Of a DNA stretch of 64,000 nucleotides, positions 1 to 64,000 are shown piece by piece. Source of the stretch: Macrostomum hystrix (lineage: Eukaryota > Animalia > Platyhelminthes); contig CATNEN010000039.1 in assembly GCA_950097015.1 (NCBI GenBank), positions 15,190,001 to 15,254,000 on the forward strand. The letters run 5' to 3'. The stretch's first letter is position 1; each line of letters begins with the position of its first letter. The translations under genes and the position numbers were made by a program. The notes beneath the pieces were generated by a model that did not search any database, was not told where the DNA came from, and saw only the letters and a list, made by a program, of their open reading frames with translations.

Positions 1-144
1 ACGAGGCACTAGACTACAGTAAGCGTGAGCATAGTTACTCACGCTTTCTACCAACTAGAAGCACCAAAACCCACTAATTAGATGACGAGTCAATAACTGC
101 TAATAACTTAAACATACGAGGTAGTTACGCCCGCCCATTTTCTA

Positions 145-3100
145 TTAACGACTCCGCTTTCGATCCTTCGTAGAATTCAGCGCCTCAATAAACTGGTCCA
201 GCTTCTCTTCGACTAGGCGCATCCGTTGAATGTCCTCGGCTAGTTGAACACTGCGACCGCGTAGAGTCTCGCGCAGCTTAGCAGAATCGTCTGCCCAGGC
301 GTCTAGGACAGACTTCACAGCCTTCTCCAGTCTGTGAGCCTCGTTGTTGACAATTTGCTGCCTGAGTGCCGAGCTGGTGGCATCCAGCATGCGGCCCACG
401 CGGTAGAAGAATGGCACGGCTACGCAATCGGCAACTGCGCTGCCCATCCGTTGCTGATAGTGATAATAGAGCTTGGCACACTGGGTGCAAGTGTCTAGAC
501 CGGAGCGAAGGGCGAACTGTCGGTATACTAGAGGCCAGGCTGACCGAAGCTCTTCGTCTGTGACGCCTTCGACTCCCTGAAAGGGTTTTTTGAGGCTCGA
601 ATCTACAGCTGCGATCTACCCGCCAACCTACTTTCTCTCTACTATCCAGCCTACTTACAATCTACCCTCCAAGCTACTTCGCTCGATTCATACCGAAAGT
701 TTTGCTCTACCCCACTTTACGTCTCGCTCTACCCCACGGTAATTTTCGCTCTACACATCTACACCCACCGTAGGTGTCTCTACCCTATCTGAACAAGTTC
801 CATTAGTAAACAATCAGCCACGCCAGCAAGCCCACCTGAGCCATCAGGTTTCGCCTGACAGCGATGGCGTCCTCGTCCGTCAGCTCCGAGGTGGTTCGTC
901 GGCCGCCGGCAGCGGAGTAGGCCAGCAAGCAGTTGCGCAGCTCCCCAGAAACCTTCACCAGCCGCTGCTGAGCCTCAGTCCGGCCGCGCCATCGCGTCCA
1001 TCGCTCCCAGGCTCCCGGACCGCAGGCCTTGGCCAGTTCGGTTTCAACTTCGCCTAGGCGACGCTGTAGAACTCGGCGAAGCAAAGCGACTGCGGCGTCC
1101 CAGTCGGTCCGCGTTGGCACGGCGCGTTCGTCAAGGGCCGCAGTCTGCAGCACCCTGAGTGCGCCTTCAGCTTTGGGATCCCAGCGATGGCCTTTGCGAG
1201 CTTCGGCGCGCACCGCAGCCTGCAGCGGCTCCAGCACGGGGTCGTGATCCGGCTGCTGGGGCAGGCCGTCTAGCTGCGAGTACAGCTCCTCCCAGGCGGT
1301 CTGGACGCACTGGCTGGGCAGCTCGCTGTCCGCCCATTTGCGCAACCAAATGTCCAGCCGGGACTGCAGCTCGGCTGCCGAGTTCAAACTGTTGGAATAG
1401 TCGGCAGCGCTGCCTCCGCCGCTGACTGCTGCGATGTCTAGGAGGGCGTCCAGCGCCCGCGGCGTCAGACTGGCCTCTAGACGGGACTGGAGGGAATCCT
1501 CCCAGTGCTGCGAGGAGAGGTGTTTGAAACGCGTTCGGCCCCACTAGTCAGGCAGTGATGCGACTCTCTAATTGGTGAGCAAAAAACTGAGCCCTCTCTA
1601 AAACTATCGTCTGATTGGCTAAAAAGTTTGCAGCTCTCTAATTGGTCAGTCAAAAATCAAGCCATCTGATTGGCTAGCAATGATTCGGCTCTCTAATTGG
1701 TCAGTCAAAAATCAAGCCATCTAATTGGCTAGCAATGATTCGGCTCTCTAATTGGTCAGTCGAAAATCAAGCGATCTGATTGGCTAGCAATGATTCGGCT
1801 CTCTAATTGGTCAGAGTTAAAAAAACCAAGCCCTCTGAGTAAATTGCTAAAAGTCTGTCCTCTACGCTCCATTAACCCTGTAAGAGCCGTCTCACCTTTG
1901 ACGGCAGGGCGCTAAGCGCGATAACCTCATCCAGCAGGTCTGACCGGGCCCGCTCGAATAGCTCGGCGCGCGAGTACTGCCGCCTGCCGGGAAACAGATG
2001 CTTCCACTCAGTCTCTAGGTTGAAACGCGACGCTTTGAATGCGTCCGCCTGGGCCTCCACGGACTCCTGAACCAGGGCCCAGAAGCGACGGCTCACAGCC
2101 TAGTGGACAGGGAAACAGATTCAGGCTGCGCAATGTGATGTGTCATTGAAAAAATTGAATGCCATTTTGGAGACAGCAGACACCCAGAACTGTGAACAGA
2201 TAACCAGAACTGTTAACAGACACCCAGAACTGTGAACAGACACCAAGAACTGTGAACAGACACCCAGAAATGTGAACAGACACCCAGAACTGTGAACAGA
2301 CACCCAGAACTGTGAACAGACACCAAGAACTGTGAACAGACACCCAGAAATGTGAACAGACACCCTGAACTGTGAACAGACACCCAGAACTGTGAACAGA
2401 CACCAAGAACTGTGAACAGACACCCAGAACTGTGAACAGATACCCAGAACTGTGAACAGACACCCAGAACTGTTAACAGACACCCAGAACTGTTAACAGA
2501 CACCCAGAACTGTTAACAGACACACAGAACTGTGAACAGATACCCAGAACTGTGAACAGACACCCAGAACTGTACACAGACAGCCAGAACAGTACACAGG
2601 TAGCCAGACTTGTACACAGACACCCAGAACTGTACACAGACAGCCAGAAATGTACAGGCAGGCAGACGTTACCAACCTGAGCCATATTAGCGGCGGTCAT
2701 CTGAGACAGGCTGAGCACGCCCTCACGAAAGAATTTTGAAGTTCGAAAGAATTCCTCCTCGTAGCGCTGAATAGCTGGGATAGATTCGTCTGAGCCGCCG
2801 CTGCCGGTGACCACCGCGAAGTAGCCGAGGGCCTTCAATGGCAGCAGTCGGCCGGCCAGCAGGCGCCCGATTCGATCCGGCGAGATTCGATCGCGCTCGG
2901 CCAGGTCCAGCTTAGTGAGAACGAAAATTGTCCGCCGGCCGGAGGGGTCGTGCTTGGCGACGAGGTCGAAAGCGTTGGACCTGCGAGAGCGAGGATTTGT
3001 TAGCTGGTGAATCACTGCGATTCCTGCTGCGATTCTTGCTGCGATTCTTTCTAAGATTCTTGCTGCGATTCTTTCTAAGATTCTTGCTGCGATTCTTTCT

Positions 3101-6100
3101 AAGATTCTTGCTGCGATTCTTTCTAAGATTCTTGCTGCGATTCTTTCTAAGATTCTTGCTGCGATTCTTTTTAAGATTCTTGCTGCGATTCTTTCTAAGA
3201 TTCTTGCTGCGATTCTTTCTATAATCTTGCTGCGATTCTTTCTAAGATTCTTGCTGCGATTCTTTCTAAGATTCTTACTGCGATTCTTTCTAAGATTCTT
3301 GCTGCGATTCTTTCTAAGATTCTTGCTGCGATTCTTTCTAAGATTCTTGCTGCGATTCTTTCTAAGATTCTTGATGCGGCTCTTTTTTTAAAGATTCTTT
3401 CAAAGATTCTTACTGCGATTCTTACTGCGATTCTTACTGCGATTCTAGCTAAGATTCTGAGTTTAGCTTTTATCATGATCGAGTGTTATTTAGACTGCAA
3501 TCCTAGTTACGATTCTCGCTGCGATTCTGATAAAAATTCTACGAGTAGCTACGATTCTCGCTAACATTCTTGCTGCGATTCCTGCTACGATTTCAAGTGC
3601 GATTCTGATCGCGATTCTTGCAAAAATTCTTACTTCGATTCCTGCTAATATTCTTGCTGCGATTCCTACTGCGATTCTTGATAATATTCTTGCTGCGATT
3701 CCTGCTAATATTCTTGCTGCGATTCCTACTGCGATTCTTGATCATATTCTTGCTGCGATTACTACTGCGATTCTTGCTAATATTCTTGCTGCGATTCCTA
3801 CTGCGATTCCTGCTAATATTCTTGCTGCGATTCCTACTGCGATTCCTGCTAATATTCTTGCTGCGATTCCTGCTAATATTCTTGCTGCGATTCCTACTGA
3901 GATTCTTGCTAATATTCTTATTGCGATTTTTCTTAACGCATTCTAGCGAACCTATTGGCAATGCTGGCAAAGTATCACATAATAAAGATTGCAAAAAAAG
4001 TAAAAAGGTACTCACCTCTCCGGATCAACGCAGGCGTCAGCAACGCACAGTATTATAGAATTGGGATTTCTCATATGCTGACTGGCCAGATGACGGATGG
4101 CTTCTCTGGTCTGAGAGGCCATGCCGCGCGTCTCCGTGCTGATGATGCCGGGCAGGTCCACCAGTACCATGCGGGGCAGGCCCGGGCCCTGCACTGACAG
4201 CGAGATGGTCTCGGCTGACACCGTGCCTCCTGACTGCACTACGGAGCGCATTCGACGCTCGATGGTGTCTCGCAGGGCCGCCAGTTCCGACTCCTGGGTT
4301 AGGTCGTACTCTCTGAGGACAGAACGACAGGATTTCGAATGAAGTGAGGAAGCAAAATAAAAAAACTTTGAAATTTAATAAATAAAAGCGTAGATCATAG
4401 AGAAATGCTTTCAAATCAAAGGGTGGAAGACTTGGATGGAAGGATCGGAGATTTGTAATAAAGGGATGGGGATTTAGAATGAATGGATAGGGGATTTAGA
4501 ATGAAGGGATGGGGTATTCGGAATGAAGGGATGGGGATTTAGAATGAAGGGATGGGGTATTCGGAATGAAGGGATGGGGATTTAGAATGAAAGGATGGGG
4601 TATTCGGAATGAAGGGATGGGGATTTAGAATGAAAGGATGGGGTATTCGGAATGAAGGGATGGGGATTTAGAATGAAAGGATGGGGTATTCAGAATGAAG
4701 GGATGGGGATTTGTAAAGAAGGGATGTGGGATTTAGAATGGACGTGTGCAAGAGTAAGAAGGTCGAACCTGCTCGGGTTGTCCTTAAACCTGGCCACATG
4801 GTAGGGTCCCTCAGCGAGGGTGACTTGCACTGGCGCCCTGGTCATCATCTCGCCGGCGCCCCTAGGAAAGATTCTAGCCTTGGCGATCATCTCCAGCACG
4901 GAGGTCTTGCCGGCGCTCTGATCGCCGACAACGACAACTCGCGGCAGGTGGTCGGCGACGGAGAACTTGGCGTCATGCTCCGACAGAGCGTCCAGCACTT
5001 CGCTGTAAAGTTCAACTAAGGATTTGTGCAACTGGCGATCGCTGCCAGCGGCGATGCGGGCGGAGCCTCCACCGACCCGCTTCGCTTCGGCAAGCTGGGC
5101 TCGCAGGGCGCGAACCTCTGACTCCAGAGACTCTAGCTCGCGCTGATATTTGGCTTGAAGATCTAGCATCTGCTGGCGAAGGTTATCATCAGACGAATGT
5201 TGCTGCTGCTGTTGCTGGGCTGCATCACCACTGCTTGAGTCAAATGGAAACCAACTAGCAGCAGCTGCAGACGCTCGCTTGCTGGTGTCTGTGGGATTTT
5301 CGGTGTTAGGAAAATCGGGTGGCTGTGTAATGCCAGTACTTGTGTCTGTGTAATGCCAGTGTTTGTGTCTCTGTAATGCCAGTACTTGTGTCTGTGTAAT
5401 GCCAGTGTTTGTGTCTGTGTCATGCCAGTGTTTGTGTCTGTGTCATGCCAGTGTTTGTGTCTGTGTAATGCCAGTGTTTGTGTCTGTGTAATGCCTGTGT
5501 TTGTGTCTGTGTAATGCCAGTGTTTGTGTCTGTGTAATGACAGTGTTTGTGTCTGTGTAATGCAAGTGTTTGTGTCTGTGTAATGCCAGTGTTTGTGGCT
5601 GTGTAATGCAAGTGTTTGTGTCTGTGTAATGCCAGTGTTTGTGTCTGTGTAATGTGTGTGTGCCTGTCTGGCCTTAGCCATCACGTGTTTCGTCTCACGT
5701 GATTGGCCTCTCTCTTAATCTCTAAAAGTACAGTAAAAATGTTTCCTGCACTTGGTGCTTCGATTATTAGTCAGGGCCTACGTAGGAGTGACGTTTCGCG
5801 CGTCACCGACGTCAGTTGCTATTTTTAGAAACAACGTGATTCCATCACGTGCTTTCTAACTTAGCACTGGCCCTATAGGTCCCTATAAAAGAATCATCAC
5901 TTCATTATTTCTCCTCATGGGGTTTTTCGTATTTAAAATTTGAATTTGAAGTTCGCTAGTTCGTTTGTATTTCTGACGCGTGATGCCTCAGTTCAGTTTG
6001 TCTTTATTATAGCTATCCATTGCGCTACGTTTAAATTCTAAGACTTCACATTGGAGTCTACCGGATCCCGCTGTGTTCAGCAGGACAGCTGGTACAACAT

Positions 6101-6745
6101 CAATCTATAAAAAAACTTTGAGAAGAGGCCAGTCACCAGTTTGAGAAAATGACTCGAAAAGAAAAATGTTTAGTAATAACACATTCATTCACTTACCACT
6201 GGAAACCAGACTAGAGTGTACATGTGAGCTGCGAGCGATGATCCAGGATTGAAAGTCACGCATTGAAGACTGCATCCAGTCCTGCATGGATAAGATAGCA
6301 ATGGGTGGGATGAGAATCTGCGCTATTCCACAAACCGCAAACCTGAGATATGAAAGACAGTGAGATATGATAAGACATTTAGCCTCACCCTTCTATCAGC
6401 CAGGCGCATTTCGCTGACAGCCCCGTTGCCGGCATCGGCAGCCAGTCTCGCCCACCTGCGCATTCGTTCGCCCAGCCAATCAACATCCGGCAAGGCGTTG
6501 GTAAACTCCCGATAGCGCCGATTGGCTTCGAGAGCTCCGGCGGCGGCGCCGACAACCAGCAGGTGGCGGAGGCGAATGGCACGCAGCAGGGAGGTGTGGC
6601 GAATCAGCCAGCGCAGCCGCTGTCGACGCTGCTTATCGTGGCCAGACTGACTGGACTCTGCTGACTCAGTAGATAAGCCGCGATGTGAAACATGTTTTAG
6701 AAAATTACTACTCCAAACTCCAAACTCCAAAATCGACTGCATCAT
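145..6745 (-). CDS. OPA1: Dynamin-like mitochondrial fusion GTPase (OPA1 orthologue), 8 coding exons
   Basis: Exons read with GT-AG boundaries and consistent phase: 6745-6389, 6281-6197, 5288-4769, 4312-4016, 2980-2677, 2099-1896, 1507-836, 576-145 (TAA). OPA1-type motifs: [41 protein letters not shown] (G1/G2), LVDLPG (G3), TKLD (G4), [29 protein letters not shown]...[10 protein letters not shown]. Confidence 0.95.
1560..1815. repeat. Intronic tandem repeat, 55-bp unit rich in TAATTGG/GATTGG
   Basis: CTCTCTAATTGG recurs at 1634, 1689, 1744 and 1799, inside OPA1 intron 6. Confidence 0.85.
2175..2655. repeat. Intronic minisatellite, 20-bp unit CACCCAGAACTGTGAACAGA
   Basis: Directly visible tandem array in OPA1 intron 5. 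Confidence 0.95.
3016..3930. repeat. Intronic minisatellite, 12/24-bp unit (GATTCTTGCTGC / GATTCTTTCTAA)
   Basis: Tandem array in OPA1 intron 4, in two sub-arrays. Confidence 0.9.
4430..4740. repeat. Intronic minisatellite, alternating 21/22-bp GAATGAAGGGATGGGG units
   Basis: Tandem array in OPA1 intron 3. Confidence 0.85.
5323..5655. repeat. Intronic minisatellite, 23-bp unit GTGTTTGTGTCTGTGTAATGCCA
   Basis: Tandem array in OPA1 intron 2. Confidence 0.9.
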
Positions 6746-7029
6746 TAGAGCGGCGACGACGGCGACGGTCAGAGCTCTGAGCTGCTATTTTTATTCCTTT
6801 TTTATTACAGACGGCACTTTACGATGTATTATCGAACGGATAAACGATTGGTTTGTGGAAATATGTATTCGTTTCCAAGAAAACGGACTTCTTTTACAAT
6901 TTTTCGATTCTGAAATCAATTTGCCATTCAACTATGAGACTTCTGTATTAGCTCAATAAATAACAGAATTAGCGATACGAAATTACCGAGTTAGCACCCA
7001 ATATTAAAATATTTGCGACCATGCAACTG

Positions 7030-9455
7030 ACTGGATTAACAACTCTAAGTGACTTGATTAGCCTTGTAAATGACTGGATTAACCCCGTAATTGACTGGAT
7101 TAGACCTGTAACTGACTGAATTAGCCATGTAAGTGACTGGATTAGCCCCTGTAACTGATTGGATTAGCCCTGTAAGTGACTGGATTAGCCCTGTAAGTGA
7201 CTGGATTAGCCCCTGTAACTGACTGGATTAGCCCCTGTAACTGATTGGATTAGCCCCTGTAACTGATTGGATTAGCCCCTGTAACTGATTGGATTAGCCC
7301 CTGTAACTGACTGGATTAGCCCTGTAACTGACTGGATTAGCCCTGTAAGTGACTGGATTAGCCCCTGTAACTGACTGGATTAGCCCTGTAACTGACTGGA
7401 TTAGCCCTGTAACTGACTGGATTAGCCCTGTAACTGACTGGATTAGCCCTGTAACTGACTGGATTAGCCCTGTAACTGACTGGATTAGCCCCTGTAACTG
7501 ACTGGATTAGCCCTGTAACTGACTGGATTAGCCCTGTAAGTGACTGGATTAGCCCCTGTAACTGATTGGATTTGCCCTGTAAGTGACTGGATTAGCCCTG
7601 TAAGTGACTGGATTAGCCCCTGTAACTGACTGGATTAGCCCCTGTAACTGATTGGATTAGCCCCTGTAAGTGACTAGATTAGCCCCTGTAACTGATTGGA
7701 TTAGCCCCTGTAACTGACTGGATTAGCCCTGTAACTGATTGGATTAGCCCTGTAAGTGACTGGATTAGCCCCTGTAACTGACTGAATTAGCCCTGTAACT
7801 GATTGGATTAGCCCTGTAAGTGACTGGATTAGCCCCTGTAACTGACTGGATTAGCCCTGTAACTGACTGGATTAGCCCTGTAACTGACTGGATTAGCCCC
7901 TGTAACTGACTGGATTAGCCCTGTAACTGACTGGATTAGCCCTGTAACTGACTGGATTAGCCCCAGTAACTGACTGGATTAGCCCCTGTAACTGACTGGA
8001 TTAGCCCCTGTAACTGACTGGATTAGCCCTTGTAACTGATTGGATTAGCCCCTGTAACTGACTGGATTAGCCCCTGTAACTGACTGGATTAGCCCCTGTA
8101 ACTGACTGGATTAGCCCCTGTAAGTGACTGGATTAGCCCCTGTAACTGACTGGATTAGCCCTTGTAACTGATTGGATTAGCCCCTGTAACTGATTGGATT
8201 AGCCCCTGTAAGTGACTAGATTAGCCCCTGTAACTGATTGGATTAGCCCCTGTAACTGATTGGATTAGCCCCTGTAACTGACTGGATTAGCCCTGTAACT
8301 GACTGGATTAGCCCTGTAAGTGACTGGATTAGCCCCTGTAACTGATTGGATTTGCCCTGTAAGTGACTGGATTAGCCCCTGTAACTGACTGGATTAGCCC
8401 CTGTAACTGATTGGATTAGCCCCTGTAAGTGACTAGATTAGCCCCTGTAACTGATTGGATTAGCCCCTGTAACTGACTGGATTAGCCCTGTAACTGATTG
8501 GATTAGCCCTGTAAGTGACTGGATTAGCCCCTGTAACTGACTGGATTAGCCCTGTAACTGATTGGATTAGCCCTGTAAGTGACTGGATTAGCCCCTGTAA
8601 CTGACTGGATTAGCCCTGTAACTGACTGGATTAGCCCTGTAACTGACTGGATTAGCCCCTGTAACTGACTGGATTAGCCCTGTAACTGACTGGATTAGCC
8701 CTGTAACTGACTGGATTAGCCCCTGTAACTGACTGGATTAGCCCCTGTAACTGACTGGATTAGCCCCTGTAACTGACTGGATTAGCCCTTGTAACTGATT
8801 GGATTAGCCCCTGTAACTGACTGGATTAGCCCCTGTAACTGACTGGATTAGCCCCTGTAACTGACTGGATTAGCCCCTGTAAGTGACTGGATTAGCCCCT
8901 GTAACTGACTGGATTAGCCCTTGTAACTGATTGGATTAGCCCCTGTAACTGATTGGATTAGCCCCTGTAACTGATTGGATTAGCCCCTGTAACTGATTGG
9001 ATTAGCCCCTGTAACTGATTGGATTAGCCCCTGTAACTGATTGGATTAGCCCCTGTAACTGACTGGATTAGCCCTGTAAGTGACTGGATTAGCCCCTGTA
9101 ACTGACTGGATTAGCCCTGTAACTGACTGGATTAGCCCCTGTAACTGACTGGATTAGCCCCTGTAAGTGACTGGATTAGCCCCTGTAACTGACTGGATTA
9201 GCCCTTGTAACTGATTGGATTAGCCCCTGTAACTGATTGGATTAGCCCCTGTAACTGATTAGATTAGCCCCTGTAACTGATTGGATTAGCCCCTGTAACT
9301 GACTGGATTAGCCCTGTAACTGACTGGATTAGCCCCTGTAACTGATTGGATTAGCCCTGTAACTGACTGGATTAGCCCTGCAAGTGACTGGATTAGCCTT
9401 GTAAGTGACTGGATTAGCCCTGCAAGTGACTGGATTAGCCCTGTAAGTGACTGAC
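7030..9455. repeat. Intergenic minisatellite, 21/22-bp unit GACTGGATTAGCCC(C)TGTAACT, about 2.4 kb
   Basis: Contiguous tandem units with no unique spacers, lying between the OPA1 start and the spartin 3' end. Confidence 0.97.
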
Positions 9456-10031
9456 TGTATTACAGTCATAAATAAATTAGCTCTCAATGACTAAATAAAC
9501 TAAAAAATGCCTTAAAAGGCACACAGTTAAGATCACCATACACTACTCTAAATAATGTTTGAAATTATTTAAAAAACAAAATTTAGGAATACTTAAAAAT
9601 GAATTAATATTGTTGCGAATAATATTTTTAAGTATATGCTCACGCACTCTTAAACATTTCCAGGCTGCAATGAGGTAATGAAAGCAATTAAATTATTAAC
9701 AAAAAGTTCTATAACTTTCATGTCAGTGTGTTTGTACAATGAGTTAACATATTAATAATCTTAAGCAAATACAAAAATATAATAAAACAGTAAATATGAA
9801 CATGATAACCTAAAAAAGAATTCTCGGAAAGATAATAGACTTTCTTAACCTCGAAAAAATTGAGAAATAGTAGGAAATAATTTTTTGCAGTTAAAAAATT
9901 TTCTAGCTAAAATTTTAACCTACATAAGAAGTCTTTATTTGTGGTTAAATGATAAGAAGTCTGTAGTTTTATAACTTATTGGCGCCAATTTAAATTTACA
10001 TTTTGAAACCTCCAGAATTATTTTAATTGCA

Positions 10032-12296
10032 TCAACGCTTCAAAGACGATGGAAACTGTGAAGGCTTTGACGAAGCGGGCATTCTGGACGTTGACACTGT
10101 TGACGTTGTTGACGTCGCGGCGGTGTGAACCGAAGCGCTGGAGCTGGCGGCCATCTTGCTGATTGTCTCCTTGCCAGTCTCCAAGGCTACTAGTTTCAAT
10201 GCGCCGCGCACTCCAAGGCTGTTGGTGACCCAGGCGACGCGGGCGATATTACCGCCGGCGTGCAGAGCGTCGCCAGTTACGGCGCCGACCCGCTGGCCCC
10301 AACGGTGCGCGGCCAGAGCCTGGCCGTTGTCGGCGAAGCAGTTCGCCAAGTGGCTACCGGCGTCACCCAGACTGTCCCAGACGGTGGCAGCGCCGACAAC
10401 GGCAGCTCCTGCTACGCGAGCTGCGCCAGCTAATCGACTATTCTCGTCTCTATTGGTAGTTGTAGAAACGCCGACTGCGTTTAGAGCAGGCTCCACGGCG
10501 TGCGGATACACTACACGGGTGGCTAGGAAGCTGGCGCCGGTGACTAAGCCAGAAACTAGACGCCTGGACACGCGCACACCGATGGCGCTGCCCTGACGAA
10601 GCAGGCTAAAACCTGAGGCTACGTTGTCTAAATGGCCTATTTCTACGTTCGAATTTCTGGCGGAATTTCCAGTGAGATTTTCCGCGGGATTTCCGACACT
10701 ATTTCTCGCAGGATTTTCCGCGGAATTTCCGTAGCTAGCGGCTGAAGCCGATTCAGCGGCAGGTCTGATTCGCTTTTGAGCTGACACGCGAGCTTTGGTG
10801 ATCAAATCGCCGGCTAGGCGGCCGCCAACAATGGCGCCTTCAGAGAGGCGGGCGGTGGTCCAACTGATGCCGGACACCAGACGGTCGGAGGTGCGTCGAG
10901 ATGGCGGCTTTCGCTCTTCTAGGGTAGCCCCGGATGGTTCGGGGATATATGGAGGCGGCTTCTCAGCGCGTGTCACCGTGGGAGCAGAACCAGCTGGCGG
11001 CCGCTCGATGCCTGGATGATGTAACAAAAATACTTTCTAAAACAAATCTCACACATGAAGCTGCAGCACTAGCTACCAAATGGTTACGCACCCAGTCGCG
11101 ATAAGCAGGACAGCAAATCCAGCAGCAGCATCCGACTATCATAGTCCAAATGCTCCGGCAGAATCAAACCAACAGACGAAGATTCATCAGCGGCGTCAAC
11201 ATCGGGAAAGATGAGCGCACCGCTAGCTGAGGCAAGCACCGGCGTGACGCTCGGTATCAGGGGGCATTGCCATTGGTCGCCAACTGAGATGAAAGCAGGC
11301 GGTCGGCCAGATTCAGAAGCTGTCGGCGTCACTGAAGCGTCTTCAAATACGCACAGTCTGAGGCTATTATTTGAGCCCGACTGACGCACGCGACCGTCAG
11401 CTGAGACAAAGTACAGCCGGACACCGCAGGGTAGGCGAAACAGCTGCAGAAAAGGAAGAGAGAGCACTGATAAACTAGATGATAGGTTAGAGATCTAGTG
11501 GATATTGGATAGAGATGCAGCCGAGAGATTACAGATCTAGTAGCGATCAAGATAAAAGATTCACCCATAAGCAATGAAGATTCAAATGGGGTCAGTGGCA
11601 GAGCGGTTCGCCTCTCGCACCAAGGTCCCTAAGCTCGATTTGGGGCGCAGACGCGGAGAGAAGGCTTTGGGACTTTTGGTGCAATTTATGCCCTTCAGGG
11701 CCAACCTTGAAGACACATTAAAAGTGTACATGGCCTGACGATGAGAAAGTCAGGGCCTATGTACAAACATTTGTGAGTGGGTGTACGATATCAGTGTCGT
11801 GTGTGCACAGAAGTCAGTACAATGGGCAGAATTGCCACTTCGCTGGCTGCGGGTCGAAAGTCACCAAATAATGTGCGATTGATTGCAGCCCTCCTGCAAT
11901 TATTATTTTAATTATGATTTTTGTGAAGATTCGAACCTCAGTGGCTGCAACAGTTTGCGCATCCGAAGCTTCGCTGTTTCCAGTGGTCGGCAGTTCGACT
12001 CCGAGACTACTCAGCCTGGAGTCCACCTTATCCAGTAGGCTGGTGGACAGCTGTTGAAGAGCATCATCGGCTCCACTGCAGCTCCTGGCTGCTAGCAGTT
12101 CGTGCCTGGCGCTCAGGTAACCGTCGATCACCTCCCTGCCGCCGAGTCCGCCGTTAGCTTCGTCGGCATCGAGAGCGGCTCGAACCAGGCTGCGGAGTCT
12201 GCGCGACTGGCTGACAGCAGACGAAAGCGGAGGAGACGAAGGCGGCGGAGCTGATGGCTCTAAGCTGTTGTCAGGACTACGCTGCATTTCAGCCAT
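10032..12296 (-). CDS. SPART: Spartin (SPG20)-like protein with senescence domain, 3 exons
   Basis: Exons 12296-11937, 11443-11092 and 11011-10032, GT-AG and in phase. Spartin central motif (LFRLPCGVRLYFVSADGRV...PPAFISVGDQWQCPLIP...ALIFPD) and C-terminal senescence domain (GAATVWDSLGDAGSHLA...HRWGQRVGAVTGDALHAGGNI...LGVRGAL). Confidence 0.85.
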
Positions 12297-13165
12297 TATT
12301 CAGATTAATTACTGGAACAATATTTACACGCTTTCAGATAAATAATGCAGATTTTTTTCGTTAACAGAAAAATACAATCGGAGGAGTTTTAAATAGCCAC
12401 ATTTTTCGATATTCTGTATCTCCTAAAATATTCAACCAATCACAAAAGCTGCAAAAAATCGACATCGTTTAGATATTTAAAACGATTCAACGCAAAGGGT
12501 GGAAACTTTTGATCTAAATGTTTAACTACCCATAGACCCATAGTATTTCTCCAGGGGTGCAATAGTGTGTTCTTTCTACTGTTAATTTAGTTGTCTAAAC
12601 ATGTAATGAAAATAACAAAAATTACCATTTACAGTTTTTTATATCATTTTACCGATATATTTACACATTTTTGCTTTTGTATTTCACAAAGCTTGGCCTA
12701 GTTAGTGACGGAGCGACTTTAAACTAAGGATTCAAATACTCGAAAGTTACGTTACTCGTAAATGATACACACCTAGTAGAAATGTGCGCATTGTAATTGA
12801 ACTACATTGTGCAACATTCGCTTGGGATCTAAAAATTGTTGGGCCCTACATTTGGAATTTGGGAAATTTTAGATATACATTTGGGATCTGTGAAAACTGG
12901 GGATTAAATGGGTGGGAGTATTTGGGATCTGAAAATTTTGGGGATCCGTTAATTGCTATTTAGGAAATGAATAATGGGGATTAATTTGGGATCTGGGTAA
13001 TGAATGTCTTGGATTTATTTTGGGGTCTGGGAAGTGTGAAAAATTCCACTAGAGATCTAGGGATTTTACGTGGGACAATTATAAAGAGTACATGTATGCT
13101 CAAACGAGGATCAAGAAAATGCTTTTAAAATGGATTAGAAATTTTTTCAGCAGCAGCATCAGCTC

Positions 13166-14926
13166 CTAATCAAATCCGCCAGGCCCCAGTAGAGAGTCCA
13201 AGTCGTCCAAGACGCTGCAAGGCAGGCCGTCGCCAGATTCAAGATCGGCAGCGTCTGGCTGGGAAGCATCCATTGTCTCCGCCGCCGCCGTAGCCGCAGC
13301 TGAACCTTCGGCACTCTCGTCGTTGATACCAGGCTCTGAGTCATCGCCAAGCTGCCCTTCTTGGCCTTTTTTATCTTCTTCATCGTCGTTTTCCGTTTCA
13401 TCTGAGTCAGCCTCCAATTCGATGTCTTCGATATCACCAGCAGCCGCCGCAGATGCAGCATAATAGTTTTCATCGTTGTCATCGTGTTGAAGTTCGTCGG
13501 AAACGCCATCGTTCTCATCTCCGATGTCGACGAGGAAATCTAAGTCAGCTTTTTCTTCATAGTCGTCCTACAAGTTAAAAAAACATAATCTAAATTATTA
13601 TTTAAACACTCTACTGTTAGTAGAAATGATTGCAAAACTGTGGAGTGAGTGGCAGAGCGGTCAAACGAGTTGGCCTCTCGCACCAATGTCCCTGAGCGAG
13701 GTTCCGCAGCGAGGCCACATTTATTTGTGGCAGCATTGATTGTCAATATACTCACCTGTTGAGCAGCGGCAGTTGCCAACTGACTCAACTCAGTCGATAA
13801 TCGATCAATATCGCTTAACAATGCCTGCGACAATCTGGCATCTCCACCGCCGCGTCCTTCATCTTCATCGTCGTCATCGTTGTAATGCCCGACGGTGGCT
13901 TTGCCAACAATTGCGTCGGCTCTAGCCAGGTAGCGCGATGCCATTTCAACAGTCTGGCTAGTGACGCTGCTCTGCAGTGCCAGCATCTCAATCAGGGTGT
14001 CCCTGGCCTGCGATGGTGGGGCAACGAACGAATAACAGGCCGAATTTCGCGAACTTTGGCAATATTAACAAACGGTAGGGGATATTTTACGAACTGTGGG
14101 GATAATTTAGAAACGGTAGGGGATAGTTTGCCTACCCCAACGCTGCCCGCAAAAAAAGTGGTTACGAAAGTTAAGAACTGTGGGGACATTTTTTAACGGT
14201 AGGGGATATTTTACGAACTATGGGGACAAAGATAATTAGCAAATCGCGGGTATAAATTTCTTGCCGTGGGATGGAATAATTTGCGAACTGAACTGTGGGG
14301 ATAACTCGCGAGCTCTTGTAATACGTTGCTGAATTATGTAGATTTTTTATCAGTCGTTATTTAGTGTTAGTCTCGGACTCCTGACTAGAGGCTTTCGGCT
14401 AGACAAGACACTGAATCGAGTTAAGTGTGGCGGGCGCAACTTACTTTGTCTATAGACAAATATTCCTATACAATCTGTTTTCAAGAGTTCTGATAAAGAA
14501 GCTTAATTATTATTAGAAAGAATGCTACAAACAAACCTGCAAAGGTCTGTACTCATTGATGAGATGATGCATATTGATAAAGAGCAGCTTCATATGCTCA
14601 AGCTTTTGAAGTCGGTCGGGTGAATCCGGACACTTGACAACAATATCCATCAGATCCAAATAGTTAGCCAATATGGAGAAGTTCAACTTTTTCAATTCTC
14701 GCTTATGATCATAAAGTGCCGGGTAGAGTCGTCTGATATTTTGACTCTCCAGCGAGTGAATAACAGCGTCTTCCTTAGCGCAAGGCACACCAAACATGGA
14801 GTAGCTAGAGTCCAGAGGACGAGGCGGAGGGGGAACTGTGCCACTCTGCACACGCTCGTCTGTGTAGCAGCTTACATATTGCATTGGCGGCAAAGGAAAT
14901 GTGCTAATACGACTGCCGTCTGACAT
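13166..14926 (-). CDS. MED7: Mediator complex subunit 7 with acidic C-terminal extension, 3 exons
   Basis: Exons 14926-14537, 14007-13756 and 13567-13166. Conserved MED7 sequence FPLPPMQY...PPPPRP..SYSMFG...SLESQNIRRLYP..YDHKRELKKLNFSILANYLDL...LFINMHHLINEYRPLQ|ARDTL. Confidence 0.93.
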
Positions 14927-16201
14927 CACTGATTAGGGCTGCAGAGTGAGTAAGATTTGAGTAGTTAGCCATGACTTAAAACTACAAAGAACACACTAAC
15001 TTTCCCCTCCTAAATTTCAGCAATTCAACAATTTCCGAGATATTTAGCAATTTTTGTCTAAAACGCTAGTGTTAAGGACACTAACATCACACTGTATCAA
15101 CCTTTATGGCGAATACATATTGGTTCTGTAATATAAAAATAATAATGTAGGTGAAATTTCGATGGATAAACATGGATACAATGGAAGCTTCTGCCACCCC
15201 AGAAAGAATTGTTGAATATCTCAATGAATCCATGTTCTGTGATTCTGCAAGTTGTTTCATTGGATGGAGGGGAAATTTTATCCTGTGTTTTGGACTTTCA
15301 TGGCGTTGAGTGTTTTGGGAGATCCATCTGTCTATTATAAAGGATTATCTATGAGGTTTTCATGGGCTAGCAAGACAGACAATGGCATGACATATTTGAC
15401 TTAGAGCATTTAACTTATTGTTTTTACATTTGATAATAGTCTCGGAGGTTTTAATAGTTTGTTTAACAAATCAATAATTGTCTTACTGTCCAACATTGAA
15501 ATAATTTCGAGCGGAGCGAAGCGGAGCGAGTCTTTAGGTTTATGATGCCCCGGTAGGTCTGATGTGCCAAACCCCCCCCCCCTTTTTCTCAGCTCGTACC
15601 CTACCGATTTTCTTGGGACTTGCGCCATTCGATTCGTCGTCGAAAATTAGTTTGGGATCACCAAAACAGACTTGCAACATTTCCATTGCTTCCTGCTCAA
15701 AATTGAGTATTTCCCTTTCTGAGCTATTTTTAGCATCAAGGTCAGAAGTCAGAGCCTTTTTAACTTTCCTTTCCTTCCTTCCTTAAGGAAGGCAGGCTCC
15801 ACGCAGCAGGGGGGCAGTTAATGTACATTGAATTCACTGGCCTAGCACAGCAGCGGGCATCAGCCAGCCAGCCACACTAAGGCTCCCGACCTCCCCTTCG
15901 CCCCTTAACCAATTGGCCTGCACTTGCCAAAGCCACACACCACTGACACTAAGGAAGGAAGGCTGGCTGCTATTCAATTGTGCAGCACACACCAACCCCA
16001 AATCCTTTCGGGCCAGTTAATGTGCATGTGAAGACAGAAAACACAAAACAACCCCACACCACACCACACAGCACGAAGCAGCCCACATAAGGACCACCAC
16101 CACTACTGCAGCGACATTGTTAGCTGATATTGTTGTACTGACTTAGTATTATAAAATAATAAATTAGTCTATTAAAATGTAAAAATTAAATTAGAAACAA
16201 A

Positions 16202-19200
16202 ATGAGCCCTCCGAAGTTTCCAGCTAGTTGTCCAAAATGTGGACTGTTTTGGAAGAAAGGTCGGCAGTCATGCTGTAGGAGAAGCTGCAATTTCAATTTA
16301 CTCGGAGGGCTGAAGGGTCCAGAGTTTGGTGCACGAGGAAAGCAATTTGGCGTTCAAGGAAAACAATTTGGTGAAAAAGGGCGTCGTCAATTTGGACACG
16401 AAGGACGTGACTTCGGATTGCTCGTCGGTCGTCGGGTTGCAAGTAAGTTTGTGTTTTTATACTTTCACCACACAAGAGATTAGGGTCCGAGACCCGATGA
16501 TATATTTAATTTCTCTATAACGTTCTACACATGCTCCAGGGAATTCTTCTTCTGCTTCACCTCTGCCTATTTCGCGGCCAAACACGCGTTACGTTTGCTT
16601 TGCAAACAGTGCGCTCACCAGTCTGATATCCGGCACTGTCCTGGGCCAGTTGGCATCTGACATCGGAGAGCAAGCTACTGCCACGAATGTCGAGTTATTA
16701 TTGGCGAATTGTAGCAGATCAGGACAAGAGCAGAATGTGCATCGACTCATCAATGCAGTGGCTGCGGTAGGTGCAGCGGGTCCGCAATTCGTTGTTGGTG
16801 AGTTTGATGATTGTGCAGAATTTTTGTCGGCTTTGTTGCAGCATCTGGCTGTTGGAACTAGGAGTGATGCTGTACGCCATTTGTTTGAGCTGCCAATTTT
16901 TATCAGGTGTGATACCTGCTTATCAGTGCTATATGAAGGCCGACATTTACTGCTTTCATTGCCAGTGCCTTCGACAGCGAATAGTATGACACTGCAGGAT
17001 TTAATTGCCAGATGGATGACGATTTCTGTCGCACAGCAATGTTGCCCCAAAGCCCAGCCAAATTTGGAATTTAACCAAGCACCTAAGCACATAGTAGTTG
17101 AGCTGTCGCGCATTACTGAGTCATTAGAGCCCGTGCGGTCATTAGTAAACTTAGTCGCTGAATTTAGAATTGGAAATCGAGTCTATTATCCTACAGCAGT
17201 AGTGCATCAAACCGGAAGCCAGCAGCTTGGTACATCACACTTTTTCTGTGATGTGTACAACAACGATTCCTGGTATCGATGTAATGATTTCTCTGTCACA
17301 TCCACCAGCAAGGAAGAAGTTGGCCTCGGCGGCAGAACCTGCTGTCTTTTGATTCTCACAGCTGATCTACACTCATCTCCTTTCTCTGCTAACGTTCAGC
17401 AAGTGCGTTTTAGTAATGCCGCTACTACAAGTGTTCACGCAGATCCACCGGATGCTGCTTCAGCCTCTACGAGTGTTCCCGTGGATTCACCATATGCTGC
17501 TTCTGGTGAAGCTGGTAATGCCTCGCAAGATGCAGCTCCTTTTTGCTCACAGATTTACGACGATGCGCAGCTTCCGTCACGGGCACAACATGCAGCCAAC
17601 GACAACGAAGAGGTTGGTACCAACTCCACCCCCCAGAGGCCTTCTGTGTATGATGAATGGATGATGCAGAAATCGCTACAACCGACATTCAATGATTTCA
17701 TAGAATATCGGCAAATGGAGTTCGACGCGATGCGGTTGCATGCTGATGCTGTCGATTTTAAGAGCTACTTACCAGACTTCAACCCATTTTTGGGCTTAGG
17801 AATTAAATTTGACGCCAATATTGCCGAATACGCGACTTGGAAAAAGTGCAAAGTTTGTGAACGACAGTGGCCCAATCTTGATGTAGACAATAATGGAAAG
17901 TGTAAACATTGCAGAGTTCCAGACACCCCACTATTTTCACCAGCCAATGGATTCAGTCTGGAAGATGTGCCCCCTGACCTGAATGATCTGACATGCGTGG
18001 AGCAAGCTTTGATCTCGCGGCTGCATATTGTGAAAACGGTATATCTACTGCGTGGATCTTCATGTAACTTAAGCCGTGGTCATTCTATTGCATTTGAGCA
18101 GGATGTGCAAGGGTTTATTAATCGCTTGCCCTGCAGTGCAGCCAACCTGCCTTTCCTCGTGGTGCGGATGCCTGGAACCTGTGTAACCAAGGTTAAAGAC
18201 TTTCGAGTAAGGCGACATCGTGTGCTACGAGCACTAAATTGGTTGCGCTTAAATAACCCAGAGTATAAATCTATCGAAATTGACGACCACTTACTTAACA
18301 CCCTTCCCGAAGATGGCTGCATTGATGAAGTGCCGCACATTGATATTGGAGTTGAAAATTCAGCCGACTCCGGTCCCAAAGACAGTTCCGACGATATTCA
18401 TATCGATCGGAGTGCCGCTCAGCCAGGTGGGGATTTCTCGGGTCTACGTCAAGAGAAGTTGATTCTAAGAGCTTTGCAGAACATTTCCGTTCCGTACCCA
18501 GCTGTCGGATCACATGCAGTGCAAGAGAAAACCCCTGGCTACTTTACTTGTGCTTTTCCTTGCCTCTTTCCTTACGGCCGATGCGACATCACTCGCAGTG
18601 GGCGCTTGAAACAGCCACAGCTGACAACAGGCACTTATCAGAAATACTTTCAGTTTCTTGTACAGCTCGACAGAAGATTTGCACAGCATCACCTGTTTCC
18701 GTTTGTGGCTGCAAACATGCTGCAGCGTCATCAGGCAATGCAGATCGGTGGAGTGTTCTGCGATCGTGCTGTTGCTGGACTTTCGGCTGAGGAACTGGCT
18801 CGACGTTATCAAAATGGAGACCGAAGTATCATTAACAAGCTGTCACATTTTGCATCTGTAATAAAAGGTAGTCCATCTTACTTTCAACAGATGGCTCGGA
18901 AATCTCTTTCGTACTGTGCCTACAATAGAATTCGTGGCGATCAAATGTTCAACGTTTTCATGACTTTGTCGGCTGCAGATCTGCAGTGGAAGGATTTACA
19001 TCTTATTTTAGACAGGGAAAATAATTATGTAGATAAGAACGTGATCCGTCTCGGCGTGGGTGACACGCTGCCTCATGGCAGTCTGGATGCTAAGTCGGAT
19101 ATGGCGATGCGCATGAAGAATCTGCGAAACAATTCTGATGTGGCTGACTGGTTTTTCTGCGAAAAAGTGCGACACTTCATGAAGCACGTGATTCGTCCTG

Positions 19201-19493
19201 CATTCGGCGTCATTGATTTTATTATTCGGTACGAGTATCAATTCAGGGGATCTGTGCATGCTCATATCCTGCTGCAGGTCCCAAATGCTGTGACCGCTGC
19301 GGATCTCAAACTGGCATCGTTACTTTGGAAGCAGCATGCTGGCATGGTAAATTATAACGACGATGAGTCTACGGCCATTCATGAAAGCAAATTGCGATAC
19401 GAAAAATTCACGATGTTGATGGGGGTCAGAGCGGTTCATCCGGAGTGCAATGTGAAGCAGTGGCCGCCTCCATTGGGAGAAAATTTTCAGTAA
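16202..19493 (+). CDS. Helentron polyprotein, N-terminal part: Cys-rich leader, USP/C19-like protease, DUF6570-like region, HUH Rep motifs
   Basis: Exon 16202-16442 (donor GTAAGT) splices in frame to 16540 (acceptor CTCCAG). Cys box YVCFANSALTSL, DDCAEFLSALL, His box VVHQTG..TSHFFCDVYNNDSWYRCND. Further motifs RGHSIAFEQD, VRRHRVLRALNWL, AFPCLFPYG, FMTLS, RYEYQFRGSVHAHILL. Ends at an in-frame TAA. Confidence 0.85.
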
Positions 19494-22418
19494 CCTCCAG
19501 TCAATTGCCTTCGAATGCGCTATTCAGATGTCGCTGCCAGTGCCAAGGAGCGTTCTGCACTAAAAGACGTTTTGCGTCATGACTACACTCTCTTAACAAA
19601 CCGAACCCTGCTTCATGACTGCCGGAAGGGCAAGTCGTCCTGCTTTAAACATAATAGTGATAAGTGCCGTTTTCAGTTTCCTCGTGATTTGGTCGATTAT
19701 TTTCTTTGGCCCTGCAATTCTGGCGTTCGTGAAGGAGAATCCAAACCAGAAACTTTTTATCGTAGAGGAGGTACGCACAGTAACATAGTTTTTGACCGGA
19801 GTGGGATGCTTGTAATTCGTAATCACCCTTTCGTTGTTTCACACGTGCCAGAATTAGCGCAAATTTTCAGAAGCAACGTTGATGTCCAGTTGGTGCAATC
19901 TTATTCGTCGCTGCTAAAGTACCTCATGAAGTACACCCTGAAAGGCGAAGGAAGCTCAGATGCATTTTCCGTTATTACTGCCGACGTGCTGAAAAGTTCA
20001 AGTAGTGCACTGGATAAAACACGCGCATCTGTGTACCAGAAGCTGCTGATTCAGTGGACTGGAAAGCGCGACTACTCAATGCAAGAAGCATTTCACCTAA
20101 TATTTAACCAACACTTTGTTGAATTCGGACGCGAATTTCGTACGGTCAGCTTGGGTGGTAAGAAACTTCTAGCAAAGAACTCAATTGATTGGGCAGAACT
20201 TTACTGGAGCAAAGACGAAGACCCAAACTTTTTTAATCTCTTGCAAGCTTTTATCAGTGGAGATGTTACTACGGACCCTCGGCTTGTCACATTGTATGAA
20301 TTTGTGAGTAGCTACAGTTCCAAGTGGAGGCCACTAGGCAGTGGTGAACGAGGTTCGCACAACACTGCCTACATTCCACATGTGGTGCCTTCAATTGTCA
20401 AAGCACCCGTGAAAGGCTCGCCACAGTATAAACAATTCTGCTGGCAGCAGCTGATTCTGCACCTACCGGGTGCCAAGCCAAGCGAATTAGAAATCGATAC
20501 AGCCGATGTGATGCTCGCTGAATTCGTCAAAAACAACTCGAGGTGTCCATCTTATGTTAAGGAACAGTTCTATCAACTTCAGCTGCCGCAGAGGGGACCT
20601 AAGAAGGTTGTCGACGACATTGCAGAAAGAATTATCAATTGTCGTGACGACTCCAATGAAGCTGAACTCGTTCCCGATGATCTTCCCGTGCCAAATAATC
20701 TGATTTTCCAGGCGGACTGGACTGGTGTGCATAGGAATAATCCAAACGAAGAGCTTCAGGTTGACTCCGACGATGAACAAGAGGAGCTGGAAAAAATGGC
20801 TCGAGCATCTGATTACGCTTGCTGCAATAGAAGGCTCTCTCTTCAGCAAATTGAAGCTGGTGTTCATTGGTTGAAGAATACAACTAAACAGTATAACCAG
20901 ATTGGTGATAAAGCAAAAGTTACCGATGATGTCCACATGATTGACCCAAATTCGCTTAACGTAAAGCAGAGACAGATTTTTACATATATTACACAAAAAC
21001 TCGATGAATATGTCCGTTGCATTGTTGATCTGCAGAGTGAATGGCCTAAACCTATTTATGTTGACATTTCTGGAGCTGCTGGTTGTGGCAAGTCATTCAC
21101 ATTGAAGTGCATTCTTCAACATCTTGCAGAAAGTTTGCGTCAGAGAAGCTCTGCTTCCTTGAATGACAGCTCTGTGGCTCAAGTTGCTGCCTACTCAGGC
21201 TGCGCAGCAAATCTTATTGGTGGTTGCACGCTTCATAGCCTGTTGAGCTTGCCACTGAAGCCTAAAAATATCCAACCGTTATCAGCAGAGCAGCTAGTGC
21301 GTTTGCAAGCGCAGCATAAAAATTTGCGCATGCTGTTCATTGACGAGAAAAGCATGATGGGTAAATTAGCTTTTGCATGCATTGATCATCGGTTGAGAGA
21401 GCTTTTTCCAGCCAATGCAACAAAGCCTTTTGGTGGGATTTCCATCGTTCTGTTGGGTGACTGGTGTCAACTACCGCCTGTGAAGGACACTCCGTTGTTT
21501 GCTGAAAACCCAAAATACGCCACCAAGATGCACTCTGATGCTACTATTCTCTTCGAGCTTTTCACAGACTGTTTTGAATTAGCTGTCAATGAGAGACAAA
21601 CGGGCCAGTCAGAGTTGCAGTTTCGCGATGAATTACAGCGGCTTCGTGATGGCACGTTTACAATTGCCGACTACAGGCATTGGCAGGAGAGACTATTCAA
21701 CTCTGTTGCTGTAGATGAGCAGCTGGAATTTGCTGGAGCCACGCACATTTGCATGGTGAATTCTGTCAAGAATGTATGCAATCGAACAGCACTGATTTCA
21801 ATGCAGGAGCCTATCATTGGAATTCATTCATTTAACAGCCGAGGAACTGTGCGCATCGAAGGACTAAGTAATAAACTTTATCTGGCAGTTGGAGCCCAGG
21901 TCATGTTGACACGCAACATCTGGGTTACTGCTGGTCTGACGAATGGAAGTGAAGGCATAGTGTACGACATCTGTTATCTTCCTGGACGCAGCCCTCCCGA
22001 TCTGCCTGATGTCATTGTCGTGTGTTTTCCTGGATTCTCTGGACCTCCATTCCTGCCTGAAATTGCTCACTCTGTCGCTCTAGTCCCAGTGACGAGCGTG
22101 GCAGACGATGACACCAACGTCAGATATAGGAAGCAGTTTCCTCTAAAGCTTTCCTTTGCAATGTCAGTACACAAGGCTCAGGGAAAAACGTTGGAGAAGG
22201 CAATTTTACACCTGGATCGCAGAGAGTTCACACCCGGTCTGTTGTACACTGCCTGCACTCGGACTCGCAGAATACAGGATCTGCTGTTCATGTCTCTGCC
22301 GCCTTTCATAGTATTCCAGCAAATGGCCCAATCGTCTTCGTTCAGGCTTCGACGAATGGTGTTCGAGCAATTTCACCAACGTTGCAGGATTACAGCGGAA
22401 CGTCTGCAACAGCTTTAA
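19494..22418 (+). CDS. Helentron polyprotein, C-terminal part: Rep Y2 motif and PIF1-family SF1B helicase
   Basis: Same frame as the upstream ORF, directly after the TAA. Motifs CRFQFP, YLMKYTLKGE, RDYSMQEA, GAAGCGKS, FIDEKSM, PFGGISIVLLGDWCQLPPV, GLTNGSEG, QFPLKLSFAMSVHKAQGKTL, LYTACTR. Confidence 0.92.
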   Translation, partial: PPVNCLRMRYSDVAASAKERSALKDVLRHDYTLLTNRTLLHDCRKGKSSCFKHNSDKCRFQFPRDLVDYFLWPCNSGVREGESKPETFYRRGGTHSNIVFDRSGMLVIRNHPFVVSHVPELAQIFRSNVDVQLVQSYSSLLKYLMKYTLKGEGSSDAFSVITADVLKSSSSALDKTRASVYQKLLIQWTGKRDYSMQEAFHLIFNQHFVEFGREFRTVSLGGKKLLAKNSIDWAELYWSKDEDPNFFNLLQAFISGDVTTDPRLVTLYEFVSSYSSKWRPLGSGERGSHNTAYIPHVVPSIVKAPVKGSPQYKQFCWQQLILHLPGAKPSELEIDTADVMLAEFVKNNSRCPSYVKEQFYQLQLPQRGPKKVVDDIAERIINCRDDSNEAELVPDDLPVPNNLIFQADWTGVHRNNPNEELQVDSDDEQEELEKMARASDYACCNRRLSLQQIEAGVHWLKNTTKQYNQIGDKAKVTDDVHMIDPNSLNVKQRQIFTYITQKLDEYVRCIVDLQSEWPKPIYVDISGAAGCGKSFTLKCILQHLAESLRQRSSASLNDSSVAQVAAYSGCAANLIGGCTLHSLLSLPLKPKNIQPLSAEQLVRLQAQHKNLRMLFIDEKSMMGKLAFACIDHRLRELFPANATKPFGGISIVLLGDWCQLPPVKDTPLFAENPKYATKMHSDATILFELFTDCFELAVNERQTGQSELQFRDELQRLRDGTFTIADYRHWQERLFNSVAVDEQLEFAGATHICMVNSVKNVCNRTALISMQEPIIGIHSFNSRGTVRIEGLSNKLYLAVGAQVMLTRNIWVTAGLTNGSEGIVYDICYLPGRSPPDLPDVIVVCFPGFSGPPFLPEIAHSVALVPVTSVADDDTNVRYRKQFPLKLSFAMSVHKAQGKTLEKAILHLDRREFTPGLLYTACTRTRRIQDLLFMSLPPFIVFQQMAQSSSFRLRRMVFEQFHQRCRITAERLQQL

Positions 22419-25400
22419 AGTGAGCATTTTTATTCCTTTTGAACGCTGTCCAGGATTTTAGCTTTTGAGGCGCTCATGGAATGTGGGGTCGGGTCGCCAT
22501 GAATTCAGTTAACTCACGAATTACTACCTTGGCTTCCTCATACTTCTCTCGTATTTATTTCAATTGGTGAAACTACTGTAGTCGTCATTCCTCGCGAACT
22601 ACAGGCACTCATCAGCAGCAGCAGCAGCATCACTATGGTCAGCCGAACAAACAGCACCCGACAGTTGCACGGTGTTAAGCAGGACTCTGAACTGATTCTC
22701 AGACAGTGCTTTCGACCAGCTAATAAGGCCCGACTGACTGACTTGCAATTTGACCTGATGACCAAGGCTCTGGATAGCTGGATGTCTATGTCTATGACTA
22801 TGACTAAATTACTATGAAAATGACACTGACTTTGACTATTAACGCTGACTATGACTATGGCCATGTATTATACACAACTCTAAACCTATTTGCACTATTT
22901 GCAATCTTTATGATAGGTGGCTAATGAGATTATTGAGTCCATCCCATTCCCAAATGGGGAAAGATCTGTCACTTCTGTCATAGCTGTCAGGGGAACTATC
23001 GTAATGCAGTTCCTCACGCTCCGCTCGTTTTTTTATTTCAATTGGTGAAACAATTGAAATAACTTCAGTGTATGCTATTTATCAACTTAAAGTGATCTGC
23101 TTCACTGCGAATCTCGCTCCACTCCAAATCAGTGGGCCACCCAAATCATATTTAGCCTTTTTAGTTTTGTCATGCCTTGACCTTAATGAGACTGTAAAAA
23201 ATTACATGTCACATTATTTATGACAACAATAGTGACATCATAAAATCACCATTTGAGTAAACTACCTAGTTGAATGACTAATTACTAGTAGTTAAAATTT
23301 TAAAGTTTAGAGTTGAAATTTACACAAATTTTATTTTTGGGACATTCACCAGATAATTTTCAGTCAAATGCAATTACATAGCATATTTTGACCATGTAAA
23401 AATTATTGTGTTTGAATTACGTTTGTGTTACAAAATGTATTGGAATCATAAATTTCACCTGATTTATTTGTTATAACATATCTCAATTGACAATTGATTC
23501 ACCTCTTATTCAGACTCATTTTTCTATATGATAGTCACCCAGTTATTGTATTTGTTATTAGGCAAGTTATAGGTATAGATGAATTTGATTATGGAATTGA
23601 TTCATTTCAGATTAAAACAAGATTTTTCACACAATAATGGTTGAGTTATCAGATTTGTCATTGCGTGAGGTAAACTAACTTCTGATACAAATGCAATTTT
23701 CACTTGATAATGGCGCAGGTAGGGTAATTAATCATCAACCAAACAAGAATGTGTATTTTTTTAACTTCAAACCTAGCTCTATAGATTTTCTATTTAAGAT
23801 ATGATGATAAATCAAAAGCCAAGTTATAGAAAACAGTTACATCTTTCTAAGAAGTATCTGCTTTTGCTATTTTTTCAAATATAAAAAAGTTATTCCTGAT
23901 TTTCATCTAAAACGGAACAATGATTTTCATGTATCTTTAAACCAAATGGAGAATTTGATGTTCGGTTTTAGGCCTACAATTTGAGTGAGTAGTAAGTAGT
24001 TTAATCTTATTTTAAGGAGTGAATTATCACGAATTATGTTATTTGAAAGCATTTTTCATGCTCTATAATACATTTATGGTCATTTAATTGGCAAGCAACT
24101 ACATACAATCTTCGTCTAAAGTACTTGGGTGGTTCTCACAGAGTTGCCACTTTTAGTGTCCAAAGTGTTTTTTTGCCAATTTTGATTGTTTTTTCATCTA
24201 TTACTGAAATATCAAAAAAATCTGTTTTATTACATTTTAGTTTTTTGGTAGTTGAATAGAGATAGTATGTAGTGTGCCTATAGTTTTATGAAAGCACATA
24301 AATATATATTTCGTTTGCAAGAGGATTTAGCACTGAATATGCTACCACTAATTTTTTACTGACGAATTTAGGTCAAGATGTCTGACATAGATCCGATGAG
24401 TTAAGTTTTGTGAGACACTTATAAAAGCCACAAAGTAAGTAGATATAGCTGAATTATAATAGAAATTATGTTTCCTAATGCTTATTTTAGTTATATATTG
24501 CCATATAAAAGAACAATGACGTCTTGAACACAAACACTTTTGACAAGGGAAAGTCTTAATCTTTGACTAACATGTGTGAGACACGGTGCTTTTACAGACT
24601 CATGATTTCTAGTGATTTAAAAATATGTAAACAAATGGAATTTATAACAAAGCTTTAGTGCCCCACATAGGGAAACATCGATAGAACACAAATGGTTCAA
24701 CAGGACAGCTTCAAATTACATTATAAAATATATTTTTTGAAAAGACACATTTTTTCAGTACTGTGGCAATCCCGTGAGAATCACCCACTTACTGAAAATT
24801 TTTTGTCTTGCACGAGACCAAGGAAGAAGTCAAAATTCTTGTTCGGTTTTGAAGATACACTGTTCGGTTGATGATACATTACCCTACATGTTGAGATGCA
24901 TGTCTTTTAAGTAATATTATGTAGATGCCCATGCCTATCCACAGGTGTCCATTAAATTAGACGTCTATACTATGACGAAGTTTCGGTTTCAACGAATAAG
25001 CGTAGCAGTTTCGGTTTATTTTAATAGCAAGGTAAATTATCAATCGTTACAAAAACTTCGTAGCGGAAAGCACTCTCATGCAATAAATTGGGCCGTCGAA
25101 TTGAGAAATCGACTTTACGGCGAATGCTGGCTATATCTTAGATGGGTTACAGAGCTACTAAATGGATTCACTTGAAATACAGCTACGGCTAGAGTTCAAA
25201 TTAGTCAATGACAAAATAACAACCAGCACTCAGTCGTAGAACAAGCCCGGGGAGGGTGGGAGCCTTCCTGGAAAGGCCTAATTAGCACATTTGAATACGA
25301 ACTACGACTATGTAGTACACTAAAACAAAACCATTATAAATATTAATGGAAAACCGAAGAAATATCCTTAAAAAATATAGCTAACGAAAATAATGCACAT

Positions 25401-25480
25401 ATTTCGAACTAGAATATCAAAATTACATTCAATTAGAGAGACAACGTCACAATACTTTTAGTACCAGAACCACGTATAAA

Positions 25481-25991
25481 TCTTTCACCGCATTGTTTTC
25501 CGCATGGTTTTCCGCATGGTTTTTTTCCTGTATTTTTGCATCATGCTGACTTGAATAAAGCACTCATGTGCTGGAATAATCCTTGGTAACATTTTTAGCA
25601 AACATACGAAAGAGATTCTAACAACTATATCATATAAGATTATATGATACTAGGTCATATCTTACCAGATCATGCCATATCATACCATAACATGCCATAT
25701 TATACCATATCATGCCATATAATACAAAATCATGCCATATCATACCAGATTATGCCATATCATACCACATCATACCAGATCATGTCATATGCTAACATAC
25801 AGACTACTTCATCATACAAAGATTAATACTATACCAGGTCATATCATACCATCCATTAAATTAAATTACAGTTTCACAGTAATTTTTACAGCATACAAAA
25901 TTTTTTTAATTTTTACACGGAAAAAAAACCGTGCGGAAAACCATGCGGAAAACCATGCGGAAAACCATGCGGAAAACAATGCGGTGAAAGA
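25481..25991. mobile_element. MITE-like element with inverted arms built of GGTTTTCCGCAT subrepeats
   Basis: TCTTTCACCGCATTGTTTTCCGCATGG... at 25481-25527 is the reverse complement of ...CCATGCGGAAAACAATGCGGTGAAAGA at 25922-25991. Interior holds a CATAC/CATAT microsatellite. Confidence 0.6.
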
Positions 25992-26341
25992 CCCACACCA
26001 GAACCAGTACCAGAAAAAATTATGTTATTGCCAAAAAAATGAGCCCTCCTCTTTTTGAAACCAGGCTTGGGACTGGCTTCGGCAGAGAATTTCACAAAGT
26101 CTTTAATATATTTTTAGTTAGTTTTTGTAAGATTTTTGTTTATTTTTCAAGCTGTTCATTCGCTTTGTTCGTTTTAGTGTTTTTGTGTCACACAAAGACC
26201 AATATTTTGCAGCTTAGATTATTCGCAGTTTTACATTCAAAACAAGAATAGAATTATTTACAGAACTACAGTTTGTTATTTAAAAAATACAGAATTGACA
26301 TTTAATTTTTAAGCAAGAAGCTTTTAGTAATTAGTTTATTT

Positions 26342-28762
26342 TTACGCTGCACTTCTTGGTGCATCCATCCAGCTATCGCGTTGCTGCGTACTCGGCACAG
26401 CAGCAGACGTAGCCGTTGGACGCCTGGCGCTGGTGCATATCTTTCGATGCATACTCATGGTGCAGCCACGAATCACAAAGATCACATTGCAGCCAAGTTC
26501 CAGTCGCACTGCAGGGTTCAGCTTCATGACAGCGAACGCACGAGTTGGTGGATTCTTCATTTTCTCTTTCCAAGTCTTTCCAGATGCAGATTCGAGCTCT
26601 GTTAAGAAATCCCTCCGTCGTTGGAAAGCACAAAGCTCGGAACTTTGGATGTTACTATGTTACTAACATCAACGGATGTTACTATATATAGAACTTTCGC
26701 ATACAGACAGACAAATACACCACAGCTATGACCATCAGACTGCAATGATCTCAACATTGATTTATTTTTATACGTACCTAAAATTTCTGGCATGTCTTCG
26801 CGAATACTGGTGGTGCTTTTGATTAAGTTTTGCCATAGTTTTATAGAATGTTTTGGTATCGACTTATCTAAGATAGGTTTTGTGTCTAGGACAGCTAGTT
26901 CTTTGCGTGTTGTGTCTGCAATATACACTAAGTAGAAGTGGTCGTTCTGAAGAATCAGACAGATTAAACGGGTGCATTTGTTTGAAACTGTCGCTCTTAG
27001 CAAGTCAATCGCAGCGCTCGAATCTCCATTGCGAATGCAGCTAAAGAAGCTGGATGGTAGGTGGCCCGCTTTGCTGCTTGGGTTGCATACGCAAAGTAGA
27101 TGTATGAATGAATTTACTATTCCGACAGAAAGCCACTTTCCGGGTTCCAATGATTCTCTATCAAACTCAGTAGGAAGTCTCCAGCGCGGGTGCACCACAC
27201 CTGTTCCCGTTCTGCTGTGCCTTGCTGCTTTCTATTCTTTGTCGCTGATTCTGTTCTCTGTCGCTTGTACTTTGAACGACTAACCCGCTCGGCCCTTCGC
27301 CACTCCTCGCGAGAAAAGGAAATATCTTCGTGCTTTCTCTTCCTTCCAGATAACGTTGCTTTCCCTACTTTGTTGATTATGTCGAAAGCTGTTAATCTTG
27401 TTTTTAAATATTTTAACCGTCCGCAAATAAAACTCGACACGTTCACCCTGGAAGCTTTGCCAAACCTTGTTTTTCGAGATTTAACGTCTGAAAAGTACGA
27501 TTCAACGTAAGAGCTTGAAAACCAACTTTTATTCTTTCTGAAGCTCTTGATACTCCCGATGAAATGGCAGAAGTAAAGTAAACCAGCAGTTTTGGTGAGT
27601 AATAGCTTTTAAATGGCCCGGCTGGCTCGTCGGTAGCATCAATACTTGCCTGTCGGGACTTGAAAAGAAAAATGTATGGAGAGCTTTCGCGCTGAGAACC
27701 AAATCGAGAACTTTCGGCCTGCTCTTCCTTATCGTTATTTATTTCATCGTCGTTGTAGATCGAATATTCTTCGTCCACGGGCTGTTTCCCAATTGTTAAT
27801 CGCTGATCTTAATTCTTTCGGATCTCGCTGCCCTAAAAATGTACGAGTATCTACAGTGAGACTCAAGGTAGTTTCAAACGCTTCAAAAGTCTCCTGATGC
27901 AATAAAAGGACAAATGCGCTAATAAATAATTCCCGCATAGCTTTACCTTCCGCAGTCTTAGACTTTAGTTGTATGCCATTAATGAACGCACGGATTACGT
28001 GATTTGTGCAAATGAATGGAATCGTGTACTTGATTTGTTTCCCCCTTCGTATCGCACAATGCGTATCAATAAGGTATTGTTCTAAAGCTGGCATACCGAG
28101 TGTAACACAGCCCAAGAGAAGTCCGTGACGATGACTGCAGGTAAATAGTCATGCGAATAGTACTGCTTGCCAGTGTGCCCAAATCTGCGCGGACAGAAAA
28201 CAAATTAAAGTGTTGGATTGATTTGGTCCTATGCTCACTTGTTATCATTTCGGCCACAGGCACACCACGCGTCTGACCGTTATCGGAGGGCAGCGTCAGC
28301 GAGTAAAGATATATTTGGCTGCCTGTGAAATTCATTCTCTTGAAAATGCTTCCAGTGGCATCTACAAAAAAAACAAATTAATGCCAAACAATTAACTCGT
28401 AGATGTAATAGAAAACAAACTCGTAGATGTAATAGAAAACAAACTCGTAGATGTAATAGAAAACAAACTCGTAGATGTAATAGAAAACAAACTCGTAGAT
28501 GTAATAGAAAACAAAGTCGAAGTCGAAGCTGTCTTTCGAGGTACAGATGTACATGAAATGGATGGCGAGACACAGCTTGAATGTATCCGCGTATACTCTT
28601 ACTCTCTGTGTCAGTTTCGCTCAGTATCCTTTGCAAAGCAGCAATTTCGACTTTAACTTTTTTATGCAGCCGTTCTTCTGCGGCAACCAACCGCTTCGCG
28701 TTTACCCGCCGAATGGCATTGTGACGATTAAATGACGAAGACAGAGTCCGTGGCGGCGGCAA
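26342..28762 (-). pseudogene. Frameshifted transposase-Ulp1(C48 protease)-PHD finger gene
   Basis: Ulp1 core at 26602-27198: SLEPGKWLSVGIVNSFI, NDHFYLVY, LDT, QSDGHSCGVFVCLYA. PHD-like CVRC...WLQCDLCDSWLH...YVCCC at 26373-26560. Several stops and frameshifts. Confidence 0.75.
28395..28520. repeat. 24-bp tandem repeat within the transposase remnant
   Basis: AACTCGTAGATGTAATAGAAAACA, about 5 copies. Confidence 0.9.
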
Positions 28763-28797
28763 TTAAAGTTCACTTCAGTCTAGAGTCAGTTCAATTA

Positions 28798-29275
28798 TGT
28801 GGTGTAGCGGTAGCACTTTATTATCTTAGTGCACTGGGATGCACCACAAGCAGGGCGAAGAAAGTAGGTGCAGAAGCTCAATAATAGTAATAGCAATGAC
28901 AGCACGGCGAGGCGAAGTGGACAACAAGTGGACAAAGATAAGGCGAGACAACAAGAACTAGAACCAGACAGGACAGGACAATACAGGACAGGACAAGAAC
29001 GAGAACCAGAACCAGAACCAGTGGGGCGCGAGCGGGCCTAAAGCCCTTAGTTAAATAAGCTTAGTAAACTGCAGAACAGGGCGATCGATAACTCTGGAAA
29101 CTGGCTCCAGCCAATGAGCGTGTAAGTACACTGGTCTGGGCAGACGACAATTTAAACATTAGCAAAACCAAGCTGTGGCAGCGCGATGTGCACTAACGCC
29201 TACTAACAGTAACACTCTAAGAATTACAGCTTAACCATACGAACTGAGAAATGGATGAAAGTTAGTACACACGTA
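28798..29275 (-). mobile_element. Probable solo LTR
   Basis: Flanked by a 5-bp direct repeat AATTA (28793-28797 / 29276-29280). Starts TGT on +, has AATAAA on the - strand near 28817, and has GC/purine-rich content unlike its flanks. The other end is not a canonical CA. Confidence 0.45.
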
Positions 29276-29719
29276 AATTAGCTATGTAAATTAACACGTA
29301 AATTAAATTGCTAGGGGCGCTCTCAACAAGTGACAACGTCACAGCATCCAACTTTTTTGATCGAGAAAAATCTTTTTCCTTTATCTCTTTATCTGTCATT
29401 TCTGAGAGTAGTCTATCGTGTACATCAGTTGGTGCTTCAGTTTCAGGTAGTTCACACATTGATTCTTAAATTTAAGAACACAGTTACTTGCTTCTACATT
29501 CGGAGAACAATATTGTCGATAGTTTTCACGAATGCAGTTTAGCCACCAAAGAGCGGTTCTCTGACATAGCGAATGCATTTTTTCTCCCCGCCTGATAAAA
29601 AAGTTATTTTTCCACTGGCTCCAAGCTATTCGAAAATAAAAAACTAAATTTGTTATCGATCCGCTTGCACCACTCTCGAAATCAACAGCAACTTCAGCAT
29701 TAGTACAATCCCTTACTTC

Positions 29720-30470
29720 TGAATCGTCACTCCCAGCATCATCACTCCCAGCATCATCACTCCCAGCTTCAACACTCCCAGCATCATTACTCCCAGCATC
29801 ATCACTCCCAGCTTCAACACTCCCAGCATCATTACTCCCAGCATCATCACTCACAGCATCGCCACTCCCAGAATCACTCATATCATCACCACCAGCATCA
29901 TCACTTCCATGAGCAGGCCCCACATAAGCAGCAACAGCAGGACGAGAAGGTCCAACAGAAGCAGCAACAGCACGACGAGCAGGCAAAACAGAAGCAGCAA
30001 CAGCACGACGAGCAGGCACAACAGAAGCAGCAACAGCACCCTTGGCAGGCACAACAGAAGCAGCAACAGCACCCCGGGCAGGCACAACAGAAGCAGCAAC
30101 AACACCCCGGGCAGGCACAACAGAAGCAGCAACAGCATGACCAGCAGGCACAACAGAAGCAGCAACAGCACCACGGGCAGGCACAACAGAAGCAGCAACA
30201 GCACCCCGGGCAGGCACAACAGAAGCAGCAACAACACCCCGGGCAGGCACAACAGAAGCAGCAACAGCACGACCAGCAGGCACAACAGAAGCAGCAACAG
30301 CACGACCAGCAGGCACAACAGAAGCAGCAACAGCACCACGGGCAGGCACAACAGAAGCAGCAACAGCACCCTTGGCAGGCACAACAGAAGCAGCAACAGC
30401 ACCACGGGCAGGCACAACAGAAGCAGCAACAGCACCACGGGCAGGCACAAAAGAAGCAGCAACAACACCT
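29720..30470. repeat. 15-bp and 30-bp tandem repeats (open as DDAGS and AVAASVVPARG on the - strand)
   Basis: CCCAGCATCATCACT units at 29720-29900 and GGCACAACAGAAGCAGCAACAGCACC... units at 29930-30470. Confidence 0.9.
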
Positions 30471-32248
30471 CGAGTGGATCTTACAACAGCAGATTTATGA
30501 AAACGCTGTTTTCTTACTTTTCGAAACAGAAGATTTTGACTTACCGACAATTTTACGCTGATAATACAGCCAGACAACTCGACGGTTTTTAATAGTGTTC
30601 TTTGCTGAAAGCTTGCTCAGAATTTTCCCGCAAGCACCATTGGGACAACGAAATGATTTGCGAAGGCACTCATCACTATAGTCTTCAAAATACTCAGGCG
30701 ATAGTTCAAAAAAAGAAATGCGTCGATTGTGAATTGCGGATAGGACTATGAGATAGCAAGCAAGAAGCAGATACGAGCAGCTGATATTCCTCATAGCAGC
30801 TGATTGGATATTCCAGCTACTAGTGTAAAACAGAGCACGGTACGCACCCCAGAACACCTATTTTGTCAGGCATTAGCGATAAAACGTAAGGACAAAGCAC
30901 TAAGAACTAATTGCAATAGAGGATACGCAATCGTCACTATAAAATGCGAAGACTATAAAACACGAGGCTTGAAATCTCAACACTCAACTTCAAACGCTAA
31001 AGCCTCAAAAGCCGACAAACATAAGAGGGCATTAGTACTTCAAATAATAAAAAACAAATAGCAAAAAATCAGATCCAACATGCAAAAACTGAGACCCATG
31101 TGCACGACAAGGCAAAAATATTACCCTGTATTACCAATTGCGCATTACATCCCTACATGTTACGCAACTCAACGCTAACAATACGCAGGCATCCAGAGTG
31201 AGGGTGTTGTGTTGTGCCCACTTTTAAAATGGGAGATATCAGAGTGGGGGGAACTCGAGGGTCTACAACTCCGAGACGCGACTAGTCAGGGCTCTGAAAT
31301 TTTACAGCCGTGTTCACAGATAATGTTTCCTTTCATATCTTTGCTCTCAGCTGTATATGATGTAATAATCCTGCGAAGCGCAATGGAAGGCTAAGGTTAT
31401 ATTTTTAGTTTTGTTTGCTGAAGTTTACGATGATAATAAAAATAAGAAATAATACAAGCACATTCAGTGAGGCGAGTTTTGAGTTGTGATTTTATTAGTC
31501 GTGATTTTTAATAAACCGCTCTTTGTATGTGTTTACTTGCTTGGATTATCAAATTTGTTATATTTTATGAAAAAAATGATTAGAAAACTTTTTGTGAAAA
31601 TTAACGATTTTTGTGCGCTAATTTTGTGCGTGTGTGTTGTGCGCAAGTCCATCGATATTTTTTAATTTTATTCGCAATAAGCCAAAAATGATTTTTTCGG
31701 ACCGATATACAAGTATTTCATCTGTTAGAAGTATTTTTATTAGTTGCTTGTCGATTTTTTGTTGGCTATAACATACCTTTTTTTCTGGCACAGGTAACTG
31801 GTACTGGTTATGGTACAGGAAGTATAGACGTGATTTAGATATGGACTCACTGTGGTGGATAAAATCAGTGCACAAAGTCTGGAAAGCTTTTATCGAGAAC
31901 AGAGTAGCATTCATCCGAACGACAGTTCCACCGGAGCAATGGAGACACTGTCCCGGAAAGGACAACCCGGCGGACGTTGCGACCCGACCAGTCGACCCGG
32001 GAGCATTTGATGGTCGATCAGAATGGTTTCGTGGGCCTTCGTGGCTGAAAACCAACTTTTCAACATGGCCCGTCCAGCCAGAGTTCATTGAGAAGTCGAG
32101 CAGCGAAAATATCGTCTGTGCAACGGTGACAAGCAATGCTCTCCTGAGTCAAAGTAGGCGCATTGATAACATCATTGAGCTGCAGAGGTTCAGCACACTG
32201 GAAAAGTTGCTCCGTGTCACTGCGTGGGTCCTCCGCGCAGTCCAAATG

Positions 32249-33116
32249 CAAGGACCACTGTAGTATAACAGGACGGGAAACTCAAAGATCGTGTAAATTT
32301 TTAGAAGGCCGATTTCCTGGAAAAAATACACTGCGGAGATAGGAAAAAGTCATTTTTTCAGCACATAATCAATTATTGCTTTTGATCTGGAGCAAGTTCA
32401 AATCCGTTAATCTTAGTACAGCATGCCCAACATTAAGTTCCGTTGTTTTTATATAGCTTCGTTTATAAAAGTCTTATTTTCACATATATATACTATATAA
32501 TAGTGTCTTGAATCTATATAGACTATAGACTAGCACATTTAATGGCTCAAAATATGATAGCTAAATATTCTTAATTTGGCCTAAATTGTTTGAATTAACA
32601 AATTAGCTAAATAGTTTGGCAAAACTAACAGCCAAAAAAGTTAACTAATATAACAGTAGCAACTATATAGCTATAAAGGTACAACAAATTTCAAAATGAT
32701 TTTAATGCAACCAAGTAAGTTAATTAATTTTTGGCTGTTAGTTTTGCTAAAGTATTTAGCTAATTTGTTAATTCAAACAATTTAGGCCAAATTAAGAATA
32801 TTTAGCTATCATATTTTGAGCCATTAAATGTGCTAGTCTATAGTCTATATAGATTCAAGACACTATTATATAGTATATATATGTGAAAATAAGACTTTTA
32901 TAAACGAAGCTATATAAAAACAACGGAGCTTAATGTTGGGCATGCTGTACTAAGATTAACGGATTTGAACTTGCTCCAGATCAAAAGCAATAATTGATTA
33001 TGTGCTGAAAAATGACTTTTTCCTATCTCCGCAGTGTATTTTTTCCAGGAAATCGGCCTTCTAAAAATTTACACGATCTTTGAGTTTCCCGTCCTGTTAT
33101 ACTACAGTGGTCCTTG
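32249..33116. mobile_element. Non-autonomous foldback element, ~395-bp terminal inverted repeats, 8-bp TSD (P- or hAT-like)
   Basis: Ends CAAGGACCACTGTAG... and ...CTACAGTGGTCCTTG, with near-perfect arms and a ~70-bp spacer. TSD TCCAAATG at 32241-32248 and 33117-33124. Confidence 0.95.
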
Positions 33117-33525
33117 TCCAAATGTTGAAATGTCGAACACGATTTCTGGCCAGTTCTCTTACCTCCGAGGAACTACAGGCAGCCGAACACCTCTGGGTTG
33201 GCTCTCTGCAGGCAAAGTCCTTTACTGCTGAGATTAAATGCATCACGTATCAAACTGCTAAGACACCGTTGCATCAGAATCTGCGCTTGTTTATAGACCA
33301 GGATAACGTCCTACGCTGCACTGGACGTCTAGGAGAGTCCGATCTTTCGCCAGACCATAAGTCACCGATTCTGTGCCCGACAGACGACAACTTTCAACGG
33401 CTGCTTATCAGACATGCTCACAGGAAAGTAGCATGTCATCGGCTGCCCACGGAGGGGTAACGGCCACATTGGTACAGATTCGCGAGAAGTATTGGATGCT
33501 GAAGGCGCGACAGTAGATCAAATCG

Positions 33526-34545
33526 GTGCTTAGGCGGCGTAACACATGCATTAGGTTGCAAGGTTTGCCATACAAAGTTCGACAGCAGTCTCAGTTACCG
33601 TCTTTTCGAATCGAGTCGCTCAGAGCATTTCAGCACGTTGGCCTCGACTACTGCGGTCCACTACTCTACCGCAGGGGGGAGGGTGACGGCCAGCACAAAG
33701 CCTATATTCTGCTATTCGTGTGTACCAGTACCAGAGCAGTCCACCTTGAAGTCGTGTCAGAATTGACCACTCAATCATTTCTACAAAGCCTTCGCCGTTT
33801 CTGTGCTCGCCGTGGAATACCCTCCATTATTTCCGACAACTTTAAGACGTTCCACGCTGCAGCGCGTCTGCTTGATACCCGACCAGCACCGCTACAGACT
33901 ACAGATGGTCAAGAGTTCCTGACAACCAAGAGAATCAGCTGGTCATTCATTCCAGAGAGAGCCCCATGGATGGGAGGGTTCTACGAGCGTCCAGTGGGCG
34001 TTGTGAAAGCAGCACTCAAGAAGACCATTGGCAAGGCATTCCTGACTCTGGAAGAATTATCGACAGTGGCGTGTGAGATGGAAGCTGTTGTCAACTCACG
34101 CCCGCTCGGCTTTGTCGCGTCCGAAGCTCATTCAGAAGTGATCACCCCGAGCCACTTCCTCGTGCTCAACCGGCTAACTAAAGATCCAGAGGCTACTTCT
34201 GAGACGTTGACAATATTGCCACTGCCAGAGAGATTGAGTCGAGTTCGGCAGACACTCAACAAATTCTGGCGAGAATTCAAGAATGAATACGTCCTAGCTC
34301 TGCGCGAGCGCTCCATTAGAGAAAGTCGAACGTCTACTCGCGAAGTCATGCTCGGTGACGTTGTGTTGGTCATGGACTCCGGCGTGCCGAGGCTGCAGTG
34401 GAAGTTAGCTGTTGTGGAAGCGGTTCACCATGGTCGAGATGGTTTGGCGAGATCATGTCTTCTCCGGTTAGCGAATCCACAGCGTCGTTTCTCATCACAT
34501 TTTCGTCGTCGGCCGGTTGCATTGCTGGTTCCTATTGAAGTCTAA
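33526..34545 (+). pseudogene. BEL/Pao integrase domain (disrupted pol)
   Basis: DDE integrase core is present. The upstream frame is broken by a frameshift near 33435 and a TAG at 33514. Confidence 0.85.
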
Positions 34546-35380
34546 GCGCGCGCTGTCTCGCTCTTTCTCATCTTGTCTATCGCGTTTTTTTCCGTTCTTC
34601 GTTCATTTCCCTCTAGTGCTTCTTTTCCTGCGTGCCGCTCTTTGTTTTTATTAGGAAGCTCACGTTAGCGATCTTATATTCACGTCTATATTTATATTTG
34701 TTGTTATTCTGGTAAAGGCTCTTTAAACCGTGTCTCAATATTGCTTTTCAGTTTTCAGTGTCCTTTTTCTTGAGAGCTAAAAGTTTTCTCTTTTGGTGTT
34801 GGTTATACAGTATCCTATCCCGTTGCGCCTATTGGCTACACTATTATCTTGTTTCGTTTGTTCTGTGCACGGGTCCAAAACTTTCGCGGCTTCGACTCCT
34901 CCTGCGTAGGCTTGTACTATTCCATTCACTTAGTCTTTAAGCTGATAATCTCTACGTATGCTCCCGATGCTATGATTTCTCGAACAGTTACTTCACTCGC
35001 TCGTGTGCATTATCCCTTTCCTCTTTTGAGCCAGTGACTCGAGCATCGGTCACTGGCGGGGGAGTGTGGCGGAAAGTGCAAATTTCGATGTCTGTATTCT
35101 ACATTTACTTGTTATTTAATGTCTATTTTCTTCACTAATATTCAGCTTGAATTCTCAGACCATTATCTAATGTACGCTTATGTTTTCTTCGCTGCACCGC
35201 TCTAACTTACGTGCATGGACTCGTCTCGATCTCTCCCCTCCCAATGTGCGTGCGATTTCTCTCTTAATTTAAGCCTCTCAATTCAGTCCTCTGGACCCTT
35301 AATAAACGCAGGTGGTAAGGCGCAGGTGGAGAGAGTTTCACTGAACAGTCAAACCACACTTGTGACTTCATTCAACTACA

Positions 35381-37230
35381 GGGTTGTTGTTGCTGCTGCT
35401 GCTGATGTTTCTGTAATGGATGCTGATAGGGTTGTTGTTGCTGCTGCTGCTGATGTTTCTGTAATGGATGCTGATAGGGTTGTTGTTGCTGCTGCTGCTG
35501 ATGTTTCTGTAATGGATGCTGATAGGGTTGTTGTTGCTGCTGCTGCTGCTGTTTCTGAAATGGATGCTGATAGGGTTGTTGCTGCTGCTGCTGATGTTTC
35601 TGTAATGGATGCTGATAGGGTTGTTGTTGCTGCTGCTGTTTCTGAAATGGATGCTGATAGGGTTGTTGTTGCTGCTGCTGCTGATGTTTCTGTAATGGAT
35701 GCTGATAGGGTTGTTGTTGCTGCTGCTGCTGATGTTTCTGTAATGGATGCTGATAGGGTTGTTGTTGCTGCTGCTGCTGCTGTTTCTGAAATGGATGCTG
35801 ATAGGGTTGTTGCTGCTGCTGCTGATGTTTCTGTAATGGATGCTGATAGGGTTGTTGTTGCTGCTGCTGTTTCTGAAATGGATGCAGATAGGGTTGTAGT
35901 TGCTGCTGCTGCTGATGTTTCTGTAATGGATGCTGATAGGGTTGTTGTTGCTGCTGCTGTTTCTGAAATGGATGCTGATAAGGTTGTTGTTGCTGCTGCT
36001 GCTGTTTCTGTAATGGATGCTGATAGGGTTGTTGTTGCTGCTGCTGCTGATGTTTCTGTAATGGATGCTGATAGGGTTGTTGTTGCTGCTGCTGCTGATG
36101 TTTCTGTAATGGATGCTGATAGGGTTGTTGTTGCTGCTGCTGCTGCTGTTTCTGAAATGGATGCTGATAGGGTTGTTGCTGCTGCTGCTGATGTTTCTGT
36201 AATGGATGCTGATAGGGTTGTTGTTGCTGCTGCTGTTTCTGAAATGGATGCAGATAGGGTTGTAGTTGCTGCTGCTGCTGATGTTTCTGTAATGGATGCT
36301 GATAGGGTTGTTGTTGCTGCTGCTGTTTCTGAAATGGATGCTGATAAGGTTGTTGTTGCTGCTGCTGCTGTTTCTGTAATGGATGCTGATAGGGTTGTTG
36401 TTGCTGCTGCTGTTTCTGTAATGGATGCTGATAAGGTTGTTGTTGCTGCTGCTGCTGTTTCTGTAATGGATGCTGATAGGGTTGTTGTTGCTGCTGCTGT
36501 TTCTGTAATGGATGCTGATAGGGTTGTTGTTGCTGCTGCTGCTGTTTCTGTAATGGATGCTGATAGGGTTGTTGTTGCTGCTGCTGTTTCTGTAATGGAT
36601 GCTGATAGGGTTGTTGTTGCTGCTGCTGTTTCTGAAATGGATGCTGATAAGGTTGTTGTTGCTGCTGCTGCTGTTTCTGTAATGGATGCTGATAGGGTTG
36701 TTGTTGCTGCTGCTGTTTCTGTAATGGATGCTGATAAGGTTGTTGTTGCTGCTGCTGCTGTTTCTGTAATGGATGCTGATAGGGTTGTTGTTGCTGCTGC
36801 TGTTTCTGTAATGGATGCTGATAGGGTTGTTGTTGCTGCTGCTGCTGTTTCTGTAATGGATGCTGATAGGGTTGTTGTTGCTGCTGCTGTTTCTGTAATG
36901 GATGCTGATAGGGTTGTTGTTGCTGCTGCTGCTGTTTCTGTAATGGATGCTGATAGGGTTGTTGTTGCTGCTGCTGTTTCTGTAATGGATGCTGATAGGG
37001 TTGTTGTTGCTGCTGCTGCTGTTTCTGTAATGGATGCTGATAGGGTTGTTGTTGCTGCTGCTGTTTCTGTAATGGATGCTGATAGGGTTGTTGTTGCTGC
37101 TGCTGCTGCTGTTTCTGTAATGGATGCTGATAGGGTTGTTGCTGCTGCTGTTGCTGTTTCTGTAATGGATGCTGATAGGGTTGTTGTTGCTGCTGCTGTT
37201 TCTGTAATGGATGCTGATAGGGTTGTTGTT
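35381..37230. repeat. Minisatellite with 39-48-bp units: GGGTTGTTGTT(GCT)nGTTTCTGTAATGGATGCTGATA
   Basis: Tandem array. The same unit resumes at 41719-41900, 43873-43960 and 46420-46460. Confidence 0.95.
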
Positions 37231-37264
37231 TCTTTCTTTCTTTCTTCTTCAGACCGCGCCCAAG

Positions 37265-40200
37265 TCAGAACAGCGGTTCTGATAGGGGCGGGGGCGGCCA
37301 GCGCCCCATGCTCCGCAGGAGGGAAATGGCCTTGCCGGGCTGGCGCAGGAGCTCCTGGTGGTCTGTGCCAACCAGGGCAAGGCGCTTTGCGTCGCCCCGA
37401 GGGCAGTAGAATATGGCGTGTTGCGGCGTGTCCACGGCTCCGCAGTCGGCGCAGAGTTCGTGTTCCGCGAGGCCGAAGCGGTGCAGCGTCTCGCGGCAGA
37501 GGGTTGTCGCGTTCGCACGCAGTTGGTTAGCAAACACGGTTTCAGCACGGTTGCGAGCATCCCCGAAGGTCGGCCAGGTGGCGCTAGGGAGGCTGCGCGC
37601 GTCAAGCCTTTGCCGCTCTCGTCGAATGGCGGCTTTGGCCGTGTCCAGCGGGATGCCTACGTCGAATTGCTCGAGGAGTACCGCCTCGTTTGCCAGCCCG
37701 TCCGCGACCTCGTTGAGCTCGAGACCGCAGTGGGCTGGCACCCAGCACAGTTCGACCCTTCTCGAAGTGCGGAGGAGATGGTGCCAGCAGGAGCGGCCGA
37801 GATCTGTCCGCTGCAGCAGGGGGCCAGCTTGGAGGGCCTGCAGAGCGCTGAGGCTGTCCGAGTGCACTCGTGCAGTTGCCCCTAGCTCTGGCGGCAGGTC
37901 GGCGATGGTGGAGAGGGCCTCACGGAGGGCGCAGAGCTCGGCCTGGAAGCTGCTGCATAGTTGCCCCGCAGCGGTGCGGCGTATGAGGCTCTGGGTCCGG
38001 CTGATAACGACGGCGGCGCCCCCGCCCGGGCCGGTGCCGTCCCGCACCGATCCGTCGGTCCAGGCCTCGATGTCGGTCGGTTGGCGGTCTGCAAGGGCCC
38101 GACGCGCTGCCTCCGCCCGGGCCTCCGGTCCGTCGGACCGGGTGGCTGCTCTGGCGACGTCCAGGTCGAAGGTGACGTGGTCATTCCGGGCGTCCCAGGG
38201 TGCACACCCCAGCTGCGTGTCGATGCGAGGGAGGCCGTCCAGGACCTGGCATACGTCGAGCTCGGTGGCTGCGCGGCGCCAGCAGCCTCGGAATGGGCGC
38301 GTGAGGTCGCGCACGTCGACTAGGGCCCCCGACGTGTAGGCGGTAGTGTCCGCACCGCGCTCAGCTTGATTGCGGAGGTAGGCCTCATGGCAGCGGCTTT
38401 TAAGTCGGGGCTGGGTGTCGCGGCTAAGGCTGATGCGGGCTGGCGTATCGGCGGGGAGGCGTAGGACCCTCTCGCGCAGGCAGGCGGCCCTTTCGGTGAC
38501 CAGGTGGCTGAACGGCGTTAGGTCAGCCAGCTTGAGGACTGCTCTAGAATCCGATGGGAGGATGCAGCCCGTGATGGCCCGGGCGCAGGCCAGCTGCTGG
38601 CGCTCGATGGCGAGGCGTGTGGACGGCGCAGCGCCTGCAGCCCAGACTGCACATCCGTACTCAGCGACCGGGCGGATTGTGCTGACATACGCGGTGCGTA
38701 GGGTACGCATGTCTGCCCCGGTTGTGCGGTGGCTAATCGCGACCAGGGCTCGGCGGCGGCTGGCCATTCGGCTCTTGACGGCGGCTGCGTGTCGGCCGAA
38801 GGTGAGCTGATCGTCGAGCTTGACGCCCAGGAAGGTGGGGGCGTCTTCGAAGGCGAGGGGCGCGCCGTTAATACTGAGGTTTACACGCTTTTTCCCCCTG
38901 GTCTCACGTGCATCTAGGCTGAAAGTGCCATAGACGCATTTGCTTGTGCTCAGTACGACCTTCCAGGTGCGGCACCAGTCTGCCGCGGCGTCCAGGGCTG
39001 GCTGGAGGAGGCGAGCACAATCGTCGAGGCTGCGGGCGGTGGCCAGCAGAGCCGAGTCGTCGGCGAAAAGACTCGAAGCGCAAAGTGGGGCTGCCCGCGT
39101 GATGCAATCCTCGAGATCGTTAACAAAGGCGATCCACAGGAGCGGGGCAATCACGCTGCCTTGTGGGAGGCCCTCGCGGAAAATGCGTTCTTTGCTTATG
39201 CAGCGCCCCCAGCGGACCTGGGCCCGCCGGTCGGTCAGGAAACCGCGGATCCACCGGATGGTGCAGGTTGGGACGCCCAACCGGGCGAGTTTGGCGAGCA
39301 GGGCTTTGCGCCACACCTTATCGTAGGCGCACTTAAAGTCCAGCAGGCATAGGATCGCTCGGTGGGCTGGGTGGTGCTCCAGGGCGTCCAAGATGTCCTG
39401 GCAGACTCGGCCGATCTGCTCTTCCGTGGAGCGTCTTTGGCGGAAGCCTGCCTGGCTGTTGCATAGTAGATTGTTAGACTCCAGGAAGTGGCGCAGTCGC
39501 AGCATGACCATACGCTCCGCTACTTTGGCTACCGTGCTGGTTAGTGCAACGGGGCGGTAGGAGTCCGGCTTGTTGGCGTCCTTGCCGCGTTTTGGGATCG
39601 GGACAATGAGGCTGCGTCGCCACTGAGTTGGGCAGGCGCCTTCCAGCCACGACTTGTTGATGAGGTTGAGCGCTCTGTCTTGGGTAGATGGCGGCAGGTG
39701 CTTAAGCATGCTGTTGTGGATAGAGTCTTGGCCTGGTGATTTGCCGGGCTTGAGGGCCCGGAGTGCCGTTTGGAGCTCCACCAACGTGAAGGGTGCGCAC
39801 ATGCCTGCCCTTTGGCAGTGGCACTCGGCATGCGTGGCCGCGTGCGCCTCCCGGTTAATCGGGCGGTCCTGTGTGCTGCGTTCAACGCGTGATACGCTGC
39901 TGTACAGTTGGCAGAAGAGTTCTGCTTTTTCCAAGTCGGTCCGGGCTGGGCGGCTAGGCGGGTGTCCGCCTATTTGCGTCCGCTCGATGGCGACGCTTGA
40001 GCGTGGTGGTGGCCTGTCGCCGTACATGTTTCGGAGGAGTCCGAATAGGTCGCTGTTGACGTCGAGCTCTGCCGTCAGATCCTGCCAGGCGGTCTTTTTA
40101 GCCTCCCGGATGGTGCGGCGGTAGTGGGCTCTAGCGGTGCTGTAAGTTGCGATTTTGGCCTCGATTGGGTCTGATTCCGCGTCGAGGCGGGCACGCGCGC

Positions 40201-41662
40201 AGCTGCTTTTGGCGGCCTCGCAGTCCGCCGTCCAGAAAGGTTTGCGTGGGCCACGGCGGGCGCCGCGTGGGATGTTGTGTCCTGCGGCTCGCAGGATGTC
40301 GTGGCCGAGCTCGCTATGGAGCTGGTCGAGACCCGCAGTTTCACTGCGGGTTGCCGCCCTTTCGAGGTCCAGCTGTGTTAGTTCGTCCTTGAAAGCTGCC
40401 CAGTCTGCTTTGGCGAAGCTCCAGCGAGGGGCGCCGCGGCTCTGGCGGTTTCCGCTGGGGCGTAGCAGTGGGAAACTGATGGGCAGGTGGTCAGATCCGG
40501 CCTCCCCCTCAGTGCGCCAGTCGCTCGCGACAGTGCGGTGCATCGCGGCGGAGCACCAGGTGAGGTCCGGGGCGGATCGGCCCCCGGTGGCCGGGTTAGT
40601 CCTGGTGTGCTTGCCGTCGTTGGCGATGGTGAGCTGGTTGAGACCTGCCCAGGCCTCCAGGATCCGTCCGCGTTCATCTTCTTCTTGGTACGCGTCCCAG
40701 GTGCCGTGCCCGTTAAAGTCCCCTCCGATTACCGAACGGTGGTGCTGCGGGATCAGGTGGAGTGGCGGTTGCCAGTTGTCCTGGCGTTGGGCACTGGTTG
40801 GTGGCGCGTAGACCGACGAGAGCATGATGTCGTGGTCCTTTCTGGGCGATATGATGGTCGTGGCAATGTCAAGGAGGCCGCGGGAGCTATCGTCCGGTTT
40901 TGGTGTCTCTTGGCACGGGATATCGCAGCGGACCAGAATGAGGGTGCCCCCCCTCCCCGCGCCTGCGCCTGGTTGTTTGTTGCGGCGGGTGGCGGCTTGG
41001 CGTTCGGGCGCCGCTGCGGTCGCGGCTGCAAGGGCAACGACGGGCTGCTGCTGTGGCATTGGTGTAGGCCGTGTGGTCGGCCACGGCTCGTTGCGGCGGT
41101 TGCAGGCTGAGCGGCCTGAGCGGCAGCCTGCACACCACTCAGTGGCCCTGCCGTCCGGCCACCGAAGGCGGCACCGTGGGCGGGTTTGCTGGCGCCTGTG
41201 CACGGCTTCTGGGGCAATGCTTGACTGGTCTAACGGTAGTGGTTGGTCCGGTGTGGTGGCTGGCTGGAGCAGGTCCGGCTTGGGTAGGCCATCGCAGCGT
41301 GCGGCGACGCAGTACCCTTCCGGTGGGTGGTAGGTTTGCCCCGGCTTGAGCTTGGTTTCCTGCAGGAGAGCCGCTGCTGGTTTGTGACGGTGGAGCCACG
41401 CGGCCAACTCCGTGGAACGGGCTTTGATGCCGTTGCAGTTGAACTGCAGAACACGAAGTAGATGGCCGGGCTCCTCCCCGTCACTGGGTCGCTGGCGGCA
41501 GTGGGGGCGGCGGCGCCGTGGGCGGCGGCGGCTGGCTTGTGGCGCCTCGCCACCGCGAAGGCGCAGCACGAGGTGCAATTCGTCCCCCTCGGCAGGTAAT
41601 GTTAATGGAAGTGTCCGGTATTTGTTGCGGAGGCTTGTCTGAGTGGTAGAGCAATTAGTCAT
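37265..41662 (-). CDS. LINE polyprotein (1465 aa): ubiquitin-tail leader, APE endonuclease, reverse transcriptase, RNase H, C-terminal zinc motif
   Basis: Endonuclease: QFNCNG, LQETKL, GGDFNGH, SAPDLT, GSDHLPI. RT: SYRPVALTS, QAGFR, GLPQGSVIAP, FADD, FLG. RNase H: WTDGS, ELCAL, SDSLS, WVPAHCG..NEVAD. Zinc motif CADC...H...C. Confidence 0.95.
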   Translation of the reverse strand: MTNCSTTQTSLRNKYRTLPLTLPAEGDELHLVLRLRGGEAPQASRRRPRRRRPHCRQRPSDGEEPGHLLRVLQFNCNGIKARSTELAAWLHRHKPAAALLQETKLKPGQTYHPPEGYCVAARCDGLPKPDLLQPATTPDQPLPLDQSSIAPEAVHRRQQTRPRCRLRWPDGRATEWCAGCRSGRSACNRRNEPWPTTRPTPMPQQQPVVALAAATAAAPERQAATRRNKQPGAGAGRGGTLILVRCDIPCQETPKPDDSSRGLLDIATTIISPRKDHDIMLSSVYAPPTSAQRQDNWQPPLHLIPQHHRSVIGGDFNGHGTWDAYQEEDERGRILEAWAGLNQLTIANDGKHTRTNPATGGRSAPDLTWCSAAMHRTVASDWRTEGEAGSDHLPISFPLLRPSGNRQSRGAPRWSFAKADWAAFKDELTQLDLERAATRSETAGLDQLHSELGHDILRAAGHNIPRGARRGPRKPFWTADCEAAKSSCARARLDAESDPIEAKIATYSTARAHYRRTIREAKKTAWQDLTAELDVNSDLFGLLRNMYGDRPPPRSSVAIERTQIGGHPPSRPARTDLEKAELFCQLYSSVSRVERSTQDRPINREAHAATHAECHCQRAGMCAPFTLVELQTALRALKPGKSPGQDSIHNSMLKHLPPSTQDRALNLINKSWLEGACPTQWRRSLIVPIPKRGKDANKPDSYRPVALTSTVAKVAERMVMLRLRHFLESNNLLCNSQAGFRQRRSTEEQIGRVCQDILDALEHHPAHRAILCLLDFKCAYDKVWRKALLAKLARLGVPTCTIRWIRGFLTDRRAQVRWGRCISKERIFREGLPQGSVIAPLLWIAFVNDLEDCITRAAPLCASSLFADDSALLATARSLDDCARLLQPALDAAADWCRTWKVVLSTSKCVYGTFSLDARETRGKKRVNLSINGAPLAFEDAPTFLGVKLDDQLTFGRHAAAVKSRMASRRRALVAISHRTTGADMRTLRTAYVSTIRPVAEYGCAVWAAGAAPSTRLAIERQQLACARAITGCILPSDSRAVLKLADLTPFSHLVTERAACLRERVLRLPADTPARISLSRDTQPRLKSRCHEAYLRNQAERGADTTAYTSGALVDVRDLTRPFRGCWRRAATELDVCQVLDGLPRIDTQLGCAPWDARNDHVTFDLDVARAATRSDGPEARAEAARRALADRQPTDIEAWTDGSVRDGTGPGGGAAVVISRTQSLIRRTAAGQLCSSFQAELCALREALSTIADLPPELGATARVHSDSLSALQALQAGPLLQRTDLGRSCWHHLLRTSRRVELCWVPAHCGLELNEVADGLANEAVLLEQFDVGIPLDTAKAAIRRERQRLDARSLPSATWPTFGDARNRAETVFANQLRANATTLCRETLHRFGLAEHELCADCGAVDTPQHAIFYCPRGDAKRLALVGTDHQELLRQPGKAISLLRSMGRWPPPPLSEPLF

Positions 41663-41718
41663 CTGGAGCTTGCTCCAGTTGTTCAGGGACCCGGCGTGAA
41701 CGGTGCTCCTTTGTCCCC
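41648..41718 (-). ncRNA. HDV-like self-cleaving ribozyme at the LINE 5' end
   Basis: On the - strand: P1 GGGGAC/GTCCCT (G1-U wobble), P2 GGAGCA/TGCTCT, P3 CCG/CGG, L3 TTCACGC, P1.1 TC/GA, P4 CTGGAGC/GCTCCAG, J4/2 CTAA holding the catalytic C. G1 sits exactly at the TSD junction. Confidence 0.88.
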
Positions 41719-41904
41719 AGGGTTGTTGTTGCTGCTGCTGCTGTTTCTGTAATGGATGCTGATAGGGTTGTTGTTGCTGCTGCTGTTTCTGTAATGGATG
41801 CTGATAGGGTTGTTGTTGCTGCTGCTGCTGCTGTTTCTGTAATAGATGCTGATAGGGTTGTTGTTGCTGCTGCTGCTGTTGTTGTTGTTGTTGTTGTTGT
41901 TGCT

Positions 41905-43872
41905 AATCTGCACGTCGCATCAAAGCTGTTCCTTCTTGTTCCACTCCTTCTTCAGCCACTCCCAGTACCTGAGGGCCCCGGACTCGTTAGCCCAGAGGTC
42001 CGAGAGTGACATGACGTCCAGGTTCTGCCGGATCTGCCAGGTGGCTGGGCAGTCCACCAGATGGGTGACCGTCTCCTCAGCCGTGCCGCAACTGCGGCAG
42101 GTGTCGACCTCGGCCTTGCCTATTCGCACTCTGTAGCTGTTACGTTCTAGCGAGTGGCCGCTGCGGAATCTCTGGAAGCTCACCGCTTCGGCCCTGCTGC
42201 TGAAGCTGACTTTGCTACGGTTCGTGGCCGTCCCATAGGTGCGCTTGGACCCGTCATGCGTCCAGGTCGGGGCAGCTAGGGCCTGGTTCACCATGTAGCG
42301 AACGGTGCTAGCAGGTATCGGCTGCTGGTCCTGGTTGCCACTTGCTGCTTCCGCAGCGGCTTTATCCGCCGCCTCATTTCCAGCGTGACCGCAGTGCGCT
42401 GGGATCCAGGCTAAGCTGATCTCCTTGCCTTTTTCCTTCAGCGTCGTGACCTGCTCCCGGATCTGCCTGGCGAGAGGGTGGCCGCTGTCCCCCCCGAGTG
42501 CTTTCAGCGCACTTTGGCTCTCCGTGAGGATGGCGGCCCGGCTCCATTGGGCTTCCGTGCCGAGCAGCCACCTGGTAGCCTCCCGCAGTGCCGTCAGCTC
42601 CACCATCATGGAGCTGCATGGGCTGCCCGCGGGCGCGCGGAGCGTGATCAGTGGTATATTGGCCTGATCCTTGGCGTAAATTACGGCACTTCCGCCTCCT
42701 CTCCCCTCTCTCACTGATCCGTCGGTGTAGATGATCAGATCCGCATTGCTAGACCTCCTGGCCGTCTCGTCCGCCTTGGCTCTGTCCTCTTCAATGTTGC
42801 CGCATCTGCTGCCTTGTGCCCGGACCTCGGTCTCGTGCCAAGCGCTCCAAGGGGCCGTCGGCAGTTCGTCCGCAAGCCGGGTGATGCCATCAGCCTTTGC
42901 CTGGCGGAGCCCAGCTAGCGCCTGGGCCCGCCAGCCGAGGCGGCGCAGGCGTTGTCTGGGCGCTTCATGGGCCAGCTGCCAGCGCTTAGAGTGGGGGTCG
43001 GTGCGGCTGAGTCTGTCCCACTTGATCGCCCAGATGCTCCGGCAGACTTCTTGCACCGGTTGGAGCTCGCTCTCCGCTTTCAGCGCATCGATCGGGGTGG
43101 TGGCCATCAGCCCGGTGATGATGCGCTGCGCTGCTCTTTGGACGATCTCGATACGTTGCCATAGTTCCTGGCTGATCCAGGGCGACCAAGCCGCGCTTCC
43201 GTATAGGAGCTTGGTTCTGATGACCGCTATGTACGTTTGCCGGAGGAGCTTGGCATCCCAGCCCCAGTCGGAGCCCGCTAGCTTGCGCAGCAGGTTTAGG
43301 CGGCGTCTGCAGGCTTCCGTGATTTCGTTCAAGTGCGGCCGGAAAGAGAGTTTTCTGTCAAAAGTGACTCCCAGGAATTTGGGCGTGTCTACCCACTGAA
43401 GCGGCGAGTCGTTGAGGAGGACTGGTTCCAGCGGGGGGCGGGCCGCCGGGTCGCTGGAGAAAAGCGTGAGCGAACACTTTCCTGTCGCCACCGGCATCTT
43501 CCAGCGTCTGCTCCATTCTGCAATGATGTCTATCGCTCTGCGGTTGATGTCCGTTGCTCTTTGCACGCCAGCGTCGCTGGCCCAGGTAGCGAGGTCGTCG
43601 GCGAATCCGCTGGTGTTGAGGCCTGGTACCTGATCAAGCTCCTCTAGCAGGTCGTCCATATACACCACGAAGAGAATGGGGGACAGCAACGAGCCTTGCG
43701 GCAGCCCTTGGTAGAAGATACGCTTCCTACTGTCCACCCCCCCCCGACCCGGACCGTCGCCAGTCTGTTGCACAGCCAGCCTCGCAGCCAGCGTATGATG
43801 GTTGCACAGATACCTTTCTGCTGGAGCTTCCAGAGCAGACCGTCCCTCCAGACCTTGTCGAAGACCCTCTGG
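41905..43872 (-). mobile_element. 5'-truncated I-group LINE (RT C-terminal half, RNase H, zinc motif)
   Basis: ORF 41920-43773 contains GLPQGSLLSP, FADD, KFLG, YTDGS, WIPAHCG..NEAAD and CRSC...H..DC. Frameshift at the poly-C near 43740. The (CAA)n tail merges into the satellite. Confidence 0.9.
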
Positions 43873-43959
43873 TGCTGCTGCTGCTGCTGCTGTTTCTGTT
43901 ATGGATGCTTATAGGGTTGTTGTTGCTGCTGCTGCTGCTGTTGTTGTTGTTGTTGCTGA

Positions 43960-46440
43960 TGTCGTCAACATTCTTGCTTCTTTTTACACCTTCTCCACCA
44001 CTCCCAATACCTCAGAGCTTCCTTGGGGTTCTCGCTAACAATCTACATTCCTCATTCCACGTCTCTCAGCGCTCTGCTCATCGGGTGCTTACCCCCTGCT
44101 TCCAGCGCCTGCAGGCTGCTTTTGCTGTCGGTTGCCACCACCGCATTCTTCCATCCCTCCTTTTCGCTCAACCACTTGGCCGCCGCCAGCAGTGCGTACA
44201 TCTCCGCTTGCATTGACGAGGCCATCCGCCCTGCAGGTACTCTCAGCTCATCGACTCGTTTTTCGTCCAGCTTCTTGTATATCGCTACTCCTCCTCCACC
44301 GTTTCCCTGCTTCGCGACCGAGCCATCCGTGAAGAGCACCCAGTCGGCGTCTCTTGCTGCTTCTCTCAGTCTCTCCATGCCCATTCTTCTGCAAGCCGTC
44401 AGATCTTCCCCTCTCAGCCCTTTTGCCACCACTTTCATTCCTTTTGTTGTCTGCCATGGTGGCTCCCCTCCGACGTCCTCAAACAGGCTGACCTCCAGCT
44501 CCCATTGCCTCATCAGTTTCCATGCCATACTCCTCCAGCTCTCTCTCTTGAGTCTCGTTGTCTCCGTTTCTTTCGACAATTTCCCTCTCAGCGATTCTTC
44601 TGGGCACCTGAGCATCCTATCCAGCTTCACCAACGCCCTCCATCTGGCCATTTCCTGCAGCTCTTCCAGCCCGCTTTCTTCCCTCACTCCGTCGATTGGG
44701 GTGGTAGCCACCAGCCCCGCAATGATTCTCGCCGCTCTTCTCTGAAGCACCTCCAATCTCTCCCAGTTCCTTTAATTCAGCGATGGCATCCACGCAGGGG
44801 CCCCATACATGATCTTTGAGGCTATTAACGCAGTTTACGTTTGCCTGAGGATGTTACTCGGCCAGCCCCAGTCGCTGCCTGCTAGTCTTCTGAGCAATTG
44901 TATCCGGTTCTTGCAGGCCGCCAGAATCTCTTGCACGTGCTTGTCAAACCTTAGCGTTTTATCGTTAGTTAACCCAAGGAACTTCCGGTTTTGGCACCAT
45001 TTGATAGGAGTGTCTCCGATCTTAACCATCCGGCTCCCTTCTATCCTGCTTTTCCTGCCAAGGCTGAACAGCGTCAACGTGCATATCCCTGCAGAGACCG
45101 GCATTAGCCACCTGCTGCTCCACTCCTCCACCAGCTTCACCACCTTCTCCACCTTTTTACCGCCTCCTCCTCCTCTTTGCTGCAGATCAATGAAGATCAA
45201 AAACAGCACCGGCGATAACACTGAGCATTGTGGCAAACCCTGTTTCATACGGACAACCTTGCTCAATTTACCTTCGTATCGCACTTGCGCCAGCCTGTTG
45301 GTTAACCAGCTCCGCAGCCATCTCACCATCCTCTTGCTTAGGCCTTTTCCAACGCCTTCCACAGGAGTCCGCTTCTCCAGACCTTGTCAAGGGCTCTCTC
45401 GAAATCAAACAACGCGAGCACTCCTTTTTCTCCCCTCTGAAGGGCATTCTCCATCGCTTGGGTCAGCCGGAGCAGTTGGTCTTCAGTGGAGCGTCCTGCC
45501 CTGAACCCTGCTTGGCTGTCACTAAGCAGCCCTCGACTCTCCAGGTGGTGTTGGACTCGATTCGTTAAAATTCTTTCCATCCATTTATTTAGGCAGGATG
45601 TGAGACTGACCGGTCTGTAGGCACTAACCTGCGCCGCGTCCTTGCCCAGCTTGAGCAGGGGCACGATCACTGCCCGTCTCCAGTTCTGTGGCACCTCCGC
45701 TTTGTAGAAGGAGGACTGGAAGAGGACGTGCACCACTTCCACCATCTTTTCCGGCAGCTCCTTGAGCAATTTTGGGTGTATGCCGTCTCCTCCCGCCGCC
45801 TTGCTTCCATCCTTGTCCGCAAGCATCTTCCGCACCTCCTCCATACTGATCTCCTGCTCATCCGACCAATCCGGACCCACCTCCTTCAGCCGGCGGCTCA
45901 CCTCCTTCTTAGCCCAGTTTTGGTTCTTCGGCTCCTTGTTGTTACTGACCGCTCTGTACTCTTTCGCAAAGGCTCCTGCTTTGGCTCAGTCACTCCGGTA
46001 TTGTGACCGCATGCGTGACCGACTCTTCCTCGCCGTGGCTCCACGGGCAGGTGGCAGGCGACTCCTGGTCGAGGCGGTGCTTGTAACTGGCCAGGTGAAG
46101 GCAGAAACCCGACTGGAGTTGGGCTAGCGTGGCCCGGGCGAAGCGCGGCAACTGCGTCTCGGAAGCGTCAATCACAGGCGGTGGCGCTCCGAGGACCCGG
46201 TTAGGCAGCTCCACTCTGCTTCTTCTTTCTTCTTCCTTCTTCTTTGTAGAAAATACCCTCCTTGACCAGGAACGCCAGCCCTCCGCCTCTGGCCTTCCAT
46301 CCTCCTCCCTGACTTTCTCTGTCTTGCCGAATCAACGCGTACCCAGGCACTGCTCTGAAATCATCCTCTTCTCTGAGTTTCGTTTCTTGCACCATCGCCA
46401 CATCCACCTGCTGCGCTTGCTGCTGTTTCTGGAATGGACG
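43960..46440 (-). mobile_element. Degraded, rearranged I-group LINE
   Basis: Endonuclease N-terminus (VQETKL...RGGGLAFLV, 46200-46420), RT pieces (AYRPVSLTS, QAGFR, GLPQ) and RNase H (FTDGS), with stops and deletions. A foreign LINE 3' fragment lies at 45990-46200. Confidence 0.85.
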
Positions 46441-46607
46441 CTGATAGGGTTGTTTTTTTGCTACTGCTGCTCTTGCCGTTGCAATGGTTGCTGGTTCTGC
46501 GGCCGATGCTATCGATTCTGCTGATGCTGCTGATGCAACAAACGCTGGTTCTGCTGCGGCTGCGGCTTCGGCTGCTGCTGATGCTGCAGCGATTGCCGTG
46601 GCTGCTG

Positions 46608-47219
46608 TCACTGTACAGACAGCTGGGCAAGAGATCCAACGCCGCTGCCGATGCTGGCGGGACTGCAGCTGCCAATTCCGCTGGTCGAGGCCGACGTAAA
46701 CGAGGCCCCAGAGTCAACAGGCGGTCTCGCGTCGGCATCCTCGCCGAAAGTTTCAGCAAAGCCACAATTGTTATAGAAGCCAACCCCGATGGGTACGACA
46801 GACGCTGAATTGCTAGTTGTCGCTGGTGCAACGACCGGCTCGTCTGGCAGCTCAGGCACGGCCGAGTACCTGCTGGTCGGCCGGATGCCCAGTCGGGCGC
46901 ACTGAATCAGGCGGACCTCGTCTACTCGCTTCTTGACCAAGCGGAAGTGCACGCCGAAGACGATCATTAGTGCGGCCCCGATAACAAGCAGAGCCACTCC
47001 AACGTAGTTGGCCGCTTTTGCTCCCACGGCTCCACTGCGATTGACCGAGTACACTGAACTGTTGTCGTTAGCCTCTCCGACCATCACGCAGACGAGGCCT
47101 ATGATAATGCAGGCCAAACTGGCCGCGAACTCAATCCAACAGGGCCGGGTGGCCGGCGTGCAGATTGACTCGTGAGTGCCAGAACTGCTGCTGCTTACCG
47201 ACTGACAGTCGGAAGACAT
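46608..47219 (-). CDS. Hypothetical two-transmembrane protein (~203 aa)
   Basis: Single-exon ORF with two hydrophobic helices (FAASLACIIIGLVCVMVG; YVGVALLVIGAALMIVFGV) and a Pro/Ser-rich tail containing tyrosines. No family recognised. Confidence 0.6.
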   Translation of the reverse strand: MSSDCQSVSSSSSGTHESICTPATRPCWIEFAASLACIIIGLVCVMVGEANDNSSVYSVNRSGAVGAKAANYVGVALLVIGAALMIVFGVHFRLVKKRVDEVRLIQCARLGIRPTSRYSAVPELPDEPVVAPATTSNSASVVPIGVGFYNNCGFAETFGEDADARPPVDSGASFTSASTSGIGSCSPASIGSGVGSLAQLSVQ

Positions 47220-47534
47220 GCTCAAGCTGTGCTCAAACTGTTCTAGACTTATTTAACACCGGTTAAATCATCTTTAGATAATCTAAAGTCGAAAATACTG
47301 AAGACTCTGACTGTCAGCAGGTAAATATTAATGAAGTAGGAATTGACTGTGCTCGGCAGAAGTACTCTCAGTCGGCTAAATATGGCGACCTCTCCAGGGG
47401 TCGGAGTCGATCGAAGCCAATAGCCTGGGATCTGGAGGAGGGGGAGAGCTGGGGAGAATGGCAGAAAGTGAAGGAATTCAGCTGTGTGAGCTCCGCTGAG
47501 TTTAAACCTTCTCTTCCTTCTACTGTCTCTTCTT

Positions 47535-47815
47535 GTACACCTATTTCTCAACCTAACAAACAACAACAAAGTACGCTGTCAAGATCAAATTGCAGCGTCA
47601 GAAGGCGTGCCTCAGGGCCTGGGCGTGAATGTGCGCGGGGCCGCCGGCAGTGTCCGGGGCGCGGGCGTCTGCTAGCAGGCAGTCGACGAAGCGCCGGATG
47701 CGCGCCTGCCCTCGCCGGTAGGGTGCCTGCAGCGTGAGCTTCGGCGCGAATGAGGTGGCCCGCCAGCTGAAGTCGCCTGCGGCACAGCAACTCGTTTGGA
47801 CGAGCAAGCAATAAC
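47535..47815 (-). mobile_element. Short 3' fragment of an RTE-like LINE
   Basis: LLCRRRLQLAGHLIRAE resembles the RTE C-terminal RRLxxxGH motif. Ends in a GTT tail. Confidence 0.5.
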
Positions 47816-47817
47816 AA

Positions 47818-48040
47818 GCAATACTGTTAGACACCCAATACTGTTAGACACCCAATACTGTTAGACATCCAATACTGTTAGACACCCAATACTGTTAGAC
47901 ACCCGATACTGTTAGACACCCAATACTGTTAGACACCCAATTCTGTTAGACACCCAATACTGTTAGACACCCAATACTGTTAGACACCCAATACTGTTAG
48001 ACACCCAATACTGTTAGACACCCAAGACTGTTAGAGAACC
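47818..48040. repeat. 17-bp tandem repeat CAATACTGTTAGACACC
   Basis: Directly visible array. Confidence 0.95.
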
Positions 48041-49071
48041 AAGACAAGAAATCTTATCTAAGACGGTGTCTCATGTCTCATCAATATATTTTTCCACTCT
48101 CATGCCCCTCTCATTTCTCCCCTTTACTCTTTTGTCCGTCTCACCTCTCCCCTGTGTCTTCTAAGCGTGTCTCAATGTCTTGTTGCCAAGGCCTCAATGT
48201 CCAATCTTTTTCTTTGTGCCTCTTCAGTCTTTTCAGTCGTTGCTTCCAGAGCATCGTTTTGCAAAGTGGTGGTAAGAACAGTGTGTAGACAATCCCATGA
48301 GCACGACTCATTGTGAGGCCCCACCCAGACACTTCAAAATCCTGTCCCTCCGCTCTCTATTATTATTCGGGTTGATTGGAACTTGAAAGTGCTTTTTCAA
48401 TCACGATTCGGAATGTGCGATTCAGGATCTGCGATTTGGGATCTGAGATCTGTCGAATGAGATATAGGATCTCGGATGTAGGATCAGCGTATCCCATATT
48501 GGATGTATTTTCTGGGATCTGGGATCTGTGGTATAGGATGTGGGATCTGAGGTGCGGAGGAATCTGAGAAAGAACGATTTGATGTGATTGAAGAAAGTTA
48601 ACTTGTTTTCGTTAACCTGGCTCTGTCTAAAAAGTCTGTCAAATATGGGCCCATGGGAAGCATTCATTCGATGCATGTAAAGTGCAATACTTCTTTGTTA
48701 GAGAGAAACTCCAACAAGCTAGAGAGATTTCTAATATAATAGTACAACAGAAAAGTTCATCTCAGAAAAGTCATGCACGAAAAAAGCAAAGTAGAGCTGA
48801 AATTTGACATAGACAAAAGGCGGGCACCCCTGTGTCAGCCAGCGCTGCCATAGACCGAGCCGGCTCGGACCTGCATTTTCTGCAGCATATTGAAGGGGCA
48901 GCGGCCCGAAACGAAGAATCAAATCCAACAACTGACAACACTCGACTGAGCATTCTGGCCGATTCTACTCAGCCGCTGCAAATCGGATCAAGAATTGACT
49001 GCAGTTCAACTGCCACCTGCCAGCTAATCGACCAAATCTAACTGGGCTATTCGGAATCGAAGCTGGCAATC

Positions 49072-49952
49072 ATGACGACTATGAAGCTGGTTATTGTTTG
49101 CGTGTTTCTTGCACTTGGAGGCATTCAGCTGGCTGATTGTATTAAATGTATCTGGTCGAAAAATAGAAGAGTATCATTTTCTGACTATAAGAATGACGAT
49201 ACTGCTACAGATTGTACTCCTGCCAGCGTCACCAAGTGTAAAGTGGAATATCAACCTGAAGGTTCAGCAAAATTTTTTCGTCGCGAAGTGGTGAGCAACC
49301 GAATGAATTAAACAAATTTAATTTGCATATCAATTCAAAATCATAAAGCAACAGTTTGCCCTATAAATTTTGCCCTATGCGGAAACTTTTTTAGCTACTG
49401 AAATATGGTTGCGGTGCCTGTCCTGCTACAAAATATTGCAAAGACTGCACGGGTGATAACTGCAATAAAGCGAGTGTATTTAACTTGATCAATGATCTAG
49501 AACGTGATCTGGTACCATGCCTTGACTACAAGAAATGGCTGCCGGATGACAATAATCCTGATCAACGCGAAGGAGTGCAAGGTCCAACCGAAATTTTTTG
49601 CCCTCCATCAGAAAAGTGCTTTAAAATTGTTGTTAAAAGGTCTGTACCTCAATGGCATTTAAAAACCGCCATCGGCTGTGAAAAATGGATTACAAGATTT
49701 CAATACTTGTCTTTAGAGTCTCAAAGTTATGTTTTTAGAAAATATTCAATGCTTGAACGCTACGAATGCAGACCAAACGCAGAAAAATCAGATTGTATCC
49801 CATTAGGAATGTACACTCCGACTACAACCCCGACTACAACCCCGACTGCTGTGGATGCTTCGCACCAAAATTTGCTGTTCGTATCCGTAGTGCTCGGCTG
49901 CACGACGCTGCTAACGATGCTGCTTGCACAGTTTATTTGGTTTTGTTGTTGA
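49072..49952 (+). CDS. Cys-rich secreted or membrane-anchored protein (possible Ly6/three-finger-like), 2 exons, 258 aa
   Basis: Signal peptide MKLVIVCVFLALGGIQLADC. Exons 49072-49290 and 49395-49952 join in phase 0. Contains YGCGAC...CKDCTGDNCN, a Thr/Pro stalk, and a hydrophobic C-terminus (GPI or TM). Confidence 0.75.
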
Positions 49953-50221
49953 ATTTTTTTATTTTATTTTGAATCTTCTTTTCATTTTTTATGTACTGAA
50001 TGTACTGAATGTACTGAAAGCTCTGCCTGAAAATGTGCTGAAAAATCTAGGCGCCAAAAGTCTCCTCTCAATAATAACAAATAATCTTAATAACAAAAAC
50101 TGACCGATTTCCGTTGCAAATCCCAAGCATGCCAGGCTTGTCATATTTTATGACAAAATATACATATATATCTGTTCCGAATTATTTTATATATATATAT
50201 GAGAACACTAATCTGAGATTG

Positions 50222-51030
50222 CTCAGGTGAGATTAAGAACACTCAGATCAAAGACTGATCAGGTGAGATTGAGAACACTCAAATCAAAGACTGATCAGGT
50301 GAGATTGAGAACACTCAGATCAAAGACTGATCAGGTGAGATTGAGAACACTCAAATCAAAGACTGATCAGGTGAGATTGAGAACACTCAAATCAAAGACT
50401 GATCAGGTGAGATTGAGAACACTCAAATCAAAGACTGATCAGGTGAGATTGAGAACACTCAAATCAAAGACTGATCAGGTGAGATTGAGAACACTCAAAT
50501 CAAAGACTGATCAGGTGAGATTGAGAACACTCAAATCAAAGACTGATCAGGTGAGATTGAGAACACTCAGATCAAAGACTGATCAGGTGAGATTGAGAAC
50601 ACTCAAATCAAAGACTGATCAGGTGAGATTGAGAACACTTAAATCAAAGACTGATCAGGTGAGATTGAGAACACTCAAATCAAAGACTGATCAGGTGAGA
50701 TTGAGAACACTCAGATCAAAGACTGATCAGGTGAGATTGAGAACACTCAAATCAAAGACTGATCAGGTGAGATTGAGAACACTCAAATCAAAGACTGATC
50801 AGGTGAGATTGAGAACACTCAAATCAAAGACTGATCAGGTGAGATTGAGAACACTCAAATCAAAGACTGATCAGGTGAGATTGAGAACACTCAAATCAAA
50901 GACTGATCAGGTGAGATTGAGAACACTCAAATCAAAGACTGATCAGGTGAGATTGAGAACACTCAAATCAAAGACTGATCAGGTGAGATTGAGAACACTC
51001 AAATCAAAGACTCATAAGGTGAGATGGAGA
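50222..51030. repeat. 36-bp minisatellite CAGGTGAGATTGAGAACACTCAAATCAAAGACTGAT
   Basis: About 22 near-identical tandem units. Confidence 0.97.
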
Positions 51031-51349
51031 ATCACATAATAGAAAATGAAAAATGAAATTTAAGTTTCAATAAAATTTAAATTTAGGTCGGCTCGCTTAA
51101 AAAACAGAGGTCTGACCACAGTGCCGCCATGCCTGTAAGCCCGGTGAAACAGGGTGTACAGGTGCGGATTAAGCCTGTATCGCTGTCGAACGACCCGAAC
51201 CATTTGTTGGACACACTGGGGACACACCTGCTGATACACAGCCGGGTCCTGATCCTGCGGTGTTGTAGGTCAAGTCTTTGACATTACTATCAGCTGCTTG
51301 GCAAAATAGCTGCCGCGTGTGTTGTAAATACGGTGGAAACCTACTAAAG

Positions 51350-51740
51350 GAGCTAATACACCTGTTACCTTGACAGCTAGTACACCTGTTACTTTGACAG
51401 CTAATACACCTGTTACTTTGACAGCTAGTACACCTGTTACTTTGACAGCTAGTACACCTGTTACTTTGACAGCTAGTACACCTGTTACTTTGACAGCTAG
51501 TACACCTGTTACTTTGACAGCTAATACACCTGTTACTTTGACAGCTAGTACACCTGTTACTTTGACAGCTAATACACCTGTTACTTTGACAGCTAGTACA
51601 CCTGTTGCTTTGACAGCTAGTACACCTGTTGCTTTGACAGCTAGTACACCTGTTACTTTGACAGCTAATACACCTGTTACTTTGACAGCTAATACACCTG
51701 TTACTTTGACAGCTAATACACCTTTTACTTTGACAGCTAC
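51350..51740. repeat. 24-bp minisatellite ACAGCTAGTACACCTGTTACTTTG
   Basis: Tandem array flanked by ~34-bp direct repeats. Confidence 0.95.
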
Positions 51741-53399
51741 CGTATTTCGCGTAAATACGGTGGAAACCTACTAAAGGAGCTAATAATTGCCGGGATAATT
51801 CGACCGGCTGACGATCGGTTTCCGACGGCCTGGCGCTGATTGGCTCAGGGCCCGTCGAGTCGCCGATTCCATGGCGTAGCCGTAGAGACTGTGGATATTG
51901 TAGTGCAACTGCTGCTGCTGCCTAACCCAGACGTCACTATCCAGTGTGTGCTGAGCGTACATGCAGATTGATTTGTCTGACAGTTGGGCAATTTTTGAGT
52001 CGCGCTCCGAGTCCCAAAAATATGCGGCGCCTTTTAATGGAAATTTCGTTCTTGGAATTTTTAATCGGCGAAATTCAAAAGCGACGACTTAAGAAAATCA
52101 GCGATTCAAATATGCTCACTAGGCCTGTACGGCGGCATCTCAAGCAATGAGCTGTTGTCGCACTTCAGACTCCAGTAGGGCGTCTCATGCTCCGGCCAAT
52201 TCCACGGCTTCTTGTTTGTACCAAAGTTGGCCGGCTCGTTCATGTCCTGGGCGGAGGGAGAAAGAATAAATTTTATTGTAATTTTGAATCTGAACTTGTT
52301 TATCGTAACTTGCTACTTAGAAGTAGCTTATGCGCTAACCAGCCAGATTCCGTCAAATGGCACGCCACCGCTCTGGTGCTCCTGAATTAGCTGGGTCCAG
52401 TACTCCACCGAGGAGTTCTTGAAGAAGTCGACGAAAGCAACTTTTCCACTGGGCCACACCTGAAAATAAATAGAATTTTACTCACGAGCCTTGGCGCAGT
52501 AACGGAAGAAAGTTACTGAAGGTTTAAAAGCAAAGGAAAATATCGATGTTATAGAAGACTTAAAGTAATCGAGAAAAAGCAACGTAAACTATAAAGTAAC
52601 GGAATCTATGACAGTAACAAAATACTTCAAGCAACGGAGGATTTCAGAGTAACAGAAGACTGAAGACAACTATAAGAAGATATCATGGTACCTAAAATAT
52701 GAAAAATAAAGGAATACATAGAAGTAACTGACGACATCAAAGTAACGGTAGGCAACAAAGTAACGAAAGGCACCAAAGTAACTGAAGGCATCTATGTAAC
52801 GAAAGGCACCAAAGTACCGGAAGGCATCAAATTAACGGAAAACATCAAAGTAACGGTTAGACAAAAAATAACGAAAGGCATTAAAGTAACGGAAGGCATC
52901 TATGTAACGAAAGGCATCAAAGTAACGGATGGCATCAAAGAAATTAAAAGAAAGAAATTAAAAAACACACAAAATAACCAGAACATAAAACAGAACGGAA
53001 GACATCAAAGTAACGGAAGACATCAAAGTAACGGAAGGCATCTAAGGAACGAAAGGAATGAAAATAACGGAAAGAATCTAATAAACGGATGGCACCAAAT
53101 TAACGGATACTTTTTTAGGTTGATTTCCCTAAAGTAGGTAACGAAATGCGTTAATTAAAAGCTAAAACTCACGTAACCCAGCAGCACAGTGTCGTTAAGA
53201 AAGTCGGAATCTCCCGGCGGCATTTCGTCAGCCGATTGCCAACGCACAAAAGTGTCCATTTGGCGGCTCGAAGGGCCGATAGCCGGAGGAGTTGATGACA
53301 ACCACCGGATTCTTCGAATGCGAATAAAGCGGAGAAAGAATGTCAACTTGGCCCTCGAAGCTCCCAAATCCGGCCCGTTGCCTCTCCAACTCCTATAGT

Positions 53400-54510
53400 C
53401 CTGTCTTATCTTTCCCCTGTCTCATCTCTCTCATATGGAGATTGAGATTCTCATCTCTCCCGTGTCTCCTGTCTCATCTTTCCTGTCTCTCATCTGGTTT
53501 ATAGTTTATCCCATGTCTCATCTCTCGCCTATCTCATCTCATCCCTGTCTCATCTCTTCCCTGTCTCATCTCATCCCTGTCTCATCTCTCCCCTGTCTCA
53601 TCTCATCCCTGTCTCATCTCTCCCCTGTCTCATCTCTCCCCTGTCTCATCTCTCCCCTGTCTCATCTCTCCCCTGTCTCATCTCCTCCCTGTCTCATCTC
53701 TCCCCTGTCTCATCTCCTCCCTGTCTCATCTCTCCCCTGTCTCATCTCCTCCCTGTCTCATCTCTCCCCTGTCTCATCTCTCCCGTGTCTCCCGTCTCAT
53801 CTTTCCTGTCTCATCTCTCTCTCATCTGGTTTATAGTTTATCCCTTGTCTTATCCATCCTGTGTCTCATCTCTCCCTGTCTCATCTCTCTACTGTCTCAT
53901 CTCTCCCCTGTCTCATCTCTCCCCTGTCTCATTTCTCCCCTGTCTCATCTCTCCCCTGTCTTTTCTATCCCCTTTCTCATATTCCTACAGATAATGCGGC
54001 CCGCTGTCGTCTTTTAGGTTCTCTCCGTGGCCCGTACGCTAATAAGTTTGCCGACCCCTGTTGTAACGTTTTAAGGCTAAAATCCATCTATTCCATCAAT
54101 CTCCTCTCTCACTTCCCAATCTCCTCTCTCACTTCCCAATCTCCTCTCTCACTTCCCAATCTCCTCTCTCACTTCCCAATCTCCTCTCTCACTTCCCAAT
54201 CTCCTCTCTCACTCCCCAATCTCCTCTCTCCCTTCCCAATCTCCCCTCTCCCTTCCCAATCTCCCCTCTCACTTCCCAATCTCCCCTCTCACTTCCCAAT
54301 CTCCTCTCTCACTTCCCAATCTCCCCTCTCACTTCTCAATCTCCTCTTTCACTTCCCAATCTCCCTTCTCACTTCTCAATCTCCTCTTTCACTTCCCAAT
54401 CTCCCTTCTCACTTCTCAATCTCTCCTCTCACTTCCCAATCTGCTCTCTCACTTCCTAATCTCCTCTCTCACTTCCCAATCTCCTCTCTCACTTCCCAAT
54501 CTCCTCTCTT
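53400..54510. repeat. Pyrimidine-rich intronic minisatellites (CCCTGTCTCATCTCT; 20-bp CTCCTCTCTCACTTCCCAAT)
   Basis: Two arrays, 53400-53980 and 54095-54510. Confidence 0.9.
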
Positions 54511-55039
54511 ACTTCGTCAACTCTAACCTTCAATTATTCATTCTATATATTTTCTTATATTCAAATCTCTGCAACAGTTCTTTTCCTTTGTTTTTTCATC
54601 CTTTTTTCTAAGAAAGAGTAGAAGTAGGAACAGACTGACGCACCAAAATGGCTATATTCCTCAATCCGTATTGATTTCTCTGATCAACCAGATAGCTGTA
54701 CAGGCCGGCATAGTTGATTGGATCAAGGGTGAACACTCGCCTCTGGTCCAGGTGATCAATATCTAGGTGTACAGCGTCGATCGGCAGGCCGATTGCGCGA
54801 TTCCTAGAAAGCGTTTCGTTAATCTGGCTAAGGCTGCGGTAACCATAGCGACTAATGTGAAATCCCAGACTCCAGTAGGGTGGCAAATTTGGCTTCCCAA
54901 TCAGCTGATGGTATTGCGTAGCAACTGACTCCGGGTCCGGGCCAAGGAACATGAACAGGTCCAGGACACCTCCGGTGGTTCGATACACCAGGCGTGGACC
55001 AGGGCTGGTCACAAACTCTGCAAGGATTGGGATGAAAGC

Positions 55040-55858
55040 TCTGTCACCTGTCTGACTGATTCTGTCACCTGTCTGACTGATTCTGTCACCTGTCTGACTG
55101 ATTCTGTCACCTGTCTGACTGATTCTGTCACCTGTCTGACTGATTCTGTCACCTGTCTGACTGATTCTGTCACCTGTCTGATTGATTCTGTCACCTGTCT
55201 GACTGATTCTGTCACCTGTCTGACTGATTCTGTCACCTGTCTGACTGATTCTGTCACCTGTCTGACTGATTCTGTCACCTGTCTGACTGATTCTGTCACC
55301 TGTCTGATTGATTCTGTCACCTGTCTGACTGATTCTGTCACCTGTCTGACTGATTCTGTCACCTGTCTGATTGATTCTGTCACCTGTCTGATTGATTCTG
55401 TCACCTGTCTGACTGATTCTGTCACCTGTCTGACTGATTCTGTCACCTGTCTGACTGATTCTGTCACCTGTCTGATTGATTCTGTCACCTGTCTGATTGA
55501 TTCTGTCACCTGTCTGACTGATTCTGTCACCTGTCTGACTGATTCTGTCACCTGTCTGACTGATTCTGTCACCTGTCTGACTGATTCTGTCACCTGTCTG
55601 ACTGATTCTGTCACCTGTCTGACTGATTCTGTCACCTGTCTGACTGATTCTGTCACCTGTCTGACTGATTCTGTCACCTGTCTGACTGATTCTGTCACCT
55701 GTCTGACTGATTCTGTCACCTGTCTGACTGATTCTGTCACCTGTCTGACTGATTCTGTCACCTGTCTGACTGATTCTGTCACCTGTCTGACTGATTCTGT
55801 CACCTGTCTGACTGATTCTGTCACCTGTCTGACTGATTCTGTCACCTGTCTGACTGAT
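55040..55858. repeat. 21-bp minisatellite TCTGTCACCTGTCTGACTGAT
   Basis: About 39 near-identical units in a GH31 intron. Confidence 0.97.
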
Positions 55859-56139
55859 ACATTCGTTAACCTGTTGTTTTCCAAACCTTTTTCAGTGACC
55901 CATCAGTGAAGAATACAGATAGCCACCAGTTAAACCATCAATAAGAAGCAGTGAACTCTGACTTCAATGCTCACCCATGGCGTTGCTGTTCCAGAGTAGT
56001 GCACCGTGAGCACTGTTATCTTGTTCAAGACTCATGTAGAACGGGTGCACTCCGTAGTGATTGCGCTGCTCCTGTTAGTTAGGTAGGACGGGTCAGGTCA
56101 GGGACTGGTCAGATTATCACATTTGGATGTCGGATTAGT

Positions 56140-57340
56140 CAGGGATGGGTCAAGATGTGTCAGGATGAGTCAAGATGTGTCAGGATGGGTCAAGATGTGT
56201 TAAAGTGGGTCAACTTGTGTCAGAATGGGTTAAGATGTGTCAGGATGGGTCAAGATGTGTAAGTATTGGTCAAGATGTGTCAGGGTGCGTCAAGATGTCT
56301 CATGATGGTTCAGGGTATGTCAAGATTAGTCAAGATGTGTCAGGATAGGTTAATGTGTTTCCGGATGGGTCAAGATGTGTCAGGATGAGTCAATATGTGT
56401 CAGGATGAGTCAAGATGTGTCAGGATGAGTCAAGATGTGTCAGGATGGGTCAAGATGTGTTAGAGTGGGTCAACTTGTGTCAGAATGGGTTAAGATGTGT
56501 CAGGATGGGTCAAGATGTGTAAGTATTGGTCAAGATGTGTCAGGGTGCGTCAAGATGTCTCAGGATGGTTCAGGGTATGTCAAGATTAGTCAAGATGTGT
56601 CAGGATAGGTTAATGTGTTTCCGGATGGGTCAAGATGTGTCAGGATGAGTCAAGATGTGTCAGGATGAGTCAAGATGTGTCAGGATGAGTCAGGATGTGT
56701 CAGGATGGGTCAAGATGTGTTAGAGTGGGTCAACTTGTGTCAGAATGGGTTAAGATGTGTCAGGATGGGTCAAGATGTGTAAGTATTGGTCAAGATGTGT
56801 CAGGGTGCGTCAAGATGTCTCAGGATGGTTCAGGGTATGTCAAGATTAGTCAAGATGTGTCAGGATAGGTTAAGGTGTTTCCGGATGGGTCAAGGTGTGT
56901 CAGGGTGGGTCAAGATGTGTCAGGATATGTCAAGATGTGTCAGGGTATGTCAAGATGGGTCAACATGTGTCAGGGTGGGTTAATGGGTGTCAGGGTGGGT
57001 CAAGATGTGTCAGGGTGCGTCAAGATGTGTCAGTGTGCGTCAAGATGCGTCAGGGTGGGTCAAGATGTGTCACGGTGGGTCAATATGTGTCAGGGTGCGT
57101 CAAGATGCGTCAGGGTGGGTCAAGATGCGTCAGGGTGCGTCAATATGGGTCAGGGTGCGTCAAGATGCGTCAGGGTGGGTCAAGATGTGTCACGGTGGGT
57201 CAATATGTGTCAGGGTGCGTCAAGATGTGTCAGGGTGCGTCAAGATGTGTCAGGGTGGGTCAGTATAGGTTAAAGTATTTCAGGATGGGTCAAATTGTGT
57301 CAGGATGGGTATATGTGTCAGGGTGTGTCACTGTGTGTCA
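56140..57340. repeat. Degenerate 10/20-bp minisatellite (CAAGATGTGT/CAGGATGGGT) with a 260-bp higher-order period
   Basis: The variant CAACTTGTGT recurs at 56211, 56471 and 56731. Confidence 0.9.
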
Positions 57341-58501
57341 GGATCGGTCCAAGCTTAAATTTGAATGCCGATTTGCCTCACATTAAACACAGGTTCATCT
57401 CGGGCAAAGAGGGCCCAGGTTCGAAATTTGTCCAGTTGGATTAGCAAGCGGGGCTTCACAGTCTCGCCAAAACCGAGCAGCTTTTTGCTGGGCAGGTCGG
57501 TGGCTAGCTGGATTAGCTGATCAGCGTAGATGAAGGCTGCCGGCACCAGGTTGAACCTGAGAATGGAGACACTTCTGAGCTCAATTTGGCGTGCTCAAAT
57601 AGAAACTATAGATAGCATACTTGGGGAGGCGGAGGGAGTGGTACACTGGGGAGAGGGGGTGTACATTGTGAAGAGGAAGGGAGTGGTACACTGGGGAGAG
57701 GGGGTGTACATTGGGAAGAGGAAGGGAGGGGAACATTGGGGAGAGGGGATGTACATTGGGAAGAGGAAGGGAGATAAACATTGGGGAGAGGGGGTGTACA
57801 TTGTTGTGGTGCCGGTGTCTCTGGCCTTGTGGTTTTGTTAGGCCTTCCTCACCCAGCGCCGTCTTGGCTCAGAGTGCCCGGTGCCGCCATCTGATTGGCT
57901 GGGCGCGGGCATTGTGTGCCTATCCTACCCCAGCCCTGCGTGGCTTTGCCCTCACGCCAATCAGCTCTGCGTAGCTTTGCCCGTCCACCCGTCCAGCGCG
58001 TACAACCCTACCCCCCCCCCAGCGCGCTGTAGGCTTTGTTTGTGCTCCGCCCCTGTCTGCCCCCTTGTCAGCCCTTAAGGTATCGTTTTCTGCCCGGGCC
58101 AAGGCTACCTCTCTCCCCCCTTGCGTACTTTAAAAGATCGTGCCGTAAAGACGGTCTCTTACGGCGAAGGCTCAATTTATTGCATAGCGAAGTGAATATT
58201 GAATAGTGATTCCGAGTGCATGGTTTATTAAAGTGCAAAAATTGCCGACAAATACATACAGCGTCATCCTGCCATCCTATCGTGCGTCCCGACCGGTAAG
58301 CACTGTATTTGTGTCTGTCCTTTCGGGGTGCCAGGTCCGCACGGAGTACTGTAATAATCTTAGAAGTACTGTGTGAGCGTCCTAACGCCATCAGTCCCTG
58401 ACTGCAACAGAGCGTCCTAACGCCTGGTTCAGTGATCGATAATATTTTACTTAATAGGGCTGTGGGCCGGGGATCTCAAACCGACCACTGTCACTACAAA
58501 T

Positions 58502-58519
58502 TGGCGCCCGAACGGGGAC
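58502..58519 (+). promoter_or_regulatory. Primer binding site complementary to the tRNA-Lys(UUU) 3' end
   Basis: TGGCGCCCGAACGGGGAC, one mismatch from the canonical Lys3 PBS TGGCGCCCGAACAGGGAC, 3 nt after the LTR end. Confidence 0.85.
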
Positions 58520-58660
58520 ACGGTCCCTCATTACCGATAGCAACTATTTGTCTCAGCGAGCATCAAGCGGCCTCATTCAGCATCAACTGGGTCAACGAGA
58601 GTGCCAGCTATTGTTCTCTGTCTAGACTCACCTACGCCTAGCCTGACAGAACTTTAAGTC

Positions 58661-59569
58661 ATGGGAGATCAAGCAATGGACGATCTGATCAACGCGCTGG
58701 CCACGCGCCTTAGGGCCAACGCGGAACGCACAGCGCCGAGAATTCCGAAGCCGCCCAAGTACGTCCCATCGATGAACTTCAACTTGTGGCTGCAAAATTT
58801 CAACGAGTACTGCGGGATGGTCGACATTGAAGAAGGAGACCGAAGGCCACACCTAATCAGCCTCCTTGATCTCACAACGGCATACGCCGCAGTAGACAAA
58901 TTGGACCTCCCGGACGATCTTGAATACGGAGAATTTACGGCGAGGCTCGTAGCCCGATTCACCATGAACAGGACGGTGCAGGACTACCGCTTCGAGCTTT
59001 CGAACCGTGACCAGCTAGATAAAGAGGCTGTCGAAACCTACGGAGACGAGCTGTTGGAGCTGGCCCGCAACGCCTTCCCCACTGCAGACGCAGACACCAG
59101 GACCGAGCTGGCAAAGGACAGATTCTTGAAGGGTGTCCGAGTGTCCGACACCGTGCGAGAGAGGCTCTACCTGCAACAGCCGACCGACCTCGCGGAGGCC
59201 ATTCGGACAGTACGACAGCTGGAGGCCGCGCAGAGGGCATCTTCAGCACAGTCTAGAACAAGACCCAGAGCCGGACTGAATGTTCTGGCTGCAGAGACAC
59301 CGGCCACCGCTCTGGACAAAGAAGAGGAGCTGCGCCTGCTGCGTCATCAGGTGAAGACAATGGAGGAGAAAATACAACGCATGGAAAGAAACCAGGCGCA
59401 GTCAACTCAAGCGGCACGACCCGAGGCGCGATTAAACGAGACCGGCCCTTCGAATCCAAAACAACGCAACGGCGTCACGTGCTACCGTTGCGGCGAGGTC
59501 GGACACCTGTCGTTCCAGTGCCAGAATTCGGGAAAAGACAGGAGGGGCCCACGTCCTGGAGGCAACTGA
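58661..59569 (+). CDS. gag: Gypsy Gag with CCHC zinc knuckle
   Basis: Capsid-like region RDQLDKEAVETYGDELLELARNAF...DRFLKG and knuckle CYRCGEVGHLSFQC. Confidence 0.9.
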   Translation: MGDQAMDDLINALATRLRANAERTAPRIPKPPKYVPSMNFNLWLQNFNEYCGMVDIEEGDRRPHLISLLDLTTAYAAVDKLDLPDDLEYGEFTARLVARFTMNRTVQDYRFELSNRDQLDKEAVETYGDELLELARNAFPTADADTRTELAKDRFLKGVRVSDTVRERLYLQQPTDLAEAIRTVRQLEAAQRASSAQSRTRPRAGLNVLAAETPATALDKEEELRLLRHQVKTMEEKIQRMERNQAQSTQAARPEARLNETGPSNPKQRNGVTCYRCGEVGHLSFQCQNSGKDRRGPRPGGN

Positions 59570-62500
59570 GCCCCTGCTATTCGCCAGCCTCAAACCAGCA
59601 TCATCAGCAAGCACTGCCTGGCAATCAGCATCATCAGCAAGCACTGCCTGGCAACCAGCATCATCAGCAACCCCAGCCTCACATTCAGCATCATCAGCAA
59701 GCACTGCCTGGCAACCAGCATCATCAGCAAGCCCTGCCTGGCAACCAGCATCATCAGCAAGCACTGCCTGGCAACCAGCATCATCAGCAAGCACTGCCTG
59801 GCAACCAGCATCATCAGCAACCCCAGCCTCACATTCAGCATCATCAGCAAGCACTGCCTGGCAATCAGCATCATCAGCAAGCACTGCCTGGCAACCAGCA
59901 TCATCAGCAAGCACTGCCTGGCAACCAGCATCATCAGCAAGCACTGCCTGGCAATCAGCATCATCAGCAAGCACAGCCTGGCAACCAGCATCATCAGCAA
60001 GCACTGCCTGGCAACCAGCATCATCAGCAACCCCAGCCTCACATTCAGCATCATCAGCAAGCACTGCCTGGCAACCAGCATCATCAGCAAGCACTGCCTG
60101 GCAATCAGCATCATCAGCAAGCACTGCCTGGCAACCAGCATCATCAGCAAGCACTGCCTGGCAATCAGCATCATCAGCAACCCCAGCCAGTCATCCAGCA
60201 TCATCATCAACCCCAGCCTGGCAACCAGCAACATCAGCAACCACAGCCTGGCACCCAGCGTCATCGCAGATCGAGGCGCAAGAAGACAAAAGCGGGGCTG
60301 TCTACACCGCTAAGGCAACCATCGAGCCCACCTATTCAGATCAATCCGGTATCAATTTTTGTCACCATTAATGTAGCCGGAAAGAAGCTAGACGCTTTAG
60401 TGGACTCTGGAGCATCGTGCTCTATCATGTCTACGGAGACCTACGAAAGCTTGCCGAACTCTAGAATCCAAGTCCTGGCAGGAGCAGAAGGTCATGTCAG
60501 CTTGGCAAACGGGAGTCCGATCTCTATCGAGAAGACAGTACAGTTGCCTGTGGCCATAGCGGGAAAACTCATCAGCACACCGGTACTGGTGGTCAGTGGA
60601 ATCAAATACCAGCTGGTCCTAGGATCGGACTTCTGTAGGGACAACAGCTGTGTCATCGACTACCAGCATGCAGCGTTTAGAGTGGGCGAAAGCTCCATCC
60701 CGATCCGATGGCAGGCAGAACGACCGCTAGTGTGCAGGATCCTGTCACAAAGGTCACGAACTCTAAAACCAGGTCAGCAGATCGTCCTCCCTGGAAGGCT
60801 CGAAAGGAAAGGCCAGCGAAATAGCGGCTGTCTTGGCATCACCGAGAACCTGAGTCAGCTCAACCTCGAGTCCGGACGCTGCCTGGCCAAGGCTCTCGTA
60901 ATACCATCAGAAAAAGCGCTGGTGCCTGCGAGACTCGTTAATCTAACAGAGGAGCCAGTACGAATTAGGAGAGGTAGCACGCTGGGTTGGTTCTGCCCAC
61001 TTGAAGTCGCGGAACCGTTTAACACAGTCGAGCTACTTGCCATGGAATCTGATCCGTCTCGAAGTGCGGGTCTCAGCAAAGGCGATCCAAACGAACTAGA
61101 AATTTCGGAGCTGCTGCCCAACTCCTATGGGTCCTGTGGGCTGACCAGTGATGAAAACTCTGCCTTTCAAGATCTAATCTGGAAATACCGAGACGTGTTT
61201 GCGACCAAGCAGTCCGCGCCAAAAGTCACCACAGTGGTACAGCACGGAATTGACACGACGAACGCGCGGCCCATCAAGATTCCACCGCGCCGATTGCCTC
61301 CGCACCTCCAGCCAGAAGTGGACCACCAAATTGACGAGCTGCTGGAAAAAGGCCAAATAGAAGTGGCACAGTCGCCTTGGTGCTCGCCACTCGTTTGCGT
61401 CCGTAAGAAGAGCGGAGAAATGAGGATGTGTGTGGATTATCGCAAGCTTAACGATGTCACCGTCAAAGACGCAGTGCCTATGCCGAGAGTCGATGATGCA
61501 TTGGAGGCCCTTCATGGGGCACAGATCTTCTCGACTATGGACCTGCACAGTGGGTTTTGGCAGGTCGGCATGTCTCCGAAGGACAAGGACAAGACAGCTT
61601 TTTCAGTGCCACACCGGGGACAATTCCGATGGAAAGTCATGCCGTTTGGCTTGGTGAACAGCCCGGCGACCTTTACCAGGTTGATGGCAGCGGTGTTGGA
61701 CAAGCAGATGTGGAGAACTTGTTTGGTCTACATTGACGACCTGCTAGTGTGGTCTGCCGACGTCGCGGAACATCTGCGTCGATTGGAGGAAATCTTTGAA
61801 AAGCTTCAACTGGCTAATCTTAGCTTGAAGCCACAAAAATGCCACTTTCTGCAAAAAGAAGTTGAGTTCCTGGGGCACAAGGTCTCCGCCACAGGTATCA
61901 GCACGGAAGAGTCCAAAGTCCAGGAAGTGAGAGACTGGCCAACGCCAAAGAACCTGTCGGAGCTGCAGTCTTTCTTAGGGTTGTGTGGCTACTACCGGAG
62001 ATTCATCAGAAATTTTTCCGAGATCGCCGCACCATTGACTCTGTTGACAACTAAAGGCGCAAAGTTCCGATGGGAGGAGGAGCAGGAGACTGCCTTCGAA
62101 GCATTAAAACAGAATTTGACGAGCTCTGAAGTCATGGCACATCCGGACTTTTCGCCTACGGCTGGTGAGTTCGTGCTCGACACCGATGGAAGCTCAAAGG
62201 TTGGAATCGGGGCCGTACTCTCGCAAGTCCAGACCGATGGTTCGGAGCGAGTGATCGCGTATGCCTCAAAGTCGCTGAATCAAGCAGAGCGCAATTACTG
62301 CACGACACGACTAGAGCTGCTGGCAGTGGTGACGTTCGTTGCCAAGTTCAAATACTACCTTCTCGGCAAAGAATTCTGCCTGCGCACTGACCACAGCAGC
62401 CTCCAGTGGCTAAAGAACTTCAAGGATGCTGAGGGACAGGTGGCACGTTGGCTGGAGAAGCTGGCACCGTTCCAGTACAGGATCGTCCACCGGCCAGGTC

Positions 62501-64000
62501 GAGCCCACGTCAATGCGGATGCAATGTCCCGAAAGCCGGTTGTAAGAAAGCATTTTGGCGCCGACTCATGCCCTGTCTGTGCAAGTGGGTATAGCAACAG
62601 GATCAACAGCATCGAACTGGGAGGCTTTTCAGCAGCAGATCTCAAGCGCGAACAGGATGAGGACGGTGACCTACGGGCTGTCAAGAATGCACTGATCCTT
62701 ATTACTCAGTCGCTAAATGCGGGAGAGATCGACACCACGGCCTGGAGTCCACTGGCAAGAGGAATTTGGGCGCGACGAGATGATTTGCTGCTCCAAGAAG
62801 AGACGCTGTTCATACGTGACATGAACAAGAGCGACAAGCAACTCATCGTGCTCCCACAAAGCTGTCTTCCAAGGACGTTGAAAAGCTTGCACCAGGGTGT
62901 CGGAGGCGGCCACATTGGCTTCGCGAAGACGAAACACAAGATGTTGCAGCGTTTCTGGCGGCCAGGTCTGGCCCGGGCGATTGAGGAGTTTATCCGAGGA
63001 TGCGCTGTCTGCTGCAAAGCGAAAGCAGGGAAGAAGAATCGCGCCCCTCTAAAACCTCTCACATTTGCCGCACCATTCGACTGCATCATGGTGGACATTG
63101 TTGGGCCACTGCCGCGAAGCAAAGCCGGAAACTCGTACATTCTGACTGTCCAAGACTCCTTCACTAAGTGGCCAGACGCCTACCCATTGCGCAATCAGAA
63201 AGCGAAGACGGTTGCAAAAGTCCTGTTTGACAGATGGATTAGTCAGCATGGTTGTCCGAACACGCTGCACAGTGACCAAGGAAGAAACTTCGAGTCCAAA
63301 ATCGTGCGAGAGATGTGCCGGATGCTCGAGATCAGGAAGTCGCGGACTACAGCCTACCATCCAAGTGGAAATGGACAGGTTGAAAACTTCAACAAGAGCT
63401 TGAAGTCCATGCTCAAGTGCTGCCTAGAAGACGCCGGACGGAACGACTGGGAGGAGTTCGTGAGTTCAGCGTTGATGGCGTACCGATCGAGCGTCCACAG
63501 AGGCACAGGCTACACGCCCCACTACATGGTCTACGGTACGGAGATGCGCCTGCCTATCGATCTGTCCGACCAGCCGCCCCAGCGCGTGAGCTCGCATGTG
63601 GAATTCGTCAAAGACCTGGAGATCAAATTGCAGACGGCTCATCGCGCTGCGCGGATGCAGCTAAACACGTATCAGAGAAGGCAGAAGGACCACTACGACA
63701 AAAAAACTCGTGGTTCCGACATCAAGGAGGGCGACCACGTCTTTATCTACAGTCCCGCACTGAAGCCTGACGAAGCAGCGAAGTTTCACATCAGTTGGCG
63801 AGGACCTGTCCGTGTACTCTGCAAAATCTCAGAGGTTCTGTTCAAGGTAGAGAATCCGTCGAACCGCAGGAAAACGAAAGTCGTCCACTTCAACAACCTC
63901 CGGAAGTTCCAAGTACAGGAGGTGAAAGGGCCGGAGACCGAGCCGGACGACGTACAGTCCGAAGCCGAAGAACCCGAGCAAGATCAGGAAGAGGAAGACT
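59530..64000 (+). CDS. pol: Gypsy Pol (-1 frame): repeat-rich transframe region, aspartic protease, RT, RNase H, integrase; 3' end incomplete
   Basis: LVDSGAS at ~60400, RMCVDYRKLN, MPFGL, YIDD at ~61729, LDTDGS, NADAMSR, HHCC, DIVGP, SDQG, GNGQVE. The frame appears open to the window end. Confidence 0.9.
59593..60260 (+). repeat. 30-bp coding tandem repeat (NQHHQQALPG, about 22 copies)
   Basis: AACCAGCATCATCAGCAAGCACTGCCTGGC units, in the pol frame. Confidence 0.93.

What the first reader, a model, noticed from the sequence alone, without database searches (positions are those of the whole stretch)
41549..41662. LINE ORF opens with a 38-aa leader ending in an exact ubiquitin C-terminal tail (LHLVLRLRGG): candidate deubiquitinase-processed retrotransposon protein
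Seen: residues 29-38 of the intact 1465-aa ORF are LHLVLRLRGG (41578-41549). A basic RRRPRRRR stretch and then the APE endonuclease follow. The rest of the ubiquitin fold is absent and no 2A (DxExNPGP) motif is present. Known: this decapeptide equals ubiquitin residues 67-76, the tail after which UCH/USP enzymes cut ubiquitin fusions. Ingi-clade elements such as L1Tc carry a 2A ribosome-skip peptide at this position, downstream of a 5' HDV ribozyme. Inference: this family may replace 2A with a minimal ubiquitin-tail cleavage signal, so host proteases trim the leader made from the ribozyme-embedded start and release EN-RT-RH with a defined N-terminus (EAPQ..., Glu being an N-degron residue). 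The freed GG-ended peptide might also be conjugatable. I do not know of a description of this arrangement, but could not search the literature.
Basis: partly seen in the sequence, partly recalled or inferred. Interest (0 to 1): 0.92.

Follow-up and report, generated by a model that had tools for sequence, protein, structure and literature searches.

The report
Ubiquitin-tail cut signal heading a LINE
A family of jumping genes that lands only in CAG repeats carries, just ahead of its DNA-cutting enzyme, a conserved copy of the last ten residues of ubiquitin without the rest of ubiquitin, most likely so that a host ubiquitin-trimming protease removes whatever was translated upstream, where related elements use a viral-type 2A peptide.

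Summary
Residues 29-38 of the intact 1465-aa ORF (37265-41662, minus strand) read LHLVLRLRGG, identical to host ubiquitin 67-76, and a basic run and the APE endonuclease follow.

- **Conservation:** Four sister LINE families in this genome (APE 41-47% identical) and two external database proteins keep L-x-x-V-[LM]-R-[LI]-R-G-G at the same position. The 20 residues before it and the residues after it are unrelated, and synonymous codons differ.
- **Phylogeny:** these elements form one clade (support 97) nested among LINEs that carry an N-terminal 2A peptide.
- **No ubiquitin fold:** only ubiquitin 64-76 aligns, and AlphaFold places the segment in a flexible N-terminal extension.
- **5' module:** an HDV-like ribozyme starts at the exact first base. 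The ORF stays open to that base, and three of the four sister families have no AUG upstream of the motif.
- **Target:** insertion is into (CAG/CAA)n, always in the glutamine frame (14 of 14 junctions).

Cleavage after GG is inferred, not shown, and tail-only peptides are poor substrates for deubiquitinases. No RNA data could be obtained. The scan had already noted the same motif in a sister family elsewhere in this genome. I found no published description.

The parts
37229..41718 (-). Complete LINE copy (4490 bp), the only intact full-length copy of its family among the loci compared
   Evidence: The 5' boundary is shared by all copies. The 3' boundary comes from the copy alignment and the junction sequences. 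The other copies are internally deleted or truncated.
41648..41718 (-). HDV-like ribozyme candidate. G1 is 41718, the first base of the element, and the P4 3' strand contains the ATG.
   Evidence: Sub-threshold Rfam CPEB3-ribozyme match at 41685-41718 (22 bits, E 9.5e-4). P1 and P3 are 100% paired with 3 compensatory pairs across families A, B and E. P2, P4 and J4/2 were read by hand from the sequence.
41660..41662 (-). ATG of the listed ORF, present only in the three youngest copies
   Evidence: Alignment A1: GTG in L004 and GGG in L005-L007.
41579..41659 (-). Unconserved leader, residues 2-28; its first few codons are still ribozyme sequence
   Evidence: No invariant column upstream of the motif in alignment A2. 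Only 0-3 of 20 residues match ubiquitin.
41549..41578 (-). Ubiquitin-tail mimic LHLVLRLRGG (residues 29-38); the proposed cut lies after GG
41507..41530 (-). Basic run RRRPRRRR (residues 45-52), a likely nuclear-localisation or nucleic-acid-binding patch; a basic run is present in all sister families
40487..41449 (-). APE-type endonuclease domain (residues 72-392)
   Evidence: Pfam PF03372 and PF14529. AlphaFold core pLDDT is above 90 from about residue 68.
41102..41173 (-). Conserved four-Cys insertion inside the endonuclease (C-x12-C-x2-C-x6-C); possible zinc knuckle and candidate target-recognition element
   Evidence: Invariant C, W and R columns in alignment A2. pLDDT is 50-70.
38894..39598 (-). 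Reverse transcriptase domain (residues 689-923)
   Evidence: Pfam PF00078, E 1.5e-31.
37682..38074 (-). RNase H domain (residues 1197-1327)
   Evidence: Pfam PF00075, E 4.6e-10.
37229..37264 (-). Short 3' UTR ending in a (GAA/GAAA)n tail
   Evidence: The 3' ends of several copies were compared.
41719..41728 (-). Upstream copy of the 10-bp target-site duplication CAACAACCCT
   Evidence: Read directly from the sequence.
37219..37228 (-). Downstream copy of the target-site duplication
   Evidence: the tandem-repeat array resumes at 37228.
35386..37228 (.). Target: a 42-45-bp minisatellite rich in CAG/CAA, about 41 units here and 3.5 more units upstream at 41722-41883
   Evidence: Tandem Repeats Finder. 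In the LINE's frame it reads PYQHPLQKQQQQQQQ.

Best explanation
This is a single-ORF, APE-type LINE with RNase H that inserts into (CAG/CAA)n repeats.

Its 5' end carries a three-part expression module:
1. An HDV-like ribozyme that begins at base 1 and would trim read-through transcripts to the exact element end.
2. A reading frame that is open from base 1, runs through the ribozyme and often contains no AUG.
3. A ten-residue mimic of the ubiquitin C-terminus, L-x-x-V-[LM]-R-[LI]-R-G-G, placed immediately before a basic patch and the endonuclease.

The most likely role of the mimic is a post-translational cut site. A host ubiquitin-specific protease, or another LxGG-specific protease, cleaves after GG. 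This removes whatever was translated upstream: a ribozyme-encoded leader from a non-AUG or variable start, or a host polyglutamine protein when the element sits in a coding CAG tract. It releases EN-RT-RNaseH with a defined N-terminus. In this it is a functional substitute for the 2A peptide that related LINEs carry at the same place.

Shown:
- The motif, its protein-level conservation and its position.
- The absence of a ubiquitin fold.
- The clade's nesting among 2A-bearing LINEs.
- The ribozyme-like fold.
- The CAG targeting and the fixed glutamine phase.

Inferred: the cleavage itself, the enzyme, and where translation starts.
For: 1. **Conservation against diverged flanks.** Five families in this genome (APE 41-47% identical to the window's) and external proteins P0003 and P0025 keep the motif. 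Identity to ubiquitin is 6-10 of the last 10 residues but 0-3 of the preceding 20.
2. **Selection acts on the protein.** Invariant residues use different codons among families: Arg is CGC, CGT, CGA, AGG or CGG; Gly is GGT, GGA or GGC; Leu is TTG, CTG or CTC.
3. **Decay in dead copies.** Degenerate copies have a mutated motif: L004 reads LVRRLRGG and L071 reads MRLRGR.
4. **Same position as 2A.** About 45 of 167 relatives have D(V/I)ExNPGP N-terminal to the endonuclease. The ubiquitin-tail rows form a single clade (SH-like support 97) nested among them.
5. **Accessibility.** Residues 1-63 have pLDDT below 50, while the endonuclease core is above 90.
6. **Residue after GG.** It is E, N, H, D, D, N and D in the seven lineages, never Pro.
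7. **Need for a removal device.** Families B, D and E have no AUG between base 1 and the motif, apart from the motif's own Met in D and E. Starting at the next Met would delete the first catalytic strand of the endonuclease. The frame is open from base 1.
8. **Glutamine phase.** In all 14 junctions with five or more CAG/CAA codons the repeat is in the glutamine phase of the LINE ORF. External protein P0025 is an in-frame fusion of a polyQ-rich protein with two C2H2-pattern zinc fingers to such a LINE.
Against: - No cleavage has been observed, and no RNA or protein data could be obtained.
- Cellular DUBs bind the globular body of ubiquitin through an exosite. Short LRGG peptide substrates are 'very poorly hydrolysed' (bioRxiv 10.1101/2020.01.30.926881), and the ubiquitin body is absent here.
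- Conservation of L at -10 and V at -7 is not explained by what is known of the DUB active-site cleft.
- If the ribozyme cleaves efficiently, upstream host translation cannot reach the ORF.
- Six of the 20 junctions have in-frame stops just upstream.
- The families are low-copy and come from one genome plus two database proteins, so the number of independent lineages is small.
Confidence: 0.55

Rival explanations
1. The motif is a conserved linear motif with a role other than DUB cleavage. It could be a site for a different LxGG-type cysteine protease. It could also be a docking mimic for proteins that recognise the ubiquitin tail, acting without cleavage or only after cleavage by something else.
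For: Conservation reaches to positions -10 and -7, beyond the usual P5-P1 contacts. Tail-only peptides are poor DUB substrates. The segment is predicted to be flexible, as short linear motifs usually are.
Against: The match is specifically to the ubiquitin C-terminus, including the terminal GG. It sits exactly where relatives place a peptide-separating 2A. No protease domain is encoded by the element itself.
Confidence: 0.2
2. The codon at position -6 (ATG in families D and E and in P0003, CTG in A and B) is the real start codon. The protein would begin M/L-R-L-R-G-G, and the apparent ubiquitin tail would be start-site context plus an N-terminal basic peptide that is never cleaved.
For: In families D and E this is the only ATG upstream of the endonuclease. 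CTG is a common near-cognate start codon (established knowledge).
Against: Family C has CTC at that codon. L at -10 and V at -7, which lie upstream of it, are invariant at the amino-acid level with synonymous codon changes. The youngest A copies have an ATG 33 codons further upstream. This idea does not explain why R-L-R-G-G itself is conserved.
Confidence: 0.07
3. The motif is a decaying relic of a whole ubiquitin captured by an ancestor, or an RNA-level element, and has no present protein function.
For: Ubiquitin capture by RNA viruses is known (established knowledge). The three residues R-T-L in family A sit at the same spacing from the motif as ubiquitin R54-L56.
Against: The flanks are saturated with changes while the motif is kept in seven lineages. 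Synonymous sites vary, which excludes an RNA-level constraint. DNA similarity to host ubiquitin genes is limited to 21-27 nt. None of the 167 relatives has a whole ubiquitin.
Confidence: 0.04

Closest known systems
N-terminal 2A (StopGo) peptides of single-ORF APE-type LINEs (L1Tc/Ingi and many metazoan elements; Odon et al. 2013, PMC3708506; PMC3894237)
   Same: [quoted passage not shown] Same element type (APE-RT-RNase H). In L1Tc the 2A likewise lies downstream of a 5' HDV-like ribozyme. The elements here are phylogenetically nested among 2A-bearing ones.
   Different: There is no D(V/I)ExNPGP motif. Separation would be post-translational proteolysis by a host enzyme rather than co-translational ribosome skipping. 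The PHD-like zinc finger that follows 2A in the nearest relatives is absent.
Natural linear ubiquitin fusions (polyubiquitin, Ub-L40, Ub-S27a) and ubiquitin insertions in pestivirus polyproteins, all processed by host DUBs
   Same: The same LRLRGG-then-X junction, with a non-Pro residue after GG. The same logic of using host ubiquitin hydrolases to liberate a downstream protein. The host's own Ub-S27a and Ub-L40 genes carry the identical tail.
   Different: Those fusions contain the entire 76-residue ubiquitin fold. Here only the last ten residues are present, which is what makes efficient DUB cleavage uncertain.
LxGG cleavage sites of viral papain-like proteases (coronavirus PLpro, adenovirus protease)
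   Same: A short linear ubiquitin-tail-like site is cut without an upstream ubiquitin fold.
   Different: Those sites are cut by a protease encoded by the virus itself. This LINE encodes no protease domain.
R2, RTE and L1Tc LINEs with 5' HDV-like ribozymes, and microsatellite-specific LINEs
   Same: A ribozyme at the exact 5' end of a target-specific element that is probably co-transcribed with its target. AUG-poor 5' ORFs are also typical of R2 (my own knowledge; PMC3774820 and PMC3185411 were listed but not read).
   Different: The target here is (CAG/CAA)n, with a fixed glutamine phase and a 10-bp stagger. The ribozyme is itself translated as part of the open frame leading to the ubiquitin-tail motif.

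Membership tests
Ubiquitin / ubiquitin-like domain (PF00240) | A beta-grasp domain of about 76 residues detectable by profile or sequence search | tested here: not met
   Pfam gives no PF00240 hit on the ORF. phmmer with host ubiquitin aligns only residues 64/65-76. Only 0-3 of the 20 residues before the tail match.
Ubiquitin / ubiquitin-like domain (PF00240) | C-terminal LRLRGG tail | tested here: met
   Exact ten-residue identity in family A and 6-9 of 10 in the other lineages.
Linear DUB substrate | Non-proline residue after GG, in an accessible junction | tested here: met
   The residue after GG is E, N, H, D, D, N and D. The segment has pLDDT below 50.
Linear DUB substrate | Ubiquitin body to engage the DUB exosite | tested here: not met
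   the consequence for catalysis is described.
Linear DUB substrate | GG-dependent hydrolysis by a USP or UCH enzyme | not testable with these tools
   This needs biochemistry.
2A / StopGo peptide | D(V/I)ExNPGP motif | tested here: not met
   Absent from the N-terminal regions of families A-E, but present in about 45 relatives.
HDV-like self-cleaving ribozyme | Nested P1/P2/P3(/P4) double pseudoknot beginning with G1 at the cleavage site, a G1-U wobble, and a C in J4/2 | tested here: inconclusive
   The Rfam CPEB3 match is below the gathering score (22 against 35 bits, E 9.5e-4). P1 and P3 are 100% paired with 3 compensatory pairs, against 29-64% in the slid controls. P2 and P4 were read by hand. 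G1 is the exact element boundary.
HDV-like self-cleaving ribozyme | Self-cleavage activity | not testable with these tools
   This needs an in vitro transcription and cleavage assay or 5'-end mapping.
APE-type non-LTR retrotransposon with RNase H (I/Ingi-like group) | APE, RT and RNase H in one ORF, a C-terminal Cys/His motif, a target-site duplication and a simple-repeat tail | tested here: met
   Pfam domains. C-terminal C-x2-C...H...C motif. 10-bp target-site duplication and (GAA)n tail. Assignment to a named clade was not tested.
Target-specific (microsatellite) LINE | Independent insertions share the same target sequence and junction | tested here: met
   14 of 20 distinct 5' junctions abut five or more CAG/CAA codons, and most of the rest abut another element's tail. 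Flanks on both sides are shown.

The most novel reading that the evidence does not exclude
The clade may be built for 'polyglutamine hitch-hiking'.

The endonuclease nicks next to a CAG run, with a fixed 10-bp stagger, so every insertion puts the LINE ORF in the glutamine frame of the repeat. An insertion into a polyQ-coding exon is therefore automatically in sense orientation and in frame.

The host gene's promoter, cap and AUG would then drive synthesis of a host-polyQ-leader-LINE fusion protein. The ubiquitin-tail mimic lets host ubiquitin hydrolases cut the LINE protein free. The ribozyme converts other copies of the same transcript into the precise template for reverse transcription.

The released protein would start with D, E, N or H, which are destabilising residues in the Arg/N-degron pathway, and so might be deliberately short-lived.
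Probability: 0.25. Interest if true: 0.88.

Novelty: new variant of a known kind. Interest (0 to 1): 0.78.

Why it matters
If the cut occurs, this would be a retrotransposon that borrows the host's ubiquitin-processing machinery with only a ten-residue tail. It would be a second, mechanistically different solution to the problem that 2A peptides solve in related LINEs.

- **DUB biochemistry:** it would show that a ubiquitin tail without the fold can be a physiological protease signal. That bears on DUB specificity and offers a very short cleavable tag.
- **LINE translation:** together with the AUG-less open frame, the ribozyme and the fixed glutamine phase, it gives a concrete and testable model for how ribozyme-headed, promoter-less LINEs get translated. 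This has been an open question since R2.
- **Host genes:** CAG repeats in coding exons would become a habitat where a transposon can be expressed as part of a host protein.

Tried and rejected
**Negative or uninformative searches**
- Rfam at gathering threshold over the whole window found nothing. Only the permissive scan gave the CPEB3 hit.
- DNA comparison of the leader with host ubiquitin genes showed only 21-27 nt of similarity. There is no sign of a recent capture.
- A word-indexed protein search restricted to residues 22-112 returned nothing at the database's E-value scale.
- Exact look-ups of the ORF and of host Ub-S27a and Ub-L40 found neither in the collection, so the organism stays unidentified. 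The top external hit is a Macrostomum lignano protein.
- The ESM Atlas search gave only generic endonuclease clusters scoring below 0.9.
- Seven literature searches found no description of a ubiquitin tail in a retrotransposon. Three further attempts were rejected for term syntax and not run.

Further copies and host DUB genes could not be fetched, and complex prediction was not attempted.

**Other**
- The maximum-likelihood tree run timed out and FastTree was used instead.
It was rerun from a locus reference.
- Rejected readings: a whole or split ubiquitin domain, a 2A peptide, a structural strand of the endonuclease, and an RNA-level constraint.
Full report
**1. Observation**

The minus strand of window 37265-41662 holds an intact 1465-aa ORF. 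Pfam finds an APE endonuclease (residues 72-392), a reverse transcriptase (689-923) and an RNase H (1197-1327).

Residues 29-38 are LHLVLRLRGG (nt 41578-41549). They are followed by EAPQAS and RRRPRRRR. The host's own ubiquitin genes (polyubiquitin, Ub-S27a, Ub-L40) end in the same ten residues. There is no ubiquitin domain hit and no 2A motif.

The match is not chance. The degenerate DNA pattern for LVLRLRGG occurs 29 times in the 220-Mb genome, against 2 for the reversed control. Every hit is either a true ubiquitin gene or one of six copies of this LINE family.

**2. The element**

Alignment of the seven loci that share the 5' region puts the family's first base at window 41718 (GGGGACAAAGG...). 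In every locus it is preceded by CAG, CAA or GAA repeats.

The 3' end lies 36 nt after the stop codon and finishes in a (GAA/GAAA)n tail. The window copy therefore spans 37229-41718. It is flanked by a 10-bp target-site duplication, CAACAACCCT. It sits inside a 42-45-bp CAG/CAA-rich minisatellite.

All other copies are internally deleted or truncated. This is the only intact one found. A different, 5'-truncated LINE (28% identical in RT-RNase H) lies directly upstream.

**3. Ribozyme and start codon**

The first 34 nt give a sub-threshold match to the CPEB3 (HDV-like) ribozyme model: 22 bits against a gathering score of 35, E 9.5e-4.

Reading the sequence by hand, nt 1-71 can form:
- P1: GGGGAC with GUCCCU, including the G1-U wobble.
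- P2: GGAGC with GCUCU.
- P3: CCG with CGG, with an L3 loop UUCACGC as in CPEB3.
- P4: a hairpin that contains the ATG.
- J4/2: containing C-UAA.

Across families A, B and E the P1 and P3 pairs are 100% standard pairs, with three compensatory pairs. Slid controls give 29-64%. Self-cleavage is untested.

The ATG at 41662 is present only in the three near-identical young copies. Older copies have GTG or GGG. The frame is open from base 1 and on upstream into the repeat.

**4.

A search of the genome with the endonuclease found sister LINE families at 42-51% identity. Every one that retains its 5' end has the same motif directly before a basic run and the endonuclease:
- SELIQVLRLRGG|NANAN
- DNLHQVLRLRGG|HDPLP
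- GDLYTVMRIRGG|DGAAE
- EELNLVMRLRGG|DATAG

In the five-family alignment the only invariant leader columns are L, V, R, R, G and G of the motif.

A profile search of 1.8 billion representative proteins found two external carriers:
- P0003: NLLSVMRLRGG|NSDIS
- P0025: NLHRVLRLRGG|DSNVT

Over the seven lineages, identity to ubiquitin is 6-10 of the last ten residues but 0-3 of the preceding twenty.

Codons at invariant residues differ among families, so the constraint is on the protein and not the RNA. Degenerate copies carry damaged motifs. The motif is therefore under purifying selection, while the rest of the ubiquitin fold is absent.

**5. Relation to 2A**

About 45 of the 167 related proteins collected carry a D(V/I)ExNPGP peptide N-terminal to the endonuclease, usually followed by a PHD-like zinc finger.

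In a FastTree phylogeny of 124 endonuclease domains, the six ubiquitin-tail rows form one clade (SH-like support 97, one change on the tree). It is nested among 2A-bearing lineages. The immediate sisters have a degenerate 2A (NKPGP) plus a zinc finger.

The tree is rooted at the midpoint only. 'Replacement of 2A' is therefore the parsimonious reading, not a proven direction. The published view is that 2A characterises single-ORF APE-type LINEs. The one paper I searched for the word, PMC3894237, does not mention ubiquitin; PMC3708506 was listed but not read.

**6. Why a removal device would be needed**

Families B, D and E have no AUG between base 1 and the motif, apart from the motif's own Met in D and E. 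The next Met in family B lies beyond the first catalytic strand of the endonuclease.

Translation must therefore start at a non-AUG codon in or near the ribozyme, or enter from upstream. Either way the N-terminal extension is variable or foreign.

**7. Target phase**

I examined twenty distinct 5' junctions. In all 14 with five or more adjacent CAG/CAA codons, the repeat is in the glutamine phase of the LINE ORF. None is in the AGC or GCA phase.

Six junctions have in-frame stops just upstream. The phase is therefore set by the integration mechanism, not by later selection on each copy. The 10-bp stagger from a nick at the end of a CAG codon gives the recurrent (CAG)n-C|GG junction.

As a consequence, any insertion into a polyQ-coding exon is in sense orientation and in frame. 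P0025 is such a case in another organism. Its first roughly 290 residues hold polyQ runs and two stretches that fit the C2H2 finger pattern by eye, although Pfam gave no significant hit. They continue without a stop into the LINE leader, the motif and the endonuclease.

**8. Mechanism and its weak point**

AlphaFold, run with a 60-sequence alignment, gives pLDDT below 50 for residues 1-63 and above 90 for the endonuclease core. The motif therefore lies in a flexible extension rather than being packed on the enzyme.

The residue after GG is never Pro. In all seven lineages it is D, E, N or H. This is compatible with DUB cleavage and would expose a destabilising N-terminal residue. The latter point is only suggestive.

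Against efficient cleavage: DUBs use an exosite on the ubiquitin body, and LRGG tetrapeptides are very poorly hydrolysed.

I therefore put the cut-site reading at about 0.55. The rivals are another role for the linear motif (0.2), a start-codon-context reading (0.07), and a relic or RNA-level explanation (0.04).

**9. Limits**

- As a result there is no expression evidence, no inspection of the external contigs, no host DUB sequence and no complex prediction.
- The organism is unidentified. The best external hit is from the flatworm Macrostomum lignano.

**10. Earlier notes of this scan**

Earlier notes on other DNA of the same genome had already recorded the same motif in sister families, the ribozyme and the CAG targeting. 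I reached the sister-family result independently, before reading them, and my results agree.

New here:
- The seven-lineage conservation table.
- The phylogenetic nesting among 2A-bearing elements.
- The external carriers P0003 and P0025.
- The fixed glutamine phase with the 10-bp stagger.
- The disorder prediction.

I found no published description.

Noticed in passing
window 41102-41173 (-), inside the APE domain: A conserved four-cysteine insertion (R-C-R-L-R-x-P-D-x-R-x(2,3)-W-C-x-G-C-R-S-x-R-x-A-C) interrupts the endonuclease in all five ubiquitin-tail families. P0002 carries a similar but diverged Cys-rich stretch. It may be a zinc knuckle that reads the CAG target.
   Followed up: partly
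window 35386-37228 and 41722-41883: A 42-45-bp minisatellite of about 41 units that reads PYQHPLQKQQQQQQQ in the LINE's frame. The same repeat forms large arrays about 1 Mb away on the same contig (C39 near 14.20-14.25 Mb). Whether it is coding or a satellite is unknown.
   Followed up: partly
window 41920-43773 (-): A 5'-truncated LINE of a different family (RT-RNase H only 28% identical to the element studied) ending in a (CAA)n tail. It lies head-to-tail directly upstream.
   Followed up: partly
L043, L045, L046/L047, L048 (other copies of the family): Most copies are internally deleted but keep both the 5' ribozyme/leader and the 3' end. This suggests non-autonomous derivatives mobilised in trans. 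L046 and L047 (C8 and C7) are a segmental duplicate pair.
   Followed up: partly
L048:~1060-1150 and L060:~1280-1372: Head-to-tail tandem insertions: a ubiquitin-tail LINE starts right after the (GAA)n tail of another LINE, separated only by CAGC or a similar short stretch.
   Followed up: no
P0025 (external protein, residues 1-290): A polyQ-rich protein with two C2H2-pattern fingers runs in frame into a ubiquitin-tail LINE. It is an apparent insertion into a coding CAG tract in another organism.
   Followed up: partly
L055/L056 (family C) and L064/L065 (family D) 5' ends: The ribozyme cores of families C and D sit 40-80 nt downstream of base 1, with long insertions between P1 and P2. For family D I could not find a convincing P1 5' strand at the element boundary.
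   Followed up: partly
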